Source: a virus. Taken from it: a stretch of DNA of 64,000 bases. Where the stretch lies: IMG/VR virus record IMGVR_UViG_3300010389_000010, positions 2,953 to 66,952 of that record; one strand, written 5' to 3'. Below the pieces are notes generated by a model. That model saw nothing but the letters and a program-made list of their open reading frames with translations, made no database searches and was not told the origin of the DNA. Positions 1 to 64,000 of this stretch are shown one piece after another; within the stretch, counting starts at the first letter, position 1, and every line of letters starts with the position of its first letter. The position numbers and the translations under genes were made by a program.

Positions 1-219
1 CTGTTTGTCCCAAGGGATAGCGAAGCCCTCATCAGGCTTCAGAAGGATGTGCCGGAAGACTTCCGCACGGAGGAGTCCGCCTTCATCTTCCTTGGGTTTG
101 AGTTTGATGCCTACACCATCGCCTCGTATTTCGTCCGCGATGGTTACAGCGTCATGATCAATGACCGCGTTTGGTCTGGGCCTGAAGACGCCAAAGAACT
201 CTTCGACCTGCACGGATAA
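1..219 (+). CDS. Hypothetical protein, 5'-truncated by the window edge
   Basis: Frame 1 is open from base 1 (LFVPRDSEAL...ELFDLHG) to TAA at 217-219, directly before leader repeat 1. Confidence 0.7.
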   Translation: MFVPRDSEALIRLQKDVPEDFRTEESAFIFLGFEFDAYTIASYFVRDGYSVMINDRVWSGPEDAKELFDLHG

Positions 220-220
220 C

Positions 221-244
221 ACCCGCAATCATGCACAAAGGGAA
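221..244 (+). repeat. Leader repeat R1 (ACCCGCAATCATGCACAAAGGGAA)
   Basis: Matches consensus ACCY(G/T)CAATCATG(C/A)A-N2-3-AAGGAGAC; ATG at 251. Confidence 0.85.
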
Positions 245-250
245 ATCAGT

Positions 251-958
251 ATGAACTACATCAGCACAATTCCGCCCGAAATCGAGGAATACACCTTCTC
301 CGAACTGTCTCCGGAGGCACAGCAACACGCCATTGAGAAATGGTGTGAGACTGCCGGCGAACACATGGACTACGAATGGTGGGACTGCACCTATGACAGC
401 TTCAAAGCGGTCGCCACCATGATGGGTTACGACATCAGCAATATGTATTTCTCCGGCTTCTGGTGCCAGGGTGATGGCGCCTGCTTTGAAGGTGGGTGGA
501 GTCCGCCTGTTAATCCATATGAGATGCTCTGCAAGGTGCTCGACGAGTACCCTAAATGGGAGGAAATCCACGAGATCGCCCTGACACTGGCCGAGTGCGC
601 CGATGCGCTTGAGGATATGTGGGTTTCCTGCACCCTGACACACTCAGGGAGGTACTGCCACGAGAATACCGTCTCGATCGATGTGTCAATCGATTTCCCA
701 GAGGACTACGATGATTGGGATATCGCCAAGCAATCCGCCCATCGCGCAATCTGGATGGCGCGTGGACTCCCGGATCCTGATGATCCGCTTGACACTTGTG
801 GGTGGAGCGATGTTCTTCATGAAACATCCAAATCCCTCATGCGGATCCTGTATCGCATGTTGGAAGAGGATTACGAGTATCAGACCGGAGAGGAAGAGGC
901 CCGATATCGCTTGAGTGATGGCGATGATCTGTTTGATGCGGAAGGAGACATGGTATGA
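251..958 (+). CDS. Very acidic conserved phage/plasmid protein (YFSGFWxQGDGACF family)
   Basis: Motif YFSGFWCQGDGACFEG and C-terminal LYRMLEEDYEY; start chosen after the R1 RBS. Confidence 0.8.
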   Translation: MNYISTIPPEIEEYTFSELSPEAQQHAIEKWCETAGEHMDYEWWDCTYDSFKAVATMMGYDISNMYFSGFWCQGDGACFEGGWSPPVNPYEMLCKVLDEYPKWEEIHEIALTLAECADALEDMWVSCTLTHSGRYCHENTVSIDVSIDFPEDYDDWDIAKQSAHRAIWMARGLPDPDDPLDTCGWSDVLHETSKSLMRILYRMLEEDYEYQTGEEEARYRLSDGDDLFDAEGDMV

Positions 959-1377
959 GCAATTTTAGATTCCGCGTAGCTTTAGATGCCAGGGTTTATG
1001 GAGAGGTGGAGGCCGAAGCCGATAGCCTTGATGAGGCGCTGGAATTATGCACATCCAAGTATATCAGTGACAAATTCGTACCCGATACCGACGAAAATAG
1101 CGTCGACCCCAGTGAACAGAATGATGTCTTCATTATCGAAGGCATAGACGATGATGATGAAGAGTTTCAATGGACAGACTGTGGTGTGACTCTTGATGAT
1201 GACATGACCATCTGCTGGTCCACCTTTGTCTTGAAAGAAGAGTGGAAGGCCCTCACCCCGCTTCTCAACAAGATCGAAGATCCCCCCCCAATTCTTGTCG
1301 CACTACGCGACAGGTTTAACCGTCAAATGGCAGCCTATGTGGCCGACCGGATGACACAACACGACCCTCAATCATGA
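955..1377 (+). CDS. Acidic hypothetical protein
   Basis: ATGA overlap with the upstream stop; D/E-rich; stop codon falls inside R2. Confidence 0.8.
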   Translation: MSNFRFRVALDARVYGEVEAEADSLDEALELCTSKYISDKFVPDTDENSVDPSEQNDVFIIEGIDDDDEEFQWTDCGVTLDDDMTICWSTFVLKEEWKALTPLLNKIEDPPPILVALRDRFNRQMAAYVADRMTQHDPQS

Positions 1378-1385
1378 GCAAAGGA
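1364..1385 (+). repeat. Leader repeat R2 (ACCCTCAATCATGAGCAAAGGA)
   Basis: Consensus match; ATG at 1393. Confidence 0.85.
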
Positions 1386-1392
1386 ATGCACC

Positions 1393-2289
1393 ATGAATGC
1401 ACATACCCAGACTACCACCGGTGGGATATCCGACCGGGCCCTCGTTGTCAGCCTCACCATCTCTCAATGGTCTGGCCGACGCCTTGATCGCAAGATCACC
1501 GATGAAGTGAACCGCGATCACAATGCCGCTGCAGATGCAGGACGCTACAACAAGCTCCTGTTGCCCAAGGCAGCGCTTGATCCCATCCAGAAGGTGGTGA
1601 GCGAGACACGCAACGACTTCCTTCAGCGCACCCTTCCGTGGCTGAATGATGGCTCCCGTATCATGGCATCCATGGCCTTTCTGGACCATAAGCAATGGCT
1701 GAGTGGGCAGCGTGGCAAGTTCGACATTGCCGTGAACGATTTCCTTGCCGACTACGACAAGTATGTCCTTGAGGCACAGGTCCGTCTCAATGGCATGTTT
1801 GACCCGACGGACTACCCTGGTAAGGATGAGATTGCTTCCCGCTTCTCAATGAATGTCCGTGTCATGCCTGTACCTGAATCGGAAGACTTCCGTGTGGATA
1901 TGAGCGACGATATGGTGCAGGAGATCAAAGCCGAGATCACCAACAGCGTGAACTCTGCCGTGAATGAGGCCGTGTCCGATGTTTACCGGCGTGTTGCTGA
2001 TGTCACCGGCCGCATGGTTGAACGCCTCACCGCGTACAAGCCAGCCGAAGGCAAAGGCCAGAAGTCCGAAGGTATCTTCCGTGACTCACTGGTCGAGAAC
2101 GTGCGTGATCTTACCTCAATCATGCCAATGCTCAACATCACCGGAGATCCACGGCTTACCCGCATTGCGGATGAACTGGTTGATATCTCCAGGTTCGATG
2201 CATCGGTATTGCGTGAGGATCCTGTTGTCCGTGAGAACGTGGCGACTGAGGCTCAGCGCATCCTCGACTCCATCTCTGACTACCTCTGA
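1393..2289 (+). CDS. DUF3150-like protein
   Basis: LVVSLTISQWSGRR, AGRYNKLL, FLADYD and FDPTDYP resemble DUF3150-type proteins found beside MoxR/vWA genes. Confidence 0.65.
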   Translation: MNAHTQTTTGGISDRALVVSLTISQWSGRRLDRKITDEVNRDHNAAADAGRYNKLLLPKAALDPIQKVVSETRNDFLQRTLPWLNDGSRIMASMAFLDHKQWLSGQRGKFDIAVNDFLADYDKYVLEAQVRLNGMFDPTDYPGKDEIASRFSMNVRVMPVPESEDFRVDMSDDMVQEIKAEITNSVNSAVNEAVSDVYRRVADVTGRMVERLTAYKPAEGKGQKSEGIFRDSLVENVRDLTSIMPMLNITGDPRLTRIADELVDISRFDASVLREDPVVRENVATEAQRILDSISDYL

Positions 2290-2582
2290 TGGACCGGCAA
2301 GAAATCATCCGGCGTGCCCTTGGTGCGCCGGATATTATCCAAGGTGATGACACGATGTGGTGCACATTCGCTTTCCCTTGTGGAGGCGGGAGTGAAAAGT
2401 TTGAATACCAGGTTTACTACTGGCAAGACACCAATGAGTTTGAGTTCTTCAAGCGTCGAATGGACACTTACGACAAGGTCGATCTGCCAGTGAAAATGCA
2501 CCAACTCATCATGAATTGTTTAACCCCAGAATGCTTGGCACATTGTGCCGCATTGAGAATGACAGGAGAAGACCATGGGTGA
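2289..2582 (+). CDS. Small hypothetical protein with C-terminal L-x5-A-x5-RM tag
   Basis: TGATG coupling to the upstream gene; ends LTPECLAHCAALRMTGEDHG. Confidence 0.8.
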   Translation: MDRQEIIRRALGAPDIIQGDDTMWCTFAFPCGGGSEKFEYQVYYWQDTNEFEFFKRRMDTYDKVDLPVKMHQLIMNCLTPECLAHCAALRMTGEDHG

Positions 2583-3117
2583 CAGAGTATGGGCGTCCAT
2601 CGAGATCGGTGGACATATCAACAGCTTCGAAGCATTGGATGATTTGGTCAAGGCTATCCTTGATGAAGGAATCACATGCACCGAGACTGATATATACCTG
2701 AGCACAAGGCAAAAAGTTCTGAAGGCTTTGCACCACTGCGTTTCAGCCAACAAGCCAGTCGAGTTCTCTGGAGATGAGGTCAATTACGGCAAGTTCGGAG
2801 CAATAGACAGCGTCGTGGAGGAATATGGCTTGTGTTCCTCGACCAAATACCAAGCCGGTGGCGGGTTCCCAGAAGGTATCACAACAATCACCCTTGATGG
2901 CCGGGAGTACAACACTGCAACTTGTGAAGATGATCCAGTCATATGTCTATATGAGTTGGAGAACGCCGTCGGTGATGAAAGCAAGCCACTGAAAGATGTC
3001 CTGCTGGATATCGCTCAACTCATGTCCTACGCAAGATCATGCTCTGGGAGAGACCTTCCAAAGCTAACCATTGAGCCGCACATCCTTGCCGGATCCCGCA
3101 TGGTCGCGGCTGAATAA
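2575..3117 (+). CDS. Acidic hypothetical protein
   Basis: GGAG RBS, overlaps the upstream stop; ends LTIEPHILAGSRMVAAE. Confidence 0.8.
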   Translation: MGDRVWASIEIGGHINSFEALDDLVKAILDEGITCTETDIYLSTRQKVLKALHHCVSANKPVEFSGDEVNYGKFGAIDSVVEEYGLCSSTKYQAGGGFPEGITTITLDGREYNTATCEDDPVICLYELENAVGDESKPLKDVLLDIAQLMSYARSCSGRDLPKLTIEPHILAGSRMVAAE

Positions 3118-3127
3118 CAGACTACCA

Positions 3128-3155
3128 ACCCCCAAAAATGGAAACCAAAGGAGAC
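3128..3155 (+). repeat. Leader repeat R3, degenerate (ACCCCCAAAAATGGAAACCAAAGGAGAC)
   Basis: Partial consensus match; ATG at 3160. Confidence 0.6.
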
Positions 3156-3159
3156 TACA

Positions 3160-4143
3160 ATGAGCATCAAGAACGCAATCGCAATCCTGTCCGACTATCT
3201 GGACAATGACATACCCGCCTTCATGTGGGGCCCGCCAGGTGTCGGCAAGTCCGACGCTGTCAGACAGGTGGCCGCCGCTAGGAAGGTTGGTATGCTCGAC
3301 TTCCGTGCAATCCTGCGTGATCCGGTGGATCTTCGCGGTCTGCCTTCCGTTGCCGATGGCAGCGCAAGGTGGCTTCCACCTTCCGACCTGCCCAATGCAG
3401 AGCGTGACGGGAAGGAAGGCATCCTGTTTCTGGATGAACTTAACGCCGCACCTGCATCCGTGCAGGCTGCATGCTTCGGCCTTGTTCTCGACCGCAAGGT
3501 GGGTGAGTACAAGCTCCCAGATGGATGGCGTATCGTTGCAGCTGGTAACCGTCAGTCAGACCGTGCCGCTGCCCAACGCATGCCGACGGCTCTTGCCAAC
3601 AGGTTCGCTCACATTGACGTCAATGCAGACCACGAAGACTTCGTGGAGTGGGCTGAAGCCAACGGCATTGATCATGGTGTGATCGACTTCATCAAGTTCC
3701 GGCCCGGCCTGTTGCACAACATGGAAGGTGCAGATCAGCGTGCGTTCCCGACTCCACGGTCATGGTCCATGGTTTCGAGACTGAGCAAGCTCCCCATGGA
3801 GAGGCAACTCACCGCTGTTGAAGGTGTGGTTGGCAAGGGAGCCGCGGCCGAGTACATGGGCTTCGTGCGCCTTCGCAACCAGCTTCCTTCACTCAAGGAG
3901 ATCCTGGCCAATCCAGAAACGACCAGAGTTCCTGAGGAGCCGGGCGCAAAGTATGCCGTTTCCTCTGGTATCGCTCGTGTGGTGGACAAGGACACTCTGG
4001 GTGCTGGTGTGATCTATATGCGCCGTCTGCCGAAAGAGTTCTCTGTCATGATGATGACCGATGCGGTGCGTCGTGATAAGTCCCTGCGTGAAACCAAAAC
4101 CTACATCGATTGGGTCGCGGAGAACCAAGATGTCATCTTTTGA
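3160..4143 (+). CDS. MoxR-like (AAA_5-type) AAA+ ATPase
   Basis: Walker A GPPGVGKS, Walker B ILFLDELN, sensor IVAAGNR, arginine finger ALANRF, PTPRSW. Confidence 0.92.
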   Translation: MSIKNAIAILSDYLDNDIPAFMWGPPGVGKSDAVRQVAAARKVGMLDFRAILRDPVDLRGLPSVADGSARWLPPSDLPNAERDGKEGILFLDELNAAPASVQAACFGLVLDRKVGEYKLPDGWRIVAAGNRQSDRAAAQRMPTALANRFAHIDVNADHEDFVEWAEANGIDHGVIDFIKFRPGLLHNMEGADQRAFPTPRSWSMVSRLSKLPMERQLTAVEGVVGKGAAAEYMGFVRLRNQLPSLKEILANPETTRVPEEPGAKYAVSSGIARVVDKDTLGAGVIYMRRLPKEFSVMMMTDAVRRDKSLRETKTYIDWVAENQDVIF

Positions 4144-4486
4144 TTGGCCGGATAGATTCCGCGATCCTCTAACGGGCTGGTTTCTGACCGGCCCGTTCAT
4201 TGTCTCCCAAGTTCCGGATGAGCTTGTCATCTTCACGTTCCATAGTGATGATGGAATGCAGTTTATCTCTCTGATCTTTGGAAAGATCAAAGGCGCCGGT
4301 CATTGGGGCCTGAGTATGTCAGATCAGGACGGGCAATTTTTCACATTTACTGATGGATTCGATATGAAAGCGCCTGGGAATATACGTCCCATGACGGAGG
4401 TATATCTGAGGGAAATTGAATTCCTGAAGGGGAGACTGACAACCAAGCAACACGCCTTGGTAACATCCATCAAGATGAGGGGATAG
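4130..4486 (+). CDS. Small hypothetical protein with C-terminal L-x5-A-x5-KM tag
   Basis: GGAG RBS before ATG 4130; ends LTTKQHALVTSIKMRG. Confidence 0.75.
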   Translation: MSSFDWPDRFRDPLTGWFLTGPFIVSQVPDELVIFTFHSDDGMQFISLIFGKIKGAGHWGLSMSDQDGQFFTFTDGFDMKAPGNIRPMTEVYLREIEFLKGRLTTKQHALVTSIKMRG

Positions 4487-4487
4487 C

Positions 4488-4841
4488 ATGTACCATTTCA
4501 AGATAATCTATCCCCCCATTGCCGATCCAGAAAACGAAAAACATCTGAAGGAACGGGTGGCTACCCCAAGTTTCATCACGCTCAGCTACTATTTCAATTG
4601 CGTGATGATCGACGGTTCAATCCAGTTCTACAATCTGTCTTGGATCTGTAAAACATCCAGGTTTAATGTGACCAACCTCACTGGCAAAAAGGAGCAGAAC
4701 ATAGTCAACCCACATATGTTCACCGGTGACCTGTCAAAGCGGCTCACCATATCATCTGTTCAGAAAGTGAAAGATGCCTTGGTTCCAAGGCTTAAACCGG
4801 AGCACCTTGCCCAGATAACATATGCAAGGATGCTCAACTAA
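4488..4841 (+). CDS. Small hypothetical protein with C-terminal L-x5-A-x5-RM tag
   Basis: Starts 1 nt after the upstream stop; ends LKPEHLAQITYARMLN. Confidence 0.75.
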   Translation: MYHFKIIYPPIADPENEKHLKERVATPSFITLSYYFNCVMIDGSIQFYNLSWICKTSRFNVTNLTGKKEQNIVNPHMFTGDLSKRLTISSVQKVKDALVPRLKPEHLAQITYARMLN

Positions 4842-4863
4842 CCTGCAATCATGCACGAAAGGA
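4841..4863 (+). repeat. Leader repeat R4 (ACCTGCAATCATGCACGAAAGGA)
   Basis: Consensus match; ATG at 4870. Confidence 0.85.
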
Positions 4864-4869
4864 AACACC

Positions 4870-6030
4870 ATGAACGCTGAAACCCTACTGGTAGCAGCAA
4901 AGACAACGCTGATGTTCGACAACCCATTCTTCGGGATGCTGTGTGTGCAGCTCCCACTGGTTGAAGATCCGTCATGCGAAACCATGGCGACCGATGGTCA
5001 GAAGCTGTACTTCAATTCCAAGTTCGTCCAGTCGCTGACCAAGGCAGAGCTGGTCTTTGTTGTCGCCCATGAAGTGCTGCACAATGCCTTCGAGCACCAT
5101 GTCCGGAGACAGCACCGAGATCCACGGCTCTGGAACATAGCCGCTGACTACGCAATAAACGGCGAGCTCGTGGAATGCGGTTTCACCATGCCCAAGTGCG
5201 GCCTGATCCACAAGGACTTCACCGGACTGAGTGCGGAAGAGATCTACCGGATCCTCGGAGACGACAGCAAGAGACCTGCCGATCTGCCAGATCCTGGCGC
5301 AATCCCTGGCTCAAGTGATCCCGGGGGTTGCGGCCGCATCATGGATGCAGCTGACGCCCATGACAAGGATGGACTCGAGAGAGCAAGGGCAGAGGCACGG
5401 ATGATGGTCGCTCAAGCCGCTGCGGTGGCTGCCAAGAAGGCAGGCAAGCTGTCTGCCAATCTGCAGCGCCTGATCAACACCCTGCTCACACCTGTAGTGG
5501 ACTGGCGTGCTGTGTTGCGTCGTTTCATCGACGAGTCCAACTCTCGTGACTACTCATGGACCAGACCAAACCGTAGATACCTCAGCTCTGGCTTCATCCT
5601 GCCGGGCATGGTGACGGATGGCATATCTCACATCACCATAGCCGTGGACACATCAGGCTCGATCGACAACGATATCCTGTCCCGCTTCGCTTCCGAGATC
5701 AACGGTGCCTTCGGTGATGGGATGATCGACAAGATCACTGTGATCTATGCGGATAGCAATGTGTGTGCTGTCGAACGGTTCGAGGCTGGCGATGAGCTGA
5801 AGCTCAACCCTGCTGGTGGTGGTGGCACTGCATTCTCCGACACCTTCGACTGGATTGCGAAGAACGAACCCGACACCAACGCCATCATCTACTTCACAGA
5901 TCTCTATGTCTCTGACTTCGGCCAGGATCTGGGGATCCCCACCTTGTGGGCAGTATATGGTGACAGTCGAGAGTTCGAGAGACTGTCTGCAAAGGTTCCC
6001 TTCGGTGAATGTGTCAGCGTGTCAGAATGA
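4870..6030 (+). CDS. DUF2201-type putative metallopeptidase fused to a vWA-like domain
   Basis: TMATDG, HEVLH (HExxH), WNIAADYAIN; vWA MIDAS AVDTSGSI, GGGGTAF, YFTD. Confidence 0.9.
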   Translation: MNAETLLVAAKTTLMFDNPFFGMLCVQLPLVEDPSCETMATDGQKLYFNSKFVQSLTKAELVFVVAHEVLHNAFEHHVRRQHRDPRLWNIAADYAINGELVECGFTMPKCGLIHKDFTGLSAEEIYRILGDDSKRPADLPDPGAIPGSSDPGGCGRIMDAADAHDKDGLERARAEARMMVAQAAAVAAKKAGKLSANLQRLINTLLTPVVDWRAVLRRFIDESNSRDYSWTRPNRRYLSSGFILPGMVTDGISHITIAVDTSGSIDNDILSRFASEINGAFGDGMIDKITVIYADSNVCAVERFEAGDELKLNPAGGGGTAFSDTFDWIAKNEPDTNAIIYFTDLYVSDFGQDLGIPTLWAVYGDSREFERLSAKVPFGECVSVSE

Positions 6031-6437
6031 AGAGGACAAAACCAATAAACATGCACGGCCAGACAGGCACGTCGTGCAAGTTCGTTAAGATCCTCGGCCC
6101 TTTCAAGATGTCATCCACAAAGGACAGTGTGACATGGTATTTTGCAGGGAAGCTGCATCAGGGTCATGGATACCCAAGCAATGACCGGATATCGAGCGGC
6201 TATTGCATGCCAATTCTGATCTTCAATTATCGTTTGGGTAAATGGCGTGCAACCTGGGCAAGTCTGAAAAATGATGACGTCAATTCTATAACGTCCATGA
6301 TGGACAGCCTGTTCCCAACATCAAACATGAACACCACTGACTACCCGAGTGGAAAGCTGACCGATGTTCTCAAGGAGATGCTCACCAGAGAAGACATGGC
6401 AAGGGCAGCGTCCGCCCGGATGACCGGAGAACACTAA
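6027..6437 (+). CDS. Small hypothetical protein with C-terminal L-x5-A-x5-RM tag
   Basis: ATGA overlap with the vWA gene stop; ends LTREDMARAASARMTGEH. Confidence 0.75.
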   Translation: MKRTKPINMHGQTGTSCKFVKILGPFKMSSTKDSVTWYFAGKLHQGHGYPSNDRISSGYCMPILIFNYRLGKWRATWASLKNDDVNSITSMMDSLFPTSNMNTTDYPSGKLTDVLKEMLTREDMARAASARMTGEH

Positions 6438-6462
6438 CCCGCAATCATGCGAACAAGGAGAC
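6437..6462 (+). repeat. Leader repeat R5 (ACCCGCAATCATGCGAACAAGGAGAC)
   Basis: Consensus match; ATG at 6467. Confidence 0.85.
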
Positions 6463-6466
6463 TGCA

Positions 6467-6892
6467 ATGAAATACTCAATAAGCCAGCTGGTTGAGGCCA
6501 CGATCTGCGTCGGAGGTCAAGGCGACAGCATGGACAACAGCTACAAGTTCCTCGTGAAGAAGAAAGGCGACGCCGAATATCATGCCATTCTTCTCAATGT
6601 GAAGACGCAGGATCGGAAGAGAGGCCATCGATTTAGCGACATCGACAAACCAAAGATCGAATACAAAACCAGATGGCTTTACGCCGGCCACTATTCGATC
6701 GATCTCGAGCAACCCTTCAAGGATCTTGCCCTCTCCGACGTGGTGGAGTCAGACAAGAAGCTGGTGGACGCACTGTTTGACCGTCTGCCTGCCACACACA
6801 AGGCGCAGATCGCTTCAGTTAGAATGCTGGCAGGACAGCGAGGGCGCCATGCAAAAAAGGAAATGGAACATGAAAAAAGTGAACGAATTTAA
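6467..6892 (+). CDS. Small hypothetical protein with near-C-terminal L-x5-A-x5-RM tag
   Basis: Strong RBS in R5; contains LPATHKAQIASVRMLAG. Confidence 0.8.
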   Translation: MKYSISQLVEATICVGGQGDSMDNSYKFLVKKKGDAEYHAILLNVKTQDRKRGHRFSDIDKPKIEYKTRWLYAGHYSIDLEQPFKDLALSDVVESDKKLVDALFDRLPATHKAQIASVRMLAGQRGRHAKKEMEHEKSERI

Positions 6893-7304
6893 TTACCATG
6901 ACTACAACGTCGAGCAGTTCAATCTTTCCCACATGGAGTCAGCTTTAGCCGTCTGGGAATGGATCAATGAGGTCACATTGATCGTCGAAGGACATGACTG
7001 GCACATCACTGAGTGGGTGGATCTGCGTGGAAACATCGGATCCATTGAATTGCGCATGCAATCTGTACCGATAGGTATCTGGGTGGATGAAGTCATTCAA
7101 GGCGTGTTCAAGTTAATCGGCTCTGATTCCTATGAGGACACCTTCCATGAGATCGACATGTTGTCCTGGGATTTCGAAGTGTTTCCCCACATCTTGAGTA
7201 ATTACCTGAAGGACAAAGCAGGCAAGCCTGTTATCTATCAACAGGACTTCCCCAATCCAGAAGATATCGCAATGGTCTTGGCCGCCCAGATCCGGATGGC
7301 CTGA
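6870..7304 (+). CDS. Hypothetical protein
   Basis: AAGGA RBS before ATG 6870; ends PNPEDIAMVLAAQIRMA. Confidence 0.75.
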   Translation: MKKVNEFNYHDYNVEQFNLSHMESALAVWEWINEVTLIVEGHDWHITEWVDLRGNIGSIELRMQSVPIGIWVDEVIQGVFKLIGSDSYEDTFHEIDMLSWDFEVFPHILSNYLKDKAGKPVIYQQDFPNPEDIAMVLAAQIRMA

Positions 7305-7311
7305 CACCAAC

Positions 7312-7337
7312 CCCCGCAATTATGCACGAAAGGAGAC
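7312..7337 (+). repeat. Leader repeat R6 (CCCCGCAATTATGCACGAAAGGAGAC)
   Basis: Consensus match with one core mismatch; ATG at 7342. Confidence 0.85.
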
Positions 7338-7341
7338 TACA

Positions 7342-7827
7342 ATGAAACTCGAACTGAAAAATATCCAAGTCAACACCGGCATGTCAGAGGAAACTCACTG
7401 CTACAGCGCGTCCGTATGGATGGACGGCAAGAGAGTCGGTGAAGTTGGCAACCACGGCCACGGTGGGTGCGATGAACAGCGCATTGATCAGGCTACCCTG
7501 GCAAAGATTGATGCCTGGCTCACTGCTCATCCGCCAAAGGGATGGAATGAAGACAACGCAGTCCATGGATACAACATCCCATACGATCTGGAAATGTGGT
7601 GCGGTGATCAGATCAATGCTCATCTGGTCGAGCGTGATTTCTCAAGGATCCTGAAGACCAAGGTTCTCTTCGCTCACGATGGAAAACTCTATGAGATCCC
7701 GAGAAAGAAACACCCTCTCCAGGCGATCGTTGACCACATCAAGAAAAAATATGGTGGCAATACACAGATCCTCAACACCATGAAGCGGCCTGAAGCTGTT
7801 GAGATCTTCAACAAGATGGCTGCCTAA
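7342..7827 (+). CDS. Conserved phage hypothetical protein (SEETxCY...NxGHGG motif)
   Basis: Strong RBS; motif MSEETHCYSA...VGNHGHGGCD. Confidence 0.8.
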   Translation: MKLELKNIQVNTGMSEETHCYSASVWMDGKRVGEVGNHGHGGCDEQRIDQATLAKIDAWLTAHPPKGWNEDNAVHGYNIPYDLEMWCGDQINAHLVERDFSRILKTKVLFAHDGKLYEIPRKKHPLQAIVDHIKKKYGGNTQILNTMKRPEAVEIFNKMAA

Positions 7828-7832
7828 CAACA

Positions 7833-7854
7833 TGGCCGGGGTTCGCCCCGGTCA
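7833..7854 (+). other. 9-bp GC hairpin with UUCG loop and no U-tail
   Basis: TGGCCGGGG-TTCG-CCCCGGTCA, directly before R7. Confidence 0.6.
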
Positions 7855-7857
7855 CCA

Positions 7858-7880
7858 ACCCTCAATCATGAACAAAGGAG
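7858..7880 (+). repeat. Leader repeat R7 (ACCCTCAATCATGAACAAAGGAG)
   Basis: Consensus match; ATG at 7888. Confidence 0.85.
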
Positions 7881-7887
7881 AACTTCC

Positions 7888-8433
7888 ATGGATATATGGA
7901 TCGTATGCGTCGACAGCAAACACGGTGTCGACTTCAATGCATTCACCGAAGAGGCCGCAGCACAAGCGTACATCAAAGGCATTGTTGATGAGAGCGTGCA
8001 GAAGGCAATTAAGAGCGGCTTCGTCAAAGAAGACGAGATCCCGCCATACGGAGCCGATGAAGGATGGCGAGATGCCATGGAGCTTGTCGACTGCGAGACC
8101 TACATCTATCTCGAGTCTCGAGAGCTGCCCGTCGTGCCTTCCAGCGTGTTGCGGGATGGAATTGCAGAGATCCACAATCTTCTGCACCAGATATCCCAAA
8201 TGCGTGGCATGTTTGGAGATGAAGATGGCACCATTGCCGAGGCTGTGGATAGCGCTGAGGAATTCTGCGAACAGCACAAGAACACCGACGCGGCCCAGCC
8301 CTTCAGCAAGGCTCTATCTTTGCTGATCGAAAACTTCTCTGCCTGGGATGATGAAGAGGCCAGCGTCAAGGAAGAGCACGCCGAACTCATCGAAAGAACC
8401 AAAGCGTTTCTCAATCAGGAGGGATGGGCATGA
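7888..8433 (+). CDS. Very acidic hypothetical protein
   Basis: Strong RBS in R7; E/D-rich. Confidence 0.8.
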   Translation: MDIWIVCVDSKHGVDFNAFTEEAAAQAYIKGIVDESVQKAIKSGFVKEDEIPPYGADEGWRDAMELVDCETYIYLESRELPVVPSSVLRDGIAEIHNLLHQISQMRGMFGDEDGTIAEAVDSAEEFCEQHKNTDAAQPFSKALSLLIENFSAWDDEEASVKEEHAELIERTKAFLNQEGWA

Positions 8434-8813
8434 CCTATGAACCCTACACCAACAAGGACAGGGTGCAGGCTGTTGAGCAGGCAATTCTATCATTCGCCGA
8501 AGAGATGGGGCTTGATCCAGATATGGATGCAGATGGTCCTGTCACTGTCGCTGGAGATATGATCGCCAACATCCTTCATTGGGTACAGCAGCAAGACTCC
8601 AGGATCTCCGCGCTCAAGGCGGCTAAGTCTGGCATCGGAAACTACGTTACCGAGCAGTACATCGACTACAACGCCGATGAAGTGGATGAGCTTGGTCCTC
8701 AATCATCTGTCTGCATCACCGTCCTTTGTAATGATCAGGTGTGGGAGTCCAACACCTATGATCGAACCAAGATCTTCGATGCCGAAGACAACGAGATCGA
8801 AGGGGAGGAATGA
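8430..8813 (+). CDS. Acidic hypothetical protein
   Basis: GGAGG RBS and ATGA overlap. Confidence 0.8.
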   Translation: MTYEPYTNKDRVQAVEQAILSFAEEMGLDPDMDADGPVTVAGDMIANILHWVQQQDSRISALKAAKSGIGNYVTEQYIDYNADEVDELGPQSSVCITVLCNDQVWESNTYDRTKIFDAEDNEIEGEE

Positions 8814-8865
8814 TCATCCGCCTTATCCGTCCGGTCAGCCGGGCGGATCGGGGGCGATGATGCCC

Positions 8866-8891
8866 AACTGCAACTATGCAAACAAGGAGAC
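8866..8891 (+). repeat. Leader repeat R8 (AACTGCAACTATGCAAACAAGGAGAC)
   Basis: Partial consensus match; ATG at 8896. Confidence 0.75.
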
Positions 8892-8895
8892 TACC

Positions 8896-10053
8896 ATGAC
8901 TGCTATTCAGAAAACAAAAGCCGCCGTCAACAAGAGCGCGATCTTCGATCTGGCTTCCATCAAGTCAGCCATTGTCCTAGCTGACAAGGTGGTGGAGAAG
9001 CGCAACACCATACCTGTTCTGTCCAACTTCCTGATCACACAGTCCGGCAAGGTGGCCACCATCAAGGCAACCGACCTGGACCTGATGGTGTCGATCGATG
9101 TTCCGGTGGAGGAAGGCAAGATCTCACCCTTCACCTGTGTTGCTGACGACCTGAAGAAGATCGTCATGAAGGCAGCGCCAGGATCTAACATCCTGATCAG
9201 CGAGGACGTAGACCAGACGCTCGTGCAGATAGGCCCGAAGGTGAAGGTCTGGCTCAACCGTGATGCCGAAGTGAAGGACTTCCCTGAATTTGATATGGGC
9301 GAGAAGCCAATGCACTACTTCAGCCTCACGGTTGGTGATCTGTGCGAAGCCTTCAAGAACGTGCAGCCTGCCATCTCCACCGAAGAGACCAGGTACTACC
9401 TCAACGGGATCTACGCCCATGAGTCAGCTGGTCAGATGATCTTCGTTGCAACGGACGGTCATCGTCTTCTGAAGAAGGAGCTGCCTGCTCCCAAGGGTGC
9501 GAAGGATATGTTTGGATCCATCATACCACGGAAGGCAGTGAAGTTCCTGATCGATTGCATGAAGGGAATGGATGTCAACGAGTACGTCACCATCCGTTCT
9601 CAGGATGCGAAGATGGAATTCAGTGGTGGCAACTGGCAGGTGATCACCAAGCTGATCGATGGCAACTTCCCTGACTACACTCGTGTAATCCCGGCCGCAA
9701 TCGATACCCCGGCCGTGTTCACCGCTGGTCAGATCTCAAGCTCTCTTGATCAGGCGATCGTGCTGGCTTCAGAACGTGGCAGAGCAGTAGCGCTGCGGAT
9801 TGGAGATGGCGAAGGTGCCACCATCACCTGCAAGAACCCTGAGAAAGGCGAGACCAAGGTTGAGGTCGAGTGCTTCTACAAAGGTGAGTGGATGGAGATC
9901 GGTTTCAATTCTTCATACCTGAAGGAAATCGTGTCTATCCTGGCACCAGCTGGCGGTGAGGTATCATTGAACGTCACCAACCCAGGCGCTCCAACCCTGA
10001 TCACCGGTGAGAACGACGGCCTTTGCGCTGTCCTGATGCCGGTTCGCATCTAA
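8896..10053 (+). CDS. dnaN: DNA polymerase III beta sliding clamp homologue
   Basis: VEKRNTIPVLSN, ATDLD, ISTEETRYYLNG, VATDGHRL, KLIDGNFPDY, IGFNSSYL, C-terminal VLMPVRI. Confidence 0.95.
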   Translation: MTAIQKTKAAVNKSAIFDLASIKSAIVLADKVVEKRNTIPVLSNFLITQSGKVATIKATDLDLMVSIDVPVEEGKISPFTCVADDLKKIVMKAAPGSNILISEDVDQTLVQIGPKVKVWLNRDAEVKDFPEFDMGEKPMHYFSLTVGDLCEAFKNVQPAISTEETRYYLNGIYAHESAGQMIFVATDGHRLLKKELPAPKGAKDMFGSIIPRKAVKFLIDCMKGMDVNEYVTIRSQDAKMEFSGGNWQVITKLIDGNFPDYTRVIPAAIDTPAVFTAGQISSSLDQAIVLASERGRAVALRIGDGEGATITCKNPEKGETKVEVECFYKGEWMEIGFNSSYLKEIVSILAPAGGEVSLNVTNPGAPTLITGENDGLCAVLMPVRI

Positions 10054-10113
10054 CACAACCCTTGACAAGAAATCCCATGGCGGTGTTTCTTTCAGACAAA
10101 GGAGGATCCCGCC

Positions 10114-10305
10114 ATGGATACTTACACAAGACTATCCCTTGCTCTTTGGGCTGCCGGCGTACCGGTGGTCTGGTGGCAAGGGCTTTACTCAGGGCTTGGA
10201 TGGTTCGGAACATCCGTCCTCACCCTGATCATCGGAATGGCTGCCGGCATTGTGTCGGCCGCTGTAACAGGGAACATCGCCAGGCTTTTTGGCTGGCGCC
10301 CATAA
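10114..10305 (+). CDS. Small membrane protein
   Basis: AAGGAGG RBS; two hydrophobic segments. Confidence 0.7.
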   Translation: MDTYTRLSLALWAAGVPVVWWQGLYSGLGWFGTSVLTLIIGMAAGIVSAAVTGNIARLFGWRP

Positions 10306-10312
10306 CTAACCA

Positions 10313-10338
10313 ACCTGCAATCATGCACATAAGGAGAC
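10313..10338 (+). repeat. Leader repeat R9 (ACCTGCAATCATGCACATAAGGAGAC)
   Basis: Consensus match; ATG at 10345. Confidence 0.85.
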
Positions 10339-10344
10339 AAGCAC

Positions 10345-11844
10345 ATGAACGTGCCACTAAAACGCGCGACCATAGAAGAGATGGTCCAACAACGAGACGA
10401 AGTCCTGGCCATGTACGAAGCCGCCCACCTGAAGGTGATCGAAGCGGCCGAGGCCATGGAAAAAGCCAACGTCAAGATGAACTACATCACCCCGGGTGAC
10501 AACTCATTCACCTATTCCACCGCCAAAGAGGTCGAGAATTTCCAGAAGGTGGTGACCCCTATGGATCATGCCAAGTTTCTGGCTGTCTGCCGCCGCCTCG
10601 TCGATATCAGGGTGTGGACCTACATCATCGAGCGCACAGACATTGAGCGCCTGATGGACAAGGAAGCCAAGAACCAGCTCCGGGATCAGATGAAGTACGT
10701 TCCAGAGCACACCAATAGATCCGGTGAGATCATCAACCAGGAAGAACTCGACAAGTGCATGCCACCAGTCACTGTGGACAACGTCTATGCCACGCTCGAG
10801 AAATTCATGGCAGACTCCAACATGATATGGCAGCGTGGTGTGGCCAACGTGTTCTCGAAGCTGGACCGCCGGTTCAAATCCCACGACGGGTTCAAGATTG
10901 GCGACCGGATCATTCTCGATCGAGCCTTCGATGATTGGGGCGGCTGGAACTACCATCGCAATATGCAGGACTCGATTCGTGACATTGAACGGGTGTTCCT
11001 GATCCTTGATGAGCAGGATCCACGCGCCACCTATGGAAGCATCATCAGTGTAATTGATCGTGAACGCAGAACCAGGCACAACCCTACTCAATCCGAACAT
11101 GAGGGTGAATTCTTCCGCATCCGGATATTCAAGAACGGCAACGCCCATCTCTGGTTCACCCGTAAGGATCTCCTGCAGAAGGTGAACAAGATCCTGGGCG
11201 AGTGGTACGGTGAGGTTGTCGGTGACGGCCGCAAGGGCGAGGAAGATCCGTTCTCCAATCCAAAGACAGCCCCTGCCAAGTTCTATGGCTTCTACCCGAC
11301 GCCTGAAGAAGCAGCCCAACGCCTGATTGAGGGCTCTCTGTACGGTGAGAGGACGCTTCGGATACTGGAACCATCGGCCGGTACCGGGAACCTCTCCAGG
11401 TTGGCTGCCACGCCTCAGGAATATAAGTATTGGGTGGATCGTGAACAGAAGATCAAGATAGTCAACCACAAGGTGGACTGCATCGAGATCCAACCGCAAT
11501 TGGCAGAGGCTCTGACCAATGAGGGGATCTACAACAGGGTTACCTGCTCTGACTTCCTTGCGATCACACCATCACCTGATTACGACCTGATCCTGATGAA
11601 CCCGCCGTTCGATCTGGAGCGGGACATTGATCATGTGGTGCACGCACTCAAGTTCCTGAAGGAAGGTGGCCGGTTGAAAGCCATCATGTCTGCTGGTACT
11701 GAGTTCCGCAACACCAAGAAGTCGATCGCGTTCCGTAAGTTGATGAATTCGATGGGAGCAGACTGGAGAGATCTCCCGAGCTGCTCCTTCTCATCGGTAG
11801 GAACCAACGTGAACACGATCACAGTCAGCGTCTGGAAGAGGTAG
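10345..11844 (+). CDS. DUF4942-domain protein with C-terminal class I SAM-dependent (N6A/N4C-type) DNA methyltransferase
   Basis: NVFSKLDRRFKSHDGFKIG, FFRIRIFKNGNAHLWF; motif I ILEPSAGTG and motif IV MNPPF. Confidence 0.85.
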   Translation: MNVPLKRATIEEMVQQRDEVLAMYEAAHLKVIEAAEAMEKANVKMNYITPGDNSFTYSTAKEVENFQKVVTPMDHAKFLAVCRRLVDIRVWTYIIERTDIERLMDKEAKNQLRDQMKYVPEHTNRSGEIINQEELDKCMPPVTVDNVYATLEKFMADSNMIWQRGVANVFSKLDRRFKSHDGFKIGDRIILDRAFDDWGGWNYHRNMQDSIRDIERVFLILDEQDPRATYGSIISVIDRERRTRHNPTQSEHEGEFFRIRIFKNGNAHLWFTRKDLLQKVNKILGEWYGEVVGDGRKGEEDPFSNPKTAPAKFYGFYPTPEEAAQRLIEGSLYGERTLRILEPSAGTGNLSRLAATPQEYKYWVDREQKIKIVNHKVDCIEIQPQLAEALTNEGIYNRVTCSDFLAITPSPDYDLILMNPPFDLERDIDHVVHALKFLKEGGRLKAIMSAGTEFRNTKKSIAFRKLMNSMGADWRDLPSCSFSSVGTNVNTITVSVWKR

Positions 11845-11846
11845 TC

Positions 11847-12296
11847 ATGCCAAGCAAACCCGCGTCCGTTGCCATCGCAAAGGCACTGCCTACGAGAGAT
11901 GGGCGCGGGTATCATGCCCAATTTGCCATGCCTGGCACGATCCCCGCGCTCTACACCAACAAGAATGGATCACCAAAGGTATTCAATACCGAAGCTGAAG
12001 CTGAGTCTGCTGCCTGCAGGGCGTTCTTCAAGACGTTCGAGAGTGTCACCTACGACACTCGCAAAGCTGGCGGGTATATCAGGATCTCTGCTATACAGCT
12101 GTCCAACTTGCTCAACCTTGCTAATGTCACACCTACAGAATTCGCAGAACTCTATGGTGTGCCCCAGGCAAGGGTAATGAAATGGCTTCACGGCGAACAG
12201 GACATACCACACTCTGCCGCCGTGATAGCAGTGGCACTCCGGATCCCAAGCTTCCTGAAGGCAGCAAGATCCATGGTGCTTCGACTGAAAGAATAG
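11847..12296 (+). CDS. Hypothetical protein with C-terminal HTH-like segment
   Basis: VTPTEFAELYGVPQARVMKW resembles an XRE helix-turn-helix. Confidence 0.65.
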   Translation: MPSKPASVAIAKALPTRDGRGYHAQFAMPGTIPALYTNKNGSPKVFNTEAEAESAACRAFFKTFESVTYDTRKAGGYIRISAIQLSNLLNLANVTPTEFAELYGVPQARVMKWLHGEQDIPHSAAVIAVALRIPSFLKAARSMVLRLKE

Positions 12297-12303
12297 AAAC
12301 CCA

Positions 12304-12328
12304 ACCTCAATCATGAGAACAAGGAGAC
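12304..12328 (+). repeat. Leader repeat R10 (ACCTCAATCATGAGAACAAGGAGAC)
   Basis: Consensus match; ATG at 12333. Confidence 0.85.
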
Positions 12329-12332
12329 TGAC

Positions 12333-12620
12333 ATGGAAAAGAAATCAGACTTCGCCACCTGGCGGACGCTAATGGGATACAACGGTCACCAGGTGAAGGC
12401 CGCGGCCGAGGCGATCGGCATTACCGGAAGGGACATCCCTACCCTGCTGCATTCTGGTAAACGTGAGCTCAATCAGACTGAGCGACTGGCTATGGCTGCT
12501 GTTCGAGCAGGTCTCACGCCATGGACACCTGAAGCGGATCAAGACATCCGTGACTTCGCTCAGGTTCGGTACATCATCGACCAGATTGTTGGCCGGGAGA
12601 AGACTTCCAACGCTGCTTGA
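12333..12620 (+). CDS. Small HTH-like protein
   Basis: FATWRTLMGY...AAEAIGIT; strong RBS. Confidence 0.7.
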   Translation: MEKKSDFATWRTLMGYNGHQVKAAAEAIGITGRDIPTLLHSGKRELNQTERLAMAAVRAGLTPWTPEADQDIRDFAQVRYIIDQIVGREKTSNAA

Positions 12621-13155
12621 ATTCCTCAAGCTCCATATACCCGATAGCGATGGCCGCGTGATCAAGAGCCATATGGATCTTCTTAATGATCACCGGCCGC
12701 TTCGTCTTGTGCCGCTTCTTCCACAGCCAGACATCAAACATCACCACCTGCTCCAGGATGGTGAACAGTTCTGCCGGCATGCTCTTCTTGATGTGGGACA
12801 CCGTCATCAAGCAATCCATCTGGTAGTCTGACAGCGTGTTACCCACGCCGCCACCTGATATCGTAGGCTCATAGCTGTTGACCTTGATGGTGGAGATGTT
12901 CGCCCCTTCCCAGAATTCACGACACCGCAGCGCAACCGAGAACCGGATCCTGCCTACACTGGACTTGTCGTCCCGGGTCTCAAGCCAGCCCTGGTCGACC
13001 ATGTATTCGAGCGGAGCTGCCTTGGTATTGATTGGGATTGCACGCTTCATGGAAATCAGGGAGATGGATCTACCCACTTCACCATACCCCACCTTCCCGG
13101 GTGTCTTGCCGATCTTCATCAGGTTAATTCGGTTCTCGATACTGCTCTTCGACAT
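12574..13155 (-). CDS. DUF6456-like protein, putative late-gene activator
   Basis: ALRCREFWEGA...LSDYQ...ILEQVV...MALDHAA pattern; last gene of the replication operon. Confidence 0.5.
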   Translation of the reverse strand: MSKSSIENRINLMKIGKTPGKVGYGEVGRSISLISMKRAIPINTKAAPLEYMVDQGWLETRDDKSSVGRIRFSVALRCREFWEGANISTIKVNSYEPTISGGGVGNTLSDYQMDCLMTVSHIKKSMPAELFTILEQVVMFDVWLWKKRHKTKRPVIIKKIHMALDHAAIAIGYMELEEFKQRWKSSPGQQSGR

Positions 13156-13157
13156 CG

Positions 13158-13460
13158 TTACTTCACCTGCCTCTTCTCAAGTGGCATTGTATCCCAAACA
13201 ATCTTATCGAGAAGCCCCCCATCCAATGACACCCCCTTGGCATCGAACCGAATGGCCCACAGATCCGCGAGATGATCGGTGCGATCGCTTTCTGACATCG
13301 CAGCCCTGTTAGCATAGGCGCTGGCATCAACAATGCCTGCCACCTGTGCCTTGGACAGGCCAACGACACCAGCGATTGCTTTTTGGGTGTAGCCGATCAC
13401 CCACAGAACGTAGACGATGTAGATGGTCGTCTCGCTGTGCTTCTGGCGCTTGTCTGGCAT
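13158..13460 (-). CDS. Hypothetical protein with HTH-like segment
   Basis: GYTQKAIAGVVGLSKAQVAGIV; operon-contiguous. Confidence 0.7.
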   Translation of the reverse strand: MPDKRQKHSETTIYIVYVLWVIGYTQKAIAGVVGLSKAQVAGIVDASAYANRAAMSESDRTDHLADLWAIRFDAKGVSLDGGLLDKIVWDTMPLEKRQVK

Positions 13461-13463
13461 GAT

Positions 13464-13814
13464 TTACCTCAGGATGTCTGGCTTCAACAGGGCGTCGAGC
13501 CCCTTTATCGGGATGTAGCAGACGATTACCGGCCTGAAGGCTCCCTTCTTTCGAAAGCCGTGAACACTGGCCCACTTGCCATCGGAGCTGTCATTGATGG
13601 TGCTATGCTCGGCACTGAAGATGAATACATCATCCCTCCAGTAGACCTCATCTCCATCCCGGATCCCGGCACGCTCATAGATGAGGCGGCACCGCTTTTC
13701 TTTCAGCCAGGAAAGGTTCTCCCTCTGCCTCATAATGTTCTCGGTGATGTAATCGATCTGCTTTGTGATCTCTTGGATCTCATCTGCAGGCTCATGAATT
13801 TGGTGCGTCTCCAT
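13464..13814 (-). CDS. Hypothetical protein
   Basis: Coupled to the helicase stop. Confidence 0.7.
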   Translation of the reverse strand: METHQIHEPADEIQEITKQIDYITENIMRQRENLSWLKEKRCRLIYERAGIRDGDEVYWRDDVFIFSAEHSTINDSSDGKWASVHGFRKKGAFRPVIVCYIPIKGLDALLKPDILR

Positions 13815-15226
13815 CAGAACAATGTCTCCCTACCTTCGAGTTCAATTGTGTTGCTCACGTCCTTGAACCTTGTGTATGGCGCGTCCCAAACCAGCTCTGA
13901 TCTGGCGTTCTCGTTACCATAACGGTTCTTCAGTGAAAGAATTCTAGCTTTGCCGCTGTACTTGATGACTTCCATTTCATAGCGCTCCTTCTGACTGAAT
14001 TCGCCTTGGCGCTTTGACGTGGAGGCATGCGGGATCTTGGACTTGAAGACCTGCTCCGGTCTCCATATAGCTAACAGCAAATCAAGTGGCTCATGCATGC
14101 CATCACGGCCATAGATGTCTGACTTTACCGGCTCCGGATTATCACGATCCCATGACTCTGTACGGCGCTGCGCAAGCATCATACCAGCGTGGCCTGTATC
14201 CTTCAGGCCATCCCGAATGGTGATCATCATCTGACCAATCTGTTCAGAAAACATGCTTTCTTTGCCAAGGGAAATTGATTTGGCGTGGTCAATGATGGCA
14301 AGGCCCCGACCGAATCGCCGTTGAAACTTTCTCATTCGAGTGACAATTTGCTTGGCGCCCCATCCCCCCGCTTTAACAATGTCAATTGGAAGCCTCATGA
14401 TGCGATCAAACTCATCCATGATACGCTTCAGTTCGGCTTCAGAAATATCGCCAGAACGCATGCGTTTGGATTCAATACCCAATCTTTGGGCAGCCAATTG
14501 CATAATGCATTGCTTTTCATCCTGCTCGTAGGAGATATAGAGGACCGGCTTGCCGAGACTTGCGGTGTGATACATCTGCTGCAGAGCCAGCGATGTCTTA
14601 CCACCTGCTGAATCCAGCATGATGGCGTGGAAATTGGTGTACTGAAGCGAACCGTCAGCTGCTGAATGAAGCCCATTGAATGCCCATGGGATTTCCTCTG
14701 GAGCGCCGTTCTCTTTGGCGCTGACTATATCTTTGAAGCTTTCGTTCACGTAATGAGAGAGATCTTTGGTGTTGCCTTTGCGCTGCAACTCGGAGAGTTC
14801 TTCAATCTCATTCTCAATGACATTGGTGACCTTGATCGGAGCATCACCCTTGCCCAACATTTTCTTGACGGTCTCGCCGATCTCCATAAGCCGACGCCCG
14901 GCGAAGGAATTCCGGATCTCATAGACGCAGTCTGATAGATCGAGATCCTTGCTCTTCATTTTCAGGTGCATGCAAGCACTGAGGTATGAGATCGCATCCT
15001 GTTTGTTAGCCAACTCACCGACGCGACCAGAGACCGTGACATAGGTTACGCCCACGCCTTCCTCATCAAGATCCTGGATGATCAGGTATATCTTGGCGTG
15101 GTCAGGATCCAGAAACATCTCCGATTGGATATCGTCTACCAATTCGGTGACGTGAACATCTGTCAACAGAGCGCCAAGGATATAGCGCTCCATTTCGACC
15201 AGAGATTTATGCTTGTTGCTAGACAT
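13814..15226 (-). CDS. dnaB: DnaB-like replicative helicase
   Basis: N-terminal ERYILGALL; divergent Walker A DSAGGKTSLALQ, YISYEQ, IIDH, LAQ, KNRYG. Confidence 0.85.
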   Translation of the reverse strand: MSSNKHKSLVEMERYILGALLTDVHVTELVDDIQSEMFLDPDHAKIYLIIQDLDEEGVGVTYVTVSGRVGELANKQDAISYLSACMHLKMKSKDLDLSDCVYEIRNSFAGRRLMEIGETVKKMLGKGDAPIKVTNVIENEIEELSELQRKGNTKDLSHYVNESFKDIVSAKENGAPEEIPWAFNGLHSAADGSLQYTNFHAIMLDSAGGKTSLALQQMYHTASLGKPVLYISYEQDEKQCIMQLAAQRLGIESKRMRSGDISEAELKRIMDEFDRIMRLPIDIVKAGGWGAKQIVTRMRKFQRRFGRGLAIIDHAKSISLGKESMFSEQIGQMMITIRDGLKDTGHAGMMLAQRRTESWDRDNPEPVKSDIYGRDGMHEPLDLLLAIWRPEQVFKSKIPHASTSKRQGEFSQKERYEMEVIKYSGKARILSLKNRYGNENARSELVWDAPYTRFKDVSNTIELEGRETLF

Positions 15227-16271
15227 ACTCGCTCACCTGCTGCCACACATCCAACCAGTCAGATCCCATAGGCGGTACCTCAATGGTGGTGGTGATGTTT
15301 CTTTCCCTGCACTTTTCGGCAAGGCTCTTTGCCGCTTTCAGACCTGGTGGATCCATCAGCTCATCATTCGTGGGATTGAACCGGTTCATATCGCCATCTG
15401 CGTAGATCCTGACCTCTCGAACATGGTCAGGGATATCGAGGCCGATCATTCCACTGGTGGAGAGCGCGGCCCAGACGCAATACCTGTCCTGGGTCAACGC
15501 CTTCACGCCGTAGGCTGTCTCCAGCCCCTCGGTGACTGCTATAATTGGTGTCTTCTCTGATGATAGACGGACGGCACACCCACCGGCGGGACCAAGGCCT
15601 CGCTTGATCTTCCTGCCCTCTGGTGTGAGCAAAGCCTTGCCGTCCTCGTCCAGATATATTCTCCATATCGCTCGGATCTGCCCGGCGTTGTTGGTAACGG
15701 CCGTGACCAGAGCTGGATGCTTACCCTTTGGTTCAATCTCGAGATCCAGATCAGGGATGAAGCGCAACCTCAATGGAGAGAATGATTGCGGTGGAACCTT
15801 ACGACCAAGGAGATACTTCTCTGCCAGTGTGCCTTTGATTGACTGCCCTGACTTGAAAATCTCGGCCGCACGGTTTGCCCTATCATCATCCGTCTGTTCG
15901 CGCTCTCGTTCAGCCTGTAAGCGCCTTTGCTCCTGCTCTTTGCGCATTTCAGCTTCACGCTTGGGGTTCGGCATGACCTCTGGATTGCCGCCGAGTTCCT
16001 TGAGAGCATCGGAAAACGAAATCCCATTGAACTCCATCAGAAACTTGATCTGGTCACCGCTGACACCGCAACCAAAGCAATGGTACCGGTGTTCTGGATC
16101 CACACAGTGGAAGGATGGAGATTTCTCACCATGAAACGGGCAACAGCCCCACCAGTCTCCCTTTCCAGGGATTGATTTCTTTTTGTCGAACGTCACCACC
16201 TTACCGATCAGGGATGAGATCGGGTTCTGCTGTTTGACACGCTCGATTTCTGATGGAGAGTATGAGCTCAC
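15219..16271 (-). CDS. DNA primase (CHC2 zinc finger plus Toprim)
   Basis: CPFHGEKSPSF...YHCFGCG; AVTEGLETA; IYADGD. Confidence 0.9.
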   Translation of the reverse strand: MSSYSPSEIERVKQQNPISSLIGKVVTFDKKKSIPGKGDWWGCCPFHGEKSPSFHCVDPEHRYHCFGCGVSGDQIKFLMEFNGISFSDALKELGGNPEVMPNPKREAEMRKEQEQRRLQAEREREQTDDDRANRAAEIFKSGQSIKGTLAEKYLLGRKVPPQSFSPLRLRFIPDLDLEIEPKGKHPALVTAVTNNAGQIRAIWRIYLDEDGKALLTPEGRKIKRGLGPAGGCAVRLSSEKTPIIAVTEGLETAYGVKALTQDRYCVWAALSTSGMIGLDIPDHVREVRIYADGDMNRFNPTNDELMDPPGLKAAKSLAEKCRERNITTTIEVPPMGSDWLDVWQQVSEYV

Positions 16272-16600
16272 TTACTCTTGCCCCCATCTTTCAGAATGCC
16301 GCACAAGATACCTATTGGCCCTTGGTGCACACCCTTTTCATCCTTGGACAACGCGCTATCAAGCACATCGATCGGGCACCCGTATTGAAGAGCGAGAGAC
16401 ATAGCTATCGCGCTGTCACGCATCAGAACTTCGATGCCTGATCCAACCTTTCCTGTATTCAGGAAGATTTCGCCTGGTTCCTTGTGGTTTTTATCGTAGA
16501 AGCTGACGGTGGCATGGTACTTCAGGGTTCTTTGACCTTCAGTGACATTAAAGGTGATGACCTCAGAAGATCTTCTGGCTGGCAGTGGTCGTCTCGTCAT
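16268..16600 (-). CDS. Stand-alone TSCPD-like (NrdJ C-terminal) domain protein
   Basis: RRPLPARR...PGEIFLN...SLALQYGCP. Confidence 0.7.
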   Translation of the reverse strand: MTRRPLPARRSSEVITFNVTEGQRTLKYHATVSFYDKNHKEPGEIFLNTGKVGSGIEVLMRDSAIAMSLALQYGCPIDVLDSALSKDEKGVHQGPIGILCGILKDGGKSK

Positions 16601-17205
16601 GCTGGCGCTCCAAGATCCAGTTTGATCTGGGCACGTTTATTGTTGATCTCCCGCTGCTTCCGCTGCCTCTCCTTCTCGAGTCGTTCGTGGCCACCGGCCT
16701 TCATCCACCGCAATATACCAATTGCATCGGCCTCGTTGTCGTTTGAAGGATGGATATTGTAGCTGTTGCAGACCAGTATGACCTGTTCTTTGAGCCAGTT
16801 CCTGGACTCACCCTTGCTCAATCCCTTCGGCTTGACCGCTCCCTTGATAAAGAATGATCGCCACGAGTTGACCACGACAGCGATGGGTTCAACCAGCTTC
16901 CGGCGATAGCACCACAGCTTTACGATCGCGATCCACCCCTCGGACAGGGCCAGAGATGCAGCGCTTCTGTCAGCGTTCGGTGTTGGTGCTTCAATGACGA
17001 TGCGAAGGCTGAAGTCCTTATCCAGATTGTGATCAATCAGGACATCCTCAATGCCGGCAATGAACCGAGCGTAGTATTCACCGTGAATGCCACTGTCTCC
17101 AAAGTTCCAGGATCCGAAGGTCACCTTTTTCGTGTCAGGATTCCATAAAGCCCAAGCACCACGCTTGGATGGATCTATTGCCAGGATTGGAATGTCATCA
17201 AACAT
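16597..17205 (-). CDS. RuvC-like Holliday junction resolvase
   Basis: ILAIDPS, VIEAP, DNEADAIGIL acidic catalytic pattern. Confidence 0.75.
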   Translation of the reverse strand: MFDDIPILAIDPSKRGAWALWNPDTKKVTFGSWNFGDSGIHGEYYARFIAGIEDVLIDHNLDKDFSLRIVIEAPTPNADRSAASLALSEGWIAIVKLWCYRRKLVEPIAVVVNSWRSFFIKGAVKPKGLSKGESRNWLKEQVILVCNSYNIHPSNDNEADAIGILRWMKAGGHERLEKERQRKQREINNKRAQIKLDLGAPA

Positions 17206-17788
17206 CGATCTCGCTCCGCATGTAGTCAACAATCGGCAGCCGAGGGCGCTTGCTCCAGTTGAAGCCAGTCGGCCCCCACACATGCCAGATATAGTTGGTT
17301 GTTCCGCCGTTCTTGGTCCCGGGAATCCATATTAACCGGTCCATGATCTTGATTTGCCCACGGTATGACGGGCACTCGTAGAAGAGGCTCTTCCTGGTGC
17401 TGCCCATGTCATAGTCAGACGGCAACAGCAGTGCGATCACCCCATTGACCGGGCGCATGGGCAGAAGCCTCTCGATAACCGGTCCAATCAGCACGTTTAG
17501 CTTGCCATATGGTGGGTTTGAAATGATGTGGTCAAAATGCGGTGGTTCTTGCACGTCGAAGAAATCAACCGTCTTGTCGAGTGGGTACCCATAGTTCCTG
17601 ACGTCATAGGCAATGACCTTGTTGCCTGCTCTGGCCAGTGGGCGACAGATGTTGCCACCACCAGCAAACGGCTCCCAGAATGTGCCTCGAATGCCAAGCC
17701 GACGGACCAGCAATTCAGCGTGGTTTTCCGGTGTCTGGTATTCGTCCGCCATCTTCTGCGGTGCTCTGATCTTGCCGTGTTTGCTCAT
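17198..17788 (-). CDS. Small amino-type (N6A/N4C) DNA methyltransferase
   Basis: DEYQTP, FWEPFAGGGNI (motif I), ISNPPYG (motif IV). Confidence 0.8.
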   Translation of the reverse strand: MSKHGKIRAPQKMADEYQTPENHAELLVRRLGIRGTFWEPFAGGGNICRPLARAGNKVIAYDVRNYGYPLDKTVDFFDVQEPPHFDHIISNPPYGKLNVLIGPVIERLLPMRPVNGVIALLLPSDYDMGSTRKSLFYECPSYRGQIKIMDRLIWIPGTKNGGTTNYIWHVWGPTGFNWSKRPRLPIVDYMRSEIDV

Positions 17789-17810
17789 GAATTCATTCTC
17801 TTGGGAGGGA

Positions 17811-17836
17811 AAAGGCCCGGGCACTGAAGCCCGGGC
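17811..17836 (-). terminator. Putative intrinsic terminator
   Basis: Minus strand GCCCGGGC-TTCAGT-GCCCGGGC followed by CTTTT. Confidence 0.5.
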
Positions 17837-17856
17837 AAGTTACGGCAGGACAATCA

Positions 17857-18441
17857 TCAGGCTTGATAATCATCCTCACCCGAGGTCGTATCATCCTCGG
17901 ATGTCTCTTCGTCGCCAGCTTCCGGATCCTTGCCAGCTTCCTCTTCAGGTGCTTCAGGTTCCTTTTGCTCTTCAGCTTCATTCATTTTGTTGGCCAGTTC
18001 CTTGTTGATGAAAGCTGTCCCTTCATTGAAGCCGCGTTGCCATGCCTGACCATCTGCTGACCCGAGATCGTATGGGTTCTTGGCACTGGAGCGCATGGCA
18101 CCAGCGGTAAAGCCCTTGTCGTAGGCGATCTCATCCGACGGAGCGCGGTCACCACGGAACATATCGAACTGTCGGCCGAGTTCATGGCCGGTCGCGCGCG
18201 CCACCCACAATTTCATCTCCAGATCTGCAATGATCTCGGCTGCATCCCCATTGCGGAGACGTTCCGCGAATGCGAATGCACCATTCGGGATCTGAAATGT
18301 TGAAGCGCGTTTGTAGATGTCCTTGATATTGGTGTCCGCCGTGGCACGGTCGCTCATCTGCCCACGGTATTCGGTTAGCAGTTTGTAGAACTGCTGGTTT
18401 CTGAGTTGCTCATCTTCTGTGAGCTGGTTGTGTCCCAACAT
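17857..18441 (-). CDS. Protein with GapR/DUF2312-like N-terminal part, RMF-like YxxG..NPY..W..G motif and acidic tail
   Basis: TNIKDIYKRA; AYDKGFTAG...NPY...AWQRGFNEG. Confidence 0.55.
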   Translation of the reverse strand: MLGHNQLTEDEQLRNQQFYKLLTEYRGQMSDRATADTNIKDIYKRASTFQIPNGAFAFAERLRNGDAAEIIADLEMKLWVARATGHELGRQFDMFRGDRAPSDEIAYDKGFTAGAMRSSAKNPYDLGSADGQAWQRGFNEGTAFINKELANKMNEAEEQKEPEAPEEEAGKDPEAGDEETSEDDTTSGEDDYQA

Positions 18442-18452
18442 AGGTTTTCCTT

Positions 18453-19025
18453 TCAGGGGGTTGTAGTCCGACGCTTTCTTGCCTCGGGCTTTAGGGTGTT
18501 GAACTCGCGGTGATATGCACACAGGGTGCTCTTCGGATGACATGGTGATCCGCACACACTCATGTCATCGACCTTGATATTTGGATCATCTCCCCACAGT
18601 GGTTGGGAGCAATACTTGCCGCTTTGGTGTTCCATGAAATCAAGATATGGCATTGATGTTCTTGGAGCCTCGAGCTCCGTAACAACCTTGCGCCTCTGCA
18701 GTCCTGGATCGTGCTCCCTGCTGGCTTTCTTACGGACGATGTTGCCGGCATGCAGACGTTGCTTCTTCTCTTTGGGCTTTGCTTTTGGCTGCGGACCTGG
18801 CTTCGGTGGCACCACCGGATTGCTGGAAAGCATTTTTCTTACAGCTGCCGACCCACCCATACGGTGCATCCACCCAATGACTGCGTTTCTGGAAGCAACC
18901 TTGATTTTGTTGGTGTGCAGCTTGTTGCAAATCACCGACGCCGGATCTCCCGGGTGGCAGAAATCGACGAGAGCCTGAAGACGCTCTTGATTCCCCATAC
19001 TCTTCCAGTCACGCCACACAGTCAT
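18453..19025 (-). CDS. gcrA: GcrA cell-cycle regulator-like protein
   Basis: SRNAVIGWMHRMG and C-terminal C-x-x-PLWG...CG...LCAYH. Confidence 0.8.
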   Translation of the reverse strand: MTVWRDWKSMGNQERLQALVDFCHPGDPASVICNKLHTNKIKVASRNAVIGWMHRMGGSAAVRKMLSSNPVVPPKPGPQPKAKPKEKKQRLHAGNIVRKKASREHDPGLQRRKVVTELEAPRTSMPYLDFMEHQSGKYCSQPLWGDDPNIKVDDMSVCGSPCHPKSTLCAYHREFNTLKPEARKRRTTTP

Positions 19026-19399
19026 AGGCCTTGCTCCAGTATCATTGTTGCTATGGAGCAGGCGGACTCAGAGATGAACCGATCGACGGATTTCCTATCG
19101 ATCTCGGCCGCAGTCGTTACCTGGGCCCACTCTTCAGCGGTGAAAAGGTCACGGAATTTGGTTTCATGATTGCGATCTGGAACGCGCTTGAGGATTTCAA
19201 TCGCCCTTGCCTTGCCTGGTAACTTCCGGATCACCCCACGGTTGGTCAAAGCCGAAATTATTCTATAAACGCCGCTCTTTGATCTCAAACCCAAAGCTTC
19301 GGCGATTTCGTCATACGATGGCGCCACCCCATATGAAGAGGCGACGTAATTCTGGATGAATAACGCGCAATCGTATTGTGCTTTTGTGAGCCCCATCAT
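19022..19399 (-). CDS. LexA-type DNA-binding-domain protein without peptidase domain
   Basis: LTKAQ...APSYDEIAEALGLRSKSGVYRIISAL..RG.IRKLPGKARAIEI. Confidence 0.85.
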   Translation of the reverse strand: MMGLTKAQYDCALFIQNYVASSYGVAPSYDEIAEALGLRSKSGVYRIISALTNRGVIRKLPGKARAIEILKRVPDRNHETKFRDLFTAEEWAQVTTAAEIDRKSVDRFISESACSIATMILEQGL

Positions 19400-19468
19400 T
19401 TTGAAGCTCCGGTACGGTTGGAGATACCCGCTTTGCGGTACGCAATCTCAATACGCTGGCACGCCAGT

Positions 19469-19810
19469 TTAATGGCGGACCTGATCAACCGACCGAGTGA
19501 TTTTATGAGCCGCATCGTGCCCCCTCAGTCGTGCTAGTAATTTATCGTTGTCGGAAATCCGCTTGACCTGCTCTGCGTTCAAGTCCTCGAGTGCAGTGCA
19601 TAAGCGGTGGTAAAGATGGAGATGGACAGTGGCTGGCTCTCCGTGGAAAACCTTCTTCAAGAAACTGCCAAGCTTGTACTTCCTGGAGATCCTATGGATG
19701 GCAGTGCCTTTGGTTCTGTGAACAATCTGACCGAGGGCTACAACCTCAACCGCTATGTTGTGAGAAGCGGCGTATGCGCCTGCTGTGGTCTTGAGATCTA
19801 AGATTTTCAC
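19469..19810 (-). CDS. Hypothetical protein
   Basis: Operon position; GGGAG RBS upstream of the GTG start. Confidence 0.65.
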   Translation of the reverse strand: MKILDLKTTAGAYAASHNIAVEVVALGQIVHRTKGTAIHRISRKYKLGSFLKKVFHGEPATVHLHLYHRLCTALEDLNAEQVKRISDNDKLLARLRGHDAAHKITRSVDQVRH

Positions 19811-19849
19811 AATCGACTCCCTTTCGTTTCCCTGATTCGGGAAGGAATT

Positions 19850-20146
19850 TCACACACCAGCGCTTTCATCCTTGGTACCCTCGCGGCCAAGGTCAGCTAT
19901 GTTGATCTCGAAGAAGTCTCCATATCCAAGCTCAAACGCTCTGCCGTCTGGCAGTTTGGATGCTTCCTCAATGATCTTCTTGAACCGGCGCTGCGGGATC
20001 AGGTCTCTATCGAGCCACCCCTGGACAACCGAAGGGATAATCCCAAGGACACGCGCCATTTCTGCCTGGCCGCCGAATTTGCGAACGATCCTCTTGGTAG
20101 GGGTTTCAACAATCGTTTCTGATTGCTCGTGAATAGTATTTTGCAC
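19850..20146 (-). CDS. Cro-like repressor
   Basis: IVRKFGGQAEMARVLGIIPSVVQGW; GTG at 20146 with AAGGAG RBS; divergent from cI. Confidence 0.8.
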   Translation of the reverse strand: MQNTIHEQSETIVETPTKRIVRKFGGQAEMARVLGIIPSVVQGWLDRDLIPQRRFKKIIEEASKLPDGRAFELGYGDFFEINIADLGREGTKDESAGV

Positions 20147-20171
20147 GGTGTTCTCCTTCGTTGAGGACAAG

Positions 20172-20200
20172 TCATACGCATAAAACGTATTTTGTGTCAA
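20172..20200 (-). promoter_or_regulatory. Leftward early promoter (PL-like)
   Basis: TTGACA (20200-20195), 17-nt spacer, GTATGA (20177-20172). Confidence 0.65.
20174..20190. promoter_or_regulatory. Operator OL1, ATACG-N7-CGTAT
   Basis: ATACGCATAAAACGTAT, perfect 5-bp inverted repeat inside the PL spacer. Confidence 0.75.
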
Positions 20201-20214
20201 CGTGGAAAACGTAA
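20198..20214. promoter_or_regulatory. Operator OL2 (degenerate)
   Basis: CAACG-TGGAAAA-CGTAA, 24 bp from OL1. Confidence 0.45.
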
Positions 20215-20237
20215 CAAAAAGAAATGATACTCAAAAA

Positions 20238-20960
20238 ATGGTCGCAGAAGCAGCATTGATAGCCGATAAATTCCGGGCACTTAGAAAGCGTGCAGGAATG
20301 ACTCTATCTGGACTTGCGAAAGCCATGGGATACCGAAACGGATCCAGCATTCAGAGGTATGAGGATCCTGATTTGTATAAGAAGAAATACTTGAGTTTCG
20401 AAATATGCGAAAGACTTGCAGGTGCCATAGTGGGGCTCGGTCATCCTGCAATAACCAAAGATGAAGTGTTCGAATTGGCGGGTATCACCCACGAGCCAAC
20501 AGAGAACGCTATAATCATTGGAAGTGTGGGACGCTCTAAAGAGTTGATGCCAGTGTTTGGAAAGGCACAAGGTGGACCTGATGGAGCGATAGTATTGGAT
20601 GGCAATCCAATCGATCAAGTGAGTAGACCAATGAATCTTCTAGGAATTGTAGATGCGTACGGGGTTCTGGTAAGTGGTGATTCAATGCATCCAAGGTACA
20701 GAGATGGCCTTGACATGCTGCACGTTGATCCTCGGATGAGGCCGCGAAAGGGTGACTTCGTCGTCGTCCAAATTTCACAGGGTGAGAATGAGATGCCCAT
20801 TGCGATGGTTAAAGAGTATGTCAGGCAAACCGCCGACGGACTCTTGCTTCGACAGCTCAATCCTGAAGGGGAATTAAAACCTATTCCAAACGACACAATC
20901 ATTGCGGTACACGTTGTGGTTGGGTCTTCGAATTATGACGGGGCACCCACCTTCAGGTGA
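20238..20960 (+). CDS. cI: CI-like repressor (XRE HTH plus S24 peptidase)
   Basis: FRALRKRAGMTLSGLAKAMG; VSGDSMHP (Ser) and MVKEY (Lys) autocleavage dyad. Confidence 0.92.
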   Translation: MVAEAALIADKFRALRKRAGMTLSGLAKAMGYRNGSSIQRYEDPDLYKKKYLSFEICERLAGAIVGLGHPAITKDEVFELAGITHEPTENAIIIGSVGRSKELMPVFGKAQGGPDGAIVLDGNPIDQVSRPMNLLGIVDAYGVLVSGDSMHPRYRDGLDMLHVDPRMRPRKGDFVVVQISQGENEMPIAMVKEYVRQTADGLLLRQLNPEGELKPIPNDTIIAVHVVVGSSNYDGAPTFR

Positions 20961-21519
20961 CTTTTCGCCTCGCGGTTTTGCATTTTTACCACCTGATAAT
21001 AGGTGCAAAACACTAGGCTTGAATGGAATCTGTATGTAATTCCTGAAATGTTTTCCAAACAAGGTGAGGGTTCAACAGAACGCAGTAATCCCTACCACCC
21101 TGGAGTTACCAGGATGATGGGGTACTGCGATTCCAAACACGGAGCCGGGCCCTGGAATACGCATCCACGCAGACACCATATGACGGGTCTTTACCTTCGC
21201 GCTTCATGCTGTGATTTCTATCGGCTTAGGATCGCCTCAATGAGCCGGGTTCACAGTCCCGTTTCCGTTGCTCATGTCCCTCTGGTTTTCTTCTGACCAG
21301 CCAGCTTGCCAACCCGGATCTCCGGAGTACATCTTGCGATCGATCCACCTTGGCACCCTACCAAGCCTGCAATCCAGAACTACCAGATTACCGCCGGGCG
21401 ATTCGTTTCCGAAGTCGCATTCGCAAGACGTCTGGTATTGATCGCGGAGGGCATTTGGTGTAGGAAGACAGCGTCGACACTACATCTGGTCCTTCCGCCA
21501 AGAAACACCAGATTATTCA

Positions 21520-21558
21520 GGCCTCGCACCACGTCCCGGGTGCGGGGCCATTTCTTTT
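21520..21558 (+). terminator. Putative intrinsic terminator upstream of PR
   Basis: GGCCTCGCACC...GGTGCGGGGCC stem followed by ATTTCTTTT. Confidence 0.6.
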
Positions 21559-21586
21559 CATACACCCAAAATGTTTTTCACGTCAA
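21558..21586 (-). promoter_or_regulatory. Second leftward promoter, divergent from PR and convergent on cI
   Basis: TTGACG (21586-21581), 17-nt spacer, GTATGA (21563-21558); same -10 hexamer and spacing as PL. Confidence 0.5.
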
Positions 21587-21592
21587 ACACTT

Positions 21593-21609
21593 ATACGTTT
21601 TTTGCGTTT
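21593..21609. promoter_or_regulatory. Operator OR2
   Basis: ATACG-TTTTTTG-CGTTT. Confidence 0.65.
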
Positions 21610-21614
21610 TCTTA

Positions 21615-21642
21615 TTGACAATACGTTTTTTGCGTATAGGTT
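21615..21642 (+). promoter_or_regulatory. Rightward early promoter (PR-like) with operator OR1 (21621-21637) in the spacer
   Basis: TTGACA-N16-TAGGTT; ATACG-TTTTTTG-CGTAT. Confidence 0.7.
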
Positions 21643-21747
21643 CCAGCCACTGAAGCGATGCGGTTATTCGTTTCGAAACTTAGTGGTGGTGAGCGTAATT
21701 TTTGCCTGGTTCCAGGTGTCACCGCCAGATTTGCGAGGACACAAACA

Positions 21748-22242
21748 ATGGAACAATCACTAGGGACCATCCTTGATCGCGCAACACAAGCGGAAGCCAG
21801 GGATGAGATGAGGCAGAGCCTCAACGACGCTCACGAGATGGAAATCTCTCTTGCCGAACAGGTTATGGCCAATGGGCCACTCGCCACAGTCGAAAGACTA
21901 CGGGACTTCAATCATAAACTGATCAAGACAGCTGAAAGCAAGCTCCAACGAGCTGAAGCTGCCGCCAGGGTCAACTTAGACAACCTTTATGACCAGAAGG
22001 AATCATTCCTGGTGATGATGGAAGCTGAGATGTCTCAGATCCGCGAGACAGCGGATAAACGGATCGACGAGATCCGCGCAAGCCTCAATTCACACATGCT
22101 GGATCTCGATGCCAAGGCAAAGCAGGTCGAAAATGACCTGAAGAACGACCGGAAGGCACTGCAGAGGCAGATAGCAGCCAGCCGCTCCTACCTTGAGGCC
22201 ATCGCTGAAGACGTATCTCTAAAGGAGTCGTCGAATGGCTAA
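21748..22242 (+). CDS. Coiled-coil hypothetical protein, first gene after PR
   Basis: GAGGA RBS; heptad-rich helical sequence. Confidence 0.75.
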   Translation: MEQSLGTILDRATQAEARDEMRQSLNDAHEMEISLAEQVMANGPLATVERLRDFNHKLIKTAESKLQRAEAAARVNLDNLYDQKESFLVMMEAEMSQIRETADKRIDEIRASLNSHMLDLDAKAKQVENDLKNDRKALQRQIAASRSYLEAIAEDVSLKESSNG

Positions 22243-23401
22243 TGTTGAGAAAGACCCGACGCTAATTCACGCGCCGGGAATTTACCTTGGCATGGGCGAG
22301 GAAGAGTACCATGCCGACATGGCTCTTGGATCCACAGATCTGAAGCTATTGGCCAAGCGCCCATGGGTTTGGCAACGCGGCCGCATGAGGCCATCTACAC
22401 GCAAGGTTACGGAAGACATGAAATGGGGTACCGCCCTGCATGTTCGAGTCCTTGAGGGCAAAGAGGTCTTTGAGACCAGATACGAAACCAAACCGGTGCC
22501 CGAGGATTTCGGCAAGGTTGGTACGGAAGTCCTGGTCACTGTTGATCACCTTAAAGACTTCCTGAAAACACGCTCAGCTACAACCAGCAAGATGCGCAAG
22601 GGTGAATTGATCGACGCGGTCAAGACATACCTGGATCATCCGATCATCTTCGATGATGAGATGGAAAAATGGCTGGCCACCCCGAGGGTGAACCCAGACT
22701 TTGCCATTGATCCTGATAAAATGTTGGAGATTGAAGACTCAGTCTTCTTCCTGGAGAGCGACGAGATCCTTTCGGCCATCATGACTGCCGGTTCACTCAC
22801 CGGTGGAGCGGCAGAGGTCAGTGTTTTCTATGAGGACCGTGGCGTTCGCCGGAAATTCCGTCTGGACTATGCCATCCCGCCTATTGGCAGCCTCACCTGC
22901 GCCACCATCGCTGACTTGAAATCGTTTGCGCAATTCCGTGGGCCCAACAGTGAGGAAGCCGCGCTCCATACGCTCGTCATGATGGATTATGACATCCAAT
23001 GCATCGACTACCTGAATGGCTTTGAGCGTGGGCGCTTGCTCCAGCATGAGGGCAAGGTGTTCGGCAATGTGGACGGCAAGTGGGTCACCAACAAGGAAGC
23101 CCCTATCGAACCGTTCGAAGGATACACCGAGAAGCTGTTCCAGGCCGAGGAAATCCAGTGGCTTTGGATCATGGTCCACAAGGATGGTGGGTTCCAACCA
23201 GTCACGCTCGTATTCCGCAGGGACTACCCTGAGTACGCTTCAGACCAGCACTTCGGAGAGATTGAACAGCTGTGTTCTGACGGCATCGAGAACTATCTCG
23301 AATACATGCAGAAATACGGGCCGGATGTTCTTTGGCCTGCCCCTTCCAGGGTTCCGTTGCTGGTCACCGGAGCCGTTCTCCCAACTTACAGGAATAGATG
23401 A
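22235..23401 (+). CDS. RecE/exonuclease VIII-like PD-(D/E)XK nuclease
   Basis: EEYHAD..LGSTDLK, WGTALH, AEVSVF, RKFRLDY, IADLKS, YDIQ. Confidence 0.85.
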   Translation: MANVEKDPTLIHAPGIYLGMGEEEYHADMALGSTDLKLLAKRPWVWQRGRMRPSTRKVTEDMKWGTALHVRVLEGKEVFETRYETKPVPEDFGKVGTEVLVTVDHLKDFLKTRSATTSKMRKGELIDAVKTYLDHPIIFDDEMEKWLATPRVNPDFAIDPDKMLEIEDSVFFLESDEILSAIMTAGSLTGGAAEVSVFYEDRGVRRKFRLDYAIPPIGSLTCATIADLKSFAQFRGPNSEEAALHTLVMMDYDIQCIDYLNGFERGRLLQHEGKVFGNVDGKWVTNKEAPIEPFEGYTEKLFQAEEIQWLWIMVHKDGGFQPVTLVFRRDYPEYASDQHFGEIEQLCSDGIENYLEYMQKYGPDVLWPAPSRVPLLVTGAVLPTYRNR

Positions 23402-24552
23402 TCATGAACGACCAAGACAACGTAGAAATCCTGCCTCGTGAGGAAGCATCGTCGAGCAGCCTTGTTTCCAAACTCGAACGTGCCGGCATCGAAACCCAGA
23501 TCGCCACGGCCAAGCAATACCCACGCTCAATGGTGACTGTGAAGAAACGCATCACCGAGTTGGCCACACTGGATGATGAGTCCGCTAAGGATTCCATCTA
23601 CGCAATCAAGAGAGCAGGCAAGGTTATCAAAGGTCCATCAATCAGGTTCGCCGAGATCCTGAAACAGGCCTTTGGTAACTGCAGATCCGGTTCCCGGGTT
23701 GTCGAGACCAACAAGGAAGAAGGTTATGTCGAGGCCGAAGGCGTCTTTCATGACCTTGAGACCAACTCTGCCACAACCAAGCGGGTGCGCCGGAACATCC
23801 TGACGTCCAAAGGTGAGGTCTACAGTGCTGACATGATCAACACGACAGGCAATGCGGCATGCTCCATTGCCCTTCGTAATGCGGTGCTGGACTCGGTGCC
23901 TAAACCACTCTGGAGAGAGGCTTTCGAGATAGTCGAGGCCATTGTTGCCGGCAATGTCGAGACCCTTTCAGAGAGGCGCGACGCGATGGTCAAGTCCTTT
24001 GCCATCTGGGGCATCGGACCAGAGCAAATCACTGCCTACATGGGCAAAGAAACCATTGACGACCTGGTTGGTGAGGATCTGGTGATCCTGACTGGTGTTC
24101 ACTCGTCCATCAAGAACGGTGAAGAGACGGTCGAGTCCGTTTTCTATCAGGCGAACCGTGTTGCAGCCAAAAACAACCGCTCCAATCCGTTTGCTGGCGC
24201 CAAAGAGGAAGCCCCAAAGACAACCGAGAAAGTCAAGGTCGATACCGATAAGGCCGAAGAGAAAAAGCCAAAGGAAGAGATCTGGATGGAGACCGTTCAG
24301 GACTTCTCTGACCACCTTTGGAAGGCTGCTCGGACGAAGGAAGATCTCGCAGCTGAGATCGACCAGTTCAAGGCTGATCACATGGCAGGAAAGGTTGCTA
24401 ACAAGAATGTTGCTGGAGCAATCCATGATGTTGAGCAGATCCACCTGACCAGGGTGACCGCTGAAGATCCCGAAGGCGCTGATGAGTTGGCCAGAATTGA
24501 TCTTGCCAACATCGATCTCGAAAGCCCGGATGCATTCGATGTCGAGGGATGA
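23398..24552 (+). CDS. Putative single-strand annealing/recombination protein (QIATAKxYPR family)
   Basis: QIATAKQYPRS, GPSIRFAE, HDLETN; coupled to the RecE-like gene. Confidence 0.55.
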   Translation: MIMNDQDNVEILPREEASSSSLVSKLERAGIETQIATAKQYPRSMVTVKKRITELATLDDESAKDSIYAIKRAGKVIKGPSIRFAEILKQAFGNCRSGSRVVETNKEEGYVEAEGVFHDLETNSATTKRVRRNILTSKGEVYSADMINTTGNAACSIALRNAVLDSVPKPLWREAFEIVEAIVAGNVETLSERRDAMVKSFAIWGIGPEQITAYMGKETIDDLVGEDLVILTGVHSSIKNGEETVESVFYQANRVAAKNNRSNPFAGAKEEAPKTTEKVKVDTDKAEEKKPKEEIWMETVQDFSDHLWKAARTKEDLAAEIDQFKADHMAGKVANKNVAGAIHDVEQIHLTRVTAEDPEGADELARIDLANIDLESPDAFDVEG

Positions 24553-24889
24553 GGTCAAGCCAGGAAGCATTGTCACACCTAAGAACGGGCGGCGATTTCG
24601 CGATGGATTGCCGCAACTGACAGTGCTTCGCATCGCTCGTGAGCACGTTCATTTCAAGGAAGACGTGCCGTCCATCAGGATGAAATTTCTGATGGAGATA
24701 GCGACGGTGGTGGAGCCGCAAGATGCCCCACTACCACCAGCCATAAAGCGCAGACACGACATCTCCCCGAAGGAATTCCTGGCGATGGCGGCAACGGCAG
24801 CCAAGATCTACGGCGTCGGCATTGATTTGCGTGATCAGACAAACGCGGCCGCAGCAATGCGAGAGGAATTGGAGTGGGGTCATGAGTGA
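24539..24889 (+). CDS. Hypothetical protein
   Basis: Overlaps both neighbours; start uncertain. Confidence 0.65.
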   Translation: MSRDEVKPGSIVTPKNGRRFRDGLPQLTVLRIAREHVHFKEDVPSIRMKFLMEIATVVEPQDAPLPPAIKRRHDISPKEFLAMAATAAKIYGVGIDLRDQTNAAAAMREELEWGHE

Positions 24890-25580
24890 ATTTAACACCA
24901 TACGGGTGATTGATCTGGAGACAACCGGATTCCCCAACGAGGACGGTCGCATCTGTGAGGTTGGCTGGACCAACATCATTCAGAAAGACGGCACTCTGTC
25001 CATCGGAGACACCAGTTCAATCATCTGCAATCCCGGTGTTCCCATGCCCCCACAGGCATCAGCAGTGCACCATCTGCTTGACCAGGATGTGTCAGGCGGC
25101 ATTGAGCCTATCGAGGCGCTGAAGCAATGCCTGACCGGATGCGACTTGATTGTCGCCCATCAGGCTGATTTCGAGAAGGCCTTCATTGAGGTCGATCGCC
25201 CATGGATTTGCACCTACAAGGTTGCCCGTCGACTGTGGCCAGACTGCCCGTCATTTACCAACCAATACTTCAGGTACTTTTTGAACCTGAAGGTGGACCC
25301 AGAGGCCGCCATGCCACCACACAGGGCAGGTCCGGACTCCCATATCACCGCATACATCTTCACAGAGTGCGCCAAGAAACTTTCATTGCAAGAGATGGTG
25401 GACATCTCACTGGTCACCGCCCTGCAGTACCGTTGTCATTTCGGGAACAAGCACAGGGGCAAGACTTGGGAAGAGATCGCCTACATCGACAGGGAATATC
25501 TTCAGTGGATCGTCGACAAAGTCGAAGACAATGAAGAGGTCCGTTACGCAGCCAACTACTGGCTCAGGAGGGGCAGATAA
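24882..25580 (+). CDS. DEDDh 3'-5' exonuclease, exonuclease X-like
   Basis: VIDLETTG, VAHQADFE, WICTYKVARRLWP, HRAGPD, C-terminal FGNKHRGK. Confidence 0.9.
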   Translation: MSEFNTIRVIDLETTGFPNEDGRICEVGWTNIIQKDGTLSIGDTSSIICNPGVPMPPQASAVHHLLDQDVSGGIEPIEALKQCLTGCDLIVAHQADFEKAFIEVDRPWICTYKVARRLWPDCPSFTNQYFRYFLNLKVDPEAAMPPHRAGPDSHITAYIFTECAKKLSLQEMVDISLVTALQYRCHFGNKHRGKTWEEIAYIDREYLQWIVDKVEDNEEVRYAANYWLRRGR

Positions 25581-25834
25581 TGGACTCCTACACCTTTGCA
25601 TTCTGGCTCTACATCTTCGGCTTCACCAGACAGGCTGTCGATTGCTTCAGAAACATCGACATGATCGAGGATCCACTCGAAGACACCCTGATTTTTCTTG
25701 GTGTCGGGCCCCGCTTTGGCGATGCGATCATCGGTATGTTGATAGCATTCCTCTGTTTCATTTGGCCGGTGATTGCGATCATCGAGTTCGTTGAATTCGT
25801 TCAAGATAACGGAGGCGACGATGAGCGTTCCTGA
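25580..25834 (+). CDS. Small membrane protein
   Basis: Coupled start; hydrophobic segments. Confidence 0.65.
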   Translation: MDSYTFAFWLYIFGFTRQAVDCFRNIDMIEDPLEDTLIFLGVGPRFGDAIIGMLIAFLCFIWPVIAIIEFVEFVQDNGGDDERS

Positions 25835-26399
25835 ATATCCCCTTCACTGGCCGGACTCCATGGCCAGGACGACGAAGAAAGCCAACTCACAGTTCAAGAC
25901 AAGCCTGACAAAGGCATTGGGCAACGTGAGGGACTCCCTGCAGCGTTTTTCAAACGACACAGGAAAGAAATTGGATGAGCTCTCGATCTCTTCGAACGTC
26001 ACCCTCGGCAACCAGCGTCCAACCGACACCGGTGTAGCTGTCTGGTTCATATGGGATGGCATGCAGGTCTGCATCGCAGTCGATCGATACCCAAAGGTCG
26101 AAGATAACCTGCAGGCAATCCATCACGTCATTGAAGCACGGCGAACCGAGATGCGGCACGGCGGCATTGAGATTGTCCGGGCAACATTCAAAGGTTTCCA
26201 GGCACTACCGGCGCCAGGCAAACGCCCATGGAGAGCGGTCCTTGGCATCGCTCCAGATGTTTCGGTCACCATGGATATGTTGAAGCACTTTTACAGGTCG
26301 GCAGCAAAGGTTGCCCACCCGGATTCAGGTGGCAGCGCGTCTGCCATGCAGGAAGTAAACGCCGCCTACCAGGAAGCAAAGAAAGAAATAGGAGCATAA
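25821..26399 (+). CDS. Phage protein with C-terminal J-domain
   Basis: YPLHWP N-terminus; WRAVLG...AKVAHPDSGGS...VNAAYQEA (HPD motif). Confidence 0.85.
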   Translation: MSVPEYPLHWPDSMARTTKKANSQFKTSLTKALGNVRDSLQRFSNDTGKKLDELSISSNVTLGNQRPTDTGVAVWFIWDGMQVCIAVDRYPKVEDNLQAIHHVIEARRTEMRHGGIEIVRATFKGFQALPAPGKRPWRAVLGIAPDVSVTMDMLKHFYRSAAKVAHPDSGGSASAMQEVNAAYQEAKKEIGA

Positions 26400-26401
26400 C
26401 C

Positions 26402-27592
26402 ATGATCATTTTTGAAAACGACGGGCTGATCAACGAACGCGCCATCCGCACCTTCGGCGTCAACGTGAAAGAGAACGACAGCGCCATTGGTTATTTCGGC
26501 ACCGGCTTGAAGTACGCGATAGCCATCATCCTGCGTGAGGGTGGATCCATCACGATCTATCGCGGCCGTAGAGCTATCAACTTCCAGACCAAGAAATCAG
26601 TCATTCGCGGCAAGCAGTTCGGGATCATCACCATGGACGGCCAAGAGCTTGGGTTTACCACCGATCTCGGCAAGGATTGGGAAACATGGATGGCCTTCAG
26701 GGAGTTGTACTGCAATGCCAAGGACGAAGGCGGCAGCACCTACAGCACCGGAGAGAAAACGGCCGGTGAAGAAGGTAAGACCCGCATTGTGGTTACTGGC
26801 GCTGGCTTTGAGGAACATTGGAACAACCGGCATAAGATCTTCCTGGCCACTAAGCCGATGGAAACCGTCCATGGCGTTGAGATCCACAGTGGCAAGTCCG
26901 ACTTTGCCTACTACCGTGGCATCCGTGCGCTGAAGCTTTCACGCCCAAGCCTCTACACCTATAACATCGTTGAGAAGATGGAGCTGACAGAAGAGCGGCA
27001 GATAAAATATCCGCACTATATGGACACCCACCTTCTCTTTGCTGCTTTGGATACAAGTTTAGAGCGGTACCTCTGTGACTTCCTGACAGCGAAGGAAGAG
27101 TATCTCGAGGCACACGTATCGTTCCACCATTCATCGAGTAAACCATCCGACCTATTCATGAAAGTGGTCAGCAGGTTTCGCGATGAGAAGATGGCATTCT
27201 CTGAAAGTGCGAGGACGCTTTTTGTCAAGTATGCAGAGCGCTATGCCGGATCCGGCAATGACTTGGTATTCCAGGCAAACTTCATCCAAAAGCAAACGAT
27301 CTACAACGCAGTTAAAAAAATCAACAAGCTTGGATTCCCCGTCACCGAAGGCGAGATCCGATGCGTCTCCGATATCCATGGCGACTATGACTATCGCCTC
27401 AGCAATGGCGTGATCAATCTCCATCAAAGGTGTCTCAACTACAAGGATGCCCACCTTCAGACGGTTATCCTGCGTGCATACTCAGAGATGATGGCTCCGT
27501 CAGGTCTGGCATGGCTTGCTGCCATGGTGATCACTGGAGATCTGACCGAGGCAGAAATCATAGCCAAGGGCCCAGAGGAAGACGCTGCTTAA
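26402..27592 (+). CDS. GHKL (HATPase_c-like) ATPase with permuted motif order
   Basis: FENDG, IGYFGTGLKYA, then AFRELYCNAKDE, then GKTRIVV. Confidence 0.7.
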   Translation: MIIFENDGLINERAIRTFGVNVKENDSAIGYFGTGLKYAIAIILREGGSITIYRGRRAINFQTKKSVIRGKQFGIITMDGQELGFTTDLGKDWETWMAFRELYCNAKDEGGSTYSTGEKTAGEEGKTRIVVTGAGFEEHWNNRHKIFLATKPMETVHGVEIHSGKSDFAYYRGIRALKLSRPSLYTYNIVEKMELTEERQIKYPHYMDTHLLFAALDTSLERYLCDFLTAKEEYLEAHVSFHHSSSKPSDLFMKVVSRFRDEKMAFSESARTLFVKYAERYAGSGNDLVFQANFIQKQTIYNAVKKINKLGFPVTEGEIRCVSDIHGDYDYRLSNGVINLHQRCLNYKDAHLQTVILRAYSEMMAPSGLAWLAAMVITGDLTEAEIIAKGPEEDAA

Positions 27593-27594
27593 CC

Positions 27595-28023
27595 ATGGCC
27601 ATCCAATTTACTCAGACTGATGTGAAGAGCGAAGCGTTCTCGGTTGACAAGCCGAAACGTAAGACCCGCGGCAGGCCGCAGGAGAAGAACGACAAGCACC
27701 GCGTATGGGTCAAGTCTCTTCCATCAATCATTACCGGCCAAAAGGGAGCGGTGGATCCTGCTCATATCTCCCGGGCGGACCAATCGGCCGGTAAGCCCGG
27801 GCGAGGGAAAGGCAAGAAGGTGGATGACATCTACATTGTTCCCCTCGCCCGTCACCTTCACGAAGAAATCGGACTCATTGGAGAGCCCCGGTTTGAAAAG
27901 AAATACGGCTTGGACCTGGTCAAGATGGCACAGGGATTTGCACTCAACAGCGGCGACGATGATGCGGCAATGAACATCATCCGCTGGAGTGTAAAGGCTG
28001 CTCAAAAAGCGAGGAAGTCATGA
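27595..28023 (+). CDS. DUF968-like protein
   Basis: HRVWVKSLP..ITG...AHI...GKKVDD..IVPL.RHLHEE. Confidence 0.65.
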   Translation: MAIQFTQTDVKSEAFSVDKPKRKTRGRPQEKNDKHRVWVKSLPSIITGQKGAVDPAHISRADQSAGKPGRGKGKKVDDIYIVPLARHLHEEIGLIGEPRFEKKYGLDLVKMAQGFALNSGDDDAAMNIIRWSVKAAQKARKS

Positions 28024-28178
28024 GCGACAAAAGGAAAAAACGCAGCAGATCCGGAGCAAACACGACCTGCTTCTATTGCGGCAAGAAATTGCGGGGCCAG
28101 AAGGGCCTCAAACATCACACACTCAACGAGCACCCTGGTCAGGAGATCAAGGAAATGCCGAAGGAACCAACACAATGA
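28020..28178 (+). CDS. 52-aa protein with a classical C2H2 zinc finger (below the ORF-track size cutoff)
   Basis: MSDKRKKRSRSGANTTCFYCGKKLRGQKGLKHHTLNEHPGQEIKEMPKEPTQ; ATGA overlaps with both neighbours. Confidence 0.8.
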   Translation: MSDKRKKRSRSGANTTCFYCGKKLRGQKGLKHHTLNEHPGQEIKEMPKEPTQ

Positions 28179-29005
28179 TCAACCGTGCATTTGGAAGAAT
28201 GGAAATCGTTTGCGATTCCTGTGAGGACGAGACCACAAAGAGCTACAGCACCGATGATTTTGACATCATGGTTGCCGACGCCAGATCGTCCGGATGGGTG
28301 ATCCAGCCCGTTGATGGTGGCGCCTATCATCACACCTGCCCTGATTGTCAGCGACAGTTCCACCGTAAGGCCAAGCCAGACACAAACCGTATGGTTCGGG
28401 CTGGATCCTACAAGAACCGCATGAATATGGTTGCGGTTCTGGCCACTGCCATCAATCTTGCCACGTTCTCACCCGCTCCAGCAGCTGACTATCTGCTTTA
28501 CAACGGCTTGGGATCTGCATTGCCATTCGTCGGCCGCGGGATGCGGCAGATCAAGTCCAAGATGATTGATGCAGGCTTTGAGGCCCGGGAATTCGCCTAC
28601 CTGACACCACTCGAGGCCAACTACATGGCCTGGTACCACGCCCAACACTTCTGCGATCTGCACCTGGAAGGAAAATTGACGCCGCCAATGGTTCTCGGTG
28701 GTCATTCCTACGGTGGTGAGATCATCGCCAAGATGGCGCGTCAGTTCCAGAAGTGCGGGATCTCGGTGGACTATATGTTCTTCATCGACACGCCAATCAT
28801 CTGGCCGATCGGGGATAATGTCGATCACATCGACAACTTCAGGGCAGGTTTCTCCATCCTCAACGGCCGTGTGAATCTGCAGGACGGTGTTGATGTTCCA
28901 ATCCATGAGTTCACCTATCCAACCGGTCACGTCACCGTGTCCTGGCTTGATACCGTGCACCAACGGATCCTTGAAATGGTTGAAGGCTTGGGAGATGCGC
29001 AATGA
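28175..29005 (+). CDS. Zinc-ribbon domain (CxxC...CxxC) fused to an alpha/beta-hydrolase-like domain
   Basis: CDSC...GW...HTCPDC; later GGHSYGG nucleophile elbow and FFIDTP. Confidence 0.65.
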   Translation: MINRAFGRMEIVCDSCEDETTKSYSTDDFDIMVADARSSGWVIQPVDGGAYHHTCPDCQRQFHRKAKPDTNRMVRAGSYKNRMNMVAVLATAINLATFSPAPAADYLLYNGLGSALPFVGRGMRQIKSKMIDAGFEAREFAYLTPLEANYMAWYHAQHFCDLHLEGKLTPPMVLGGHSYGGEIIAKMARQFQKCGISVDYMFFIDTPIIWPIGDNVDHIDNFRAGFSILNGRVNLQDGVDVPIHEFTYPTGHVTVSWLDTVHQRILEMVEGLGDAQ

Positions 29006-29214
29006 CGGGCAGAATTCGAAGCATCACGACAGGTGTTCCACTCAATCAGTCCAGTTCGTCAAAGTTCTATCGAGTCGGCGCAAATGGAGTGAGTAAGATC
29101 GTCGTTCGTGATGACAGGAACCTAACTTGGTTCGATGTTTATCAGGGGGATGACCTTTCTTACTCAGCAAACGCCCTCTGGGTGGCTGAAGTTCAATGGG
29201 AAGGCGCGTTATGA
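29002..29214 (+). CDS. Hypothetical protein
   Basis: ATGA overlaps at both ends. Confidence 0.7.
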   Translation: MTGRIRSITTGVPLNQSSSSKFYRVGANGVSKIVVRDDRNLTWFDVYQGDDLSYSANALWVAEVQWEGAL

Positions 29215-29798
29215 CTTGTATCGTGGGAATTAGAACGGAAACCGGTGTGATGCTTGGGGCTGACAGTCTTTCAGGCAGCTATCATGGCGACAAGCAACTT
29301 GTTCACACGGCAAAACTCGTCACCAAGAAAACAAGAACGGTTCATGGCGTCAGTCATGAAGTTCTTATGGGCTTTACCACCAGCTGGAGAATGGGAAACA
29401 TCCTTCAGTTCATGGATGATCTGCCACCACTTGATGGTGACGTGGAAAAATGGTTGGTCAAGGAGTTCGTACCGCTCATCAGAACAACATTCAAGGATGA
29501 GGGCTACCTGACGATAAACAACGGCGTTGAGTCCGGTGGAAACTTCCTCATCGGCGTGAACGGTGTACTGGCTGAGATCCAGGGCGATATGTCGGTACTC
29601 ATTCCGCGTGACCGGTACAGTTCTGTTGGGGCTGGAACTTACATTGCGATCGGCGCCATGCATACGGCCACTGCTCTGAAGCAAGGTGACAAAGAGATCC
29701 TGATGGCAGGACTGTCGGCCGCAGAGGCCTACAATCCACTTGTTTCCGGACCATTTTACTTCATCAAATCGGACTCTGCAAAAGGATCAGGGAAATGA
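29211..29798 (+). CDS. Ntn-hydrolase, HslV/proteasome-beta-like
   Basis: MTCIVG giving Thr1, GADS with Asp17, Lys34, SVGAG. Confidence 0.75.
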   Translation: MTCIVGIRTETGVMLGADSLSGSYHGDKQLVHTAKLVTKKTRTVHGVSHEVLMGFTTSWRMGNILQFMDDLPPLDGDVEKWLVKEFVPLIRTTFKDEGYLTINNGVESGGNFLIGVNGVLAEIQGDMSVLIPRDRYSSVGAGTYIAIGAMHTATALKQGDKEILMAGLSAAEAYNPLVSGPFYFIKSDSAKGSGK

Positions 29799-30121
29799 CC
29801 GACCTTGACAAATTAGCCAGTGAGTATGTTGATCAGGCCACCATCCTGAGTCGCATGCCCTGGCTGACTGCCAAGCGCATGTCGGCGTTGCGTAGTTCTG
29901 GTCTTCGTTTCATTCGCGGAAAGAAGGATACCTTCGTCTACCGGCTCAGCGATGTTCACGCTGCGTTGGAGGATGAGCTGTGTTCAGAGAAGACAACAGA
30001 TTGTGGGAATACCTTGGGAGATGGATCGGCCGAGTCGATGGAACAGAACGGCTCTATGAGTTCTGGTATGAGCCCGGAAGAAGAATTACTCGCCGCCGAA
30101 CACTTGGAACAACAGATCTAG
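29795..30121 (+). CDS. Putative excisionase/recombination directionality factor
   Basis: Small winged-helix-like ORF (LRFIRG...VYRLSDV) overlapping the integrase start. Confidence 0.6.
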   Translation: MTDLDKLASEYVDQATILSRMPWLTAKRMSALRSSGLRFIRGKKDTFVYRLSDVHAALEDELCSEKTTDCGNTLGDGSAESMEQNGSMSSGMSPEEELLAAEHLEQQI

Positions 30122-31104
30122 CGGAAGCCAAACGCCGCTTGGTCGAACGAGCGACGAAGAAACCAACACAAGCAGGAACACCGGACTTTGTGACAATGGT
30201 AGCAGTACAGGTATCATATTTGGAGAACCATCTGGCCGGCCGCCCGGCAGAGAAGGACGCGCGACGTGCGTTTCGCAATGTCAATGCGTTCATGAAGGCG
30301 AGATCTCCACGCAATGCAGCCTATCGAGTATCCGAGTTCGATCTGATTGCGCAACGGGAATTCATACGGCAGCAAAACCGATCACCAAAGACAGTCTCAA
30401 CAGAGCTGATCTATATTTCATCCGCCATCAAGTGGGCCGCCCAGGACCAGATCGTTGATGATGGTGCAGGTGAGCGGCAGATCCGCATACTCACTCACCC
30501 TATCACTGTGACCTGTGGCCCGGTTGACGTGGCAAAGATCATGGATGCTCCGGACCCGAAGCGGAGAGAATGGATCCCGGAACCATCGCAACTGTTCTCA
30601 TTCATCCAGTCCATACGGAAGCACGAGATGGCCTTCCGAATGACCGTGATACTGCTCAATACATGGTGCAGGAGACAGGTGGCTTTCGATTTCCACGATG
30701 GCATGGTCAACCGACAGCTTGGCGTGATCGATTTGAACCCTGAAGGACGCCGGCAGACCAAAAAGCGCCGACCGATTATAAGGCTCACCAGGAACCTTTC
30801 CGGATACATGGACCAATGGGGTGGAGGGACACCTGTTCGCTCACACACGGCTCAGCATTCAGAGATTACAGAGGCATTTCGCGATACCGCTCGATCTTTG
30901 CAACTGGATCTCCTGACACCGCATGTTTTGCGACACTATTGCGCGACACGCGCCAGATCATTTGGAGCCCCGGCTGACGAGATCTCCGAGTGGCTTGGGC
31001 ACCGCAGGCAAGGAAACACCGGGATATACCTGCACATGGATCCTGACTGGCTGGTGAAGACCAGGAATGCGACGGATGAAATAGTAAATGAAGTTGGACT
31101 TTGA
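29980..31104 (+). CDS. int: Tyrosine integrase
   Basis: GGAGG RBS with GTG start; TWCRR, TKKRRP, TPHVLRH, WLGH, TGIYLH catalytic motifs. Confidence 0.92.
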   Translation: MFREDNRLWEYLGRWIGRVDGTERLYEFWYEPGRRITRRRTLGTTDLAEAKRRLVERATKKPTQAGTPDFVTMVAVQVSYLENHLAGRPAEKDARRAFRNVNAFMKARSPRNAAYRVSEFDLIAQREFIRQQNRSPKTVSTELIYISSAIKWAAQDQIVDDGAGERQIRILTHPITVTCGPVDVAKIMDAPDPKRREWIPEPSQLFSFIQSIRKHEMAFRMTVILLNTWCRRQVAFDFHDGMVNRQLGVIDLNPEGRRQTKKRRPIIRLTRNLSGYMDQWGGGTPVRSHTAQHSEITEAFRDTARSLQLDLLTPHVLRHYCATRARSFGAPADEISEWLGHRRQGNTGIYLHMDPDWLVKTRNATDEIVNEVGL

Positions 31105-31115
31105 AAGGAAATAAG

Positions 31116-31559
31116 ATGCCAATTAGAACAGCTACCTTCAATTTTAAGGACAACAATTTTGTTGTTGTAAAATTCGACGATCAGACATGGTGGCGCTTGC
31201 GAAATGTCGGAGAGGCCTACACCGAAAGCGGATACTTTGCTGGAGTGTCAGATGAGCAACTCAAAAAAATAACTGGCATCGAAGATGTTAAGTCACTCAC
31301 CAAGAACCAGAGTGAATTACACTTATCCAAAACGCCTGGCAAAAAAGATAAGTACATTTCTGAAATCGCTCTATGCCAAGTCTTGTTGAAGATATTCAGG
31401 AACGGGATGCCTGATCTTTCAGACCTTATAAAAAATGCAGAATTGGCTCTCGAATCGGACGAAGCCTCAGAGATAGACCCCACTCATAACATATTGCAAA
31501 GAATAGAGGCTCTCGAACGAGAGGTCTGGAAGACGCCGCAGGAAATAAACAACGGATGA
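31116..31559 (+). CDS. AT-rich hypothetical protein, possibly Bro-N-like
   Basis: AAGGA RBS; FNF...VVV.FDDQTWW..RNV...YISE pattern. Confidence 0.5.
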   Translation: MPIRTATFNFKDNNFVVVKFDDQTWWRLRNVGEAYTESGYFAGVSDEQLKKITGIEDVKSLTKNQSELHLSKTPGKKDKYISEIALCQVLLKIFRNGMPDLSDLIKNAELALESDEASEIDPTHNILQRIEALEREVWKTPQEINNG

Positions 31560-31593
31560 TAGAAGGATTCAACTATCTCCACTCAATTAAACT

Positions 31594-31626
31594 CGCGACC
31601 AAGAACTTGGTCGCAAATTGGTCGCA
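31594..31626. repeat. Integrase arm-type sites (P arm)
   Basis: TTGGTCGCA at 31607-31615 and 31618-31626, plus an inverted copy with one mismatch at 31594-31602. Confidence 0.75.
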
Positions 31627-31718
31627 GTTTATCCTTTGTACGCAGTTGTTCTCATTCATTCTCAGGAGAGAAACCTTGAAATCATTCAATAAATCTATTC
31701 CGCAAGCCATGCCGACAC

Positions 31719-31776
31719 GTAGCGCACTCGCCTGGGGGGCGAGGGGTCGCAGGTTCAAATCCTGCCGTTCCGACCA
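31719..31776 (+). other. attP core: 3' 58 nt of tRNA-Pro(GGG)
   Basis: Anticodon arm CTCGC-CTGGGGG-GCGAG, T arm GCAGG-TTCAAAT-CCTGC, acceptor 3' strand CGTTCCG-ACCA; no complementary 5' acceptor strand upstream. Confidence 0.9.
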
Positions 31777-31825
31777 TCTTTTCAAACACTTATCCAATTA
31801 CGGGATTATCCCATATTTGCCGAAC

Positions 31826-31845
31826 TTGGTCGCACCTTGGTCGCA
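31826..31845 (+). repeat. Integrase arm-type sites (P' arm)
   Basis: TTGGTCGCA at 31826-31834 and 31837-31845, same 11-bp period as the left pair. Confidence 0.75.
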
Positions 31846-31854
31846 GGTGAGAAC

Positions 31855-33483
31855 ATGAACGCTCCCCTGAAGACGATCGACATAGATTCATTCGCTGGTG
31901 GCGGTGGCGCTGCGCAAGGCATCTTCATGGCGAAGGGTGTGGCACCTGCCATAGCCATCAACCACAATGAGACTGCTCTTGCCATGCATGCGGCCAACCA
32001 TCCTGAGTGTATCCACCTGGTGGAAAACATCTGGAAGGTGGAGATCGAAACCCACACCAACGGCAAGCAGGTTGATATTCTGTGGGCATCTCCGGACTGC
32101 CGGCATTTCTCCAAAGCCCGGGGCGGGAAGCCAACCTCAAAGTCTGTTCGTGGCCTTGCCTGGTCGATCGTCCGGATGGTCCACGATCTCGGCCGCAAAC
32201 GCCCTATGAAGATCTTCCTGGAGAACGTCGAAGAGTTTCTGACATGGGAGGACTTTGATGCCTGGTCGAAAGAGCTGCGCCGGTACGGATACAAGATGGA
32301 GCACCGGGATCTACGGGCATGTGACTATGGTGCTCCGACAATCCGCAAGCGCCTATTCATTGTCATGCGCCGAGATGGCAAGCCAATCAAATGGCCAGAG
32401 CCAACACATGGTGCACCGGACAATCCTCTCGTTATCTCCGGAGATCTCCAGCCATGGAGAACTGCGGCCGAGATCATCGACTGGTCAATACCTTGCCCAT
32501 CTATCTTCGACACCAGCGAAGAGATTATGGCTAAGTATGGAGTCCGCTCTATCAGGCCACTAGCTGAGAACACACAGAAGCGGATTGCAGCCGGCATCAT
32601 GCGGTATGTAATCAATGCCCAAGAACCGTTCTTTGTCAGCTATGGGCAGCAGGGTGGAGCCAACAGATCTGCATTTGATCCCATGCACACTGTGACGGCA
32701 TCTGCGAAGGACACGAACTGCATCGTGACGCCTACTCTGGTAAATGTAGCCAACAGCAAAACAACCGGCAGAGGGCCAAATACTTGGTCAGTAAATGAGC
32801 CTGTTCGGACAGTTACATCAAACCCCGGATTTGCCGTCATCTCCCCTCAATTAATCCAGATGGGATATGGAGACAAACCTGGGCAAAAGCCGCGTGTGCT
32901 GGATACAGGAAAGCCTCTAGGAACCATCACGGCACAAGGCAACAAGTTCGCTTTGGTCGCCGCATTCCTGGCTCAACACAATACCCAGAGATCCGGAGTA
33001 AACCCTGGCCGCCGTGTCGATGCCCCGATGTCAACCATCACCGGCCGCGGGACACAGCAACAGGTGGTTGCCGCTCACATGATCAACATGAAGGGCGTCA
33101 AGCGGAGTGCCTATTCGATCGAGCAGCCGCTCACCACCATCTGCGCAAGCACTGTCCATGCCGGCGTGGTGGCAGCGTTCCTGACCAAATACTACGGCAC
33201 TGACCAGGATCCGGATCTCCGCGCACCACTGCACACCATCACCACCAAGGATCGCTTCACGCTTGTCGTGGTTCACATCAATGGTGACCCCTATGTCATG
33301 ACGGACATTGGTATGCGGATGCTGACGCCCCGGGAGCTGTTTCTCGCCCAGGGCTTTCCACCAAACTACATCATCGATAGCGGTGCCGACGGGCGTGTGA
33401 TCACCAAGACTGAACAGATCCACAAGTGCGGCAACTCTGTACCGCCGCAACTGGTGGAAGCAATTGTGAGGGCGAACCCATGA
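31855..33483 (+). CDS. C5-cytosine DNA methyltransferase with a long repetitive variable region
   Basis: DSFAGGGG, WASPDC, ENVEEF, RKRLF, RMLTPRE...AQGFP, CGNSVPP. Confidence 0.93.
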   Translation: MNAPLKTIDIDSFAGGGGAAQGIFMAKGVAPAIAINHNETALAMHAANHPECIHLVENIWKVEIETHTNGKQVDILWASPDCRHFSKARGGKPTSKSVRGLAWSIVRMVHDLGRKRPMKIFLENVEEFLTWEDFDAWSKELRRYGYKMEHRDLRACDYGAPTIRKRLFIVMRRDGKPIKWPEPTHGAPDNPLVISGDLQPWRTAAEIIDWSIPCPSIFDTSEEIMAKYGVRSIRPLAENTQKRIAAGIMRYVINAQEPFFVSYGQQGGANRSAFDPMHTVTASAKDTNCIVTPTLVNVANSKTTGRGPNTWSVNEPVRTVTSNPGFAVISPQLIQMGYGDKPGQKPRVLDTGKPLGTITAQGNKFALVAAFLAQHNTQRSGVNPGRRVDAPMSTITGRGTQQQVVAAHMINMKGVKRSAYSIEQPLTTICASTVHAGVVAAFLTKYYGTDQDPDLRAPLHTITTKDRFTLVVVHINGDPYVMTDIGMRMLTPRELFLAQGFPPNYIIDSGADGRVITKTEQIHKCGNSVPPQLVEAIVRANP

Positions 33484-34337
33484 CCTCTATCGACACAAAC
33501 TGGAAAATCAAAAAAGTCTACTCAGATCCCGCCAGGTACAAAGACTCCGTTCGGTTCGGTATGGTGACCAGCAAGCGCATTGCCGAAGTCGCCAACAGGG
33601 CCCTTGAAGAATCCTGGAAGGAGGATCTCGAACGACACAAGGCCAACACCCCTATCCTTGATGGCAACAGGATAAAGCAGAAGAAAATTGTGGATCTCAT
33701 GGCAGACATCGGCATGCCCAAGAATTACCGGAAGCCAAAGAAATCACGATCCATATACACAAAATACGAGACAGTTGAGGCTGGATATATATCGGATATG
33801 AAACGTGAGTTTCCGATCAGCGATGGGTTCGAATTGGCAGAGTGTCGATACAATGAGCTGAAGAATACCTTTGATGCCTACGCGGCACAGGCTGAAGTGG
33901 ATGCCGAACAAGATGCGAAGCTTCGAGAACAGGTCCAGAAGAACGAACTCGACCGGCAGTTCAAGGAACAGCAGAAGGCGCAGCTCATTGTCCGGTACGG
34001 ACTCGATGAAACCAGATTGTGGGATTGGGATGACATCCTCAATGAATTGAGGACCAAAGACCAGCGCCTGGATCTCGCTGTTGCCATGCTCCTGACACGC
34101 GGCGACTGGAGCCAAGGTTATTATCGTGTCTCTGACGCCATGAAGCGCTTCACTATCAGGGATGATACCGACAAGGAAATCATCACCGACATCGTCAGTT
34201 GCTTTGATGGTGATGATTGTGACGGCCGGGTCTTCAGAGACACCACCTGGAATTACGACAGACTATTCTCTGAAGCTGCCGACAAGCAGCTCTCAGAGGA
34301 TATTCAACTGGCGATTAGCAATGGAGATGGGGAATGA
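33480..34337 (+). CDS. Hypothetical protein
   Basis: ATGA overlap; long open frame. Confidence 0.8.
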   Translation: MTSIDTNWKIKKVYSDPARYKDSVRFGMVTSKRIAEVANRALEESWKEDLERHKANTPILDGNRIKQKKIVDLMADIGMPKNYRKPKKSRSIYTKYETVEAGYISDMKREFPISDGFELAECRYNELKNTFDAYAAQAEVDAEQDAKLREQVQKNELDRQFKEQQKAQLIVRYGLDETRLWDWDDILNELRTKDQRLDLAVAMLLTRGDWSQGYYRVSDAMKRFTIRDDTDKEIITDIVSCFDGDDCDGRVFRDTTWNYDRLFSEAADKQLSEDIQLAISNGDGE

Positions 34338-34585
34338 CCTACGACTGCAAATTCAAAATCCACCAACCTGTATGGAAAGCCACAGGCGACTACCAGCTGC
34401 CCGGGAAGGTGATCTCATCCGGAAGCACCGGGAATGGAAAGACGATGTACTGCGTCGAGCACCCGTTCGGGTTCACACACAACTACCGTGAACCAAACCT
34501 GGTCGCACTGACACCCGAGCACACAGAGAACTTCAGGGACCAACTCTGCAGGATGTTTAACCTTGTGAAAGCAGAAGACGTCTGA
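34334..34585 (+). CDS. Small SH3-like (DfrB/R67-fold-like) protein
   Basis: FKIHQPVWKATG...GKVI...YCVE...NYREPNL. Confidence 0.5.
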   Translation: MTYDCKFKIHQPVWKATGDYQLPGKVISSGSTGNGKTMYCVEHPFGFTHNYREPNLVALTPEHTENFRDQLCRMFNLVKAEDV

Positions 34586-34791
34586 TGCCTGAAGGAAAAT
34601 ACACCGTCCAGTTCATGAAGTCCTTGAACGCAGCCCTCAAGCTGAAGCAGCTGATGCTGGAGAAGGGCGTCACCAGTGGCAGGAAGAAGTGCACCCAATG
34701 CGATGGCATGACTCATGGGCGCTTGATTGGTCCAAAGAAACATATGCGGTTCTGGTGTGATGGACCATGCAAAGCCGAATTGATGGAATGA
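34585..34791 (+). CDS. Small Cys4 zinc-binding protein
   Basis: CTQC...CDGPC. Confidence 0.7.
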   Translation: MPEGKYTVQFMKSLNAALKLKQLMLEKGVTSGRKKCTQCDGMTHGRLIGPKKHMRFWCDGPCKAELME

Positions 34792-34795
34792 TCCC

Positions 34796-35056
34796 ATGTC
34801 ACCACATGACAACTGGCCAGCATACGTGGCGATCTCGATCCTTGAATGGGATTATTTCCGCATGTTTGAAGACTACAAATTTCACGTCACCGAGAAAAAC
34901 ACGATGCCGATCGTGATCTCGGACAGCCCACAGATCTTTCTACCTTATGATATCTACAATGCTGCCAATGAGGGCAACGAGAAGGCGATCGACATATGCC
35001 TGGAGATATGTGCGCTCTTCAATAACATTCACAACGTCAAGAAGAAGCTGAGCTGA
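34796..35056 (+). CDS. Hypothetical protein
   Basis: Operon position. Confidence 0.6.
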   Translation: MSPHDNWPAYVAISILEWDYFRMFEDYKFHVTEKNTMPIVISDSPQIFLPYDIYNAANEGNEKAIDICLEICALFNNIHNVKKKLS

Positions 35057-35098
35057 TCGTGGTGAATTTGAAAATTAATTAATAATCCAAAACGTAAC

Positions 35099-35410
35099 GT
35101 GGCCGCCGTGACCAAGAACTCAACCAGAGTTGTAAGAATGATCCGCCATCTCCGGAACACCAGGGATGACTTCGGGTACATCTTCACACACGGCGGGTGC
35201 TATCAGCTCTACCTGATGATCAAGGCGATCTATCCTGAGGCTGAGGCTTACTACTCTCATTCCGAAGGACACGTCTACACATGGCTTGGCGAGTTCTTTG
35301 TGGATATCACCGGCGAGATCCTGCCGCCCAATGATGTGGTCAAGATGGATGCAAATCTACACAGACGCGCGCGCGACTGGCGGGTCAATGGTGAAGCAAC
35401 CAGAATGTAG
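35099..35410 (+). CDS. Conserved phage hypothetical protein (GGCY...HVY...DITG)
   Basis: Motif pattern; start uncertain. Confidence 0.65.
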   Translation: MAAVTKNSTRVVRMIRHLRNTRDDFGYIFTHGGCYQLYLMIKAIYPEAEAYYSHSEGHVYTWLGEFFVDITGEILPPNDVVKMDANLHRRARDWRVNGEATRM

Positions 35411-35414
35411 ACAC

Positions 35415-35452
35415 AAAAAAACCGCCCCACCGGTTAAGGCAGGGCGGTAAAA
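35415..35452. terminator. Terminator between the convergent early and late operons
   Basis: A7-CCGCCC...GGGCGG-TAAAA; U-tail on the minus strand. Confidence 0.7.
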
Positions 35453-35469
35453 TCAAATCGACTTAGCGA

Positions 35470-35685
35470 TTACTGAGCGATGGTGAAGTCCAGATAGTAT
35501 TCCTTCCCAACTTCGAACTGCTTTGCAGCATCTCCGTTGATGGTTCCCATAGTGAAATCACCCCATGGAGTGAACTTGAAAAACCGATCGTTCTCTTCGC
35601 TCCCGGAAGTGACCGGCTGGAACTTTAGTGAAAATCCACCCTCGTTCTGGTTCTTCTCGATGCATTTGAATTTCGCTCTGACCAT
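35470..35685 (-). CDS. Conserved small phage protein (VRAKF...TPxG...GKEYYLDF)
   Basis: AAGGAG RBS; family motif. Confidence 0.8.
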   Translation of the reverse strand: MVRAKFKCIEKNQNEGGFSLKFQPVTSGSEENDRFFKFTPWGDFTMGTINGDAAKQFEVGKEYYLDFTIAQ

Positions 35686-35752
35686 TATTGTTCTCCTTAT
35701 CAGTCAGGTTTCCCTCTGGCGATATTGCCAGAGATTTGTGAATTGCTTCTGT

Positions 35753-36391
35753 CTACTTCAGACCAGGGAATTGCTCCGGTTCGTAATCAGTCCAACATGC
35801 GACCTTCGGCCCGGTGAACTTTGGCGGGTAACCATCTGGATAAAGCGTCCACCTGGTAGTGGCGCATTTCTCACCAGGCGGGAACGGCCAAACCGTGCAC
35901 TGTGTTGCGGGATCCTTCAGGTTCATCCACCAGCTGACCAGACGAAGTTTATGAATAGGTGGAAGCTTGGATTGCTTCGAGTACCCGGAGCTGTAGCCGA
36001 ATGCACTGCAAAGAAACTCATTGTCTGCGGTCTTCACCACGACATCCCAATCACCAGCGAATGGCTCCGGCCAGTTGATTGATCGATCGATATACATCTG
36101 AGGGTCATCGTTCTTCCACCCGCTTAGGATGTGGACCTGTCGAACATCCATAAAGGCTTCAACAGGAACGTCTGCTCTGCGCTTTTTCTCCTTGATCTCT
36201 TCCAGTTGTGCCTGGAGTAACCGGTGTTCCTGAATACTCTTGTAGGTGTACTCAACTGTAAGAAAGAGGACAAATAAAACCGCCAATACCTTCAGCGGTT
36301 TTACCTGATTTCCAGCCGCCTCTTTGGCGGCATATCCCCATCCCCTAGTCCAGGCCATCGTTGAGATCTCCTGCGTCTGAAGGTGCTCCAT
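35753..36391 (-). CDS. Single-TM membrane protein with Cys-containing C-terminal domain
   Basis: VLAVLFVLFLTV helix; follows the holin. Confidence 0.65.
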   Translation of the reverse strand: MEHLQTQEISTMAWTRGWGYAAKEAAGNQVKPLKVLAVLFVLFLTVEYTYKSIQEHRLLQAQLEEIKEKKRRADVPVEAFMDVRQVHILSGWKNDDPQMYIDRSINWPEPFAGDWDVVVKTADNEFLCSAFGYSSGYSKQSKLPPIHKLRLVSWWMNLKDPATQCTVWPFPPGEKCATTRWTLYPDGYPPKFTGPKVACWTDYEPEQFPGLK

Positions 36392-36764
36392 GTGTTGGAC
36401 TCCTTGCTGGTGGTTGAGGGTTTTCCTTCAGGAACTTGGTACGAGCTCTGAAGACATGGATGCCATATTCGAGAGCAACCATACCAAAGCAACCTGAAAT
36501 GAATGCGAACAGGGATTCATCGGGTTCGATGTCGAACGTCGTGAAGCCGACAAAGAAAAGGAATATCTTGATAACAAGATCGTTGAGGTAGATTGCGCAC
36601 AGTCCACCTACAATCATTTGCCTTATCAGCTTCAGATATCCTTCCCATTCCACCATCGCGATAGCGATCGCGCCAGCTATACCGGCCGCACCGAGAGTGG
36701 CGGCTTCACTCTTTACCAGGTACCAAAACCAGGCAAAGAATGAAGTGGGTGCATTAGGGTCCAT
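36345..36764 (-). CDS. Putative holin
   Basis: Three hydrophobic segments and a charged C-terminus, within the lysis cassette. Confidence 0.6.
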   Translation of the reverse strand: MDPNAPTSFFAWFWYLVKSEAATLGAAGIAGAIAIAMVEWEGYLKLIRQMIVGGLCAIYLNDLVIKIFLFFVGFTTFDIEPDESLFAFISGCFGMVALEYGIHVFRARTKFLKENPQPPARSPTHGAPSDAGDLNDGLD

Positions 36765-36765
36765 T

Positions 36766-37134
36766 TCATCTTCCTTCCATAATTGGACGCGGAGTGGGTG
36801 TTGGCGCCGTTGAGGGGTTTTTCAAAAGGTTGTCGAGCTCGTAGCATCGTATGATTTTGCTGTTTGCCCGGCCGAGAGCGGCCGCGGATAACAAAGCCAT
36901 CCGGGCTTCAGTCATTCCAGACTTGATTCCTGAGAATTCACGTTCGCCGCACTCAATAGGAAGCAATGGGATTTTCACATCGATTGGGCGGCCGGCTTCA
37001 ATAGCTTGCCCAACCAGGTCTGCCTTTGCCTTATCAGCTGCAGACTTTTCAATTGCCTCTTTCGAGCTTACGCATCCGGTAAACGAAATCGTCAGAAGCA
37101 ACGCGGCTGCCAGGCTCAGCTGAGAGTAATTCAT
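36766..37134 (-). CDS. Putative o-spanin lipoprotein
   Basis: Lipobox-like ISFTGC after a hydrophobic leader; overlaps the i-spanin 3' end. Confidence 0.65.
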   Translation of the reverse strand: MNYSQLSLAAALLLTISFTGCVSSKEAIEKSAADKAKADLVGQAIEAGRPIDVKIPLLPIECGEREFSGIKSGMTEARMALLSAAALGRANSKIIRCYELDNLLKNPSTAPTPTPRPIMEGR

Positions 37135-37495
37135 CTATCTCTTCCTTGAGTGCTTGATTGGTCTGTTTGTCTTCCGAGCTTTTAATCTCAAAGATCCTGA
37201 TGGAGTCCTGATACCCGGCGATCTTGTTGGCGGCTTCTTCCAACTGCCGCTTGCGCTCATCGGCAATCTTTTGAAGAGCTTCGCCCTCAGCCTCGAGAGC
37301 TGCTATTCGCCCGGCCGCAACCAGATCCACAACTGCCTTTGACACTGCGTCCCTGATTGCGCTGCCCTGGCTGATGAAATGAAGGGCGACAAGAGCAAGG
37401 ACCATCCACAGCTGAACGGGAAATCCTATTGTCAGGATGGCCTTCAGTGGACGCCACAGATAGCGCTTGAACAGGATAGTTGTTACCGGATCCAT
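37049..37495 (-). CDS. Putative i-spanin
   Basis: N-terminal TM followed by coiled coil. Confidence 0.6.
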   Translation of the reverse strand: MDPVTTILFKRYLWRPLKAILTIGFPVQLWMVLALVALHFISQGSAIRDAVSKAVVDLVAAGRIAALEAEGEALQKIADERKRQLEEAANKIAGYQDSIRIFEIKSSEDKQTNQALKEEIDELLSAEPGSRVASDDFVYRMRKLERGN

Positions 37496-37496
37496 A

Positions 37497-37820
37497 TCAG
37501 CCCAACGCCCCAGGGACATACAGACAAGGCCGGTATTCCTCATCCATCTCCCAATACATGCAGCCGTGGAACTTGCCGTCAGGAGATGTCCTGAGACGTT
37601 TATCGGTCACCTTGAATAGATCTCCACGCCAGACATAACCATCCTTGACAACATGAACTTCCCCATCGTGCAGCTCTTTGCAGTCATCGTCAGAGCAACA
37701 GGCTTCCTCGTAATGGAAGCCGGAAGCCATCGTGTGCGGGAATGCGATCGAACCTGCATAGAGAAACAGTGCAAAGACACCGACTGCTACCCACGCCACA
37801 TTCATGATTGTCATACGCAT
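37497..37820 (-). CDS. Cys-rich exported protein
   Basis: Hydrophobic leader; CCSDDDC, SPDGKFHGC, CLYVP. Confidence 0.7.
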   Translation of the reverse strand: MRMTIMNVAWVAVGVFALFLYAGSIAFPHTMASGFHYEEACCSDDDCKELHDGEVHVVKDGYVWRGDLFKVTDKRLRTSPDGKFHGCMYWEMDEEYRPCLYVPGALG

Positions 37821-37821
37821 T

Positions 37822-38622
37822 TCATGCCTCGTTGTTGCTTGATTTACTGGATCCAGATGAGATCAAAGGCATCTTGGCGTCCTTTCCTGTAGGAACAGGA
37901 ACGCCTTTCGGCCACCAATAACCAGTGATCCTACCGAGATCGAACGGCCTTGTATTGACCGCATCGCTCTGATTTCCACCGAACCCCATCAATCGGCCGC
38001 GTTCATCAAACCCATCAGCAAAGCAGACATGCCCGTTGCCTGAGTTTATGCTCTTGCGCCACATGGTAACCAGGCACCCGGGCACCGGCTTATTGAGCTG
38101 GATCAATTCAGGATGGTTCTCGTACCCACGAGCACGAGCGGATCCCTTGCCCCTGGTCATGACGCCGGCAGTGATCAGACAGTATCCAACGAATGCACCA
38201 CACCATGGAGTTTCATCGTCATTGAACCACCCGGCTCCGATGACGTCCCACATGCTGACGATCTTTTCGTTATGTAAGCGACCCTTGATCTCCCTCATCC
38301 CATTCATAGACTTTGCGATCTTCATCCATGGGCGATCTGACTTGGGCGGCTGAGCGTTCTTCTTTGGTGGGCCCTTGAATAAATACTCTCTTGTAACCGG
38401 GCCAATTAGAAAGCGTGGATTGAGTCCGTGCTTGCGCTTGAACGCAATGACGGCCGCCTGGGTTGCCTTGTCTGCCCAACCGTTGACTGGCCCATCGTAG
38501 TAGTTGAGCTCCTTCAACCGCTGCTGGACATCCTTGTCGATCGGTGGGGTATCAGGATCTGGCGCGAACGCAACCGGTCTCTCAGGCTGCTTCTTGAACA
38601 GCCAAGCAAAAAAGTCTTTCAT
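37822..38622 (-). CDS. Endolysin: peptidoglycan-binding domain plus TIGR02594-type (CHAP/NlpC-like) domain
   Basis: VQQRLKELNYYDG...AVIAFKRKHGL; ETPWCGAFVG, GHVCF, GGNQSDAV. Confidence 0.88.
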   Translation of the reverse strand: MKDFFAWLFKKQPERPVAFAPDPDTPPIDKDVQQRLKELNYYDGPVNGWADKATQAAVIAFKRKHGLNPRFLIGPVTREYLFKGPPKKNAQPPKSDRPWMKIAKSMNGMREIKGRLHNEKIVSMWDVIGAGWFNDDETPWCGAFVGYCLITAGVMTRGKGSARARGYENHPELIQLNKPVPGCLVTMWRKSINSGNGHVCFADGFDERGRLMGFGGNQSDAVNTRPFDLGRITGYWWPKGVPVPTGKDAKMPLISSGSSKSSNNEA

Positions 38623-38707
38623 AATGTCCTCGCTGGTTAGGTGGCAGGGCTGACCAGAGGCCAGCCCCACCGGATCCGATCGACCCCCCTAAGATCGATC
38701 GAAACTG

Positions 38708-38950
38708 TCAATCAAAAAGTCTCACGGTCTCAATGAATGGGATGTTCTGTGGCGGCGGCGGCAACACGATCTCGATCCCAGATGGAAGAACTGGACCTTC
38801 ACCCACTAGGCGCTCATTAGCCTCATAGAGGATCTGTGTATTGTTGCGGTGACGGCCGTAATAACGGAACGCAATATCATCCACCATGTCACCTTCAATC
38901 GTCGTGTAGATGGTGGATCCATCAGACCGTGTTGTGGTTTTCAGCTTCAT
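38708..38950 (-). CDS. P2 gpX-like tail protein
   Basis: TTIEGDMVDDIAFRYYG...EAN...LPSGIEIVLP. Confidence 0.9.
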   Translation of the reverse strand: MKLKTTTRSDGSTIYTTIEGDMVDDIAFRYYGRHRNNTQILYEANERLVGEGPVLPSGIEIVLPPPPQNIPFIETVRLFD

Positions 38951-39948
38951 GACAACGGCAACTCACATTCGAGGGTTGTGGTGTATGGTGATGACGATGA
39001 GAAATTGTGGGTGGCAGTCTTGATAAACCACTCACCATCGACGTTGGCCCGGACTCCGGAGACGATCGCCTTGCTCTCGGCCGCAGCGTTTGGATCTCCA
39101 TCGATTTCAAATGATGCTGTGCCCTGGTTGCGGGAAAGCTCGTCGGCCGATGCCTGAGCGCTTTCCTTTGCTTCGTCCTTGTCCTGGAATGGCTGGCGGA
39201 TCCGGTAAGGAACGTCACCACCTGGTCGCTTCAGCGGAACCTTTTCGATTTCCCACTTCTTCTCCCGGCGATCGTACCATTTACTCTCGACCTCAGTGTG
39301 CTTGGGCTTTTCCTTGATGCTCACGCTGTAGCTGAGAAGGTTGCGACCAGGCGATATGCTTGTACCGCCCATGGATTGTCCGGATGCGGCTGTCGTGGAT
39401 CCTCGCGGCACCACAACCAGCTGCTTCTCCTTGACAGTGACTGTCGCTCCGATCTTCTTGCCAAGTCTGGTCAGGAATCCAACAGCATCTTCACGATCAC
39501 GAGCCTCATATGGGTTCGTCTTGCCACCAATAGTTCCATCCATCTTCAGGGAGAGGCCTGCCTGACCAGCGATCTCTTCGAAGATCGACTGGTATGTCGG
39601 GTACTCTTCCTTGATGAAGCCCTTTGTGTCTCGCTCTTTCTCGCTGGACGTAGCATCGCTTGCCTGGGCATTGATGGTGACCTTCTGCGGATAACCGTCA
39701 TAGGTGACATCATCAACAATGTACTTGCCGAAGTTCCGGATACCCTTTTCGTCGGTTCCGCCATACACAGAGATCTCTGTGCCGGTGGTGATGCCCCCGA
39801 TCCGACCACCATTGTCGTCAAGAGTGAGGCTCACAGTGTCGGAGTCGAGGCCAGCTCCATCCGTCACCGTCATGTCCATTGCAACGCCGGCTATGCGGCT
39901 GGAGATGTCAACACCGCCTGCGGACAGACCAAAGATTACCCTTGGCAT
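38947..39948 (-). CDS. P2 gpD-like baseplate hub protein
   Basis: VTDGAGLDSD.VSLTLDD, REDAVGFLTRLG, W.IKTATHNFS. Confidence 0.9.
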   Translation of the reverse strand: MPRVIFGLSAGGVDISSRIAGVAMDMTVTDGAGLDSDTVSLTLDDNGGRIGGITTGTEISVYGGTDEKGIRNFGKYIVDDVTYDGYPQKVTINAQASDATSSEKERDTKGFIKEEYPTYQSIFEEIAGQAGLSLKMDGTIGGKTNPYEARDREDAVGFLTRLGKKIGATVTVKEKQLVVVPRGSTTAASGQSMGGTSISPGRNLLSYSVSIKEKPKHTEVESKWYDRREKKWEIEKVPLKRPGGDVPYRIRQPFQDKDEAKESAQASADELSRNQGTASFEIDGDPNAAAESKAIVSGVRANVDGEWFIKTATHNFSSSSPYTTTLECELPLS

Positions 39949-39949
39949 A

Positions 39950-40360
39950 TCAGAACAACCTCAATCCGCCGAACGCAGCGCCTGCACGAACAACCGTCAT
40001 GCTGAAATCAAGACGCATCGGCGTTCCATCTCTCAACAGGTGCTTATCTACACTGCTGATATTGCGGATTACCCAACGGCCGAAGATCCTGCCGCCACCA
40101 GATGCCATCATCAACGGCGTACCAGCCGCGGCTGCAGCGTACATGCCCTCAATCTGCATCAACCCCTTACCCGAGATGAAATGTGGATACAGGGTGCCAT
40201 CAATGGTGATCTCTTCATCCCCGGGCCCGAGATAGTGAATGCTCGGCCGAGACATGATGACCATCTGCGACTCTGCACGGACATCAAGGTTCCGGCTGAG
40301 CTCATTGAACGGTACAGTGTTCATTGAAAAGCGGAATGGACCCAATCCCATCAGGTTCAT
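39950..40360 (-). CDS. P2 gpU-like tail tube initiator
   Basis: MGLGPFRFS...YLGPGDEEITIDG...GRWVI. Confidence 0.9.
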   Translation of the reverse strand: MNLMGLGPFRFSMNTVPFNELSRNLDVRAESQMVIMSRPSIHYLGPGDEEITIDGTLYPHFISGKGLMQIEGMYAAAAAGTPLMMASGGGRIFGRWVIRNISSVDKHLLRDGTPMRLDFSMTVVRAGAAFGGLRLF

Positions 40361-42804
40361 GTCGTCACCGGCCTTCCTTCAAGCGAGAGCTGGCGTGTTC
40401 TGCCAAGAAGATGCTTCAATTTGGTTTCGATCGCGCTTGCAGTTGCCATGGGGTTCGTGGCTCCATTGACGTGGATCTGCACGCTACCAATCGTGCCGCC
40501 GCCCGGGCTGTTCATCATGGCCGCTGTCTGTTTGGCGTTGTATGCTCTACCAGTCGCTCCCATGCCAACCAATTCAGGCCCGGTTTCGCCTACGAGGTAA
40601 GAGCGACCTCGGAACATTGAGCCACCAAACCGACGCTTACCATCAATTCCAGGATGACCACCAATAGAGTTTGGAACGCCGCTCGTCCGCATTGGTATGG
40701 TTACACCCTTGCTTGCGGCTGCCTGCATCTGGGCTACAGCAGCATTTACGTCCGAAATGAGCTGAGGGACTTGCAATTGAATACCGTCCGCTATGCCCTG
40801 TCCTAGAGCTGTGCCACTCACCTGGCCTTTGGCCTTCATCTCAGCTTCCATAGCCGTGATGTTCTCGACAAGTTGACGTCTCTGCATCTCCAGTGGAGCA
40901 GTCAATGTGCCGATCATGTCAGGCATCTTGCTGTTGGCTTTGATGTCAGCAATCTTGGCGTCGAGTGCGGCGAGATCTGAATTGAGCTGAGCAAGCGCCG
41001 TGGAGTCCGTCATGGTGCTTGTGGTGGTTCCAAAATTGTCACCCAATGCAGTCTGGGCGATTGTCTTGCCGAGGTAAGACTCGAGCATTTCCTTGCCAAT
41101 GAGAGCGCCGCCAATCCACGGCAACGCCTTGGCGCCCAATTTCATCAGGCCTTTTGTCTTGCCAGTGGTTTTCTTTCCATCAACTCCATCGATCGCATCG
41201 ACACCTGTAGCCAGAGCCGAAGCGGCAGACAATGCCATGATGCCGGCAGCAAGCATCCGGATTGGCATGATCGCCAGACCTATCAGACTGACAAGTCCGC
41301 CAAGGGCCAGACCAAACGGTCCAAGAGCAGCAAGGGCAACCGTCGCATAGGTGGCAAACTCGAGTAGTTCCGGATTACTTTCAGACATCTTGACCAATGT
41401 ATCAGTCAAGCCATCGACCATCTCGGTGAATGTTCCCATTACACCGGTACCAGAAATCGCAATGAAGAGGTTTTCAAACGCCGCCCGAAGCTCGGCAACA
41501 TCCTTGACAACGCCCTGCATCATCAATGCAGCCATCTTGTCAGATGCGTTCTTGTACTTGGATTTGAACTGTTTAACCACTTCCTCGAGATCCGATGACA
41601 GGATCGCAGCAAGACGTGAGCCCATACGAACGTCGAAGATCTGTGAGATGTCGGTAATCGTCGCTCCTTTTTCCCGGAGGGTGGTAAGCAGTTCAATCAG
41701 GTCGACCTTCTGGGCACCGATTAGAACTGCTTCAGCAATCGTATTCGAGATGGACTCCTTACCGATTATCGATGAGTCGCCGTATGCTTGGGCGATCATG
41801 TCGGTGAGAGTGGCTGTCATCCTGGCCGTGGAGGCACGCATTGAAGGATCATCGAGCACGCTCTGGAGCTGTCCCTTCATATCCTGAAGGATACCCATAT
41901 CCAGACCTTCAATGCCCAATGCGCTTATGACGGAATCAGCATCAATGCGTTCAGAGTATGTAACGAAATCCTTCATGTCGATCTTCAGGCGTTCAAACGC
42001 CTTCAGCATCGGCTTGGTTGGTTTCGCCATACGAACGAGTGCAGACCTGAGGGCAACACCTGCCTCAGATCCTTTGATGCCGTTACGGGCCAGTTCTGCA
42101 GCGACCGCTGAAACGGATTCCAGCTCCATACCGGCAACCGCGGCAAGCGGGGCAACATACCTGAAGGTATCGCCCATCAGTTTGATGTCTGTATTGGAAG
42201 ATGTTGCGGAGTGGGCAAGGGCGTCATTCACCCGTTGCATGGAAGCTGCCACCTGCTCCGTCGTCTCCATAGGCAGCTTCATAGCTGTCATGACGTTGGT
42301 GGCAATGTCGGCGGCATCCTTGTTGGAGATATCACCGTTACCCACCAGGGCAAGGTTCAAGGTTCCCTTCAGAGCGCCCATGGTCTGTTCGAAGGAAAGA
42401 CCAGCACGGTACAATTCCTGAGCAGATGCAATGATCTCTTTGTTGGTGAATGGGAACTGAGTGTTCAGCTGTTGAGCGTATTGCTCCATCTTACCGCGTT
42501 GTTCATCGGTAAGAAGCCCGTATGCCTGCATGGCGTTACCGGCTTTTTCAAACTGATAGACCGCATCGGCGCCGAACCATGTCAGCATTCCGGCCGGAAG
42601 CGACAGACCTTGCGCAACATCGCGTGCCTGATACCTGACACGATGTAGATGTTTGGCCATCGCCTGAAGGCCGGTGATCTGACGTGTTCCGCTTACACCA
42701 GCAAGGGCGCCTGTCAAACCAACGAGGGAATTGCGGACCAGACGAGCTGGTCCACTAATCTGGTCAACAAGCCTGAGGATCAGGTCACTTTGGTATCTGG
42801 CCAT
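40357..42804 (-). CDS. Tape measure protein (TP901-type core)
   Basis: Ala-rich helical protein; GIKGSEAGVALRS motif. Confidence 0.92.
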   Translation of the reverse strand: MARYQSDLILRLVDQISGPARLVRNSLVGLTGALAGVSGTRQITGLQAMAKHLHRVRYQARDVAQGLSLPAGMLTWFGADAVYQFEKAGNAMQAYGLLTDEQRGKMEQYAQQLNTQFPFTNKEIIASAQELYRAGLSFEQTMGALKGTLNLALVGNGDISNKDAADIATNVMTAMKLPMETTEQVAASMQRVNDALAHSATSSNTDIKLMGDTFRYVAPLAAVAGMELESVSAVAAELARNGIKGSEAGVALRSALVRMAKPTKPMLKAFERLKIDMKDFVTYSERIDADSVISALGIEGLDMGILQDMKGQLQSVLDDPSMRASTARMTATLTDMIAQAYGDSSIIGKESISNTIAEAVLIGAQKVDLIELLTTLREKGATITDISQIFDVRMGSRLAAILSSDLEEVVKQFKSKYKNASDKMAALMMQGVVKDVAELRAAFENLFIAISGTGVMGTFTEMVDGLTDTLVKMSESNPELLEFATYATVALAALGPFGLALGGLVSLIGLAIMPIRMLAAGIMALSAASALATGVDAIDGVDGKKTTGKTKGLMKLGAKALPWIGGALIGKEMLESYLGKTIAQTALGDNFGTTTSTMTDSTALAQLNSDLAALDAKIADIKANSKMPDMIGTLTAPLEMQRRQLVENITAMEAEMKAKGQVSGTALGQGIADGIQLQVPQLISDVNAAVAQMQAAASKGVTIPMRTSGVPNSIGGHPGIDGKRRFGGSMFRGRSYLVGETGPELVGMGATGRAYNAKQTAAMMNSPGGGTIGSVQIHVNGATNPMATASAIETKLKHLLGRTRQLSLEGRPVTT

Positions 42805-42813
42805 GATGCTCCC

Positions 42814-43071
42814 TTACTCAGGCTTGATTGCTTCGGCGTACCAGACAGTGATCAACTCATCGAAAGTCATTTCGAGGAAGTCCTCTCTGGTAAAGTGAAA
42901 GGCTCTGGCAACTACTCTTGCGAACCCTGGCCACTGTCTCCAGTCGGCTCGGTCTCGCCAGAAGTCTTCGGATCCTTTTCGCTGATCTCTGGAACGCTTG
43001 AGGATGTGTCGCTTTTTACCTTTTCCATCGCCGCCTCTTGGACCTGCTCGAGGAACTTTTGGGGCAAAAAA
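42814..43071 (-). CDS. gpE'-like extension reached by -1 frameshift from the tail assembly chaperone
   Basis: The -1 frame is open from the slippery site to TAA at 42816-42814 and ends VARAFHFTREDFLEMTFDELITVWYAEAIKPE. Confidence 0.7.
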   Translation of the reverse strand, partial: FFAPKVPRAGPRGGDGKGKKRHILKRSRDQRKGSEDFWRDRADWRQWPGFARVVARAFHFTREDFLEMTFDELITVWYAEAIKPE

Positions 43072-43346
43072 TCAGCTGCGGTCTCCGCAAGTTCAATGAA
43101 GTCATCAGCGTCCATCATCTCCATGACGGCAAGCGGAACGCCGGCAATAGCTGCGTAGAGTTTGAACTGTGTGGATTCTGATTCCTCTTCACGCTTTTCA
43201 ACTTCGCTTTCCGGGATCTGGTTGATCGCCTGGAGATCTCGCTGAAGTTTCATGAAGACCTTACCTGTCATCCTGTTGAGGAAAACAGAGTTGTAGATCT
43301 TGCCGTCATGCGTGATGGGGTACTTGAGTGTGAATTCTTTCGACAT
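42912..43346 (-). CDS. Tail assembly chaperone (gpE-like)
   Basis: Between tube and tape measure; MDADDF...ADFL. Confidence 0.85.
   Translation of the reverse strand: MSKEFTLKYPITHDGKIYNSVFLNRMTGKVFMKLQRDLQAINQIPESEVEKREEESESTQFKLYAAIAGVPLAVMEMMDADDFIELAETAADFLPQKFLEQVQEAAMEKVKSDTSSSVPEISEKDPKTSGETEPTGDSGQGSQE
43065..43071 (-). other. Slippery heptamer T TTT TTG
   Basis: In-frame gaT TTT TTG, the same T6G type as the P2 E/E' site. Confidence 0.7.
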
Positions 43347-43424
43347 AGGGAGTGTCCTTTATGAGGGGGTGAAGTGGGCAGGAGAAACCCCCTGCCCGTT
43401 TGATTGCGCTGTTGGCTGGTTTGA

Positions 43425-43934
43425 TTACCGGCCAAGAGCCTGGTTGATGGAAGCGAGATGATCAGTGCCATCAATGATGCGCTTCGGAGGCCATGCCTGG
43501 ACCTCGTGAACAACCTGGGTGGACACTTCGTACCGGTAATACATGATGTTCTTGATCGTGTAGTCGGTACCGCTGCGCTCACCCTTGTTCCACGCATCCC
43601 GGGCACCTTCAGAGATCTTGCCTTCAATGATGACAACATGCTCTTTGGTATCTCCGGATATTTCGTCGACGGCCGCACCACGGAAGGTGAATGTCTTCCG
43701 CATGCCTGGCGCATGGGCCATCAACTTTTGCATTGTGACGCCCTGGCCAACCATCTTGACGCTACATTCAAACGGCTCGAGGCCGCCAACTGGAACGTCA
43801 ACACTGAGGTCCATACCGCCGGAGCGAACCGTGTCCATGATCTCGGACAGGTTCGGTAGTTCGAGCTCTTCGATTGAGAGCCCATGATCCACGTTGTCGA
43901 CGAACATCGTGAACCCGCGAAGGATGTCTTCCAT
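43425..43934 (-). CDS. Major tail tube protein (P2 FII-like)
   Basis: ELELPNL...RSGGMD...EIQ/EVQAWPPKRIIDGTD. Confidence 0.9.
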   Translation of the reverse strand: MEDILRGFTMFVDNVDHGLSIEELELPNLSEIMDTVRSGGMDLSVDVPVGGLEPFECSVKMVGQGVTMQKLMAHAPGMRKTFTFRGAAVDEISGDTKEHVVIIEGKISEGARDAWNKGERSGTDYTIKNIMYYRYEVSTQVVHEVQAWPPKRIIDGTDHLASINQALGR

Positions 43935-43967
43935 TTTTATTCTCCTACTGGAATTCAGGTTTCAGGG

Positions 43968-45416
43968 TTAGGCGACACGCGCCAACGCGGCGATGCGTTC
44001 GATCTCCCGGGCAGCGGACTCTGCCATGGCAGTGTAGTATCCGGTGTTCCGGTTGAAGACGAAGACAAGGTGCTCGATCGGAGCTGGAGCCTCAGCGTCG
44101 TAATGGACATACAGGATGCCAGACGCCATGGTTTCAGCGGTGTTGTAGCCTGGATCCAACCAGACCCGGCCGCCGAGAGTTGCACCGAGAACTGACCACC
44201 GGCGCAATGCACGGTTCACAGTCTCTGCGATCTCGACCAGGATCTGTTTAGAGAACGGCTTGTCAACATAGACCTCATGGGCAAGTTCGATCGACTCGAT
44301 GATCGTGTCATGAGATCTCCGGACGCTCCAGAATTTCTTGAGCGTATCGGATGAAGCAACCCTGGATCCCCAGAGCTTGTACCCACCCTGAGGACTGCGA
44401 ACCACAGTCGCAACAGAGTTCTTGTTGAGGTACTGCGATTCAGCTGAAGGATCATTGAGCGAATGCTCGATCGACCGCGCAGCTCCAAGGATGCCCTGGA
44501 TCACATGGTTCGATGGTGAGTACCAGAAGCCTTCCTCGTAATCGACAACCGCCTGCAGACCGCAGACATATGGCGATACAGGCACGCTCACCACTTCACC
44601 GTCAATCGCTGCCTTTACATATGGATCCACGATCAGAAGGCGATCGCTATCGAAGTCAAGACGATACTGGACAGCAGCGGTGGAGTTTGTGTTCGGCCCT
44701 TCGACAACCACACAGGCACGCAAACGACGGGCCAAGCTGAGAAGCTCAATGGCGACAGGGTTCGCAACCTGGCCAAGTGTAGCGGTACCAGCGGCGTCAG
44801 CTCCATCACCGTCAAATGTGACAGGTGCAGTGGTGTAACCATCACCAGGGTTGGTGACCACAATCTCGTCGACCTCCCCGTCTTCGTTGATGGTGCAGAT
44901 AGCGGTTGCGCCAGTACCGTCACCACCGATCGAAACGGCAGGAGCTTCAGTGTAACCGGATCCACCATCGGTAACAGCGATCGAAGCAACGCCGTCAGTC
45001 GGACGGTTTGATGTGAAGCCTGGAGCGCAAAGCAGCTTTGGCTTCAGGTTCAATTCAGGTTGCGCACGACGGAAGGCGTGAATGCCGGTCAGTGTAGAAT
45101 GGTTGCCAAGGATGTTGGCAAGCTGCACTTGCGGGTCAGCATCCTCGTCAATGCGAACAACCACAACTGTCTGTGACGCTCTGGTCGCCTGATCGAAGAT
45201 GCCTTTGATCGCGTCAGGCAGCGTACCGGATGAACCGAGACCGCCTGGGAAGCCATCATACCCATAGATTGGGATAGGCGTGTTGAGCGGCCACAGCTCG
45301 TCATCCGCAAGATCTGCGGTGCCGATAAGGCCAATGATACCGGTGTCGATAGTCTGCACCGGGCGCGGCGAATCCGATTTTTCAATGGTCTCGACGCCGT
45401 GAAGATAGATGTCCAT
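43968..45416 (-). CDS. Contractile tail sheath protein
   Basis: YLHGVETIE, LLCAPGF, WYSPSN, KLWGSR, APAPIEHL. Confidence 0.95.
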   Translation of the reverse strand: MDIYLHGVETIEKSDSPRPVQTIDTGIIGLIGTADLADDELWPLNTPIPIYGYDGFPGGLGSSGTLPDAIKGIFDQATRASQTVVVVRIDEDADPQVQLANILGNHSTLTGIHAFRRAQPELNLKPKLLCAPGFTSNRPTDGVASIAVTDGGSGYTEAPAVSIGGDGTGATAICTINEDGEVDEIVVTNPGDGYTTAPVTFDGDGADAAGTATLGQVANPVAIELLSLARRLRACVVVEGPNTNSTAAVQYRLDFDSDRLLIVDPYVKAAIDGEVVSVPVSPYVCGLQAVVDYEEGFWYSPSNHVIQGILGAARSIEHSLNDPSAESQYLNKNSVATVVRSPQGGYKLWGSRVASSDTLKKFWSVRRSHDTIIESIELAHEVYVDKPFSKQILVEIAETVNRALRRWSVLGATLGGRVWLDPGYNTAETMASGILYVHYDAEAPAPIEHLVFVFNRNTGYYTAMAESAAREIERIAALARVA

Positions 45417-45461
45417 TTTGGGCTCCTGTTCTTGCCTTGCCCAAGGGCGTCTTCCGGGCAC

Positions 45462-45483
45462 AAAAAAACCGCCAGTCGGCGGC
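45462..45483 (-). terminator. Intrinsic terminator upstream of the sheath gene
   Basis: GCCGCC-GACT-GGCGG-TTTTTTT on the minus strand. Confidence 0.7.
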
Positions 45484-45495
45484 TTCATGTTCTGG

Positions 45496-45843
45496 TTAGT
45501 GATATCGGAATAATGCTACCGACAGAAACATGAAGAACCTTCTCCATGCGGGTGTGTTGTCTGCAGCCAGCGCCCGTTCAAAAGGGCCGGCCGCTTCAAC
45601 CCGAGACCATCCAGCCTTGAGCATGTGATCATGCATGGCTGATGCTTTCAGATATCGTTTGTCATGTGGACTGAATATCAGCCAAAGAAACCATGGCACC
45701 GAACAGTCAAAGACAATTCCCTTTGGCACCACGTATTGTAGTCCAGATCCCTTGAAGCCAAGATCCCAAACGATCGGCTCTGCCAGGACGTACTTGATTC
45801 CATCGACGTGAATGAACCCGTCGTGATCAGTATATTTTGACAC
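45496..45843 (-). CDS. DUF1353-like protein
   Basis: VPKG.VFDCSVP...ASAMHDHM. Confidence 0.8.
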   Translation of the reverse strand: MSKYTDHDGFIHVDGIKYVLAEPIVWDLGFKGSGLQYVVPKGIVFDCSVPWFLWLIFSPHDKRYLKASAMHDHMLKAGWSRVEAAGPFERALAADNTPAWRRFFMFLSVALFRYH

Positions 45844-45845
45844 AG

Positions 45846-46481
45846 TTATAGACCGAGAGCGGCCTTGGCAGCTTCTGCCTGAGTCATTGCTGCAGCAAGG
45901 ATGCTTTCGTATTGGTCAGGCGTAGCGGCGTCGATGGCGGCCTCGGTCATGCGACGGAGGCCGGTGATCTGAACGACGACCGCGCGGTATAGGTCTGCTT
46001 TGGCGATGATCGCCACGGCTAGGTCGCCCGGGGCCTCGCCGGTAATCCCGGCCTCGCCCTCGATCATTGCGGTCTGCGAGGCGTCAGCCGACGCGGCCTG
46101 ATAGGCCCGGGCCGCCGCCTCCTTTTGCGTCCATGAGAGTTTTTCGTCGGCCGGGATATTTCCGGTCAGCGTTCTTGTGAAGGCGTCGATATAGTCGACC
46201 ATCGCGGTCTTTGCAGCGTCCGCATCCGGGTACAGTGGGACATCCTCAATAGTTGTCGTTATTACAACCCTATCGTCAAACACTTCCTGAACATCAATCG
46301 AGCGTGTGCTGGAAGAAGTGCTGTTGTCAATCACAATGCTCTCGACTGAAACAACCTTGTCGTTGCCATTTTCGTAGCCTTCGACAACCGGAGAAGCCTT
46401 CTGACCATCTTCAAGAATAAGCCAACCTTTTTCGGAATTGTATTTCCGAATGATTTTGCCGTTTCTGATATGTGCTAACAT
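45846..46481 (-). CDS. Putative tail fibre assembly protein
   Basis: EKLSWTQKEAAARAY...LAVAIIAKA...ITGLRR; follows the fibre genes. Confidence 0.6.
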   Translation of the reverse strand: MLAHIRNGKIIRKYNSEKGWLILEDGQKASPVVEGYENGNDKVVSVESIVIDNSTSSSTRSIDVQEVFDDRVVITTTIEDVPLYPDADAAKTAMVDYIDAFTRTLTGNIPADEKLSWTQKEAAARAYQAASADASQTAMIEGEAGITGEAPGDLAVAIIAKADLYRAVVVQITGLRRMTEAAIDAATPDQYESILAAAMTQAEAAKAALGL

Positions 46482-46492
46482 TTTATTTTCCT

Positions 46493-47170
46493 CTAAAAAT
46501 CAGGGAATGGGGAAGTCGGTGGGCTAAAATCCGCCGAATACCTTGCGACACCTTTTGTAATTCGAAAATCATCCAACCACCCATCAAAATCGGTGTTATA
46601 GTAGGCTTCTCCAATACCCCAACCCGAAAAGTTGTAGGATTTTGTATTGGTTACGCTATCCTCCTCTATCCCATCGATGAATAGTTTCATTGTTGACCCA
46701 GACCGTTGGACACTAATCAGGTGCCACGTTGCTGAAGCAAGAGAAGAGGTGCTTACCAGTATTAGACCGGCTCCATCCTTCCACCACCCCACTGTCTGGT
46801 CTGTTCTTACATGTATCCCTTCCGCGAATTTCCCTTGAGGGGTGAATATGTTTCTTTGTGATCCTGTCGCGTTTATGCGTATCCATACATCAATAGTAAA
46901 ATCGCCAGTGCCGATATTTAGGGGAGTGGAACTCGCAGGCAGCGTTATCTCACAATTGCTTCCGTCAAAACCTGCTGACGATACCCCAAACTTGGCTTGT
47001 GCAGTATCTATTGCAGCACCCCCAAAACTTGACAGGCTGTATGCGTTGTCACTACTGTCGTCGAACGTGGTAGACCCATTGGTTCCGTCCATATGGAGCA
47101 ACAGAGACACACTACTCCAGTAAGGGTCCGAAGGGTCGTAATAGGGCGAAACCATAGGTATCAGGCTCAT
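46493..47170 (-). CDS. LamG/concanavalin-like lectin domain protein (putative receptor-binding tip)
   Basis: VSLLLHMDGTNGSTTF, GDFTIDVW, GWLDDFRITKGVARY. Confidence 0.85.
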   Translation of the reverse strand: MSLIPMVSPYYDPSDPYWSSVSLLLHMDGTNGSTTFDDSSDNAYSLSSFGGAAIDTAQAKFGVSSAGFDGSNCEITLPASSTPLNIGTGDFTIDVWIRINATGSQRNIFTPQGKFAEGIHVRTDQTVGWWKDGAGLILVSTSSLASATWHLISVQRSGSTMKLFIDGIEEDSVTNTKSYNFSGWGIGEAYYNTDFDGWLDDFRITKGVARYSADFSPPTSPFPDF

Positions 47171-48024
47171 GGCTTAACCTTCACAAGCATATAACTAAAG
47201 GCAGGGGTTTTTGTGATGTAAAAATGGAACACATCACCGTTGACTGTTGTTAAACTATCTCCATCAACAAGATCAATTGCACTCGTTGTTAACGCTCCGG
47301 CGCTTCCGTTATTGGTGTACTCAACAATAACGGTACAATTGTTACTCGGTGGTGCAATAGCGTGAGCGCCCCCGTTAACCGCTTTTTGAAAATTGCCATT
47401 GGCTTCATCTATCGTTAGTGTGCCAGAACTCTGCACCCCATTATCGTAAACCGCCCCAGCAAAGCCCGCTGTCAACACTTTGGCTGTGTCAGCGCGGAGT
47501 ATGTCGGCATCGACAGGCTCGTAAACGCCGGAGTGGTTATGCGATGCCGCCGCCTTTCCCGCTAGGTCGGCGACGAGGTTTGTAATCTCCGACTGCGGGT
47601 GTGAGTGCGACGCCGCGGCCTTACCGGCAAGCGCCGCAGTCATTGTCGCCGCAAAGTTCGGATCGTCGCCGAGCGCCGCCGCCAACTCGTTCAGGGTATC
47701 GAGCGTCCCGGGGGAGGCGTCGACAAGAGCCGAGACCGCGGCATTAGCCGCCGCCGCGCCCGCGGTTTCCGCGATCAGTTTTGCAAAGGCCGTCGTCGCG
47801 ATCTGGGTGCTATCGGTCCCGGGAGTTGCCGTCGGGGCGGTAGGTGTTCCGGTAAAGGCCGGGCTATCAGCGGTCACGAATCCTACGATCGTTGCCAAAG
47901 CAGTAGCCATATCTGCATCAATGGCGTTTAATGCAGAAATGATACGTGGCCAATCATCCTCAAGGAAGTTGGCTATGTCTGGCAGCTGGTACGAACGGTT
48001 CGGCGTGACGTTTTCAACGGGCAT
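47167..48024 (-). CDS. Tail fibre protein
   Basis: SPAFTGTPTAPT, LDTLNELAAALGDDPNFA, HSH/HNH motifs. Confidence 0.88.
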   Translation of the reverse strand: MPVENVTPNRSYQLPDIANFLEDDWPRIISALNAIDADMATALATIVGFVTADSPAFTGTPTAPTATPGTDSTQIATTAFAKLIAETAGAAAANAAVSALVDASPGTLDTLNELAAALGDDPNFAATMTAALAGKAAASHSHPQSEITNLVADLAGKAAASHNHSGVYEPVDADILRADTAKVLTAGFAGAVYDNGVQSSGTLTIDEANGNFQKAVNGGAHAIAPPSNNCTVIVEYTNNGSAGALTTSAIDLVDGDSLTTVNGDVFHFYITKTPAFSYMLVKVKP

Positions 48025-48035
48025 CTATCAGCTCC

Positions 48036-51000
48036 TTAAATCGAGTAGGCGCGAAGATCGGAAACAGCAGGCCTGGCTGCCGGCGTTCCGGTGAGTGTGA
48101 TCTTGACACGCCCACCTAAGGCAGCTGTCCAAGGATCTTCGGTGTATCTTCTGTCGATATCCCCGTTGGTAAGGATCTCGCTCTCAGCCAATGCCACAGA
48201 AACCCATGTGTCATCATGCTTGTCGATCTCAACGGTAAGTGTTGCGCCGTTCGGGATATTCGTTTTCAGCCTAATGTCCTGACGGATTGCTGTGCCCATA
48301 TCGAAGCCTTCGCTGATATAGGTTCCGGATGTACGCATCGCTCCTGGAATGGCCAGGATGTTACGACCGAGGATCGGAGAGACCTTTGCGGCTCCATCAA
48401 GAATGGCTTCAATCAGAACATTGCCTGTGAAATAGGAAGACCGTTCAAAGTTCTGCCCAGGTTCAATCAGGATGGATGGCTCACCATCCGGTGTTATCCT
48501 GAAGCGAATCCTGGTCTGATCGGTCGGCAAGGTCACATTGGAAGTCACGATGATGTCAGACATATTGGTGACAGCGATCGTTCCGCAATCCACTACCTTC
48601 TGGACCGGATCAAAGACAGCGCCATACACGCGCATGGTAAGATCCTCATCCTGGTGTGGAGTCCATGTTCTTGCGTTTGATGAAGAGAGAAGGACGCCGA
48701 CTGTGTACGGCTGAGCGCCGACCCATTTTTCAGCGGCTGCATCATAGCTACCGCGCCTTGCAATATGCACTGAATGATCTGCGTCGTTCGTTTTGATCAC
48801 AAAGGCATATTCAACGCCGGCAGGAATAAATACAGGGACAGGGAACGAGAATTTCTGCCAGTTACCAACGATAACTGTTGCCATATCGATCTCAGCCTGG
48901 GCGATTCTGTTGACTGTCGGGATCCCGTTTTCAACGGTAACTATCTCACAAACCACCGGATTTGATGTGTCGCCGACTACACAGAACTTTACATCCAATG
49001 AAGTGATGTGCCGGTTCTCATTCAGCATGAATGTTTGAGCGAGAGGATCATCACCACCGCCACCGATTGGACGTGGCTGCGGCTGGTTCCAACGCCTGAT
49101 CTCTGTGATGCTTTGGCGATCGATGTCAGTGATCAGCCCACGACCTTCGAACCTGGCATTGGCATTCCCACCACTGGCACCCTCGACATAAACATCCTTG
49201 ATGCCCGTCGTTACATTCGCTGGAATATTGAAGTTTCCAGACGCGATACCTGAAGCATTGCCGACAAGGCCGCCCGGATCTACATCAATGCCTTCGAATG
49301 TCAGGATATCGACCGTCTCGCCTTCGCCAAGGTTCCCTACCTCAAAGGCAATTGGGATCTGGCGAAGGAACACTGCCTCTCTTGTCTGTATGTTTTCCAA
49401 GACGGTCTGGCTCGTAACCCTGGACTGGCTTCCTTGACCGAATACTCTGGTGATTGGCGACAACCAGGTGGCGTTGGTTTCTTCCCAGAAATCTTCCGAC
49501 GGTGTCAGAACCAAGCTGAGTGGCAGTGTATCAAATACCTGATACGGATTGATCTTGTTGCAGTTCGTCGACAGATCCTGGCGGATGATCACTTCCTCAG
49601 TGAAATCCAGGAACGTAACCGTTGCCCGGTTCAATGGCTTGAAATCAGGATCAATGGCGATCTGGCAGGTCTCATCAAACACGGCCGCGTCCTGGGCCTC
49701 ACCTGCATCTCTGTATCTGTCATCACGGAATGGATCCACAAAGACTCGGTGCTTTGCATTCGGCTCTCTTGATGAGATGTCGTGCGTCAAACGCTGAAGT
49801 GCAATGAGATCCACGGCGTCAACCAGACGGTTATACATGCGCCAGATCTGCCAGTACGGCATGTTGCGCGTACCATTGTTGATGATCGTCGGGGTTCCAA
49901 ACCAATCATTGTGGACTTCACAGAGAGACAGAAGGAACTTTGGAGTCATCGGTGGCTGTGGCTGCTCTCTGGTAGAGATACCTTTCAGGTAAGCGATGTT
50001 GCCATCCTGGTCCAAGCAAATGCGGTCAACACGAGGCAGCTTGAAGGAGTAGTTCACAATTACCTGACCACCATCAATGCCACCCGAAACCGTGATTGCG
50101 GTATCGGTAATACTGTCAGGCGTCACCGCCACCAGGTAGTTGTAGGTCACATCGTATGACGATGCACCGGAAGGCTCAATGCCGCCAGGAGACCAGTCAA
50201 CGCTATCACCTGACAAGATGTAGTCCGTTGTCTCAGTGTAGGTTGTTTCGCCCTGCTCAACCAATACGATCGAAGTGACACCAGTTTTGGAAAGAAGGTC
50301 ATCGGTATTGGCGACCCCCCCGCGAACGATCGTCTCGGTATGCTCTTTCTCAATGATGATTGAGTTCAAGCCATTGAGTGGTGGGTGATTGAGCGTGATT
50401 ACCGCACTGCCGCCGTCATCAACATAGGTATGAGGCTCAGCCGCAATCGTTTCGATGTCAGGGCTTTCAGTCTCTGCGTACCTGGTTGCAGAATATCTCT
50501 CACGTTTGAAGCCGAGAATGTTGGCGATGCCTTCACCAATCGAGAATATCTGATCGGTTCCTGTCTTGCCGATAGCCGCGACAACACACCCTTCGTCGAT
50601 GTAGTTCTCGTGGGCGCCATAGTCATACTTGGCAATCTGCTGGTTGATACCAGTTAGGGACGGTGGCGGTGACTGGTCGGTGACATAACCGTCACGCAGA
50701 GAGTAAACAGCATACAGCGCGCCTTCCTCTCCATCTCCAGACCAACCCCATTCAAGATTGTACTTCAGGCGGACAGCGCCACCCTCACCCTCAGCAAGGG
50801 TTCCAGGATGAAGACCTAGAAGATCCGGATCATCTTCATGGTCAATGACCTCTTCGACGATCCTGACGCCAATATAGACATCTCCGACCACAGAAACGCC
50901 GGTAAGAGAAGCGCCTTCGACATCGCGAACGTCACCCCTTAGATATACCTGCCCGGACGAGAGAGTGTAATCGCCAGCTACGATATCATCGGTGATGATT

Positions 51001-51203
51001 TCACAACCGCGGACTCTGTCTCCATCTTGCGCAACGAGATTACCAACCCGGGTGCGCTTCTGATCTTGGCGGGTGATCAGCTCGTTGATCTCGGCGCCTT
51101 GTGACATGACGCTTTCACGAACATAGATCCGCTCATACTCAGGCTTATCCGGGCCACGATCATAGATATCATCACGTCCTGGCAATGGCTTGAAATCTGG
51201 CAT
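48036..51203 (-). CDS. Large baseplate/tail protein (DUF4815-like)
   Basis: QGAEINE, FVDPFRDDRYRD, DPLAQTF; position after gpI. Confidence 0.75.
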   Translation of the reverse strand: MPDFKPLPGRDDIYDRGPDKPEYERIYVRESVMSQGAEINELITRQDQKRTRVGNLVAQDGDRVRGCEIITDDIVAGDYTLSSGQVYLRGDVRDVEGASLTGVSVVGDVYIGVRIVEEVIDHEDDPDLLGLHPGTLAEGEGGAVRLKYNLEWGWSGDGEEGALYAVYSLRDGYVTDQSPPPSLTGINQQIAKYDYGAHENYIDEGCVVAAIGKTGTDQIFSIGEGIANILGFKRERYSATRYAETESPDIETIAAEPHTYVDDGGSAVITLNHPPLNGLNSIIIEKEHTETIVRGGVANTDDLLSKTGVTSIVLVEQGETTYTETTDYILSGDSVDWSPGGIEPSGASSYDVTYNYLVAVTPDSITDTAITVSGGIDGGQVIVNYSFKLPRVDRICLDQDGNIAYLKGISTREQPQPPMTPKFLLSLCEVHNDWFGTPTIINNGTRNMPYWQIWRMYNRLVDAVDLIALQRLTHDISSREPNAKHRVFVDPFRDDRYRDAGEAQDAAVFDETCQIAIDPDFKPLNRATVTFLDFTEEVIIRQDLSTNCNKINPYQVFDTLPLSLVLTPSEDFWEETNATWLSPITRVFGQGSQSRVTSQTVLENIQTREAVFLRQIPIAFEVGNLGEGETVDILTFEGIDVDPGGLVGNASGIASGNFNIPANVTTGIKDVYVEGASGGNANARFEGRGLITDIDRQSITEIRRWNQPQPRPIGGGGDDPLAQTFMLNENRHITSLDVKFCVVGDTSNPVVCEIVTVENGIPTVNRIAQAEIDMATVIVGNWQKFSFPVPVFIPAGVEYAFVIKTNDADHSVHIARRGSYDAAAEKWVGAQPYTVGVLLSSSNARTWTPHQDEDLTMRVYGAVFDPVQKVVDCGTIAVTNMSDIIVTSNVTLPTDQTRIRFRITPDGEPSILIEPGQNFERSSYFTGNVLIEAILDGAAKVSPILGRNILAIPGAMRTSGTYISEGFDMGTAIRQDIRLKTNIPNGATLTVEIDKHDDTWVSVALAESEILTNGDIDRRYTEDPWTAALGGRVKITLTGTPAARPAVSDLRAYSI

Positions 51204-51204
51204 A

Positions 51205-52302
51205 TCAAACTTCCACGGTTAGGGTCACATGCTCACGAACGGTTCGACGGAACTCGATCGGCATTGCAATAAAATCAGTCTTCAGGTTCTCGGATGTCAG
51301 GTCCGGATTGAAGGCAATCTCTCCAGGCTCAAGCCAAAGCTTTCCGGGCTTCTCAAGATCTGAAGGGAATGAGTGAAACAGGATTGCGACTTTCGCCGCG
51401 GTGGCTTCGAAACCATCTCCGAAATCAGTACGGCACCGGATCTCGAAGTATGCTGTGTTGGCGATAGGTGGGAAATCGCCAGTGACGTCCCTCACACCGA
51501 ACGCCCTACGGTAACCGATCGGTTGATCGGCAGCATCGTAGAACCCGATGTAAGCAGGGATGCGTGACATCAGGAAAACCTTCAGAGCCGCAGCATCAGT
51601 CACACCTTGCCATGTGATTCCAGGAGTGTTGGCAGGGATTGGATCCCAACCGATCGGATCTCCATTCTCATAATCAACTGATAGCTCTTGGCGCTGTGTC
51701 TCTGTCAGAGAAACCGAACCACTGTAGTCCTGACCGTGCGACCATTTGGTTTTGCCACCCGGAACACGGACGCCGCTGTCATTACCCCAAAGGGACTCAC
51801 CCCATTTTTTCCAGCCATATTCGAGCGGCCGTACATCGTAGAGCTCAAAGCCACGATAGAATGGAGACCTTGCAGGAGCGCTGACCGTGCCGAGATATTC
51901 GGCATCGAGCAGTCTTTCCAGTTCCTCTTCCTGCGTGGGAACCTCTCCCATTTCAATTTGAAAGCGGTTCCATAGGCGTCGTCTGAGAACGACATCGTGG
52001 ATGGTGATTGTGTCGTAATCAATCCATCCGAGTGCAGCGATGATAGCTGCCGGCGTTCCCTTCAGCCTTTGCCAAGGGATACCGGTATCAATAAGATCGT
52101 TTTGATCTGCGAAGAACCTGGAGATCTCGCCAAGTCCGTATTCGATCGACAGCCACGGCAAGAAATTGTCCGGCCGATCAATCAGCTTCTGCGTGCGAAG
52201 GCTTTCAATGGTAGGAGCCAGGATATCTTCTCGATCGAAGCCGAGCGCCATACCCTTTTCAAAGGTGGTGGACGTGCCCGGGAGCAAATGTCTCCGGGTC
52301 AT
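51205..52302 (-). CDS. P2 gpI-like baseplate protein
   Basis: LLPGTSTTFE, FLPWLS.EYGLG, KGTPAAI..AL. Confidence 0.8.
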   Translation of the reverse strand: MTRRHLLPGTSTTFEKGMALGFDREDILAPTIESLRTQKLIDRPDNFLPWLSIEYGLGEISRFFADQNDLIDTGIPWQRLKGTPAAIIAALGWIDYDTITIHDVVLRRRLWNRFQIEMGEVPTQEEELERLLDAEYLGTVSAPARSPFYRGFELYDVRPLEYGWKKWGESLWGNDSGVRVPGGKTKWSHGQDYSGSVSLTETQRQELSVDYENGDPIGWDPIPANTPGITWQGVTDAAALKVFLMSRIPAYIGFYDAADQPIGYRRAFGVRDVTGDFPPIANTAYFEIRCRTDFGDGFEATAAKVAILFHSFPSDLEKPGKLWLEPGEIAFNPDLTSENLKTDFIAMPIEFRRTVREHVTLTVEV

Positions 52303-53168
52303 CAGGTTCTATAACCCTCGAACGTCAAGGTGATAGTTCCAAGCGCGATCGCTTCATCACTGTCCACAGTCACGTCGGCGACCGGTGCGGTGAGATCCAC
52401 ATTCTGGACACCAGCTTGATGGAGAGCGTGCACCAGCCAAGATCTGGTCATATCCAGTCCCAACCTTTGCCTGTCGTTCCACAACGTCTGGAGAGTTGCT
52501 TCAAGGCTATTGAACACCGTAATGCCAACACCCTCGAGCAGGTAAATCTTTGCGGTGACATCAACCTCTTGCTGTACTGCAGCACGAACCGTCACGTTGT
52601 CGCTGATAACACGAACTGCATCCGCATCGATCGCAGCTTGAACCGTGTCAATCAGATCCTGGGATGCAACACCGCCTTCCTCTGTACTGAGGATATTGAG
52701 ATAGACATTGTGTGTATTGTGCAGGCCAGAAGCCAGTGCTTCCCTTACCCGTACATCTGCAGTCAATGCCTGGAATTCATACCAGTGACGGGGCCCGGCA
52801 GTTGAACGACCTTTGATGGCCAGGACAACCCGATGCCGCAGCGCCTTGTCGGTTTCATCCTCGAGTCTTGTGACACCATAGAACGATGCCAGCATATCGA
52901 GATCCGCCTGAGACGAAAACGGCACCATGTAGGCACGCATTGCCTCATTGATCCTCTGGCGCAATCGCTGTTCGCGTCCAGCATAAACCTCTGCCTGAAT
53001 AACGACAGGGTCTGTTTCGAGAGCGCCAACATCATAGGTCAGGCCAATGGTTGCGAACTCAGCTTCCACTTCAGCGATGATCTGGTCACGAAGAACAGTG
53101 TAGTCCAGCTCTTCAATGACATCTGGAAGCGGGAGATTGAGGTATTCTTCTGGAAGCTCAGACATCAC
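52302..53168 (-). CDS. Baseplate J-like protein
   Basis: LPLPDVIEELDY, STAGP..WYEF.AL.AD. Confidence 0.92.
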   Translation of the reverse strand: MMSELPEEYLNLPLPDVIEELDYTVLRDQIIAEVEAEFATIGLTYDVGALETDPVVIQAEVYAGREQRLRQRINEAMRAYMVPFSSQADLDMLASFYGVTRLEDETDKALRHRVVLAIKGRSTAGPRHWYEFQALTADVRVREALASGLHNTHNVYLNILSTEEGGVASQDLIDTVQAAIDADAVRVISDNVTVRAAVQQEVDVTAKIYLLEGVGITVFNSLEATLQTLWNDRQRLGLDMTRSWLVHALHQAGVQNVDLTAPVADVTVDSDEAIALGTITLTFEGYRT

Positions 53169-53551
53169 AACCTAACCAATCCGAATTGATCTTCAAAAAC
53201 GGTGAAGTCTCCCTTGTGCCCATAAGGGAAATAGATCCCACCTATGTTCAATGTCACGATGGCAGGCGTACCAAGATCCAGAATTGTCATGTTCGGTTGA
53301 AAGTTCGGTTCACCAAGGAACCTGTTTCCGAATGGACGTGGTTCGAGCGCTTCAGCCACCGCGATCGCAAAGTCGACGATGATCTCTTCGGTCTGTGGTT
53401 TATCAATCAGACCTTCAAGATTTGCCCCAAAGTCCCGGCGTTCGAATCTACTACCAATCTCAGTCGACACGATCGTCTGGATCGATTGTGAAACATGAGG
53501 CCAACCGGTGAGGATTTCACCGGTCGACCTGTCAACGCCGGTACGGCTCAT
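53165..53551 (-). CDS. gpW/gp25-like baseplate wedge protein
   Basis: GVDRSTG...HVSQSI..I.ST.IGSR..RRDFG. Confidence 0.9.
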   Translation of the reverse strand: MSRTGVDRSTGEILTGWPHVSQSIQTIVSTEIGSRFERRDFGANLEGLIDKPQTEEIIVDFAIAVAEALEPRPFGNRFLGEPNFQPNMTILDLGTPAIVTLNIGGIYFPYGHKGDFTVFEDQFGLVRL

Positions 53552-53823
53552 TTGTCGGAGCTGTCATCCGCATCGGACTTGTCATCCGATGGCTCAGGCT
53601 TTGCAGCGACTGGCTCAGGCTTTTTCGGCTCAGGAGCCTTTGGAGCTGCTGGCTTCGTCTTCCTGGGTGCGCCTTTCTTGCGAACCTTGTGGCCTTCATA
53701 CTTGACCTCGGCATCGCTCATCGCAACCTCATCGCCGACCTGGCGGTACTGTCCCATGAGCCAACCTTCAAGCTCAACGATGTAGATCGTCTTGTTCGGT
53801 TTATCAGGCATTTCATTCTCCAA
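53548..53823 (-). CDS. Small hypothetical protein with K/P/E-rich tail
   Basis: Operon position. Confidence 0.7.
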   Translation of the reverse strand: MENEMPDKPNKTIYIVELEGWLMGQYRQVGDEVAMSDAEVKYEGHKVRKKGAPRKTKPAAPKAPEPKKPEPVAAKPEPSDDKSDADDSSDK

Positions 53824-53854
53824 TCAGTTTCAGAGTGTTGATTGACCTAAGCCG

Positions 53855-54139
53855 CTAACCAGCAAAGGTGTTTGGTGAGCCGGCCGCCGTGTCAGGAGCG
53901 CAATGTGGCGGCAATGGGCAAAACGCGTCAGGCTCTGCCGTATCTGGAGCATGAACAATTACTCGTTTCCCACTGATCCTGACGTGAGATATGGAAGCAA
54001 TCAATGCGCCACCGCCATGGTTATTGGGATCACCTTCAACGGCCCATAATTTACCATTGACCCGGACAAATCCCTGACCGGTTACGACTGTCGCCGCACC
54101 ACAAATTCTCGCATCACCTTCCCTGTGTGCCGCTGGCAT
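53855..54139 (-). CDS. PAAR-like spike tip protein
   Basis: MPAAHREGD..ICGA...V.VNGK.WAVEGD...H..P. Confidence 0.88.
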   Translation of the reverse strand: MPAAHREGDARICGAATVVTGQGFVRVNGKLWAVEGDPNNHGGGALIASISHVRISGKRVIVHAPDTAEPDAFCPLPPHCAPDTAAGSPNTFAG

Positions 54140-54603
54140 TACGCTTCCTCGTGGTCGATGCTGGCAGATTTCAACGTGATGTTGCCATCTGTAATCTTGA
54201 TGCTTGATGCGCCAACCTCGATCAAAATCTCTCCGTCTTTGACGTGGACTTTGGACTCACCGATCGTAAGCATATCCTCATCATCCAGATTGTGGTTCTC
54301 ATCGAACTCGTTGGAATACCCACCAGGGTAAACAACGCCATTGCCAGGCTCACCCGTTGGCGAGAAGAGCATGATCCGTTCACCTACACGCGGTGGGCTC
54401 CAGTGCTTGATCTCACCTGCTCTCGTGGCCCATGGAACCTTTTTGGATTTCATGCCGTCGGTCATTACCCGAACCATCCCCTCATCTGGGAATGTTTCAA
54501 TGACCTCGCCTTCGCGCATTGAGTTATTGATGCGACGGTCATGGTCCATCACAGCCGCTTCGATCTGTCTGATCCTACTGATCAGATCATCAATGCCGCT
54601 CAA
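54139..54603 (-). CDS. Baseplate assembly protein V (short spike)
   Basis: VPWATRAG...WSPPRVGERIMLFSPTG. Confidence 0.9.
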   Translation of the reverse strand: MSGIDDLISRIRQIEAAVMDHDRRINNSMREGEVIETFPDEGMVRVMTDGMKSKKVPWATRAGEIKHWSPPRVGERIMLFSPTGEPGNGVVYPGGYSNEFDENHNLDDEDMLTIGESKVHVKDGEILIEVGASSIKITDGNITLKSASIDHEEA

Positions 54604-55364
54604 AGCGGATCTCCATTGATATCAAGCCAAGTGATCTCGGGAACCATCACAGTGGGGGTGGCGAATTCCATATTCAGCTTGTCGGCAGTGTCATCTGAAT
54701 ACATCTGGTGACGCGCAGAGAGCAACCCAGGCGCTCCAGTAATGCCGGTTGAATACATTTCCTCAAGCGTCTCAGCCAAAAGCTTATACTCGCCACGCCC
54801 TTTCAGCTCTTCAATAAATGCTGCAGCGTATTCTGGCAGTACGCCTGACATAGGATCCTTCAGGACATGAACTTCCCATGTAACCTGCCGGGCTCCAAGT
54901 TTGTTGCCGCTTTCAACTGTCGCACCTCTACGAGAGATCTGAGACTCGACGGAAACGACAACAGACCGGAAAAAATCAGCGGCCAGATTACTTGCCTGCA
55001 TAGCTCTCCATACTTGAGCCTCGAGCATATCCAAGGAAAATTCAATCTCCGAGTCCGTTGTCGGATAATTGAGGCTGTAGGATCCACTCTCAGGATCCAC
55101 GTCGGAAATGATGGCAATCAGCAGTTCGAGCGTGATTGTCATTGTCCTGGTAGTTTTTGCTGTGGTGGCGTGGATAATCGCATCCTTGTCGTAGTCGGTA
55201 TAGACCACGATCATCGGAAGGATCTCTTTATCCTTCACGTTCTCGACAGCTTCAATCTTGGAATCGAATATCCTCTTGCCGGCCAATGTCGGCAAAGGAT
55301 CATCCGTGTAGTTCGATAGCGCCGATACGATCGACCAGCGCAATAGTGAACGGTTCAGGCTCAT
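54600..55364 (-). CDS. Putative tail completion protein
   Basis: Position between head-tail joining and baseplate V; P.IVVYTD motif. Confidence 0.55.
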   Translation of the reverse strand: MSLNRSLLRWSIVSALSNYTDDPLPTLAGKRIFDSKIEAVENVKDKEILPMIVVYTDYDKDAIIHATTAKTTRTMTITLELLIAIISDVDPESGSYSLNYPTTDSEIEFSLDMLEAQVWRAMQASNLAADFFRSVVVSVESQISRRGATVESGNKLGARQVTWEVHVLKDPMSGVLPEYAAAFIEELKGRGEYKLLAETLEEMYSTGITGAPGLLSARHQMYSDDTADKLNMEFATPTVMVPEITWLDINGDPL

Positions 55365-55786
55365 ACTTGGCTACCAATCATGTTCAACCGGCAAACCATC
55401 CTAGACAGACCATCTCGTTGTGTGTCCATGATCTGGAACCTTGGAAGCTCAGGTTTGTCTGGGAATGAGATGATGTCGCCCTGAAAAATCTCGTCTTCAT
55501 CGTCTTCCAAATATATCCTATCGATCGAAACAACTGGCTCTCTTCCCATAAGCAGAGCGCGAAGGTCGTTCGCTTCTCGGTAGGTTTTGCGGACGCCCAT
55601 CTCGACTCCAACTTCTTTGGAGATGAATTCGAAAACACACTTGCCTTCTATCGGATCCCTATCTGTATCGGCAAGGCGGCGTGCGTTTACGGATTCACGT
55701 ACCATCGGGGTAATGATAAACCGGATTGCATTCACACGATCAACTCGGCGAGAAGCAATCCGGTCTAGTCTTTCAAAAGGACTCAT
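55361..55786 (-). CDS. Putative head-tail joining protein
   Basis: Beta-rich; position downstream of capsid genes. Confidence 0.55.
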   Translation of the reverse strand: MSPFERLDRIASRRVDRVNAIRFIITPMVRESVNARRLADTDRDPIEGKCVFEFISKEVGVEMGVRKTYREANDLRALLMGREPVVSIDRIYLEDDEDEIFQGDIISFPDKPELPRFQIMDTQRDGLSRMVCRLNMIGSQV

Positions 55787-55794
55787 TCAGAAGA

Positions 55795-56139
55795 TCACTT
55801 CTTTTTCGAGTTCTTTGGTTTTTCGGATTCAGATCCTTCGATCTCGGCCGTAACATCAGGGGCATCAGGATCTTCATCGCCGCCTTCCTGAGTTTCTTCA
55901 CCAGTTTGATCTGGATCATTGTCACCGCCTTCAGGTGATTTGCCTGGATCTTCGCCAGCACCTTCAGACTTTTCGATTTTGTGTTCGACCTCTTCACCGT
56001 TTTCATCGACGGCAACAAGAAGACCAACCCTGACAAGCATGTCAGCTGCTTCAGGTTCCATTCTGTGAACGGATCCAGCTGATACTTGCTTTCCGAATAG
56101 CACCGTCCGCAACGGAGCTTTGTAGAGACGTTCAGTCAT
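55795..56139 (-). CDS. Hypothetical protein with acidic low-complexity tail
   Basis: GGAAGG RBS before MTERL. Confidence 0.7.
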   Translation of the reverse strand: MTERLYKAPLRTVLFGKQVSAGSVHRMEPEAADMLVRVGLLVAVDENGEEVEHKIEKSEGAGEDPGKSPEGGDNDPDQTGEETQEGGDEDPDAPDVTAEIEGSESEKPKNSKKK

Positions 56140-56198
56140 GTGTGTTCCTTCCAGGGGGTTAGGGGCAGCCATTACAGCTGCCCCGGTTCAATCGGATC

Positions 56199-56531
56199 TT
56201 AGAAGCTGCTGTTGAGGCGAACTTCACCTGAGCCGCTTGGGTTGGCAGCAGCAGTGATCGCAACGCCGACTTTGGTATTGTCGGTTGCAACCTTTGTGAT
56301 GATGCCAGGATCAGCGTCCCAATAGATTGGATCGCCAACAACCCATGCTTCAGCCGACACTTTTGCCAACTCGTAGCAACCGCCGGTCTGCAGTTCGAAT
56401 TCATCCCCTTCGTCTGCAGATGTTGCAGCAACGCCGAAGATTGAACCGATCATGACAAACGTACCGGAAACGACACCGCCAGAAGGCGCTACGCAAGTCA
56501 GTACATTGCCAGGTTTGATGAAGGTTTTCAT
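56199..56531 (-). CDS. DUF2190-family capsid accessory protein
   Basis: MKTFIKPG...GGVVSG...FGVAA...VGDPIYWD. Confidence 0.88.
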   Translation of the reverse strand: MKTFIKPGNVLTCVAPSGGVVSGTFVMIGSIFGVAATSADEGDEFELQTGGCYELAKVSAEAWVVGDPIYWDADPGIITKVATDNTKVGVAITAAANPSGSGEVRLNSSF

Positions 56532-56557
56532 TTTGCTTGTTCCTTGTAAGTGGAATG

Positions 56558-56578
56558 GAAAGGGGCCCGAAGGCCCCT
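56558..56578 (-). terminator. Putative terminator after the major capsid gene
   Basis: AGGGGCC-TTCG-GGCCCCT followed by a short TTCC tail. Confidence 0.55.
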
Positions 56579-56604
56579 CAGTTCATCCGGCTTTAACCGT
56601 TAGG

Positions 56605-58833
56605 TTAAGCGCCTGGCTGTTTGTAGAAGCCGCGGAAGTCGATCGGAGCTGCGCCGAAGTCGTGGCGAACTTTGATCTCCATGCCGTCCACATCGAACCC
56701 AACGCGGGTTTCAGTGTACGGAGCTTCGTTGCCTTCGAGGTACGCATACTCGATCGTGTCGATCAGCGAAGGTGCTGCGACAAGATAGAATGCGGTAGCG
56801 CTCTCAGCTGAAAGCTTGGACTCCTCGATCGGTGTCAGGGACTGCACCCAACTTGGGCGAACATCCGCTTCCTTGGTTGCCTGGATTTGTCCAAAGATCT
56901 GGGCAACTTCCATGGAAAGCTCCGGAGGATACAGCAGGAATGATGGTGAGACGTCGATCAGATCGCGCTCATCAAGATCCTTCTGTTTGCCCATGATCAC
57001 CCGGCCGGCGTTGATTGACGCCGTGCTCAGTGCAGCAATAGCAGCACCTGCAGCCAAGTTGTTGTGAGCGGCGGAGAACAGAGCGTTACCGTCACCCATA
57101 ACGACGTTGGAGGTAATCAGATCCCAGACTGTCTTGGACTCGAGCCGGGCAACAGATGCACCGAATTTCTGTCCAAGACTGCCGATCACGCCGAGATCAT
57201 CGTTGATCAGAAGCTGGCGGGTAACACCGATGATGCGACCGTAGGTGGCGATCCGGTATTTCTCTTTGCCTTCGCTCAGAGTGGTACGGGTGTACTCACC
57301 ATGCTCGTTGACCTTTTTGAGATCGCCAACTTCACCAACCTGCACTCGGTGCATGTCGCGGAAATCCGATGCCGAGGATTGACGGCAGAAAGGCTGGAAA
57401 GTCTGCGGCAGTGCCTGATAACCCTGCAAGAGAACGCGGTTGGTGACCTGTTCCATGATAATCGGGAAATCAGAGGTTGAGTGGAAAGCACGGCTGGCAA
57501 GATCTGTACGACTCATGCCGCGAGTGCTGTTGCCGTTGCGGCGTTCACATTCCCGGACAATCTCCAGGAGAGGCAAGCCACGCCATTCACGAGCACCTTC
57601 TTCAAGTGTGACGGTGCGAGGGTCAAGGCGGTGGCTGAGCGCGTTCACGATCATTGAGCGACGGGTATCAACCTCGTCACGAACGATCTCGAAAGGAGCG
57701 TGCTCGAAAGTCTCGGAATGAGACTGGCGCTCTGCGACTGCTTCGAGAGCAAGGTCGCGGAATGCTTCGACGCTGGTACCGTCAAGCTCATGCTTGCGGA
57801 TCAGGTCTTCCTTCATACCAAGGCGGTTGCCCAGGCTGCGGATCTCACTGGTCCGTTTGCGCTCAGCTGTACGAGCTTCGCTTGCTGCCTCATTGGCGAT
57901 TTCACGAGCGCGGGTTTCATCCACGCCAGTTGATCGCTGTTGGCCATCGGAGCGGTTGTTCTTGGCGGCGTCGTCGTCAGCGCGTTTCTTCGCTGCGTCG
58001 TCGTCAGCCTTCCGGGAAGCTTCAGCAGCTGCAGTAGCGGCAGCCTCATCTTCCTTGCGCTTGTCGTCTGCAGATTTGGTTTCTGCCTCGATGGTGGATG
58101 TCAGGCGTTTGCGAAGATCTTCATCGCTTTCACCGTCTTTCCGGACCAGGTCGTAAAACCTGGCCATGCCTTCGAGCTTTTCGCCAGCCGCTTCTTTAAC
58201 GGCTTTCAATTTGTCGGTCATGGTTCTGACTTCCTTGTTTGTTGCCGATGGGACGGCTGGTTGGTCATCGTGCCGGACCACGATGCAATCAAACATTTCG
58301 CTTTGATCAGATGACCTGATCTTTGCGGCCGGGTCGGCTGGTATTGCTACCGCCGATATTTCCAAGGGTTCCCAATCGGTCGCCCTGAGAATTGGTATCT
58401 GGTCACCTTCACCCTCTTCCTTCTCGTACTTGTGAATGCGGTAACCGACGGAAATGCTGGAGATGATGCCGTCTCTGATGTCTTGGACAACGCCCTTGAC
58501 TTCATCGCGGCCAGAAAGGCGGATGGAGCAAACGCCACTGCCTTTGACGATCTTTGCCGTTCCAGGAACTACCGTTCCAATGACACGGCTGAGATCCCAG
58601 GAGTCGTGACTGTCCAACACAGGAGCGCCACTGTTCATGCGATCGAGCCTGATATCGGCAGGCTTCATGGAAAGTTCTTCCATGTACTCGCCATGCTCAT
58701 ATGAGCGGCGGCGAACGCCAGCTCCGGTAGACCAGATCACTTCAACGGTGTTGTCTTCCTCATTGAAGCTTTCGGCACGGATGAGCGCCGGGTTATAACC
58801 GCGCCCCACCTTGATTTGCTCAGTTCGGCTCAT
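56605..58833 (-). CDS. Fused prohead protease-scaffold-major capsid protein
   Basis: N-terminal APVLDSHD, SVGYRI, WEPLEISAV; charged linker; C-terminal TSDFP, TYGRIIGVTRQ, EYAYLEG, KVRHDFG. Confidence 0.92.
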   Translation of the reverse strand: MSRTEQIKVGRGYNPALIRAESFNEEDNTVEVIWSTGAGVRRRSYEHGEYMEELSMKPADIRLDRMNSGAPVLDSHDSWDLSRVIGTVVPGTAKIVKGSGVCSIRLSGRDEVKGVVQDIRDGIISSISVGYRIHKYEKEEGEGDQIPILRATDWEPLEISAVAIPADPAAKIRSSDQSEMFDCIVVRHDDQPAVPSATNKEVRTMTDKLKAVKEAAGEKLEGMARFYDLVRKDGESDEDLRKRLTSTIEAETKSADDKRKEDEAAATAAAEASRKADDDAAKKRADDDAAKNNRSDGQQRSTGVDETRAREIANEAASEARTAERKRTSEIRSLGNRLGMKEDLIRKHELDGTSVEAFRDLALEAVAERQSHSETFEHAPFEIVRDEVDTRRSMIVNALSHRLDPRTVTLEEGAREWRGLPLLEIVRECERRNGNSTRGMSRTDLASRAFHSTSDFPIIMEQVTNRVLLQGYQALPQTFQPFCRQSSASDFRDMHRVQVGEVGDLKKVNEHGEYTRTTLSEGKEKYRIATYGRIIGVTRQLLINDDLGVIGSLGQKFGASVARLESKTVWDLITSNVVMGDGNALFSAAHNNLAAGAAIAALSTASINAGRVIMGKQKDLDERDLIDVSPSFLLYPPELSMEVAQIFGQIQATKEADVRPSWVQSLTPIEESKLSAESATAFYLVAAPSLIDTIEYAYLEGNEAPYTETRVGFDVDGMEIKVRHDFGAAPIDFRGFYKQPGA

Positions 58834-60364
58834 TGCCATCTCCATTTGCGTTAGGATCCTGGCCCCATTGGATTTGCCCGTTGACGGCCACACGACGAGG
58901 ATCTGAATCGAGAACAACTTCGTTGTCATCCAAGATCTTGTTCATCTCGATGATCTCTTTCATCACCTGGTCTGGATTACGTCCGGACTTGGCGATGACA
59001 CTCTTCAGGGATTTCTTGCCCATACGAATGTTCAAGAGATCCGCCCGGGCATCATCGATCGGTTGGATGTCTTCGAACTCTGGGGGCTGCCACTCACAAG
59101 GATAATCACCTTCAGGCAAAGCACCTACGGCGATCGCCATATCGATAAACCAATCCCATGTTGGCTGGCAGAATGAGTGGATAATGACGTTGTGCTGGAT
59201 CGATGTGACCAGCCTGCGGAAATTCAACATGCCGATGCGGCCGGTGGCAAAGTTTGCCTGGCTCCAGTCTCCGGTCAGCAATTCGTATGGCATGCGCGAA
59301 CCGTTGGCGATGCGACGGTACTGCGTGCGCAAGTACATCTCCATGCCAACAGAGATGGCAGGGTTGTTGAACTTTACGTCCTTGCCGTTCTCCAGATATG
59401 CAAACATACCTGGTTCGAAGCGCTCGATCGGAAAACCGTTTGCATCGGTGACACCGTTGGACTTGTTGCTGTCTCCATCAACTGTCTCTTCAAGGCCAAG
59501 ATCCGGAACCTCGTTGTCGCCAGGTATGACAACACCGACGACACAAGCTTCGATCTTCTTCCTGACAGCTTCTGACTGGTTGTACTCATCAACATCCCTC
59601 AGGGGAATGATGCATGAAGCCAACCATGGAGCACCGCGTACCTGTGTGCGGTTCTTCTCGTAAACGTGGCAGATCTCGGAACTCGGAACGAATTTCGATT
59701 GATTGCTGAATACAGACATATCTCCAGATCCTGGATGGTTCTGGTGCATCCAGTATCCACGGCGACGGCCGATCACATCGAACTCGATTCCGTTCACAAC
59801 CGATCGGCTACGTTTTGGATCTGACTGTCTGGTCTCGTCAATGAATTCAGGCTCGAGCACCTGAAGCTGCAATGGGATCCTCAGATTGTCCTGTGGTCTG
59901 CGAACACGCCGACGGACAAGAACCTCACCACTTTCAACCATGGTACGGGCGACCAGGTTCTGGATCCCGTAAAAGTCCATCGTGCCATCGCTGTAGCAAT
60001 TCTTTGCCCAAGCAGCGAACAGATCATCGACAAGCCGGTTGCGATCTGCATCTGGTCCGGATGACCTTGGCTTGATACCTGTTCCAACAAGATAGTTGGC
60101 CCATGTGCTGACAATGCCGGTTGCGGTCGGATTGTTCCGAACAAGATCCCTGGAGCGATCTCTCAGTGTGCGACTGGCTGCGGATATCTCGACATCGGCA
60201 GATGATGACGTTGTCCGCCAGTTCTGCGTGCGACGACCCCTTGATGCCCCGTCATACTTGCGAAAATTCGCACCTTCGAGGATTTCCATGCGCTTACGTG
60301 CAGAGACACGCTTGAGACCAGCCGACGGGCTGACATATGAGACAAGTCTGTCGAAGATGTTCAT
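58820..60364 (-). CDS. Lambda-family portal protein
   Basis: YDGASRGRRT, RSRDLVRNNP, LQLQVLEPE, GIEFD..GRR.GYW, RG.PWL. Confidence 0.95.
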   Translation of the reverse strand: MNIFDRLVSYVSPSAGLKRVSARKRMEILEGANFRKYDGASRGRRTQNWRTTSSSADVEISAASRTLRDRSRDLVRNNPTATGIVSTWANYLVGTGIKPRSSGPDADRNRLVDDLFAAWAKNCYSDGTMDFYGIQNLVARTMVESGEVLVRRRVRRPQDNLRIPLQLQVLEPEFIDETRQSDPKRSRSVVNGIEFDVIGRRRGYWMHQNHPGSGDMSVFSNQSKFVPSSEICHVYEKNRTQVRGAPWLASCIIPLRDVDEYNQSEAVRKKIEACVVGVVIPGDNEVPDLGLEETVDGDSNKSNGVTDANGFPIERFEPGMFAYLENGKDVKFNNPAISVGMEMYLRTQYRRIANGSRMPYELLTGDWSQANFATGRIGMLNFRRLVTSIQHNVIIHSFCQPTWDWFIDMAIAVGALPEGDYPCEWQPPEFEDIQPIDDARADLLNIRMGKKSLKSVIAKSGRNPDQVMKEIIEMNKILDDNEVVLDSDPRRVAVNGQIQWGQDPNANGDGNEPN

Positions 60365-60594
60365 TCTAGGCCACTGCCCCAACTTGCGAGGCCGACCCGT
60401 TTGCGCTTGCGCCCGGTTTCAGCATTACAAATTTCATCCTCGAGATCCTTTGCGATTTGACGCATCTCGGCCAATGACCGGTAGGTCACGTCGCGTTCGT
60501 TGAATTTTACTCTGAGGGCGCCGGTGTAGATGGCCTCTCTCAATTCCTTGAGAAGTTCCTTCTTTTCCTCAACTGTCATTCCATCAGCTGCCAT
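60361..60594 (-). CDS. gpW-like head completion protein
   Basis: LREAIYTGALRVKF..R.VTYRSLAEM. Confidence 0.9.
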   Translation of the reverse strand: MAADGMTVEEKKELLKELREAIYTGALRVKFNERDVTYRSLAEMRQIAKDLEDEICNAETGRKRKRVGLASWGSGLE

Positions 60595-62653
60595 CCCAAT
60601 AGCTTCCTTCTTGATCGAGCCAGCCTGGACGCTTCTGAGGTTTGCTCTTGCGTTCTTGGCTCTCAGCCTCGGTGTCTGGTTTAGTGCCCTGGGCGGCTAC
60701 CGCCTTACTCGAGATCCGGGCCGGTGGACCATCGGGCAGGTTGAAAAGGTTCAACATCATTGCGCCGGCCGCTTGCATGGACTCACAGTCAAGGAAGTGG
60801 TTTTCCTTTGATCGTTGAACCCATCGAACTTTACCGGACGGTGTCTTCAGCCTTGCTTCAGAAACAATCTGCCGGCAGTAGTCATCGGTGACATCGATCG
60901 GCAAATTCCATGCGCCGATCTCACTCTCCCAACGAATTCGCTCGTGAACCCATGATTTGAAGAAATCAGTGTCCAGGGTTGAAAGCGTCAGGCCTTTCTT
61001 GAAATCCTTGCCCTTCAGCGTGATGTCGATCTTGTTTGTCAGGATCGGCTTACGCATGACGTTTGATGCACCGCGCACCGCACGAACCCGGTTCGGATAT
61101 CGTTTGGCGAACTCATACACCCGGTGATGTGGTACCAGCTCTTTCTTGCCTGGCCGGTAACCGGAGTCGACCAGTGCAAACCTGATCGGGATCCCATCCC
61201 AGGTTTCTTCAAGCAGATGGTCTAGTGACAACCAGACATCATCCTGAGCGGTGTCTCCGTAAAGCTCGGCCGCTCGTATCAGCCAGCTTGTTCCTTTGAC
61301 GCCCCATCCCCTGACAACGTACACAAGCCGATCCTTCTGGACGTCGACTGTTGCAAGAAGGATCCGGACACCTTCCGGGATGTCGTTGGTCTGATAACCA
61401 ACTCTCAGTTCCTTGATCTCTGAAGCTTCAGGAACCTCACCGCCACCAGGTGCATACAATTCAGCGAAGCCGCCGTTGATGACCGTCTTGACCTGCTCCT
61501 GGTCTCCGCTGCGTACAGCTTCGACATATCGGGCAGCACGTTCGTTCCATGAAACGAATGGACTGCAGAGACCGGACACCCAAAGTGAAAACGTCCATGT
61601 GTCCGGTGGATCACCTTCGACCTGGCCGTCTTTCGTTACCCATTGCCCTTTCGCGATCGCAACCGCACGATTGTTCATCCATTCCTTGGACTCATCGTGG
61701 ATGATGCAGCCGTTCTTTGGGCAGACCAGATGCGCTGTCTTGTGAGCAAGCATCGGATCAGATTTCATGTCATTGCCGCGTTCGTCCTTCGGCTTCTCCC
61801 AAGAGAGGCACTTGAACCGCGGGACAAAGAATTCGTTGCAGTGTGGGCAAGGCCAAGCCCAATGGTGCATCGTTCCGGTTTCGAATACTTGCCAGACCTT
61901 GGACTCGATGACGTTGTCTTCCGATCTCACCCAGAACTCCAATCCGGTCAATTCGTCTATCTCTGTGTCAGATGTTCCCTTCGAAGGCGTCGAGACAATC
62001 GCATGCACAAAGTCCGCATATGTGTCTCCACGTACATCGATCAGCGATATTGGATCGCCAGCGCCTTTGACGTTTGCCAGGAGCTCGTCCGCTTCATCCG
62101 TCACACACATACCGAACGGATCCGATTTCAGTGCTGACGATGATCCACCATGGGCCAAGCGAAGATTGACTCCTGAGATCACCTTTTTCGTTTTGGTAGA
62201 TCTCTTTGTGGTGCTAATCAGGTTTCGAAGCGGCGTACCTGTCAGGAGCTCATCGATCCTTGGCTCCCACTGCTCGATCAAGAAATTCCTGGTCGGGCCG
62301 GTGTAAAGGATCGGAACCGGTGAATTGTATAACCGCTGGCCGATGATATCGAGCAGCGCCTCGGATTTCCCAGACTGACCTGAGATGACCAGAGCGCAAC
62401 GCTTGTAAACTCTCTTGTGTACCTCATCACAGAACGGGATGACGTAACGTGTTAGCTCCGGATCCCTTGGACCAGGAACACCGGACGTCTCCGGGTACTC
62501 ACGAAATTTCGCGCCCCATTCACTCGGCGTCATCCTCTGGGTCGGCTTGATCAATATCGAAGCCCGTTTCCAGAGATCTCCGAGCACCTGAGAATTGCTT
62601 CTCAAGTCTAGCTTTCGAATCGTCGATGATGCTTTCGATTCTTTGTCGCTCAC
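60584..62653 (-). CDS. terL: Terminase large subunit, GpA family (start uncertain)
   Basis: GQSGKSE, DEADE, STP, WAWPCPHC, ATVDVQKDR, VDSGY, ENHFLDC. Confidence 0.95.
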   Translation of the reverse strand: MSDKESKASSTIRKLDLRSNSQVLGDLWKRASILIKPTQRMTPSEWGAKFREYPETSGVPGPRDPELTRYVIPFCDEVHKRVYKRCALVISGQSGKSEALLDIIGQRLYNSPVPILYTGPTRNFLIEQWEPRIDELLTGTPLRNLISTTKRSTKTKKVISGVNLRLAHGGSSSALKSDPFGMCVTDEADELLANVKGAGDPISLIDVRGDTYADFVHAIVSTPSKGTSDTEIDELTGLEFWVRSEDNVIESKVWQVFETGTMHHWAWPCPHCNEFFVPRFKCLSWEKPKDERGNDMKSDPMLAHKTAHLVCPKNGCIIHDESKEWMNNRAVAIAKGQWVTKDGQVEGDPPDTWTFSLWVSGLCSPFVSWNERAARYVEAVRSGDQEQVKTVINGGFAELYAPGGGEVPEASEIKELRVGYQTNDIPEGVRILLATVDVQKDRLVYVVRGWGVKGTSWLIRAAELYGDTAQDDVWLSLDHLLEETWDGIPIRFALVDSGYRPGKKELVPHHRVYEFAKRYPNRVRAVRGASNVMRKPILTNKIDITLKGKDFKKGLTLSTLDTDFFKSWVHERIRWESEIGAWNLPIDVTDDYCRQIVSEARLKTPSGKVRWVQRSKENHFLDCESMQAAGAMMLNLFNLPDGPPARISSKAVAAQGTKPDTEAESQERKSKPQKRPGWLDQEGSYWDGS

Positions 62654-63026
62654 GAGGTTGCCTTGTTACCTTTGCTGGTATCGCGCTGAGTGCCGTGAGA
62701 TACGATCCGCAGATCGCATCAACAATCGAGATGGCATCAGCAAGGGGGATGATCTCTCTCGACTGGACAGCCAGCTTCCTTTCGATCTCCAGTGCTTTCG
62801 CTTCCTGGAGACGATTTGGCTTGTTGGCCTTCTGAGCCGCCGCCGCCGTCGAGATCTTGAAGTTCATGTACTCAGAGATACCCTTCTTCAGGACGTATCC
62901 CTTTTTTGTCGGTGGGCTGAGCGTTCCATCCTTGACCAGCTGGTTGATCCTCACCCGGTGCAAACCAAGTGCCGATGCCAGCTCGATCTGTGAAACGAAC
63001 CGCTCTCCGAAATCTTCTCCGCTCAT
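62520..63026 (-). CDS. terS: Terminase small subunit (Nu1-like)
   Basis: N-terminal HTH SQIELASALGLHRVRINQL followed by coiled coil; upstream of terL. Confidence 0.85.
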   Translation of the reverse strand: MSGEDFGERFVSQIELASALGLHRVRINQLVKDGTLSPPTKKGYVLKKGISEYMNFKISTAAAAQKANKPNRLQEAKALEIERKLAVQSREIIPLADAISIVDAICGSYLTALSAIPAKVTRQPRERQRIESIIDDSKARLEKQFSGARRSLETGFDIDQADPEDDAE

Positions 63027-63706
63027 ATCAACTTCCTGAGCAATTTGTTCATCTGGGTTTCCAACTCCTTCGGACCAAACGTCATGAAGGTTGTCAGAGC
63101 CTGATCCTTGCTGAGTTCCTTGCCGAGCGCCGGACCATACAACCGACGAACCCGGAAGCCCTGCCGGCCGCTCTTGGCAAATTTACCTTCACCGTCACGA
63201 GGCTGGCCTTCCTTCTTGCCGAAGGTCCAGAATGCTTTTGGTAGTCTGGCAGATCCGTTGCCAGGGATGAGCGAGAACAATCCGCCGTTGCTTTCAAACG
63301 AACGCTTGAATGTCCTGGGCGCATTCCAGACACCAGACTTGACGAAGCCAGCATCACTGAGCGACCTGCCGGCGTTCATTGCCTTGGCCGCCTGGCCGCC
63401 GCTCTTCAAAACTCGAAGGCCTTTGTAGATCTCGACGTCGCTACCCTTGGCCGATGCCGTGATCCTGAAGCTCAAGGATCCTTTGTTGCCGATGCCTCGA
63501 GTGTTTGCCACGACGTAACTCTGGTAGTTGCCACTCTTCAGCGCCATCTGCTGAGCTGCCGCTCTCTGGACGCGCGTTTTGGTTTTACGTCCGGCGTCTA
63601 CCAATCGGTGGTAAGCCTGCTGCTTCCAGCCGGCGTTTGTGAAGATCGTAACCCGTTGAGTTAAACGGGTAAAATCCTGGGCACGCCACGTCACAATCAA
63701 TGTCAA
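63023..63706 (-). CDS. Conserved phage protein (gpZ-like), first gene of the late operon
   Basis: AG.KTKTRVQRA..., RRLYGPALGKE; TTG start 8 nt after GGAG. Confidence 0.55.
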   Translation of the reverse strand: MTLIVTWRAQDFTRLTQRVTIFTNAGWKQQAYHRLVDAGRKTKTRVQRAAAQQMALKSGNYQSYVVANTRGIGNKGSLSFRITASAKGSDVEIYKGLRVLKSGGQAAKAMNAGRSLSDAGFVKSGVWNAPRTFKRSFESNGGLFSLIPGNGSARLPKAFWTFGKKEGQPRDGEGKFAKSGRQGFRVRRLYGPALGKELSKDQALTTFMTFGPKELETQMNKLLRKLI

Positions 63707-63782
63707 CTTGCCATCTCCTGCCTAACCTACTGATTGAATACGTAAATTCGAAATCAAAAATAACCGAAAACGCTCAAATACT

Positions 63783-63826
63783 GCGCTGCGCCCGACCCGC
63801 GGTGGGGTGTACCATGGAAAGAACCT
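63783..63826 (-). other. Putative cos region
   Basis: Minus strand AGGTTCTTTCC...CCGCGGG...GCGCAGCGC resembles lambda cosQ-cosN (GGGTCCTTTCC...CGCGGG), upstream of the terminase operon. Confidence 0.45.
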
Positions 63827-64000
63827 ATACGGGGCGGGGTCTGTTTTATGCTTTTATATCAATGATTTAGTGGCAATCTATGCCGACAATGCCGCGATTG
63901 GCCTATATATCCCTATCGATGCAAGGCTAAGCCGTGCCGATTGCTTGCCGTTCTGGTCAACCTATTGAGCCAAGGCAAGGCAAGGCCATGCCATGCCAAT

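What the first reader, a model, noticed from the sequence alone, without database searches (positions are those of the whole stretch)
1330..7304. Shared C-terminal peptide tag (L-x5-A-x5-[RK]-M) on unrelated small proteins around the AAA+/metallopeptidase genes
Seen: five ORFs with no other visible similarity carry the same spacing: LTPECLAHCAALRM-TG (2520-2561), LTTKQHALVTSIKM-RG (4436-4477), LKPEHLAQITYARM-LN (4791-4832), LTREDMARAASARM-TG (6381-6422) and LPATHKAQIASVRM-LAG (6785-6826). Four end within 2-6 residues of it. Weaker versions close 955-1377 (MAAYVADRM-T), 2575-3117 (LTIEPHILAGSRM) and 6870-7304 (PEDIAMVLAAQIRM-A). Codons differ (AGA, AAG, AGG, CGG), so conservation appears to be at protein level. 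I did not see the pattern at the end of late or replication proteins. Inference: an amphipathic recognition helix marking clients of the co-encoded DUF3150/MoxR AAA+/HExxH-vWA machine for cleavage, remodelling or activation, or a virion-loading or degradation signal for a set of effectors. I know of no described system with this layout.
Basis: partly seen in the sequence, partly recalled or inferred. Interest (0 to 1): 0.9.

Follow-up and report, generated by a model that had tools for sequence, protein, structure and literature searches.

The report
Small-protein paralogue family, not a tag
The shared C-terminal motif is real, but it is the last helix of one uncatalogued family of small phage proteins that has multiplied between the genes of an ATPase/protease module, not a portable tag on unrelated proteins.

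Summary
L-x5-A-x5-[RK]-M closes five neighbouring + strand ORFs (expected by chance 0.06; DNA of the tags only 33-60% identical).

The interpretation does not hold. A profile of the N-terminal 60 columns, built only from proteins of other genomes, picks four of the five ORFs as the top four of 875 window segments. At least 195 representative clusters, nearly all 85-150 aa, match the family profile end to end. AlphaFold models place the motif as a very confident final helix of a compact strand-plus-helix domain. In some relatives 35-70 residues follow it. The three "weaker" tags are not members.

The family has no Pfam, PHROG or convincing PDB match. In all 12 informative contexts it lies as an array of 3-7 fast-evolving paralogues between a MoxR-like AAA+ gene (N4 gp24 type) and a metallopeptidase-vWA gene (DUF2201, N4 gp25 type). 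The contexts are temperate alphaproteobacterial and marine or estuarine phages. More distant phages with the module lack it.

My best guess is that these are diversifying accessory or targeting subunits of that module. This is inferred from synteny only; a complex prediction gave no verdict. Six relatives end in an SSB-like DDDIPF tip.

The scan has noted MoxR/DUF2201 pairs with a variable third gene on other DNA.

The parts
2289..2582 (+). Family member 1 (97 aa). Its start overlaps the stop of the DUF3150-like gene. Motif helix at 2520-2561.
   Evidence: Strict motif. Whole-family profile E 6.6e-9 over profile positions 15-104. N-terminal-only profile E 2.9e-5.
4130..4486 (+). Family member 2 (118 aa from the ATG at 4130; the ORF is open from 4061). 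It overlaps the end of the AAA+ gene. Motif helix at 4436-4477.
   Evidence: Strict motif. Whole profile E 1.7e-6 over positions 4-103. N-only profile E 2.2e-4.
4488..4841 (+). Family member 3 (117 aa). Motif helix at 4791-4832.
   Evidence: Whole profile E 8.4e-14 over positions 2-103. N-only profile E 5.3e-9. AF2 model has pLDDT 85.6, with the motif as helix 104-116. It matches the same AFDB cluster as member 4.
6027..6437 (+). Family member 4 (136 aa from the ATG at 6027, an ATGA overlap with the peptidase stop). Motif helix at 6381-6422.
   Evidence: Whole profile E 3.7e-13. N-only profile E 2.7e-5. AF2 model has four strands and three helices, with the motif as helix 121-133. AFDB hit A0A212LQT8.
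6467..6892 (+). Divergent member 5 (141 aa). Only the C-terminal helix pair is detectably related. Motif at 6785-6826, followed by a 21-residue basic tail.
   Evidence: Profile match to positions 64-103 only, E 0.004. hhalign P 8.7e-5 over 31 columns. The N-only profile does not find it.
1393..2289 (+). DUF3150-like core gene (298 aa).
   Evidence: Pfam PF11348 E 1.1e-4, below the curated cut-off. Homologues at 48-56% identity in six of the family-bearing loci and weaker ones in 19 other module loci.
3160..4143 (+). MoxR-like AAA+ ATPase (327 aa), N4 gp24 type.
   Evidence: PF07728 AAA_5. phrog_1297 E 1.5e-95. JWAlpha gp33, annotated as similar to N4 gp24, is a 33% tblastn hit.
4822..6030 (+). 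Zn-metallopeptidase-vWA protein (DUF2201_N + DUF2201), N4 gp25 type. The real start is probably the ATG at 4870.
   Evidence: PF13203 E 4e-53 and PF09967 E 4.7e-22. phrog_1314. H83-E84-x-x-H87, H92 and D276-x-S278-x-S280 are invariant in 23 homologues.
955..1377 (+). NOT a member: 'weak tag' ORF.
   Evidence: No profile hit. hhalign P 0.074.
2575..3117 (+). NOT a member: a separate conserved 180-aa family.
   Evidence: No hhalign similarity. Its own homologues are L038:4325-4834 and L040:3912-4421.
6870..7304 (+). Probably NOT a member: it belongs to another family, though its last helix resembles the motif.
   Evidence: hhalign P 0.003 over 18 columns only. Its homologue L046:9339-9812 aligns over residues 24-128.

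Best explanation
The five tagged ORFs are diverged paralogues of one previously uncatalogued small-protein family of about 95-140 aa. The fold begins with an N-terminal 'h-x-G-P-F' strand, followed by a three-strand meander with conserved W-x-F, [WY]-x-L-x-[FY] and R-x-F. A linker with P-F follows, then a two-helix C-terminal hairpin. The family consensus there is L-[SPT]-P-E-D-[ILV]-A-x-[AC]-T-A-[AL]-[AS]-[ILM], and [RK]-M is this phage lineage's version. The helix is rich in small residues, conserved on almost every face and modelled with very high confidence, so it is above all a structural element of the domain.

The family exists as arrays of 3-7 translationally coupled copies. These evolve faster than the module and sit between (and, in this window, also just after) the genes of a MoxR-like AAA+ / metallopeptidase-vWA / DUF3150 module. 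The carriers are one clade of temperate phages and prophages.

Inferred, not shown: the copies are diversifying accessory subunits (adaptors or clients) of that chaperone-peptidase. The conserved core would give a common handle, and the variable sheet surface and C-terminal tail would give different targets.

The confidence of 0.8 is for 'paralogue family with a structural helix, module-embedded'. The functional coupling to the module alone I put at about 0.45.
For: - Motif and statistics.
- C-terminal similarity extends over 25-36 residues.
- Relatives L001, L030 and L035 carry 3-7 tandem copies that share N-terminal motifs.
- There are 195 representatives at E<=1e-3. Nearly all are 85-150 aa and match profile positions ~1-109.
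- N-terminal columns are conserved as strongly as the helix (W26, F28, L42, R49, F51 against L92, A98).
- The N-only foreign profile finds four window ORFs as its top hits. The whole profile aligns them end to end.
- AF2 models: pLDDT 72.7 and 85.6, with the motif helix at 91-96. Both hit the same AFDB cluster (TM 0.56-0.70).
- The helix is internal in L038:7411-7806, L038:7803-8240, P0156 and others.
- Synteny AAA+ -> array -> peptidase-vWA in 12 of 12 informative contexts, including 1-2 kb metagenome contigs.
- Orthologues are 68-96% identical where module proteins are 95-98% (L038 vs L040), and 29-36% against 59-66% (L030 vs L038).
- The paralogues are ancient in the Mesorhizobium-type prophages: the AU test rejects one clade for L030's seven, p 3e-62.
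Against: - ORF 6467-6892 shows only the C-terminal part by sequence. One copy could therefore be a true domain swap.
- The profiles used were built from representatives that were themselves recruited with an alignment containing the window proteins. This is a mild circularity, although no window residue is in those profiles.
- Earlier N-only profiles from only 4-14 foreign sequences did not reach significance (hhalign P 0.008).
- Functional coupling to the module rests on gene order within one clade (peptidase 52-60% identical, plus L048 at 41%). It could therefore be inheritance rather than function.
- Phages with more distant modules work without the family.
- The complex prediction gave no verdict.
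Confidence: 0.8

Rival explanations
1. One reading: a portable amphipathic C-terminal recognition helix marks otherwise unrelated client proteins for the DUF3150/MoxR/peptidase-vWA machine, for cleavage, remodelling, loading or degradation.
For: ORF 6467-6892 shares only the helix pair. 131 of 151 representatives end within 10 residues of the helix. The helix is conserved on nearly all faces, which would fit a second, intermolecular contact. It co-occurs strictly with the module.
Against: Four of the five carriers are homologous over the whole length. The family matches end to end in 190 or more clusters. The motif was found on no other kind of protein in the window or in 47 loci. The helix is buried-type (Ala/Cys/Thr/Ser-rich), has pLDDT above 90 within the fold, and is internal in several members.
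Confidence: 0.07
2. The family consists of fast-evolving host-takeover or anti-defence proteins that act on their own. It merely occupies a permissive, co-transcribed slot inside the early/replication operon, so the link with the module is historical rather than functional.
For: Orthologues diverge much faster than the flanking module. Copy number and content differ between close relatives. The family is restricted to one clade of the module. Extra copies lie outside the AAA+/peptidase interval: window 2289 and 6027-6892, L030:3046-3420, L038:12178-12459. Six members carry an SSB-like tip that points to host replication and repair proteins.
Against: The AAA+ -> array -> peptidase order is kept in every context sampled, down to 25-30% identity between family members. 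In other clades that interval is empty or holds the module's own DUF3150 gene, so it is not a general insertion hot spot.
Confidence: 0.3
3. The proteins are small nucleic-acid-binding proteins (SpoVG/PUR-like sheet-plus-helix) that work in phage replication or recombination. The conserved aromatic and Arg residues on the strands would form the binding face.
For: The best PDB match is SpoVG: 2i9z, Z 5.4, rmsd 3.4, 72 residues aligned. Pur-alpha gives Z 3.6-3.8. Weak WGR, Pur-alpha and SP_0782 rows appear. The family lies among SSB, RecT, helicase and beta-clamp genes. Some members have an SSB-Ct-like tip.
Against: All structural scores are in the range the tool describes as common for unrelated folds: Z below 8 and Foldseek E above 0.1. 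The conserved aromatics may simply be core residues. No sequence-level link to any known DNA- or RNA-binding family.
Confidence: 0.12
4. Chance or compositional coincidence.
For: The motif is short and degenerate, and about 3 matches are expected in six frames of 64 kb.
Against: There are four to five matches at ORF ends against 0.058 expected, and 0 of 5000 shuffles reached 3. The motif is conserved in homologues from other genomes.
Confidence: 0.005

Closest known systems
MoxR AAA+ / metallopeptidase-vWA pair of phages: N4 gp24/gp25 type, phrog_1297 + phrog_1314, and group 2.2 jumbo phages (Iyer et al. 2021, PMC7824862)
   Same: The window's 3160-4143 and 4822-6030 genes are members. They have the AAA_5 domain, DUF2201_N with an invariant HExxH...H, and a vWA with DxSxS. 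The paper describes the pair as a chaperone/co-chaperone with a fused peptidase.
   Different: Neither that paper nor Pfam or PHROGs describes an array of small paralogues between the two genes. N4-like JWAlpha and 27 of 28 viral loci lack the family. The published proposal (virion assembly) is itself untested, and here the module sits in the early/replication arm.
MoxR-VWA systems with a dedicated neighbouring client: CbbQ-CbbO/Rubisco, NorQ-NorD/NO reductase, RavA-ViaA (from my own knowledge of these systems)
   Same: An ATPase plus a vWA adaptor, with the gene of the served protein next to them. This is the logic behind reading the embedded paralogues as clients or adaptors.
   Different: Those clients are single large enzymes, not multi-copy 100-aa proteins that evolve faster than the module. 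No binding has been shown here (one search gave no verdict).
Tandem arrays of diverged, translationally chained small paralogues in phage early operons (an ordinary phage accessory-gene pattern; compare scan note e1-3414559)
   Same: Head-to-tail, overlapping or abutting small genes that evolve faster than the module, with variable copy number.
   Different: This family keeps a fixed position inside one enzyme module across 25-30% sequence identity. It is a different family from the one in that note.
C-terminal recognition tags and degrons (ssrA type) read by AAA+ machines
   Same: A short conserved C-terminal segment on several proteins encoded next to an AAA+ ATPase.
   Different: Such tags are unstructured, terminal and portable. 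Here the segment is a packed helix of a conserved domain, it is sometimes internal, and it is not found on other folds.
SpoVG (PDB 2i9z)
   Same: Best structural match: a sheet followed by a C-terminal helix, Z 5.4 over 72 residues; it ranked third for the other model at Z 3.2.
   Different: The score is below the level that separates relatives from common arrangements, and there is no sequence similarity.

Membership tests
Portable C-terminal tag / degron on unrelated proteins | Carriers share nothing but the tag | tested here: not met
   The N-terminal-only profile from foreign sequences finds four of five carriers at E 5e-9 to 2e-4. End-to-end alignments.
Portable C-terminal tag / degron on unrelated proteins | Tag lies at the extreme C-terminus and is accessible | tested here: inconclusive
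   The tail is under 10 aa in 131 of 151 representatives but 21-56 aa in eight of them, and about 70 aa in L038:7803-8240. The helix is modelled as packed, pLDDT 94-96. No coordinates were available to measure burial.
Portable C-terminal tag / degron on unrelated proteins | Tag is bound by the co-encoded AAA+/vWA/DUF3150 proteins | tested here: inconclusive
   The complex prediction of 4488-4838 with the peptidase-vWA gave a median score of 0.01, so no verdict. The AAA+ hexamer and DUF3150 were not tested.
   Met for 2289, 4130, 4488 and 6027. Only the C-terminal part is met for 6467. Not met for 955, 2575 and 6870.
   The models of 6027 and 4488 both match AFDB cluster A0A212LQT8 (TM 0.56/0.66 and 0.67/0.70). 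The other three copies were not modelled.
MoxR AAA+ / metallopeptidase-vWA phage module (N4 gp24/gp25 type) | AAA_5-type ATPase next to a DUF2201_N + DUF2201 protein with intact HExxH and MIDAS DxSxS | tested here: met
Any Pfam-A or PHROG family (for the small proteins) | Significant profile match | tested here: not met
   0 of 75 members match Pfam (E<=0.01) or PHROGs (E<=0.001). The window proteins also have no match.
SpoVG / PUR / WGR-type nucleic-acid-binding folds | Convincing structural superposition (Z about 8 or more, or Foldseek E<=1e-3) | tested here: not met
   Best Z 5.4 (SpoVG), with Pur-alpha at 3.6-3.8. All Foldseek PDB rows have E>=0.14.

The most novel reading that the evidence does not exclude
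The paralogues are interchangeable targeting subunits of a phage MoxR/vWA-metallopeptidase. Each copy would dock through the conserved helix-hairpin/GP core and present a different surface or C-terminal peptide (in some, an SSB-tail mimic). The ATPase-peptidase would then remodel or cleave a panel of host proteins. This would be a programmable host-takeover machine, and it would give the long-unexplained N4 gp24/gp25-type module its first candidate clients.
Probability: 0.12. Interest if true: 0.8.

Novelty: new variant of a known kind. Interest (0 to 1): 0.42.

Why it matters
The MoxR-like ATPase / peptidase-vWA pair is a core or frequent gene set of N4-like phages, many jumbo phages and other mobile elements. 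In one search, 738 phage records matched the peptidase. It still has no demonstrated function.

A clade in which 3-7 paralogues of one small protein family, evolving faster than the module, are wedged between the two genes offers concrete candidate partners to test. This could make the module's role experimentally approachable.

The result also corrects an attractive but wrong reading. The 'tag' is a fold element of an unannotated family with at least 195 clusters at 50% identity and no Pfam or PHROG entry, which deserves a family model.

The SSB-tail-like tips on some members give a specific, cheap hypothesis about host targets.

Tried and rejected
- **Complex prediction** of member 4488-4838 with the peptidase-vWA (own alignments A4 and A3): run scores 0.01, 0.51 and 0.00, median 0.01. 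No verdict, so it is not used as evidence either way.
- **Fold searches** of both models (PDB Foldseek, VIA-align wide, AFDB clusters, ESM Atlas). Only a family member in AFDB matched; no known fold was convincing. The ESM Atlas look-up of 4488 and a PDB sequence search were uninformative.
- **Early small N-terminal profiles** (4-14 sequences) failed to cross-detect window and foreign copies; hhalign was only P 0.008. The 151-sequence profile settled it.
- **'Weaker tags'** at 955, 2575, 6870 and 7342 were rejected as members.
- **P0011 and P0040**, giant eukaryote-like repeat proteins, top the representative search through 13 and 6 weak repeats that match only the helix-hairpin columns. I judged this a repeat-summed artefact, not homology.
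- **Is [RK]M in all five copies co-evolution with a shared partner?** The AU test does not reject the window's five forming one clade (p 0.40). Simple descent therefore suffices and the test is uninformative.
- **Is the family derived from DUF3150 or from the peptidase?** No similarity.
- **Nucleotide searches** of phage and plasmid collections with 12 kb found nothing.


Full report
**1. Setting**

The window is almost all of a complete 67,165-bp IMG/VR virus record. One sequencing run, from an estuary metagenome, holds the stretch. The phage has a contractile tail: it encodes a tail sheath and a tape measure protein. It also encodes a large terminase, a fused protease-capsid protein, a DnaB-like helicase, a primase, an exonuclease and methyltransferases.

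The finding lies in a + strand arm that reads as follows:
- a DUF3150-like gene (1393-2289);
- a MoxR-like AAA+ ATPase (3160-4143; AAA_5, phrog_1297);
- a DUF2201_N/DUF2201 metallopeptidase-vWA protein (4822-6030; phrog_1314);
- further downstream, a DnaN clamp.

In 23 homologues of the peptidase, the HExxH...H site and the MIDAS DxSxS are invariant.

**2.

A regular-expression scan of all six frames finds the strict motif eight times. With 92 non-overlapping ORFs, residue shuffling gives 0.058 ORFs with the motif in the last 40 residues. The observed count was four, plus the fifth ORF that my ORF filter dropped. None of 5000 shuffles reached three.

The tag DNA is only 33-60% identical between copies, so this is protein-level conservation and not a DNA repeat. 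BLASTP and a seed HMM show that the similarity covers about 25-36 C-terminal residues rather than 14.

**3. The carriers are paralogues**

The nearest viral relative is L001 (peptidase 59% identical). It has four tandem small genes between its AAA+ and peptidase genes. Their ends read L[SKA]P..h[AV]....A.h, and their N-terminal halves are plainly alike.

A word-indexed search led to Mesorhizobium/Phyllobacteriaceae prophages. L030 has six copies in tandem between the two genes and a seventh upstream of the DUF3150-like gene. L035 has three.

An exhaustive profile search of 1.84 billion representatives gave 195 proteins at E<=1e-3. Nearly all are 85-150 aa and match profile positions about 1-109, so this is a whole-length family.

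Column statistics on 151 representatives show N-terminal positions as conserved as the helix:
- G9-P10-F11, W26, F28, L42, F/Y44, R49 and F51 in the N-terminal part;
- L92, A98 and [ILM]105 in the helix.

[RK]-M occurs only in the window phage and in the L041/L042 metagenome contigs (L042 is from a marine sample).

The key test used a profile of the first 60 columns only, built solely from non-window sequences. It ranks four of the five tagged ORFs as the top four of 875 window segments, with E 5e-9, 2.7e-5, 2.9e-5 and 2.2e-4. The full profile aligns the same four end to end. ORF 6467-6892 is recovered only through its C-terminal helix pair.

One caveat applies. The representatives were recruited with an alignment that included the window proteins. 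Smaller foreign-only profiles had failed earlier.

**4. Structure**

AlphaFold2 with family alignments gives compact domains.
- For 6027-6434: four strands and three helices, pLDDT 72.7.
- For 4488-4838: pLDDT 85.6 and pTM 0.77, with strands at 2-7, 31-40, 45-53 and 58-63 and helices at 94-101 and 104-116.

The motif is the final helix and is among the most confident parts of the model (block means 91-96).

Both models hit the same uncharacterised AlphaFold DB cluster, A0A212LQT8, and nothing else convincingly. The best PDB match is SpoVG at Z 5.4. Pur-alpha, WGR and immunity-protein rows are weaker. All of these fall within the range the tool calls common arrangements.

No Pfam, PHROG or PDB-sequence match exists for any of 75 members.

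The helix is rich in Ala, Cys, Thr and Ser and is conserved at 10 of 12 positions. I read this as tight packing; that is an inference, because I had no coordinates. In several relatives 35-70 residues follow the helix, so it does not need to be terminal.

**5. Context**

Every context I could read keeps the order AAA+ -> family array -> peptidase-vWA. These are the window, L001, L030, L035, L038/39, L040, L041/42, L043, L045, L046 and L047. L048 is partial. The sampled members were chosen to be as little as 25-30% identical to any already seen.

Family-bearing loci form one clade of the module, with peptidase 52-60% identical to the window's (L048 at 41%). L002 (48%), 26 further viral loci and the N4-like phage JWAlpha lack the family. 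In many of those other clades the DUF3150 gene itself lies between the ATPase and the peptidase, or the two genes abut. The interval is therefore not a general insertion hot spot.

Family orthologues evolve faster than the module:
- L038 vs L040: 68-96% against 95-98%;
- L030 vs L038: 29-36% against 59-66%.

In the tree, the seven paralogues of L030 are not one clade (AU p 3e-62), so the paralogues are ancient. The window's five may be one clade (p 0.40), so their common [RK]M needs no special explanation.

**6. Interpretation**

Shown:
- the motif is real;
- it belongs to a whole-length paralogous family;
- the family is structurally coherent and uncatalogued;
- it is embedded in the module in every context sampled.

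Inferred:
- the helix is mainly structural;
- the proteins are accessory subunits (adaptors or clients) of the MoxR/vWA-peptidase.

The only published view of such modules that I found is a proposal that the MoxR-vWA-peptidase pair of group 2.2 jumbo phages is a virion-assembly chaperone with processing activity (PMC7824862). That proposal is untested. The one complex prediction I could run gave no verdict.

The main rival is that these are independent host-interaction proteins, evolving faster than the module, that sit in this operon for historical reasons. Their evolutionary rate, and copies lying outside the interval, fit that reading too.

**7. The weaker tags**

- 955-1377: hhalign P 0.07.
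- 2575-3117: no similarity, and it has its own homologues in L038 and L040.
- 6870-7304: P 0.003 over 18 columns, but it is homologous over residues 24-128 to a different protein, L046:9339-9812.

None of these is supported as a member.

**8. Earlier notes of this scan**

Earlier notes describe the same module on this stretch. On other DNA they describe several MoxR/DUF2201 pairs with a variable third gene. These notes are leads that fit the client/adaptor idea, not evidence for it.

**9. Verdict**

The idea of a tag on unrelated proteins is not supported. What is there is a new small-protein family forming paralogue arrays inside a known but functionally unexplained phage ATPase-peptidase module. 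Interest is moderate.

Noticed in passing
L030:8710-9009; L043:1365-1655; proteins P0023, P0118, P0128, P0149, P0151, P0153: Six of 153 family representatives end, just after the conserved helix, in an SSB C-terminal-tip-like peptide (..DDDIPF..PDDIPF..EDDVPF..NDDLPF..EEDLPF..DDGLPF). In 6684 six-frame segments of the held loci, the only other segments ending this way are genuine SSB genes. The members L030:8710-9009 and L043:1365-1655 form one supported subfamily in the tree. This may be mimicry of the SSB tail.
   Followed up: partly
P0011 (1981 aa), P0040 (1076 aa): Giant eukaryote-like proteins built of ~90-residue repeats (LYRALTG...GGDLSKAVRERLTDNEIGKCSAALAGKGV) top the representative search. 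They match only the helix-hairpin columns, 13 and 6 times. This is probably a repeat-summed artefact; the repeats look annexin-like (from memory).
   Followed up: no
window 2575-3117; L038:4325-4867; L040:3912-4454: The 180-aa ORF after family member 1 belongs to a separate conserved family (33-35% identity). It lies between the DUF3150-like and AAA+ genes in relatives too, and has no Pfam or PHROG hit.
   Followed up: partly
window 4822-4870: The peptidase-vWA ORF is open from 4822, but homologues begin at the equivalent of MNAETLL (ATG at 4870, preceded by AAAGGAAA). The 20-nt overlap with the family member 4488-4841 is therefore probably not real.
   Followed up: partly
L004-L010, L016, L021, L025, L027 versus window: Gene order of the trio differs between clades. 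In many viral contigs the DUF3150 gene sits between the AAA+ and peptidase genes (gap about 0.9-1.0 kb). In L002, L014 and L023 the two genes abut. In the window's clade DUF3150 is upstream and the paralogue array fills the gap.
   Followed up: partly
L034:8965-10133 versus L035:8961-10121: In one Mesorhizobium assembly the peptidase-vWA gene is called as two ORFs (203 + 182 aa). The near-identical contig L035 has one 386-aa gene. This is a frameshift or an assembly error in a prophage copy.
   Followed up: no
L046:7945-8541; L038:7803-8240; L038:7411-7806: Some members carry extensions. One is a 198-aa protein with the family domain at its C-terminal end (residues ~131-216). Others have 35-70 extra residues after the helix.
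   Followed up: partly
window 10345-11844; L045:9188-10729: A DUF4942 protein (fused to a methyltransferase in the window) follows the module in the window. A DUF4942 gene also follows it in prophage L045, so synteny extends beyond the module.
   Followed up: no
window 3145-3159, 6452-6466, 7327-7341: Near-identical leaders (A)AAGGAGACT[AG]CA directly before the ATG of 3160, 6467 and 7342.
   Followed up: no

Follow-up and report, generated by a model that had tools for sequence, protein, structure and literature searches.

A MoxR-class ATPase/zincin-vWA gene pair with a DUF3150-like accessory: a predicted remodelling or protease cassette of phages, genomic islands and conjugative plasmids

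The window, i.e., the whole stretch of DNA that we analyzed, covers 64 kb of the complete 67-kb record of a myovirus-type phage. It carries, all on the + strand, a trio of genes coding for a DUF3150-like protein, a predicted MoxR-class AAA+ ATPase, and a protein in which a putative zincin domain is joined to a vWA domain. These genes are interspersed with small ORFs, and each is preceded by a leader, as follows.

1364..1392, + strand: leader motif C.CAATCATG...AAGGA, immediately before the start codon of the DUF3150-like gene
1393..2289, + strand: DUF3150-like gene (298 aa, pI 5.0), the dependent third component
2289..2582, + strand: small tagged ORF (97 aa), whose C-terminal tag, L-x5-A-x5-[RK]-M, recurs in the other tagged ORFs
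2575..3117, + strand: untagged acidic ORF (180 aa) between the DUF3150-like and AAA genes
3124..3159, + strand: degenerate leader with a Shine-Dalgarno sequence (family D5), preceding the AAA gene
3160..4143, + strand: predicted MoxR-class (AAA_5) AAA+ ATPase (327 aa), N4 gp24 homologue
4133..4486, + strand: small tagged ORF (frame open from 4061), overlapping the end of the AAA gene
4488..4841, + strand: small tagged ORF (117 aa, basic)
4842..4869, + strand: leader motif preceding ATG 4870 of the zincin-vWA gene
4870..6030, + strand: putative zincin (HExxHxxxxH) plus vWA/MIDAS gene (ORF open from 4822), N4 gp25 homologue
6009..6437, + strand: small tagged ORF (142 aa, basic)
6467..6892, + strand: small tagged ORF (141 aa, basic) with a leader motif upstream

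The trio sits in a 15-kb + strand accessory/replication arm, together with clamp and methyltransferase genes, and this arm adjoins a helicase/primase block on the opposite strand. The leader/Shine-Dalgarno motif at 4842-4869 backs ATG 4870 as the start of the zincin-vWA gene, and a promoter and terminator scan of positions 1-9000 of the window gave counts at chance level. A megablast search with 12 kb against 50,697 phage records returned no match, indicating that this phage has no close cultured relative.

The product of 3160-4143 matched Pfam AAA_5 with 31 bits, above the gathering cut-off of 22, and PHROG 1297 ("ATPase") with an E value of 1.5e-95, and its best sequence match in the PDB was the midasin AAA domain (1.4e-7). 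Walker A is GPPGVGKS (nt 3229-3252) and Walker B is LFLDE, with D92-E93 encoded at nt 3433-3438. Among 168 homologues, G27, K30, D92, N130, R148, and R200 were 90-97% conserved, the value being 97% for N130 (the sensor-1 Asn), R148, and R200; the arginine finger would be one of the conserved arginines. The gene is coupled in the genome to that of a vWA/MIDAS partner, one of the marks of the MoxR class, and we predict the protein to be a MoxR-class AAA+ ATPase.

In the protein encoded by 4870-6030, Pfam DUF2201_N (4e-53; 181.2 bits versus a cut-off of 23.2) is followed toward the C terminus by the vWA family DUF2201 (4.7e-22; 78.8 bits versus 26.4). HEVLH lies at nt 5068-5082 and H92 at nt 5095-5097, and H83, E84, H87, and H92 were conserved in 92-96% of 159 homologues. 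The MIDAS consists of DTSGS (nt 5647-5661) plus T336 and D360, and its residues D276, S278, S280, T336, and D360 were 95-98% conserved. The AF2 model (pLDDT 89.3) reproduced a vWA fold with a VIA Z score of 12.9 and an rmsd of 2.7 over 150 residues, with matches to the NorD VWA (Z 11.4), BchD (10.7), and the Rea1 MIDAS (10.0-10.7); these structure matches are to the vWA domain, entries of which filled the hit lists. For the N-terminal zincin domain only weak profile matches were obtained, to M48 (E 0.008) and MJ1213 (E 0.078), and the sequence links of the protein to M48/minigluzincins are correspondingly weak (E 0.008-0.08). The label "HNH endonuclease" of PHROG 1314 is a misnomer, there being no HNH family among the Pfam matches of this protein. 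We regard the product as a putative Zn-peptidase domain joined to a vWA domain whose MIDAS is complete. The sequence-only reading of this DNA had recognized an ATPase with intact Walker A and B motifs, HEVLH and a MIDAS DTSGS in 4870-6030, and hence a MoxR, vWA, and putative zincin combination, and the Pfam and PHROG matches and the conserved motifs bear this out.

The same reading had placed a DUF3150-like gene at 1393-2289, and this assignment likewise held. The protein matched Pfam DUF3150 (PF11348) at an E value of 1.1e-4 with 22.1 bits, just below the 24.9-bit gathering cut-off, which suggests membership in a divergent and mainly viral branch of DUF3150. The profile was matched at E ≤0.01 by 54 of 98 close family members (best, 2.4e-8), and among BFVD structures the AF2 model (pLDDT 94.4) came closest to a protein that bears the name DUF3150 (TM 0.84, E 7e-23). 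Thus, there is a match at the family level and in the predicted fold, and the members on a Cupriavidus plasmid that are annotated as DUF3150 stand in the same trio. The family is large, with 6224 representative clusters at 50% identity. No fold or motif revealing a role was recognized: Foldseek against the PDB gave no fold match (best E 0.035), a PDB profile search gave no match, BFVD and the ESM Atlas returned the protein's own family only, and the VIA-wide comparison yielded generic helical bundles (Z ≤9.3, below the helical noise level) over residues 163-298, thereby barely covering the N-terminal alpha/beta half. Judged by their scores, the matches of all three trio proteins lie far beyond chance. 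Searches of NCBIfam returned nothing.

To what extent the three genes travel together was evident from 110 informative loci anchored on the DUF3150-like gene (prophages, genomic islands, and viral contigs from several phyla). Both partners were present within 7 kb on the same strand in 108 of them (52/54 in genomes and 56/56 in viral loci), a count that overstates the number of independent events, since many loci are mutually related, with Acidobacteriaceae and Hyphomicrobiales dominating. The DUF3150-like gene (D) always precedes the vWA gene (V), the orders being ADV in 67 and DAV in 41 loci. With the vWA gene as the anchor, the ATPase was present in 24 and the DUF3150-like gene in 19 of 25 informative IMG/VR loci. 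Around the module, no other gene family exceeded 28 of 193 loci; the lineage-specific neighbours were PRTRC, RNase H, Gp157, and beta clamp genes, i.e., replication/establishment genes. The trio also occurs in cyanophage MinM2 and on two Burkholderiales conjugative plasmids, in the Cupriavidus case next to a PRTRC system. It is, therefore, a widespread cassette of phages, prophages, genomic islands, and conjugative plasmids. The earlier claim of a real three-gene module had been staked on co-occurrence in other genomes and on conserved catalytic residues, and both were found, the catalytic and MIDAS residues of the pair being at least 90% conserved overall and HExxHxxxxH and the MIDAS residues invariant in five distant zincin-vWA members.

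What that reading had overlooked is that two of the genes correspond, by homology, to the long-catalogued gp24/gp25 pair of phage N4 (PHROG 1297 and 1314; Pfam DUF2201_N and DUF2201). The ATPase is 33% identical to gp24 (E 9e-48) and the zincin-vWA protein is 30% identical to gp25 (tblastn, 4e-37); in N4 the two genes are adjacent and co-oriented, and the HExxHxxxxH and MIDAS residues are invariant. The gp24/gp25 type is a core gene pair of the strictly lytic N4-like phages (Schitoviridae), and we found the pair in at least 738 phage records by tblastn. In contrast to N4, the window phage is of the sheathed-tail type, probably temperate, and without a giant virion RNA polymerase, its core genes are separated by small tagged ORFs, and it has a DUF3150-like gene. 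The latter is missing from N4, from Thermus phage phiFa, and from the closest relative of the window phage, a 100% complete provirus, indicating that it is dispensable in some lineages. No hidden analogue was detected when the DUF3150-like protein was compared by BLASTP with N4 gp20 and phiFa_35, and an HMM of 98 DUF3150-like sequences gave a best E value of 0.6 against all ORFs of the loci lacking the gene. Since the DUF3150-like gene is almost always accompanied by the pair and the pair can occur without it, the protein is a dependent accessory, almost never found without the ATPase/zincin-vWA pair. This status as an optional third part had also been missed.

Cellular MoxR-vWA couples (NorQ-NorD, CbbQ-CbbO, RavA-ViaA, CobS-CobT/BchI-BchD, and the Rea1/midasin MIDAS) likewise combine an AAA_5/MoxR-class motor with a vWA domain bearing a complete MIDAS. 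They differ from the present trio, whose vWA protein bears a zincin domain at its N terminus, whose surroundings contain no gene for a metalloenzyme or Rubisco-type client, and which resides on mobile elements. The full-text articles found to mention DUF2201 (four) or DUF3150 (one) give no functional account. Of the earlier interpretation, the three-gene module is supported; its direction as an unfoldase/protease against phage clients or proteins of host defence is conjecture, and MoxR-class ATPases are remodelling chaperones rather than proven threading unfoldases. By analogy with NorQ-NorD, CbbQ-CbbO, RavA-ViaA, and Rea1-MIDAS, the ATPase may form a ring that docks the vWA protein, the metal site of the MIDAS would grip an acidic residue of a protein client, and ATP hydrolysis would remodel or pull that client, which the fused Zn-peptidase domain could cut. 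The DUF3150-like protein might serve as a dedicated adaptor, a regulator, or the first client. Such a machine would act in the host cytoplasm during establishment and replication of the incoming element, and its target would be a protein of the host or of the element. The genomic setting points to this cytoplasmic action during establishment/replication rather than to virion assembly; our preferred reading is a remodelling/protease function while incoming DNA becomes established. On balance, we lean, if narrowly, toward regarding the locus as a self-contained mobile-DNA cassette that encodes such a machine, with the DUF3150-like protein as its accessory.

The MoxR/vWA pair of Acidianus two-tailed virus has a known role in virion assembly, and the pair described here could similarly be a chaperone that helps build tails or heads, with the peptidase trimming structural proteins. 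For group 2.2 jumbo phages, Iyer et al. (2021; PMC7824862) predicted an assembly role of a MoxR AAA+/metallopeptidase-vWA chaperone-cochaperone pair, which has the same two-protein architecture, though they mention no third DUF3150 partner; RaK2-type jumbo phages were among our tblastn matches. Moreover, some virion proteins of roseophage RPP1 are encoded near its gp24/gp25 homologues (PMC4193335). This prediction fits poorly with the occurrence of the trio on conjugative plasmids and PRTRC-type islands, where no virion genes were found among annotated plasmid neighbours or recurrent island neighbours. In the window phage over 30 kb separate the trio from the structural block, which is on the other strand, and the phage encodes its own capsid-protease fusion; in N4, the gp24/gp25 transcripts are middle, not late. 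The plasmid occurrence and the site beside replication genes, far from virion genes, argue against virion assembly, which we consider unlikely, and for the remodelling/protease role in establishment.

Slightly less probable still is a metal-cofactor insertion or chelatase-like maturation function of the NorQ/NorD, CoxD/CoxE, or CobS/CobT type, in which HExxH would bind metal and cut no protein. Such pairs were termed "metal chelatase-like" in older phage papers, the vWA domain resembles those of NorD and BchD, and the ATPase weakly matched the CobS-like PHROG 249 ("porphyrin biosynthesis"; 4e-10). The match to PHROG 1297 is, however, far better, no metalloenzyme client gene recurs beside the module, and the full HExxH, glutamate included, is conserved, a feature of active zincins. 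Furthermore, no CobN/BchH (PF02514) was detected in the complete phage record, with five control genomes positive, and the absence of this large subunit led us to reject a CobS/CobT(/CobN) or BchI/D/H chelatase.

It is very unlikely that the DUF3150-like gene is merely syntenic, functioning on its own and tied to the pair neither physically nor functionally. The closest relative and N4-type phages do manage without it, and no longer fused forms were found, which is weak evidence (the extensions at the N termini of P0017 and P0033 contained no Pfam domain). Nevertheless, its linkage persists across several phyla, in either gene order and with variable spacers, and no other neighbour is conserved. 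Least probable of all is a host defence or abortive infection system borne by prophages and islands: the vWA-MoxR-VMAP ternary conflict systems (Kaur et al. 2020; PMC7159879) also have three components, and in them a peptidase can sit on the vWA protein; the trio shares the three-part MoxR/vWA architecture, has its putative peptidase in the "effector position," and does sit on islands and prophages, but its third protein is DUF3150-like and not recognized as a VMAP, PADLOC gave no matches for the eight proteins tested, and the trio is carried by phages, including lytic ones, and plasmids, not by multicellular bacteria as immunity, with the pair being core to strictly lytic N4-like phages.

The dependence of the DUF3150-like gene on the pair, together with a cassette common to phages and conjugative plasmids and not tied to virion genes, makes establishment of incoming DNA a likelier function than particle assembly. 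This concerns a pair that counts among only 14 core genes of N4-like phages; the window locus itself is one more instance of a catalogued module and adds no new principle.

The small ORFs around the trio deserve separate description. An HMM for the tagged ones, of which there are five here, gave 74 matches, all 74 on the module strand and confined to the clade of the window phage, and BLASTP related the 4488-4841 ORF to the 6467-6892 ORF (7.5e-5). The 180-aa ORF at 2575-3117 matched nothing in Pfam, PHROG, NCBIfam, or PADLOC and had no BLAST-detectable homologue in the four relatives compared. The tagged proteins evolve fast, have a C-terminal helix tag in common, and may be interchangeable clients or adaptors; modules with a zincin and small variable precursors whose conserved part is C-terminal, described as peptide-processing (PMC7159879), offer a parallel. 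A more speculative and rather improbable reading is that the trio constitutes a programmable, tag-directed remodelling/proteolysis machine of mobile elements, in which the MoxR ring and the zincin-vWA protein would be the constant engine, the DUF3150-like protein a fixed adaptor, and the tagged small proteins interchangeable adaptors or pro-proteins. If so, the small proteins would bring various host proteins, e.g., defence factors, to the machine or become activated by its peptidase, and the system would represent a phage/plasmid counterpart of adaptor-mediated proteolysis.

Domain matches and motifs bore out the existence of all three genes described by the sequence-only reading, and the linkage of the trio across loci, detailed below, supported its view of them as one module. 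The genes are as follows.

1393-2289, + strand: DUF3150-like gene (298 aa, acidic; Pfam DUF3150 match just under the cut-off)
3160-4143, + strand: AAA_5/MoxR-class ATPase gene (PHROG 1297 at 1.5e-95; Walker A and B intact)
4870-6030, + strand: zincin-vWA gene (DUF2201_N, 4e-53, fused to a DUF2201 vWA domain, 4.7e-22; HEVLH and DTSGS)

The DUF3150-like family as a whole connects to Pfam DUF3150, and the best PDB sequence match of the ATPase was a midasin AAA domain. The zincin-vWA reading frame is open from 4822, and the proposed start at 4870 was upheld by a conserved leader/Shine-Dalgarno motif that ends at 4869. PHROG 1314 names this family 'HNH endonuclease', which is repeated in many GenBank phage records (as is 'homing endonuclease'); the label is a mislabel, no HNH family being present among the Pfam matches for the window protein.

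Viewed from the vWA gene, the ATPase gene was nearby in 24 of 25 informative IMG/VR loci and a DUF3150-like gene in 19 of these 25. From the DUF3150-like gene, 80 loci of species genomes and 80 of viral contigs were gathered, and an HMM for each of the three families was run over their ORFs; a locus counted as informative when 4 kb or more of flanking sequence was available on each side. Both partners were found within 7 kb and on the same strand in 52 of 54 genome loci and in all 56 viral loci, and the gene order was either ATPase-DUF3150-vWA (n = 67) or DUF3150-ATPase-vWA (n = 41), the latter being that of the window. The trio occurred in Alphaproteobacteria, Acidobacteriota, Planctomycetota, Desulfobacterota and Pseudomonadales, with one WWE3 and one Thermoplasmatales MAG in addition; these loci are not independent events, since Acidobacteriaceae and Hyphomicrobiales dominate the sample. 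Conjugative Burkholderiales plasmids also carry the trio, the copy on a Cupriavidus plasmid adjoining a PRTRC system, and cyanophage MinM2 has it too. Gene clustering over 193 loci revealed no further family present in more than 28 of them, and the neighbors of the trio were lineage specific (PRTRC proteins, RNase H, Gp157, beta clamp). For example, a PRTRC cassette (ThiF, Prok-E2_D, PRTRC_E), RNase H and Sipho_Gp157 flank the trio in Acidobacteriaceae genomic islands (comparison loci L059, L070, L092, L095, L103 and others). In 55 loci, a long ORF on the opposite strand (median, 375 aa) lies over the DUF3150-like and ATPase genes, as exemplified by 1039-2166 (- strand) of locus L139 together with 57 other ORFs; in all likelihood this frame is a shadow of the conserved genes and not a gene.

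The DUF3150-like gene was not found in coliphage N4, Thermus phage phiFa and several viral contigs. It was also absent from the whole complete record of the closest relative, L003 (IMGVR_UViG_2706794521_000001, a provirus of 67,892 bp), whose ATPase and vWA protein are 60-62% identical to those of the window. Because the linkage is one-sided, the pair occurring without the DUF3150-like gene and the latter almost always occurring with the pair, the two-gene core is autonomous and the DUF3150-like protein is an accessory that depends on it. The three genes thus constitute a conserved cassette, the third partner of which depends on the other two.

Using the zincin-vWA protein as a tblastn query, we matched 738 phage records, including N4-like podoviruses, RaK2-type jumbo phages, rV5-like phages and phiFa. 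The N4 match was gp25, and the product of the preceding gene, gp24, shares 33% identity with the ATPase of the window; N4-like phages have 14 core genes, these two among them, and both are found on middle transcripts (PMC4193335; PMC2784036). Bacillus phage 0305phi8-36 remains viable, with a growth defect, after loss of 8 kb that include a MoxR-like and a vWA-like gene along with tRNAs (PMC3357382), a pair that may be homologous to that of the window. The ATPase/zincin-vWA pair is long catalogued, and public annotation shows its link to DUF3150. No discussion of this link was found in the searchable literature. The trio described here is one more case of a known kind of module.

The motor, MIDAS and HExxH residues of the cassette are all under purifying selection. 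Over about 160 non-identical homologues, residues conserved at 90% or more comprised the Walker A Gly/Lys, the Walker B Asp, N130, R148 and R200 of the ATPase; H83, E84, H87 and H92 of the zincin; and D276, S278, S280, T336 and D360 of the MIDAS. Those listed for the zincin and the MIDAS do not vary among the window protein, N4 gp25, phiFa_30, a Cupriavidus plasmid protein and the MinM2 protein. An AF2 model of the zincin-vWA protein (pLDDT 89.3) revealed a vWA fold in its C-terminal half, with a Foldseek probability of 1.00 and matches by VIA at Z 12.9 (NorD VWA, 11.4; BchD, 10.7; Rea1 MIDAS, 10.0-10.7). The putative zincin half gave weak profile matches to M48 peptidases and minigluzincin MJ1213, and structure searches reached the C-terminal half only. 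The DUF3150-like family is very large (6224 clusters at 50% identity), and the model of the window member (AF2, pLDDT 94.4) consists of a small alpha/beta N-half and a long helical bundle. About 38 positions are near-invariant, including W26, D32, K54, R73, W83, D140-Y-P, D165-F-R, N236, N248, D252 and R280. No solved structure matched this fold, and viral and Atlas models returned its own family only. The protein is acidic (pI 5.0; family median, 5.9), and therefore a DNA binder is not suggested.

The window covers bases 2953-66952 of an IMG/VR virus record of 67,165 bp with a completeness rating of 100%. The trio sits in a long + strand arm that begins near record base 600 and reaches window base 12.3 kb; the arm also holds beta clamp and DNA methyltransferase genes and faces a - strand DnaB/primase block. 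The virion genes (terminase, portal, capsid-protease fusion, tail sheath and tape measure) form a - strand block at about 36-63 kb. No cultured phage was close at the DNA level, and the nearest protein relatives were Hyphomicrobiales prophages, e.g., of Ensifer, Brucella/Ochrobactrum, Hoeflea and Aurantimonas. Within the virion block, a head-maturation protease and the major head protein are fused in a 774-aa ORF (56605-58929, - strand; PHROG 4523, 4.9e-225). The clamp gene (8896-10053, + strand; PHROG 947) encodes a full three-domain protein in the accessory arm, no polymerase was found among the ORFs scanned, and a clamp gene follows the trio in related prophages as well.

On the model of NorQ-NorD, CbbQ-CbbO, RavA-ViaA and Rea1, a ring of the ATPase would act through the vWA protein, the MIDAS of which would hold an acidic residue of a client protein, and the fused putative zincin would then cleave that client; the DUF3150-like protein would serve as adaptor, regulator or first client. 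Candidate targets are host defence proteins, proteins bound to DNA and pro-proteins encoded by the element. Iyer et al., who reported the MoxR and metallopeptidase-vWA pair in jumbo phages, proposed a role in virion assembly (PMC7824862). Several observations argue against this proposal: the module is carried by plasmids and islands, where its annotated or recurrent neighbors include no virion genes; the trio here has replication-type genes around it and is distant from the structural block; the phage encodes its own capsid protease; and middle-phase transcription applies to the N4 pair. A chelatase role is disfavored, as CobN was not found and conservation extends to the whole zincin motif. 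A role in defending the host is argued against by the lack of a PADLOC match and by the place of the pair in the core of lytic phages.

Threaded between the core genes are small ORFs sharing a C-terminal segment (the tag), which are candidate clients or adaptors of the putative ATPase-protease machine.

2289-2582, + strand: tagged small ORF
4133-4486, + strand: tagged small ORF
4488-4841, + strand: tagged small ORF
6009-6437, + strand: tagged small ORF
6467-6892, + strand: tagged small ORF
~6849-7304: possible sixth tagged small ORF

The tag, a C-terminal helix of ~25 residues ending in [RK]-M, has the rough consensus K-L-x-D-x-L-x2-R-L-T/P-x-E-x2-A-x5-R-M, outside which the ORFs are unlike one another. 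Iterating a tag HMM over 20,094 six-frame ORFs from the window and all loci yielded 74 matches, one to five per locus, and although such iteration may drift, all 74 lay on the module strand, a 74:0 bias that served as control. The matches were confined to the alphaproteobacterial prophage clade. Between relatives, the core proteins retain 54-63% identity, and the tagged ORFs are mostly beyond BLAST detection. L003 keeps tagged small ORFs between its two core genes.

A leader motif, C.CAATCATG(N5)AAGGAG, recurs in the + strand arm at a constant spacing upstream of start codons, with nine + strand copies between 224 and 12326 versus 0.63 expected in the whole window.

224-244, + strand: leader motif
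1367-1387, + strand: leader motif
4844-4864, + strand: leader motif
6440-6460, + strand: leader motif
7315-7335, + strand: leader motif
7861-7881, + strand: leader motif
8869-8889, + strand: leader motif
10316-10336, + strand: leader motif
12306-12326, + strand: leader motif

The motif precedes each core gene, in degenerate form before the ATPase gene (3124..3159), and most tagged ORFs follow without it. It sets the starts at 251, 4870 and 8896. The motif may represent a translational operator or a phage promoter. A further copy was located at 1733-1753 of comparison locus L196.
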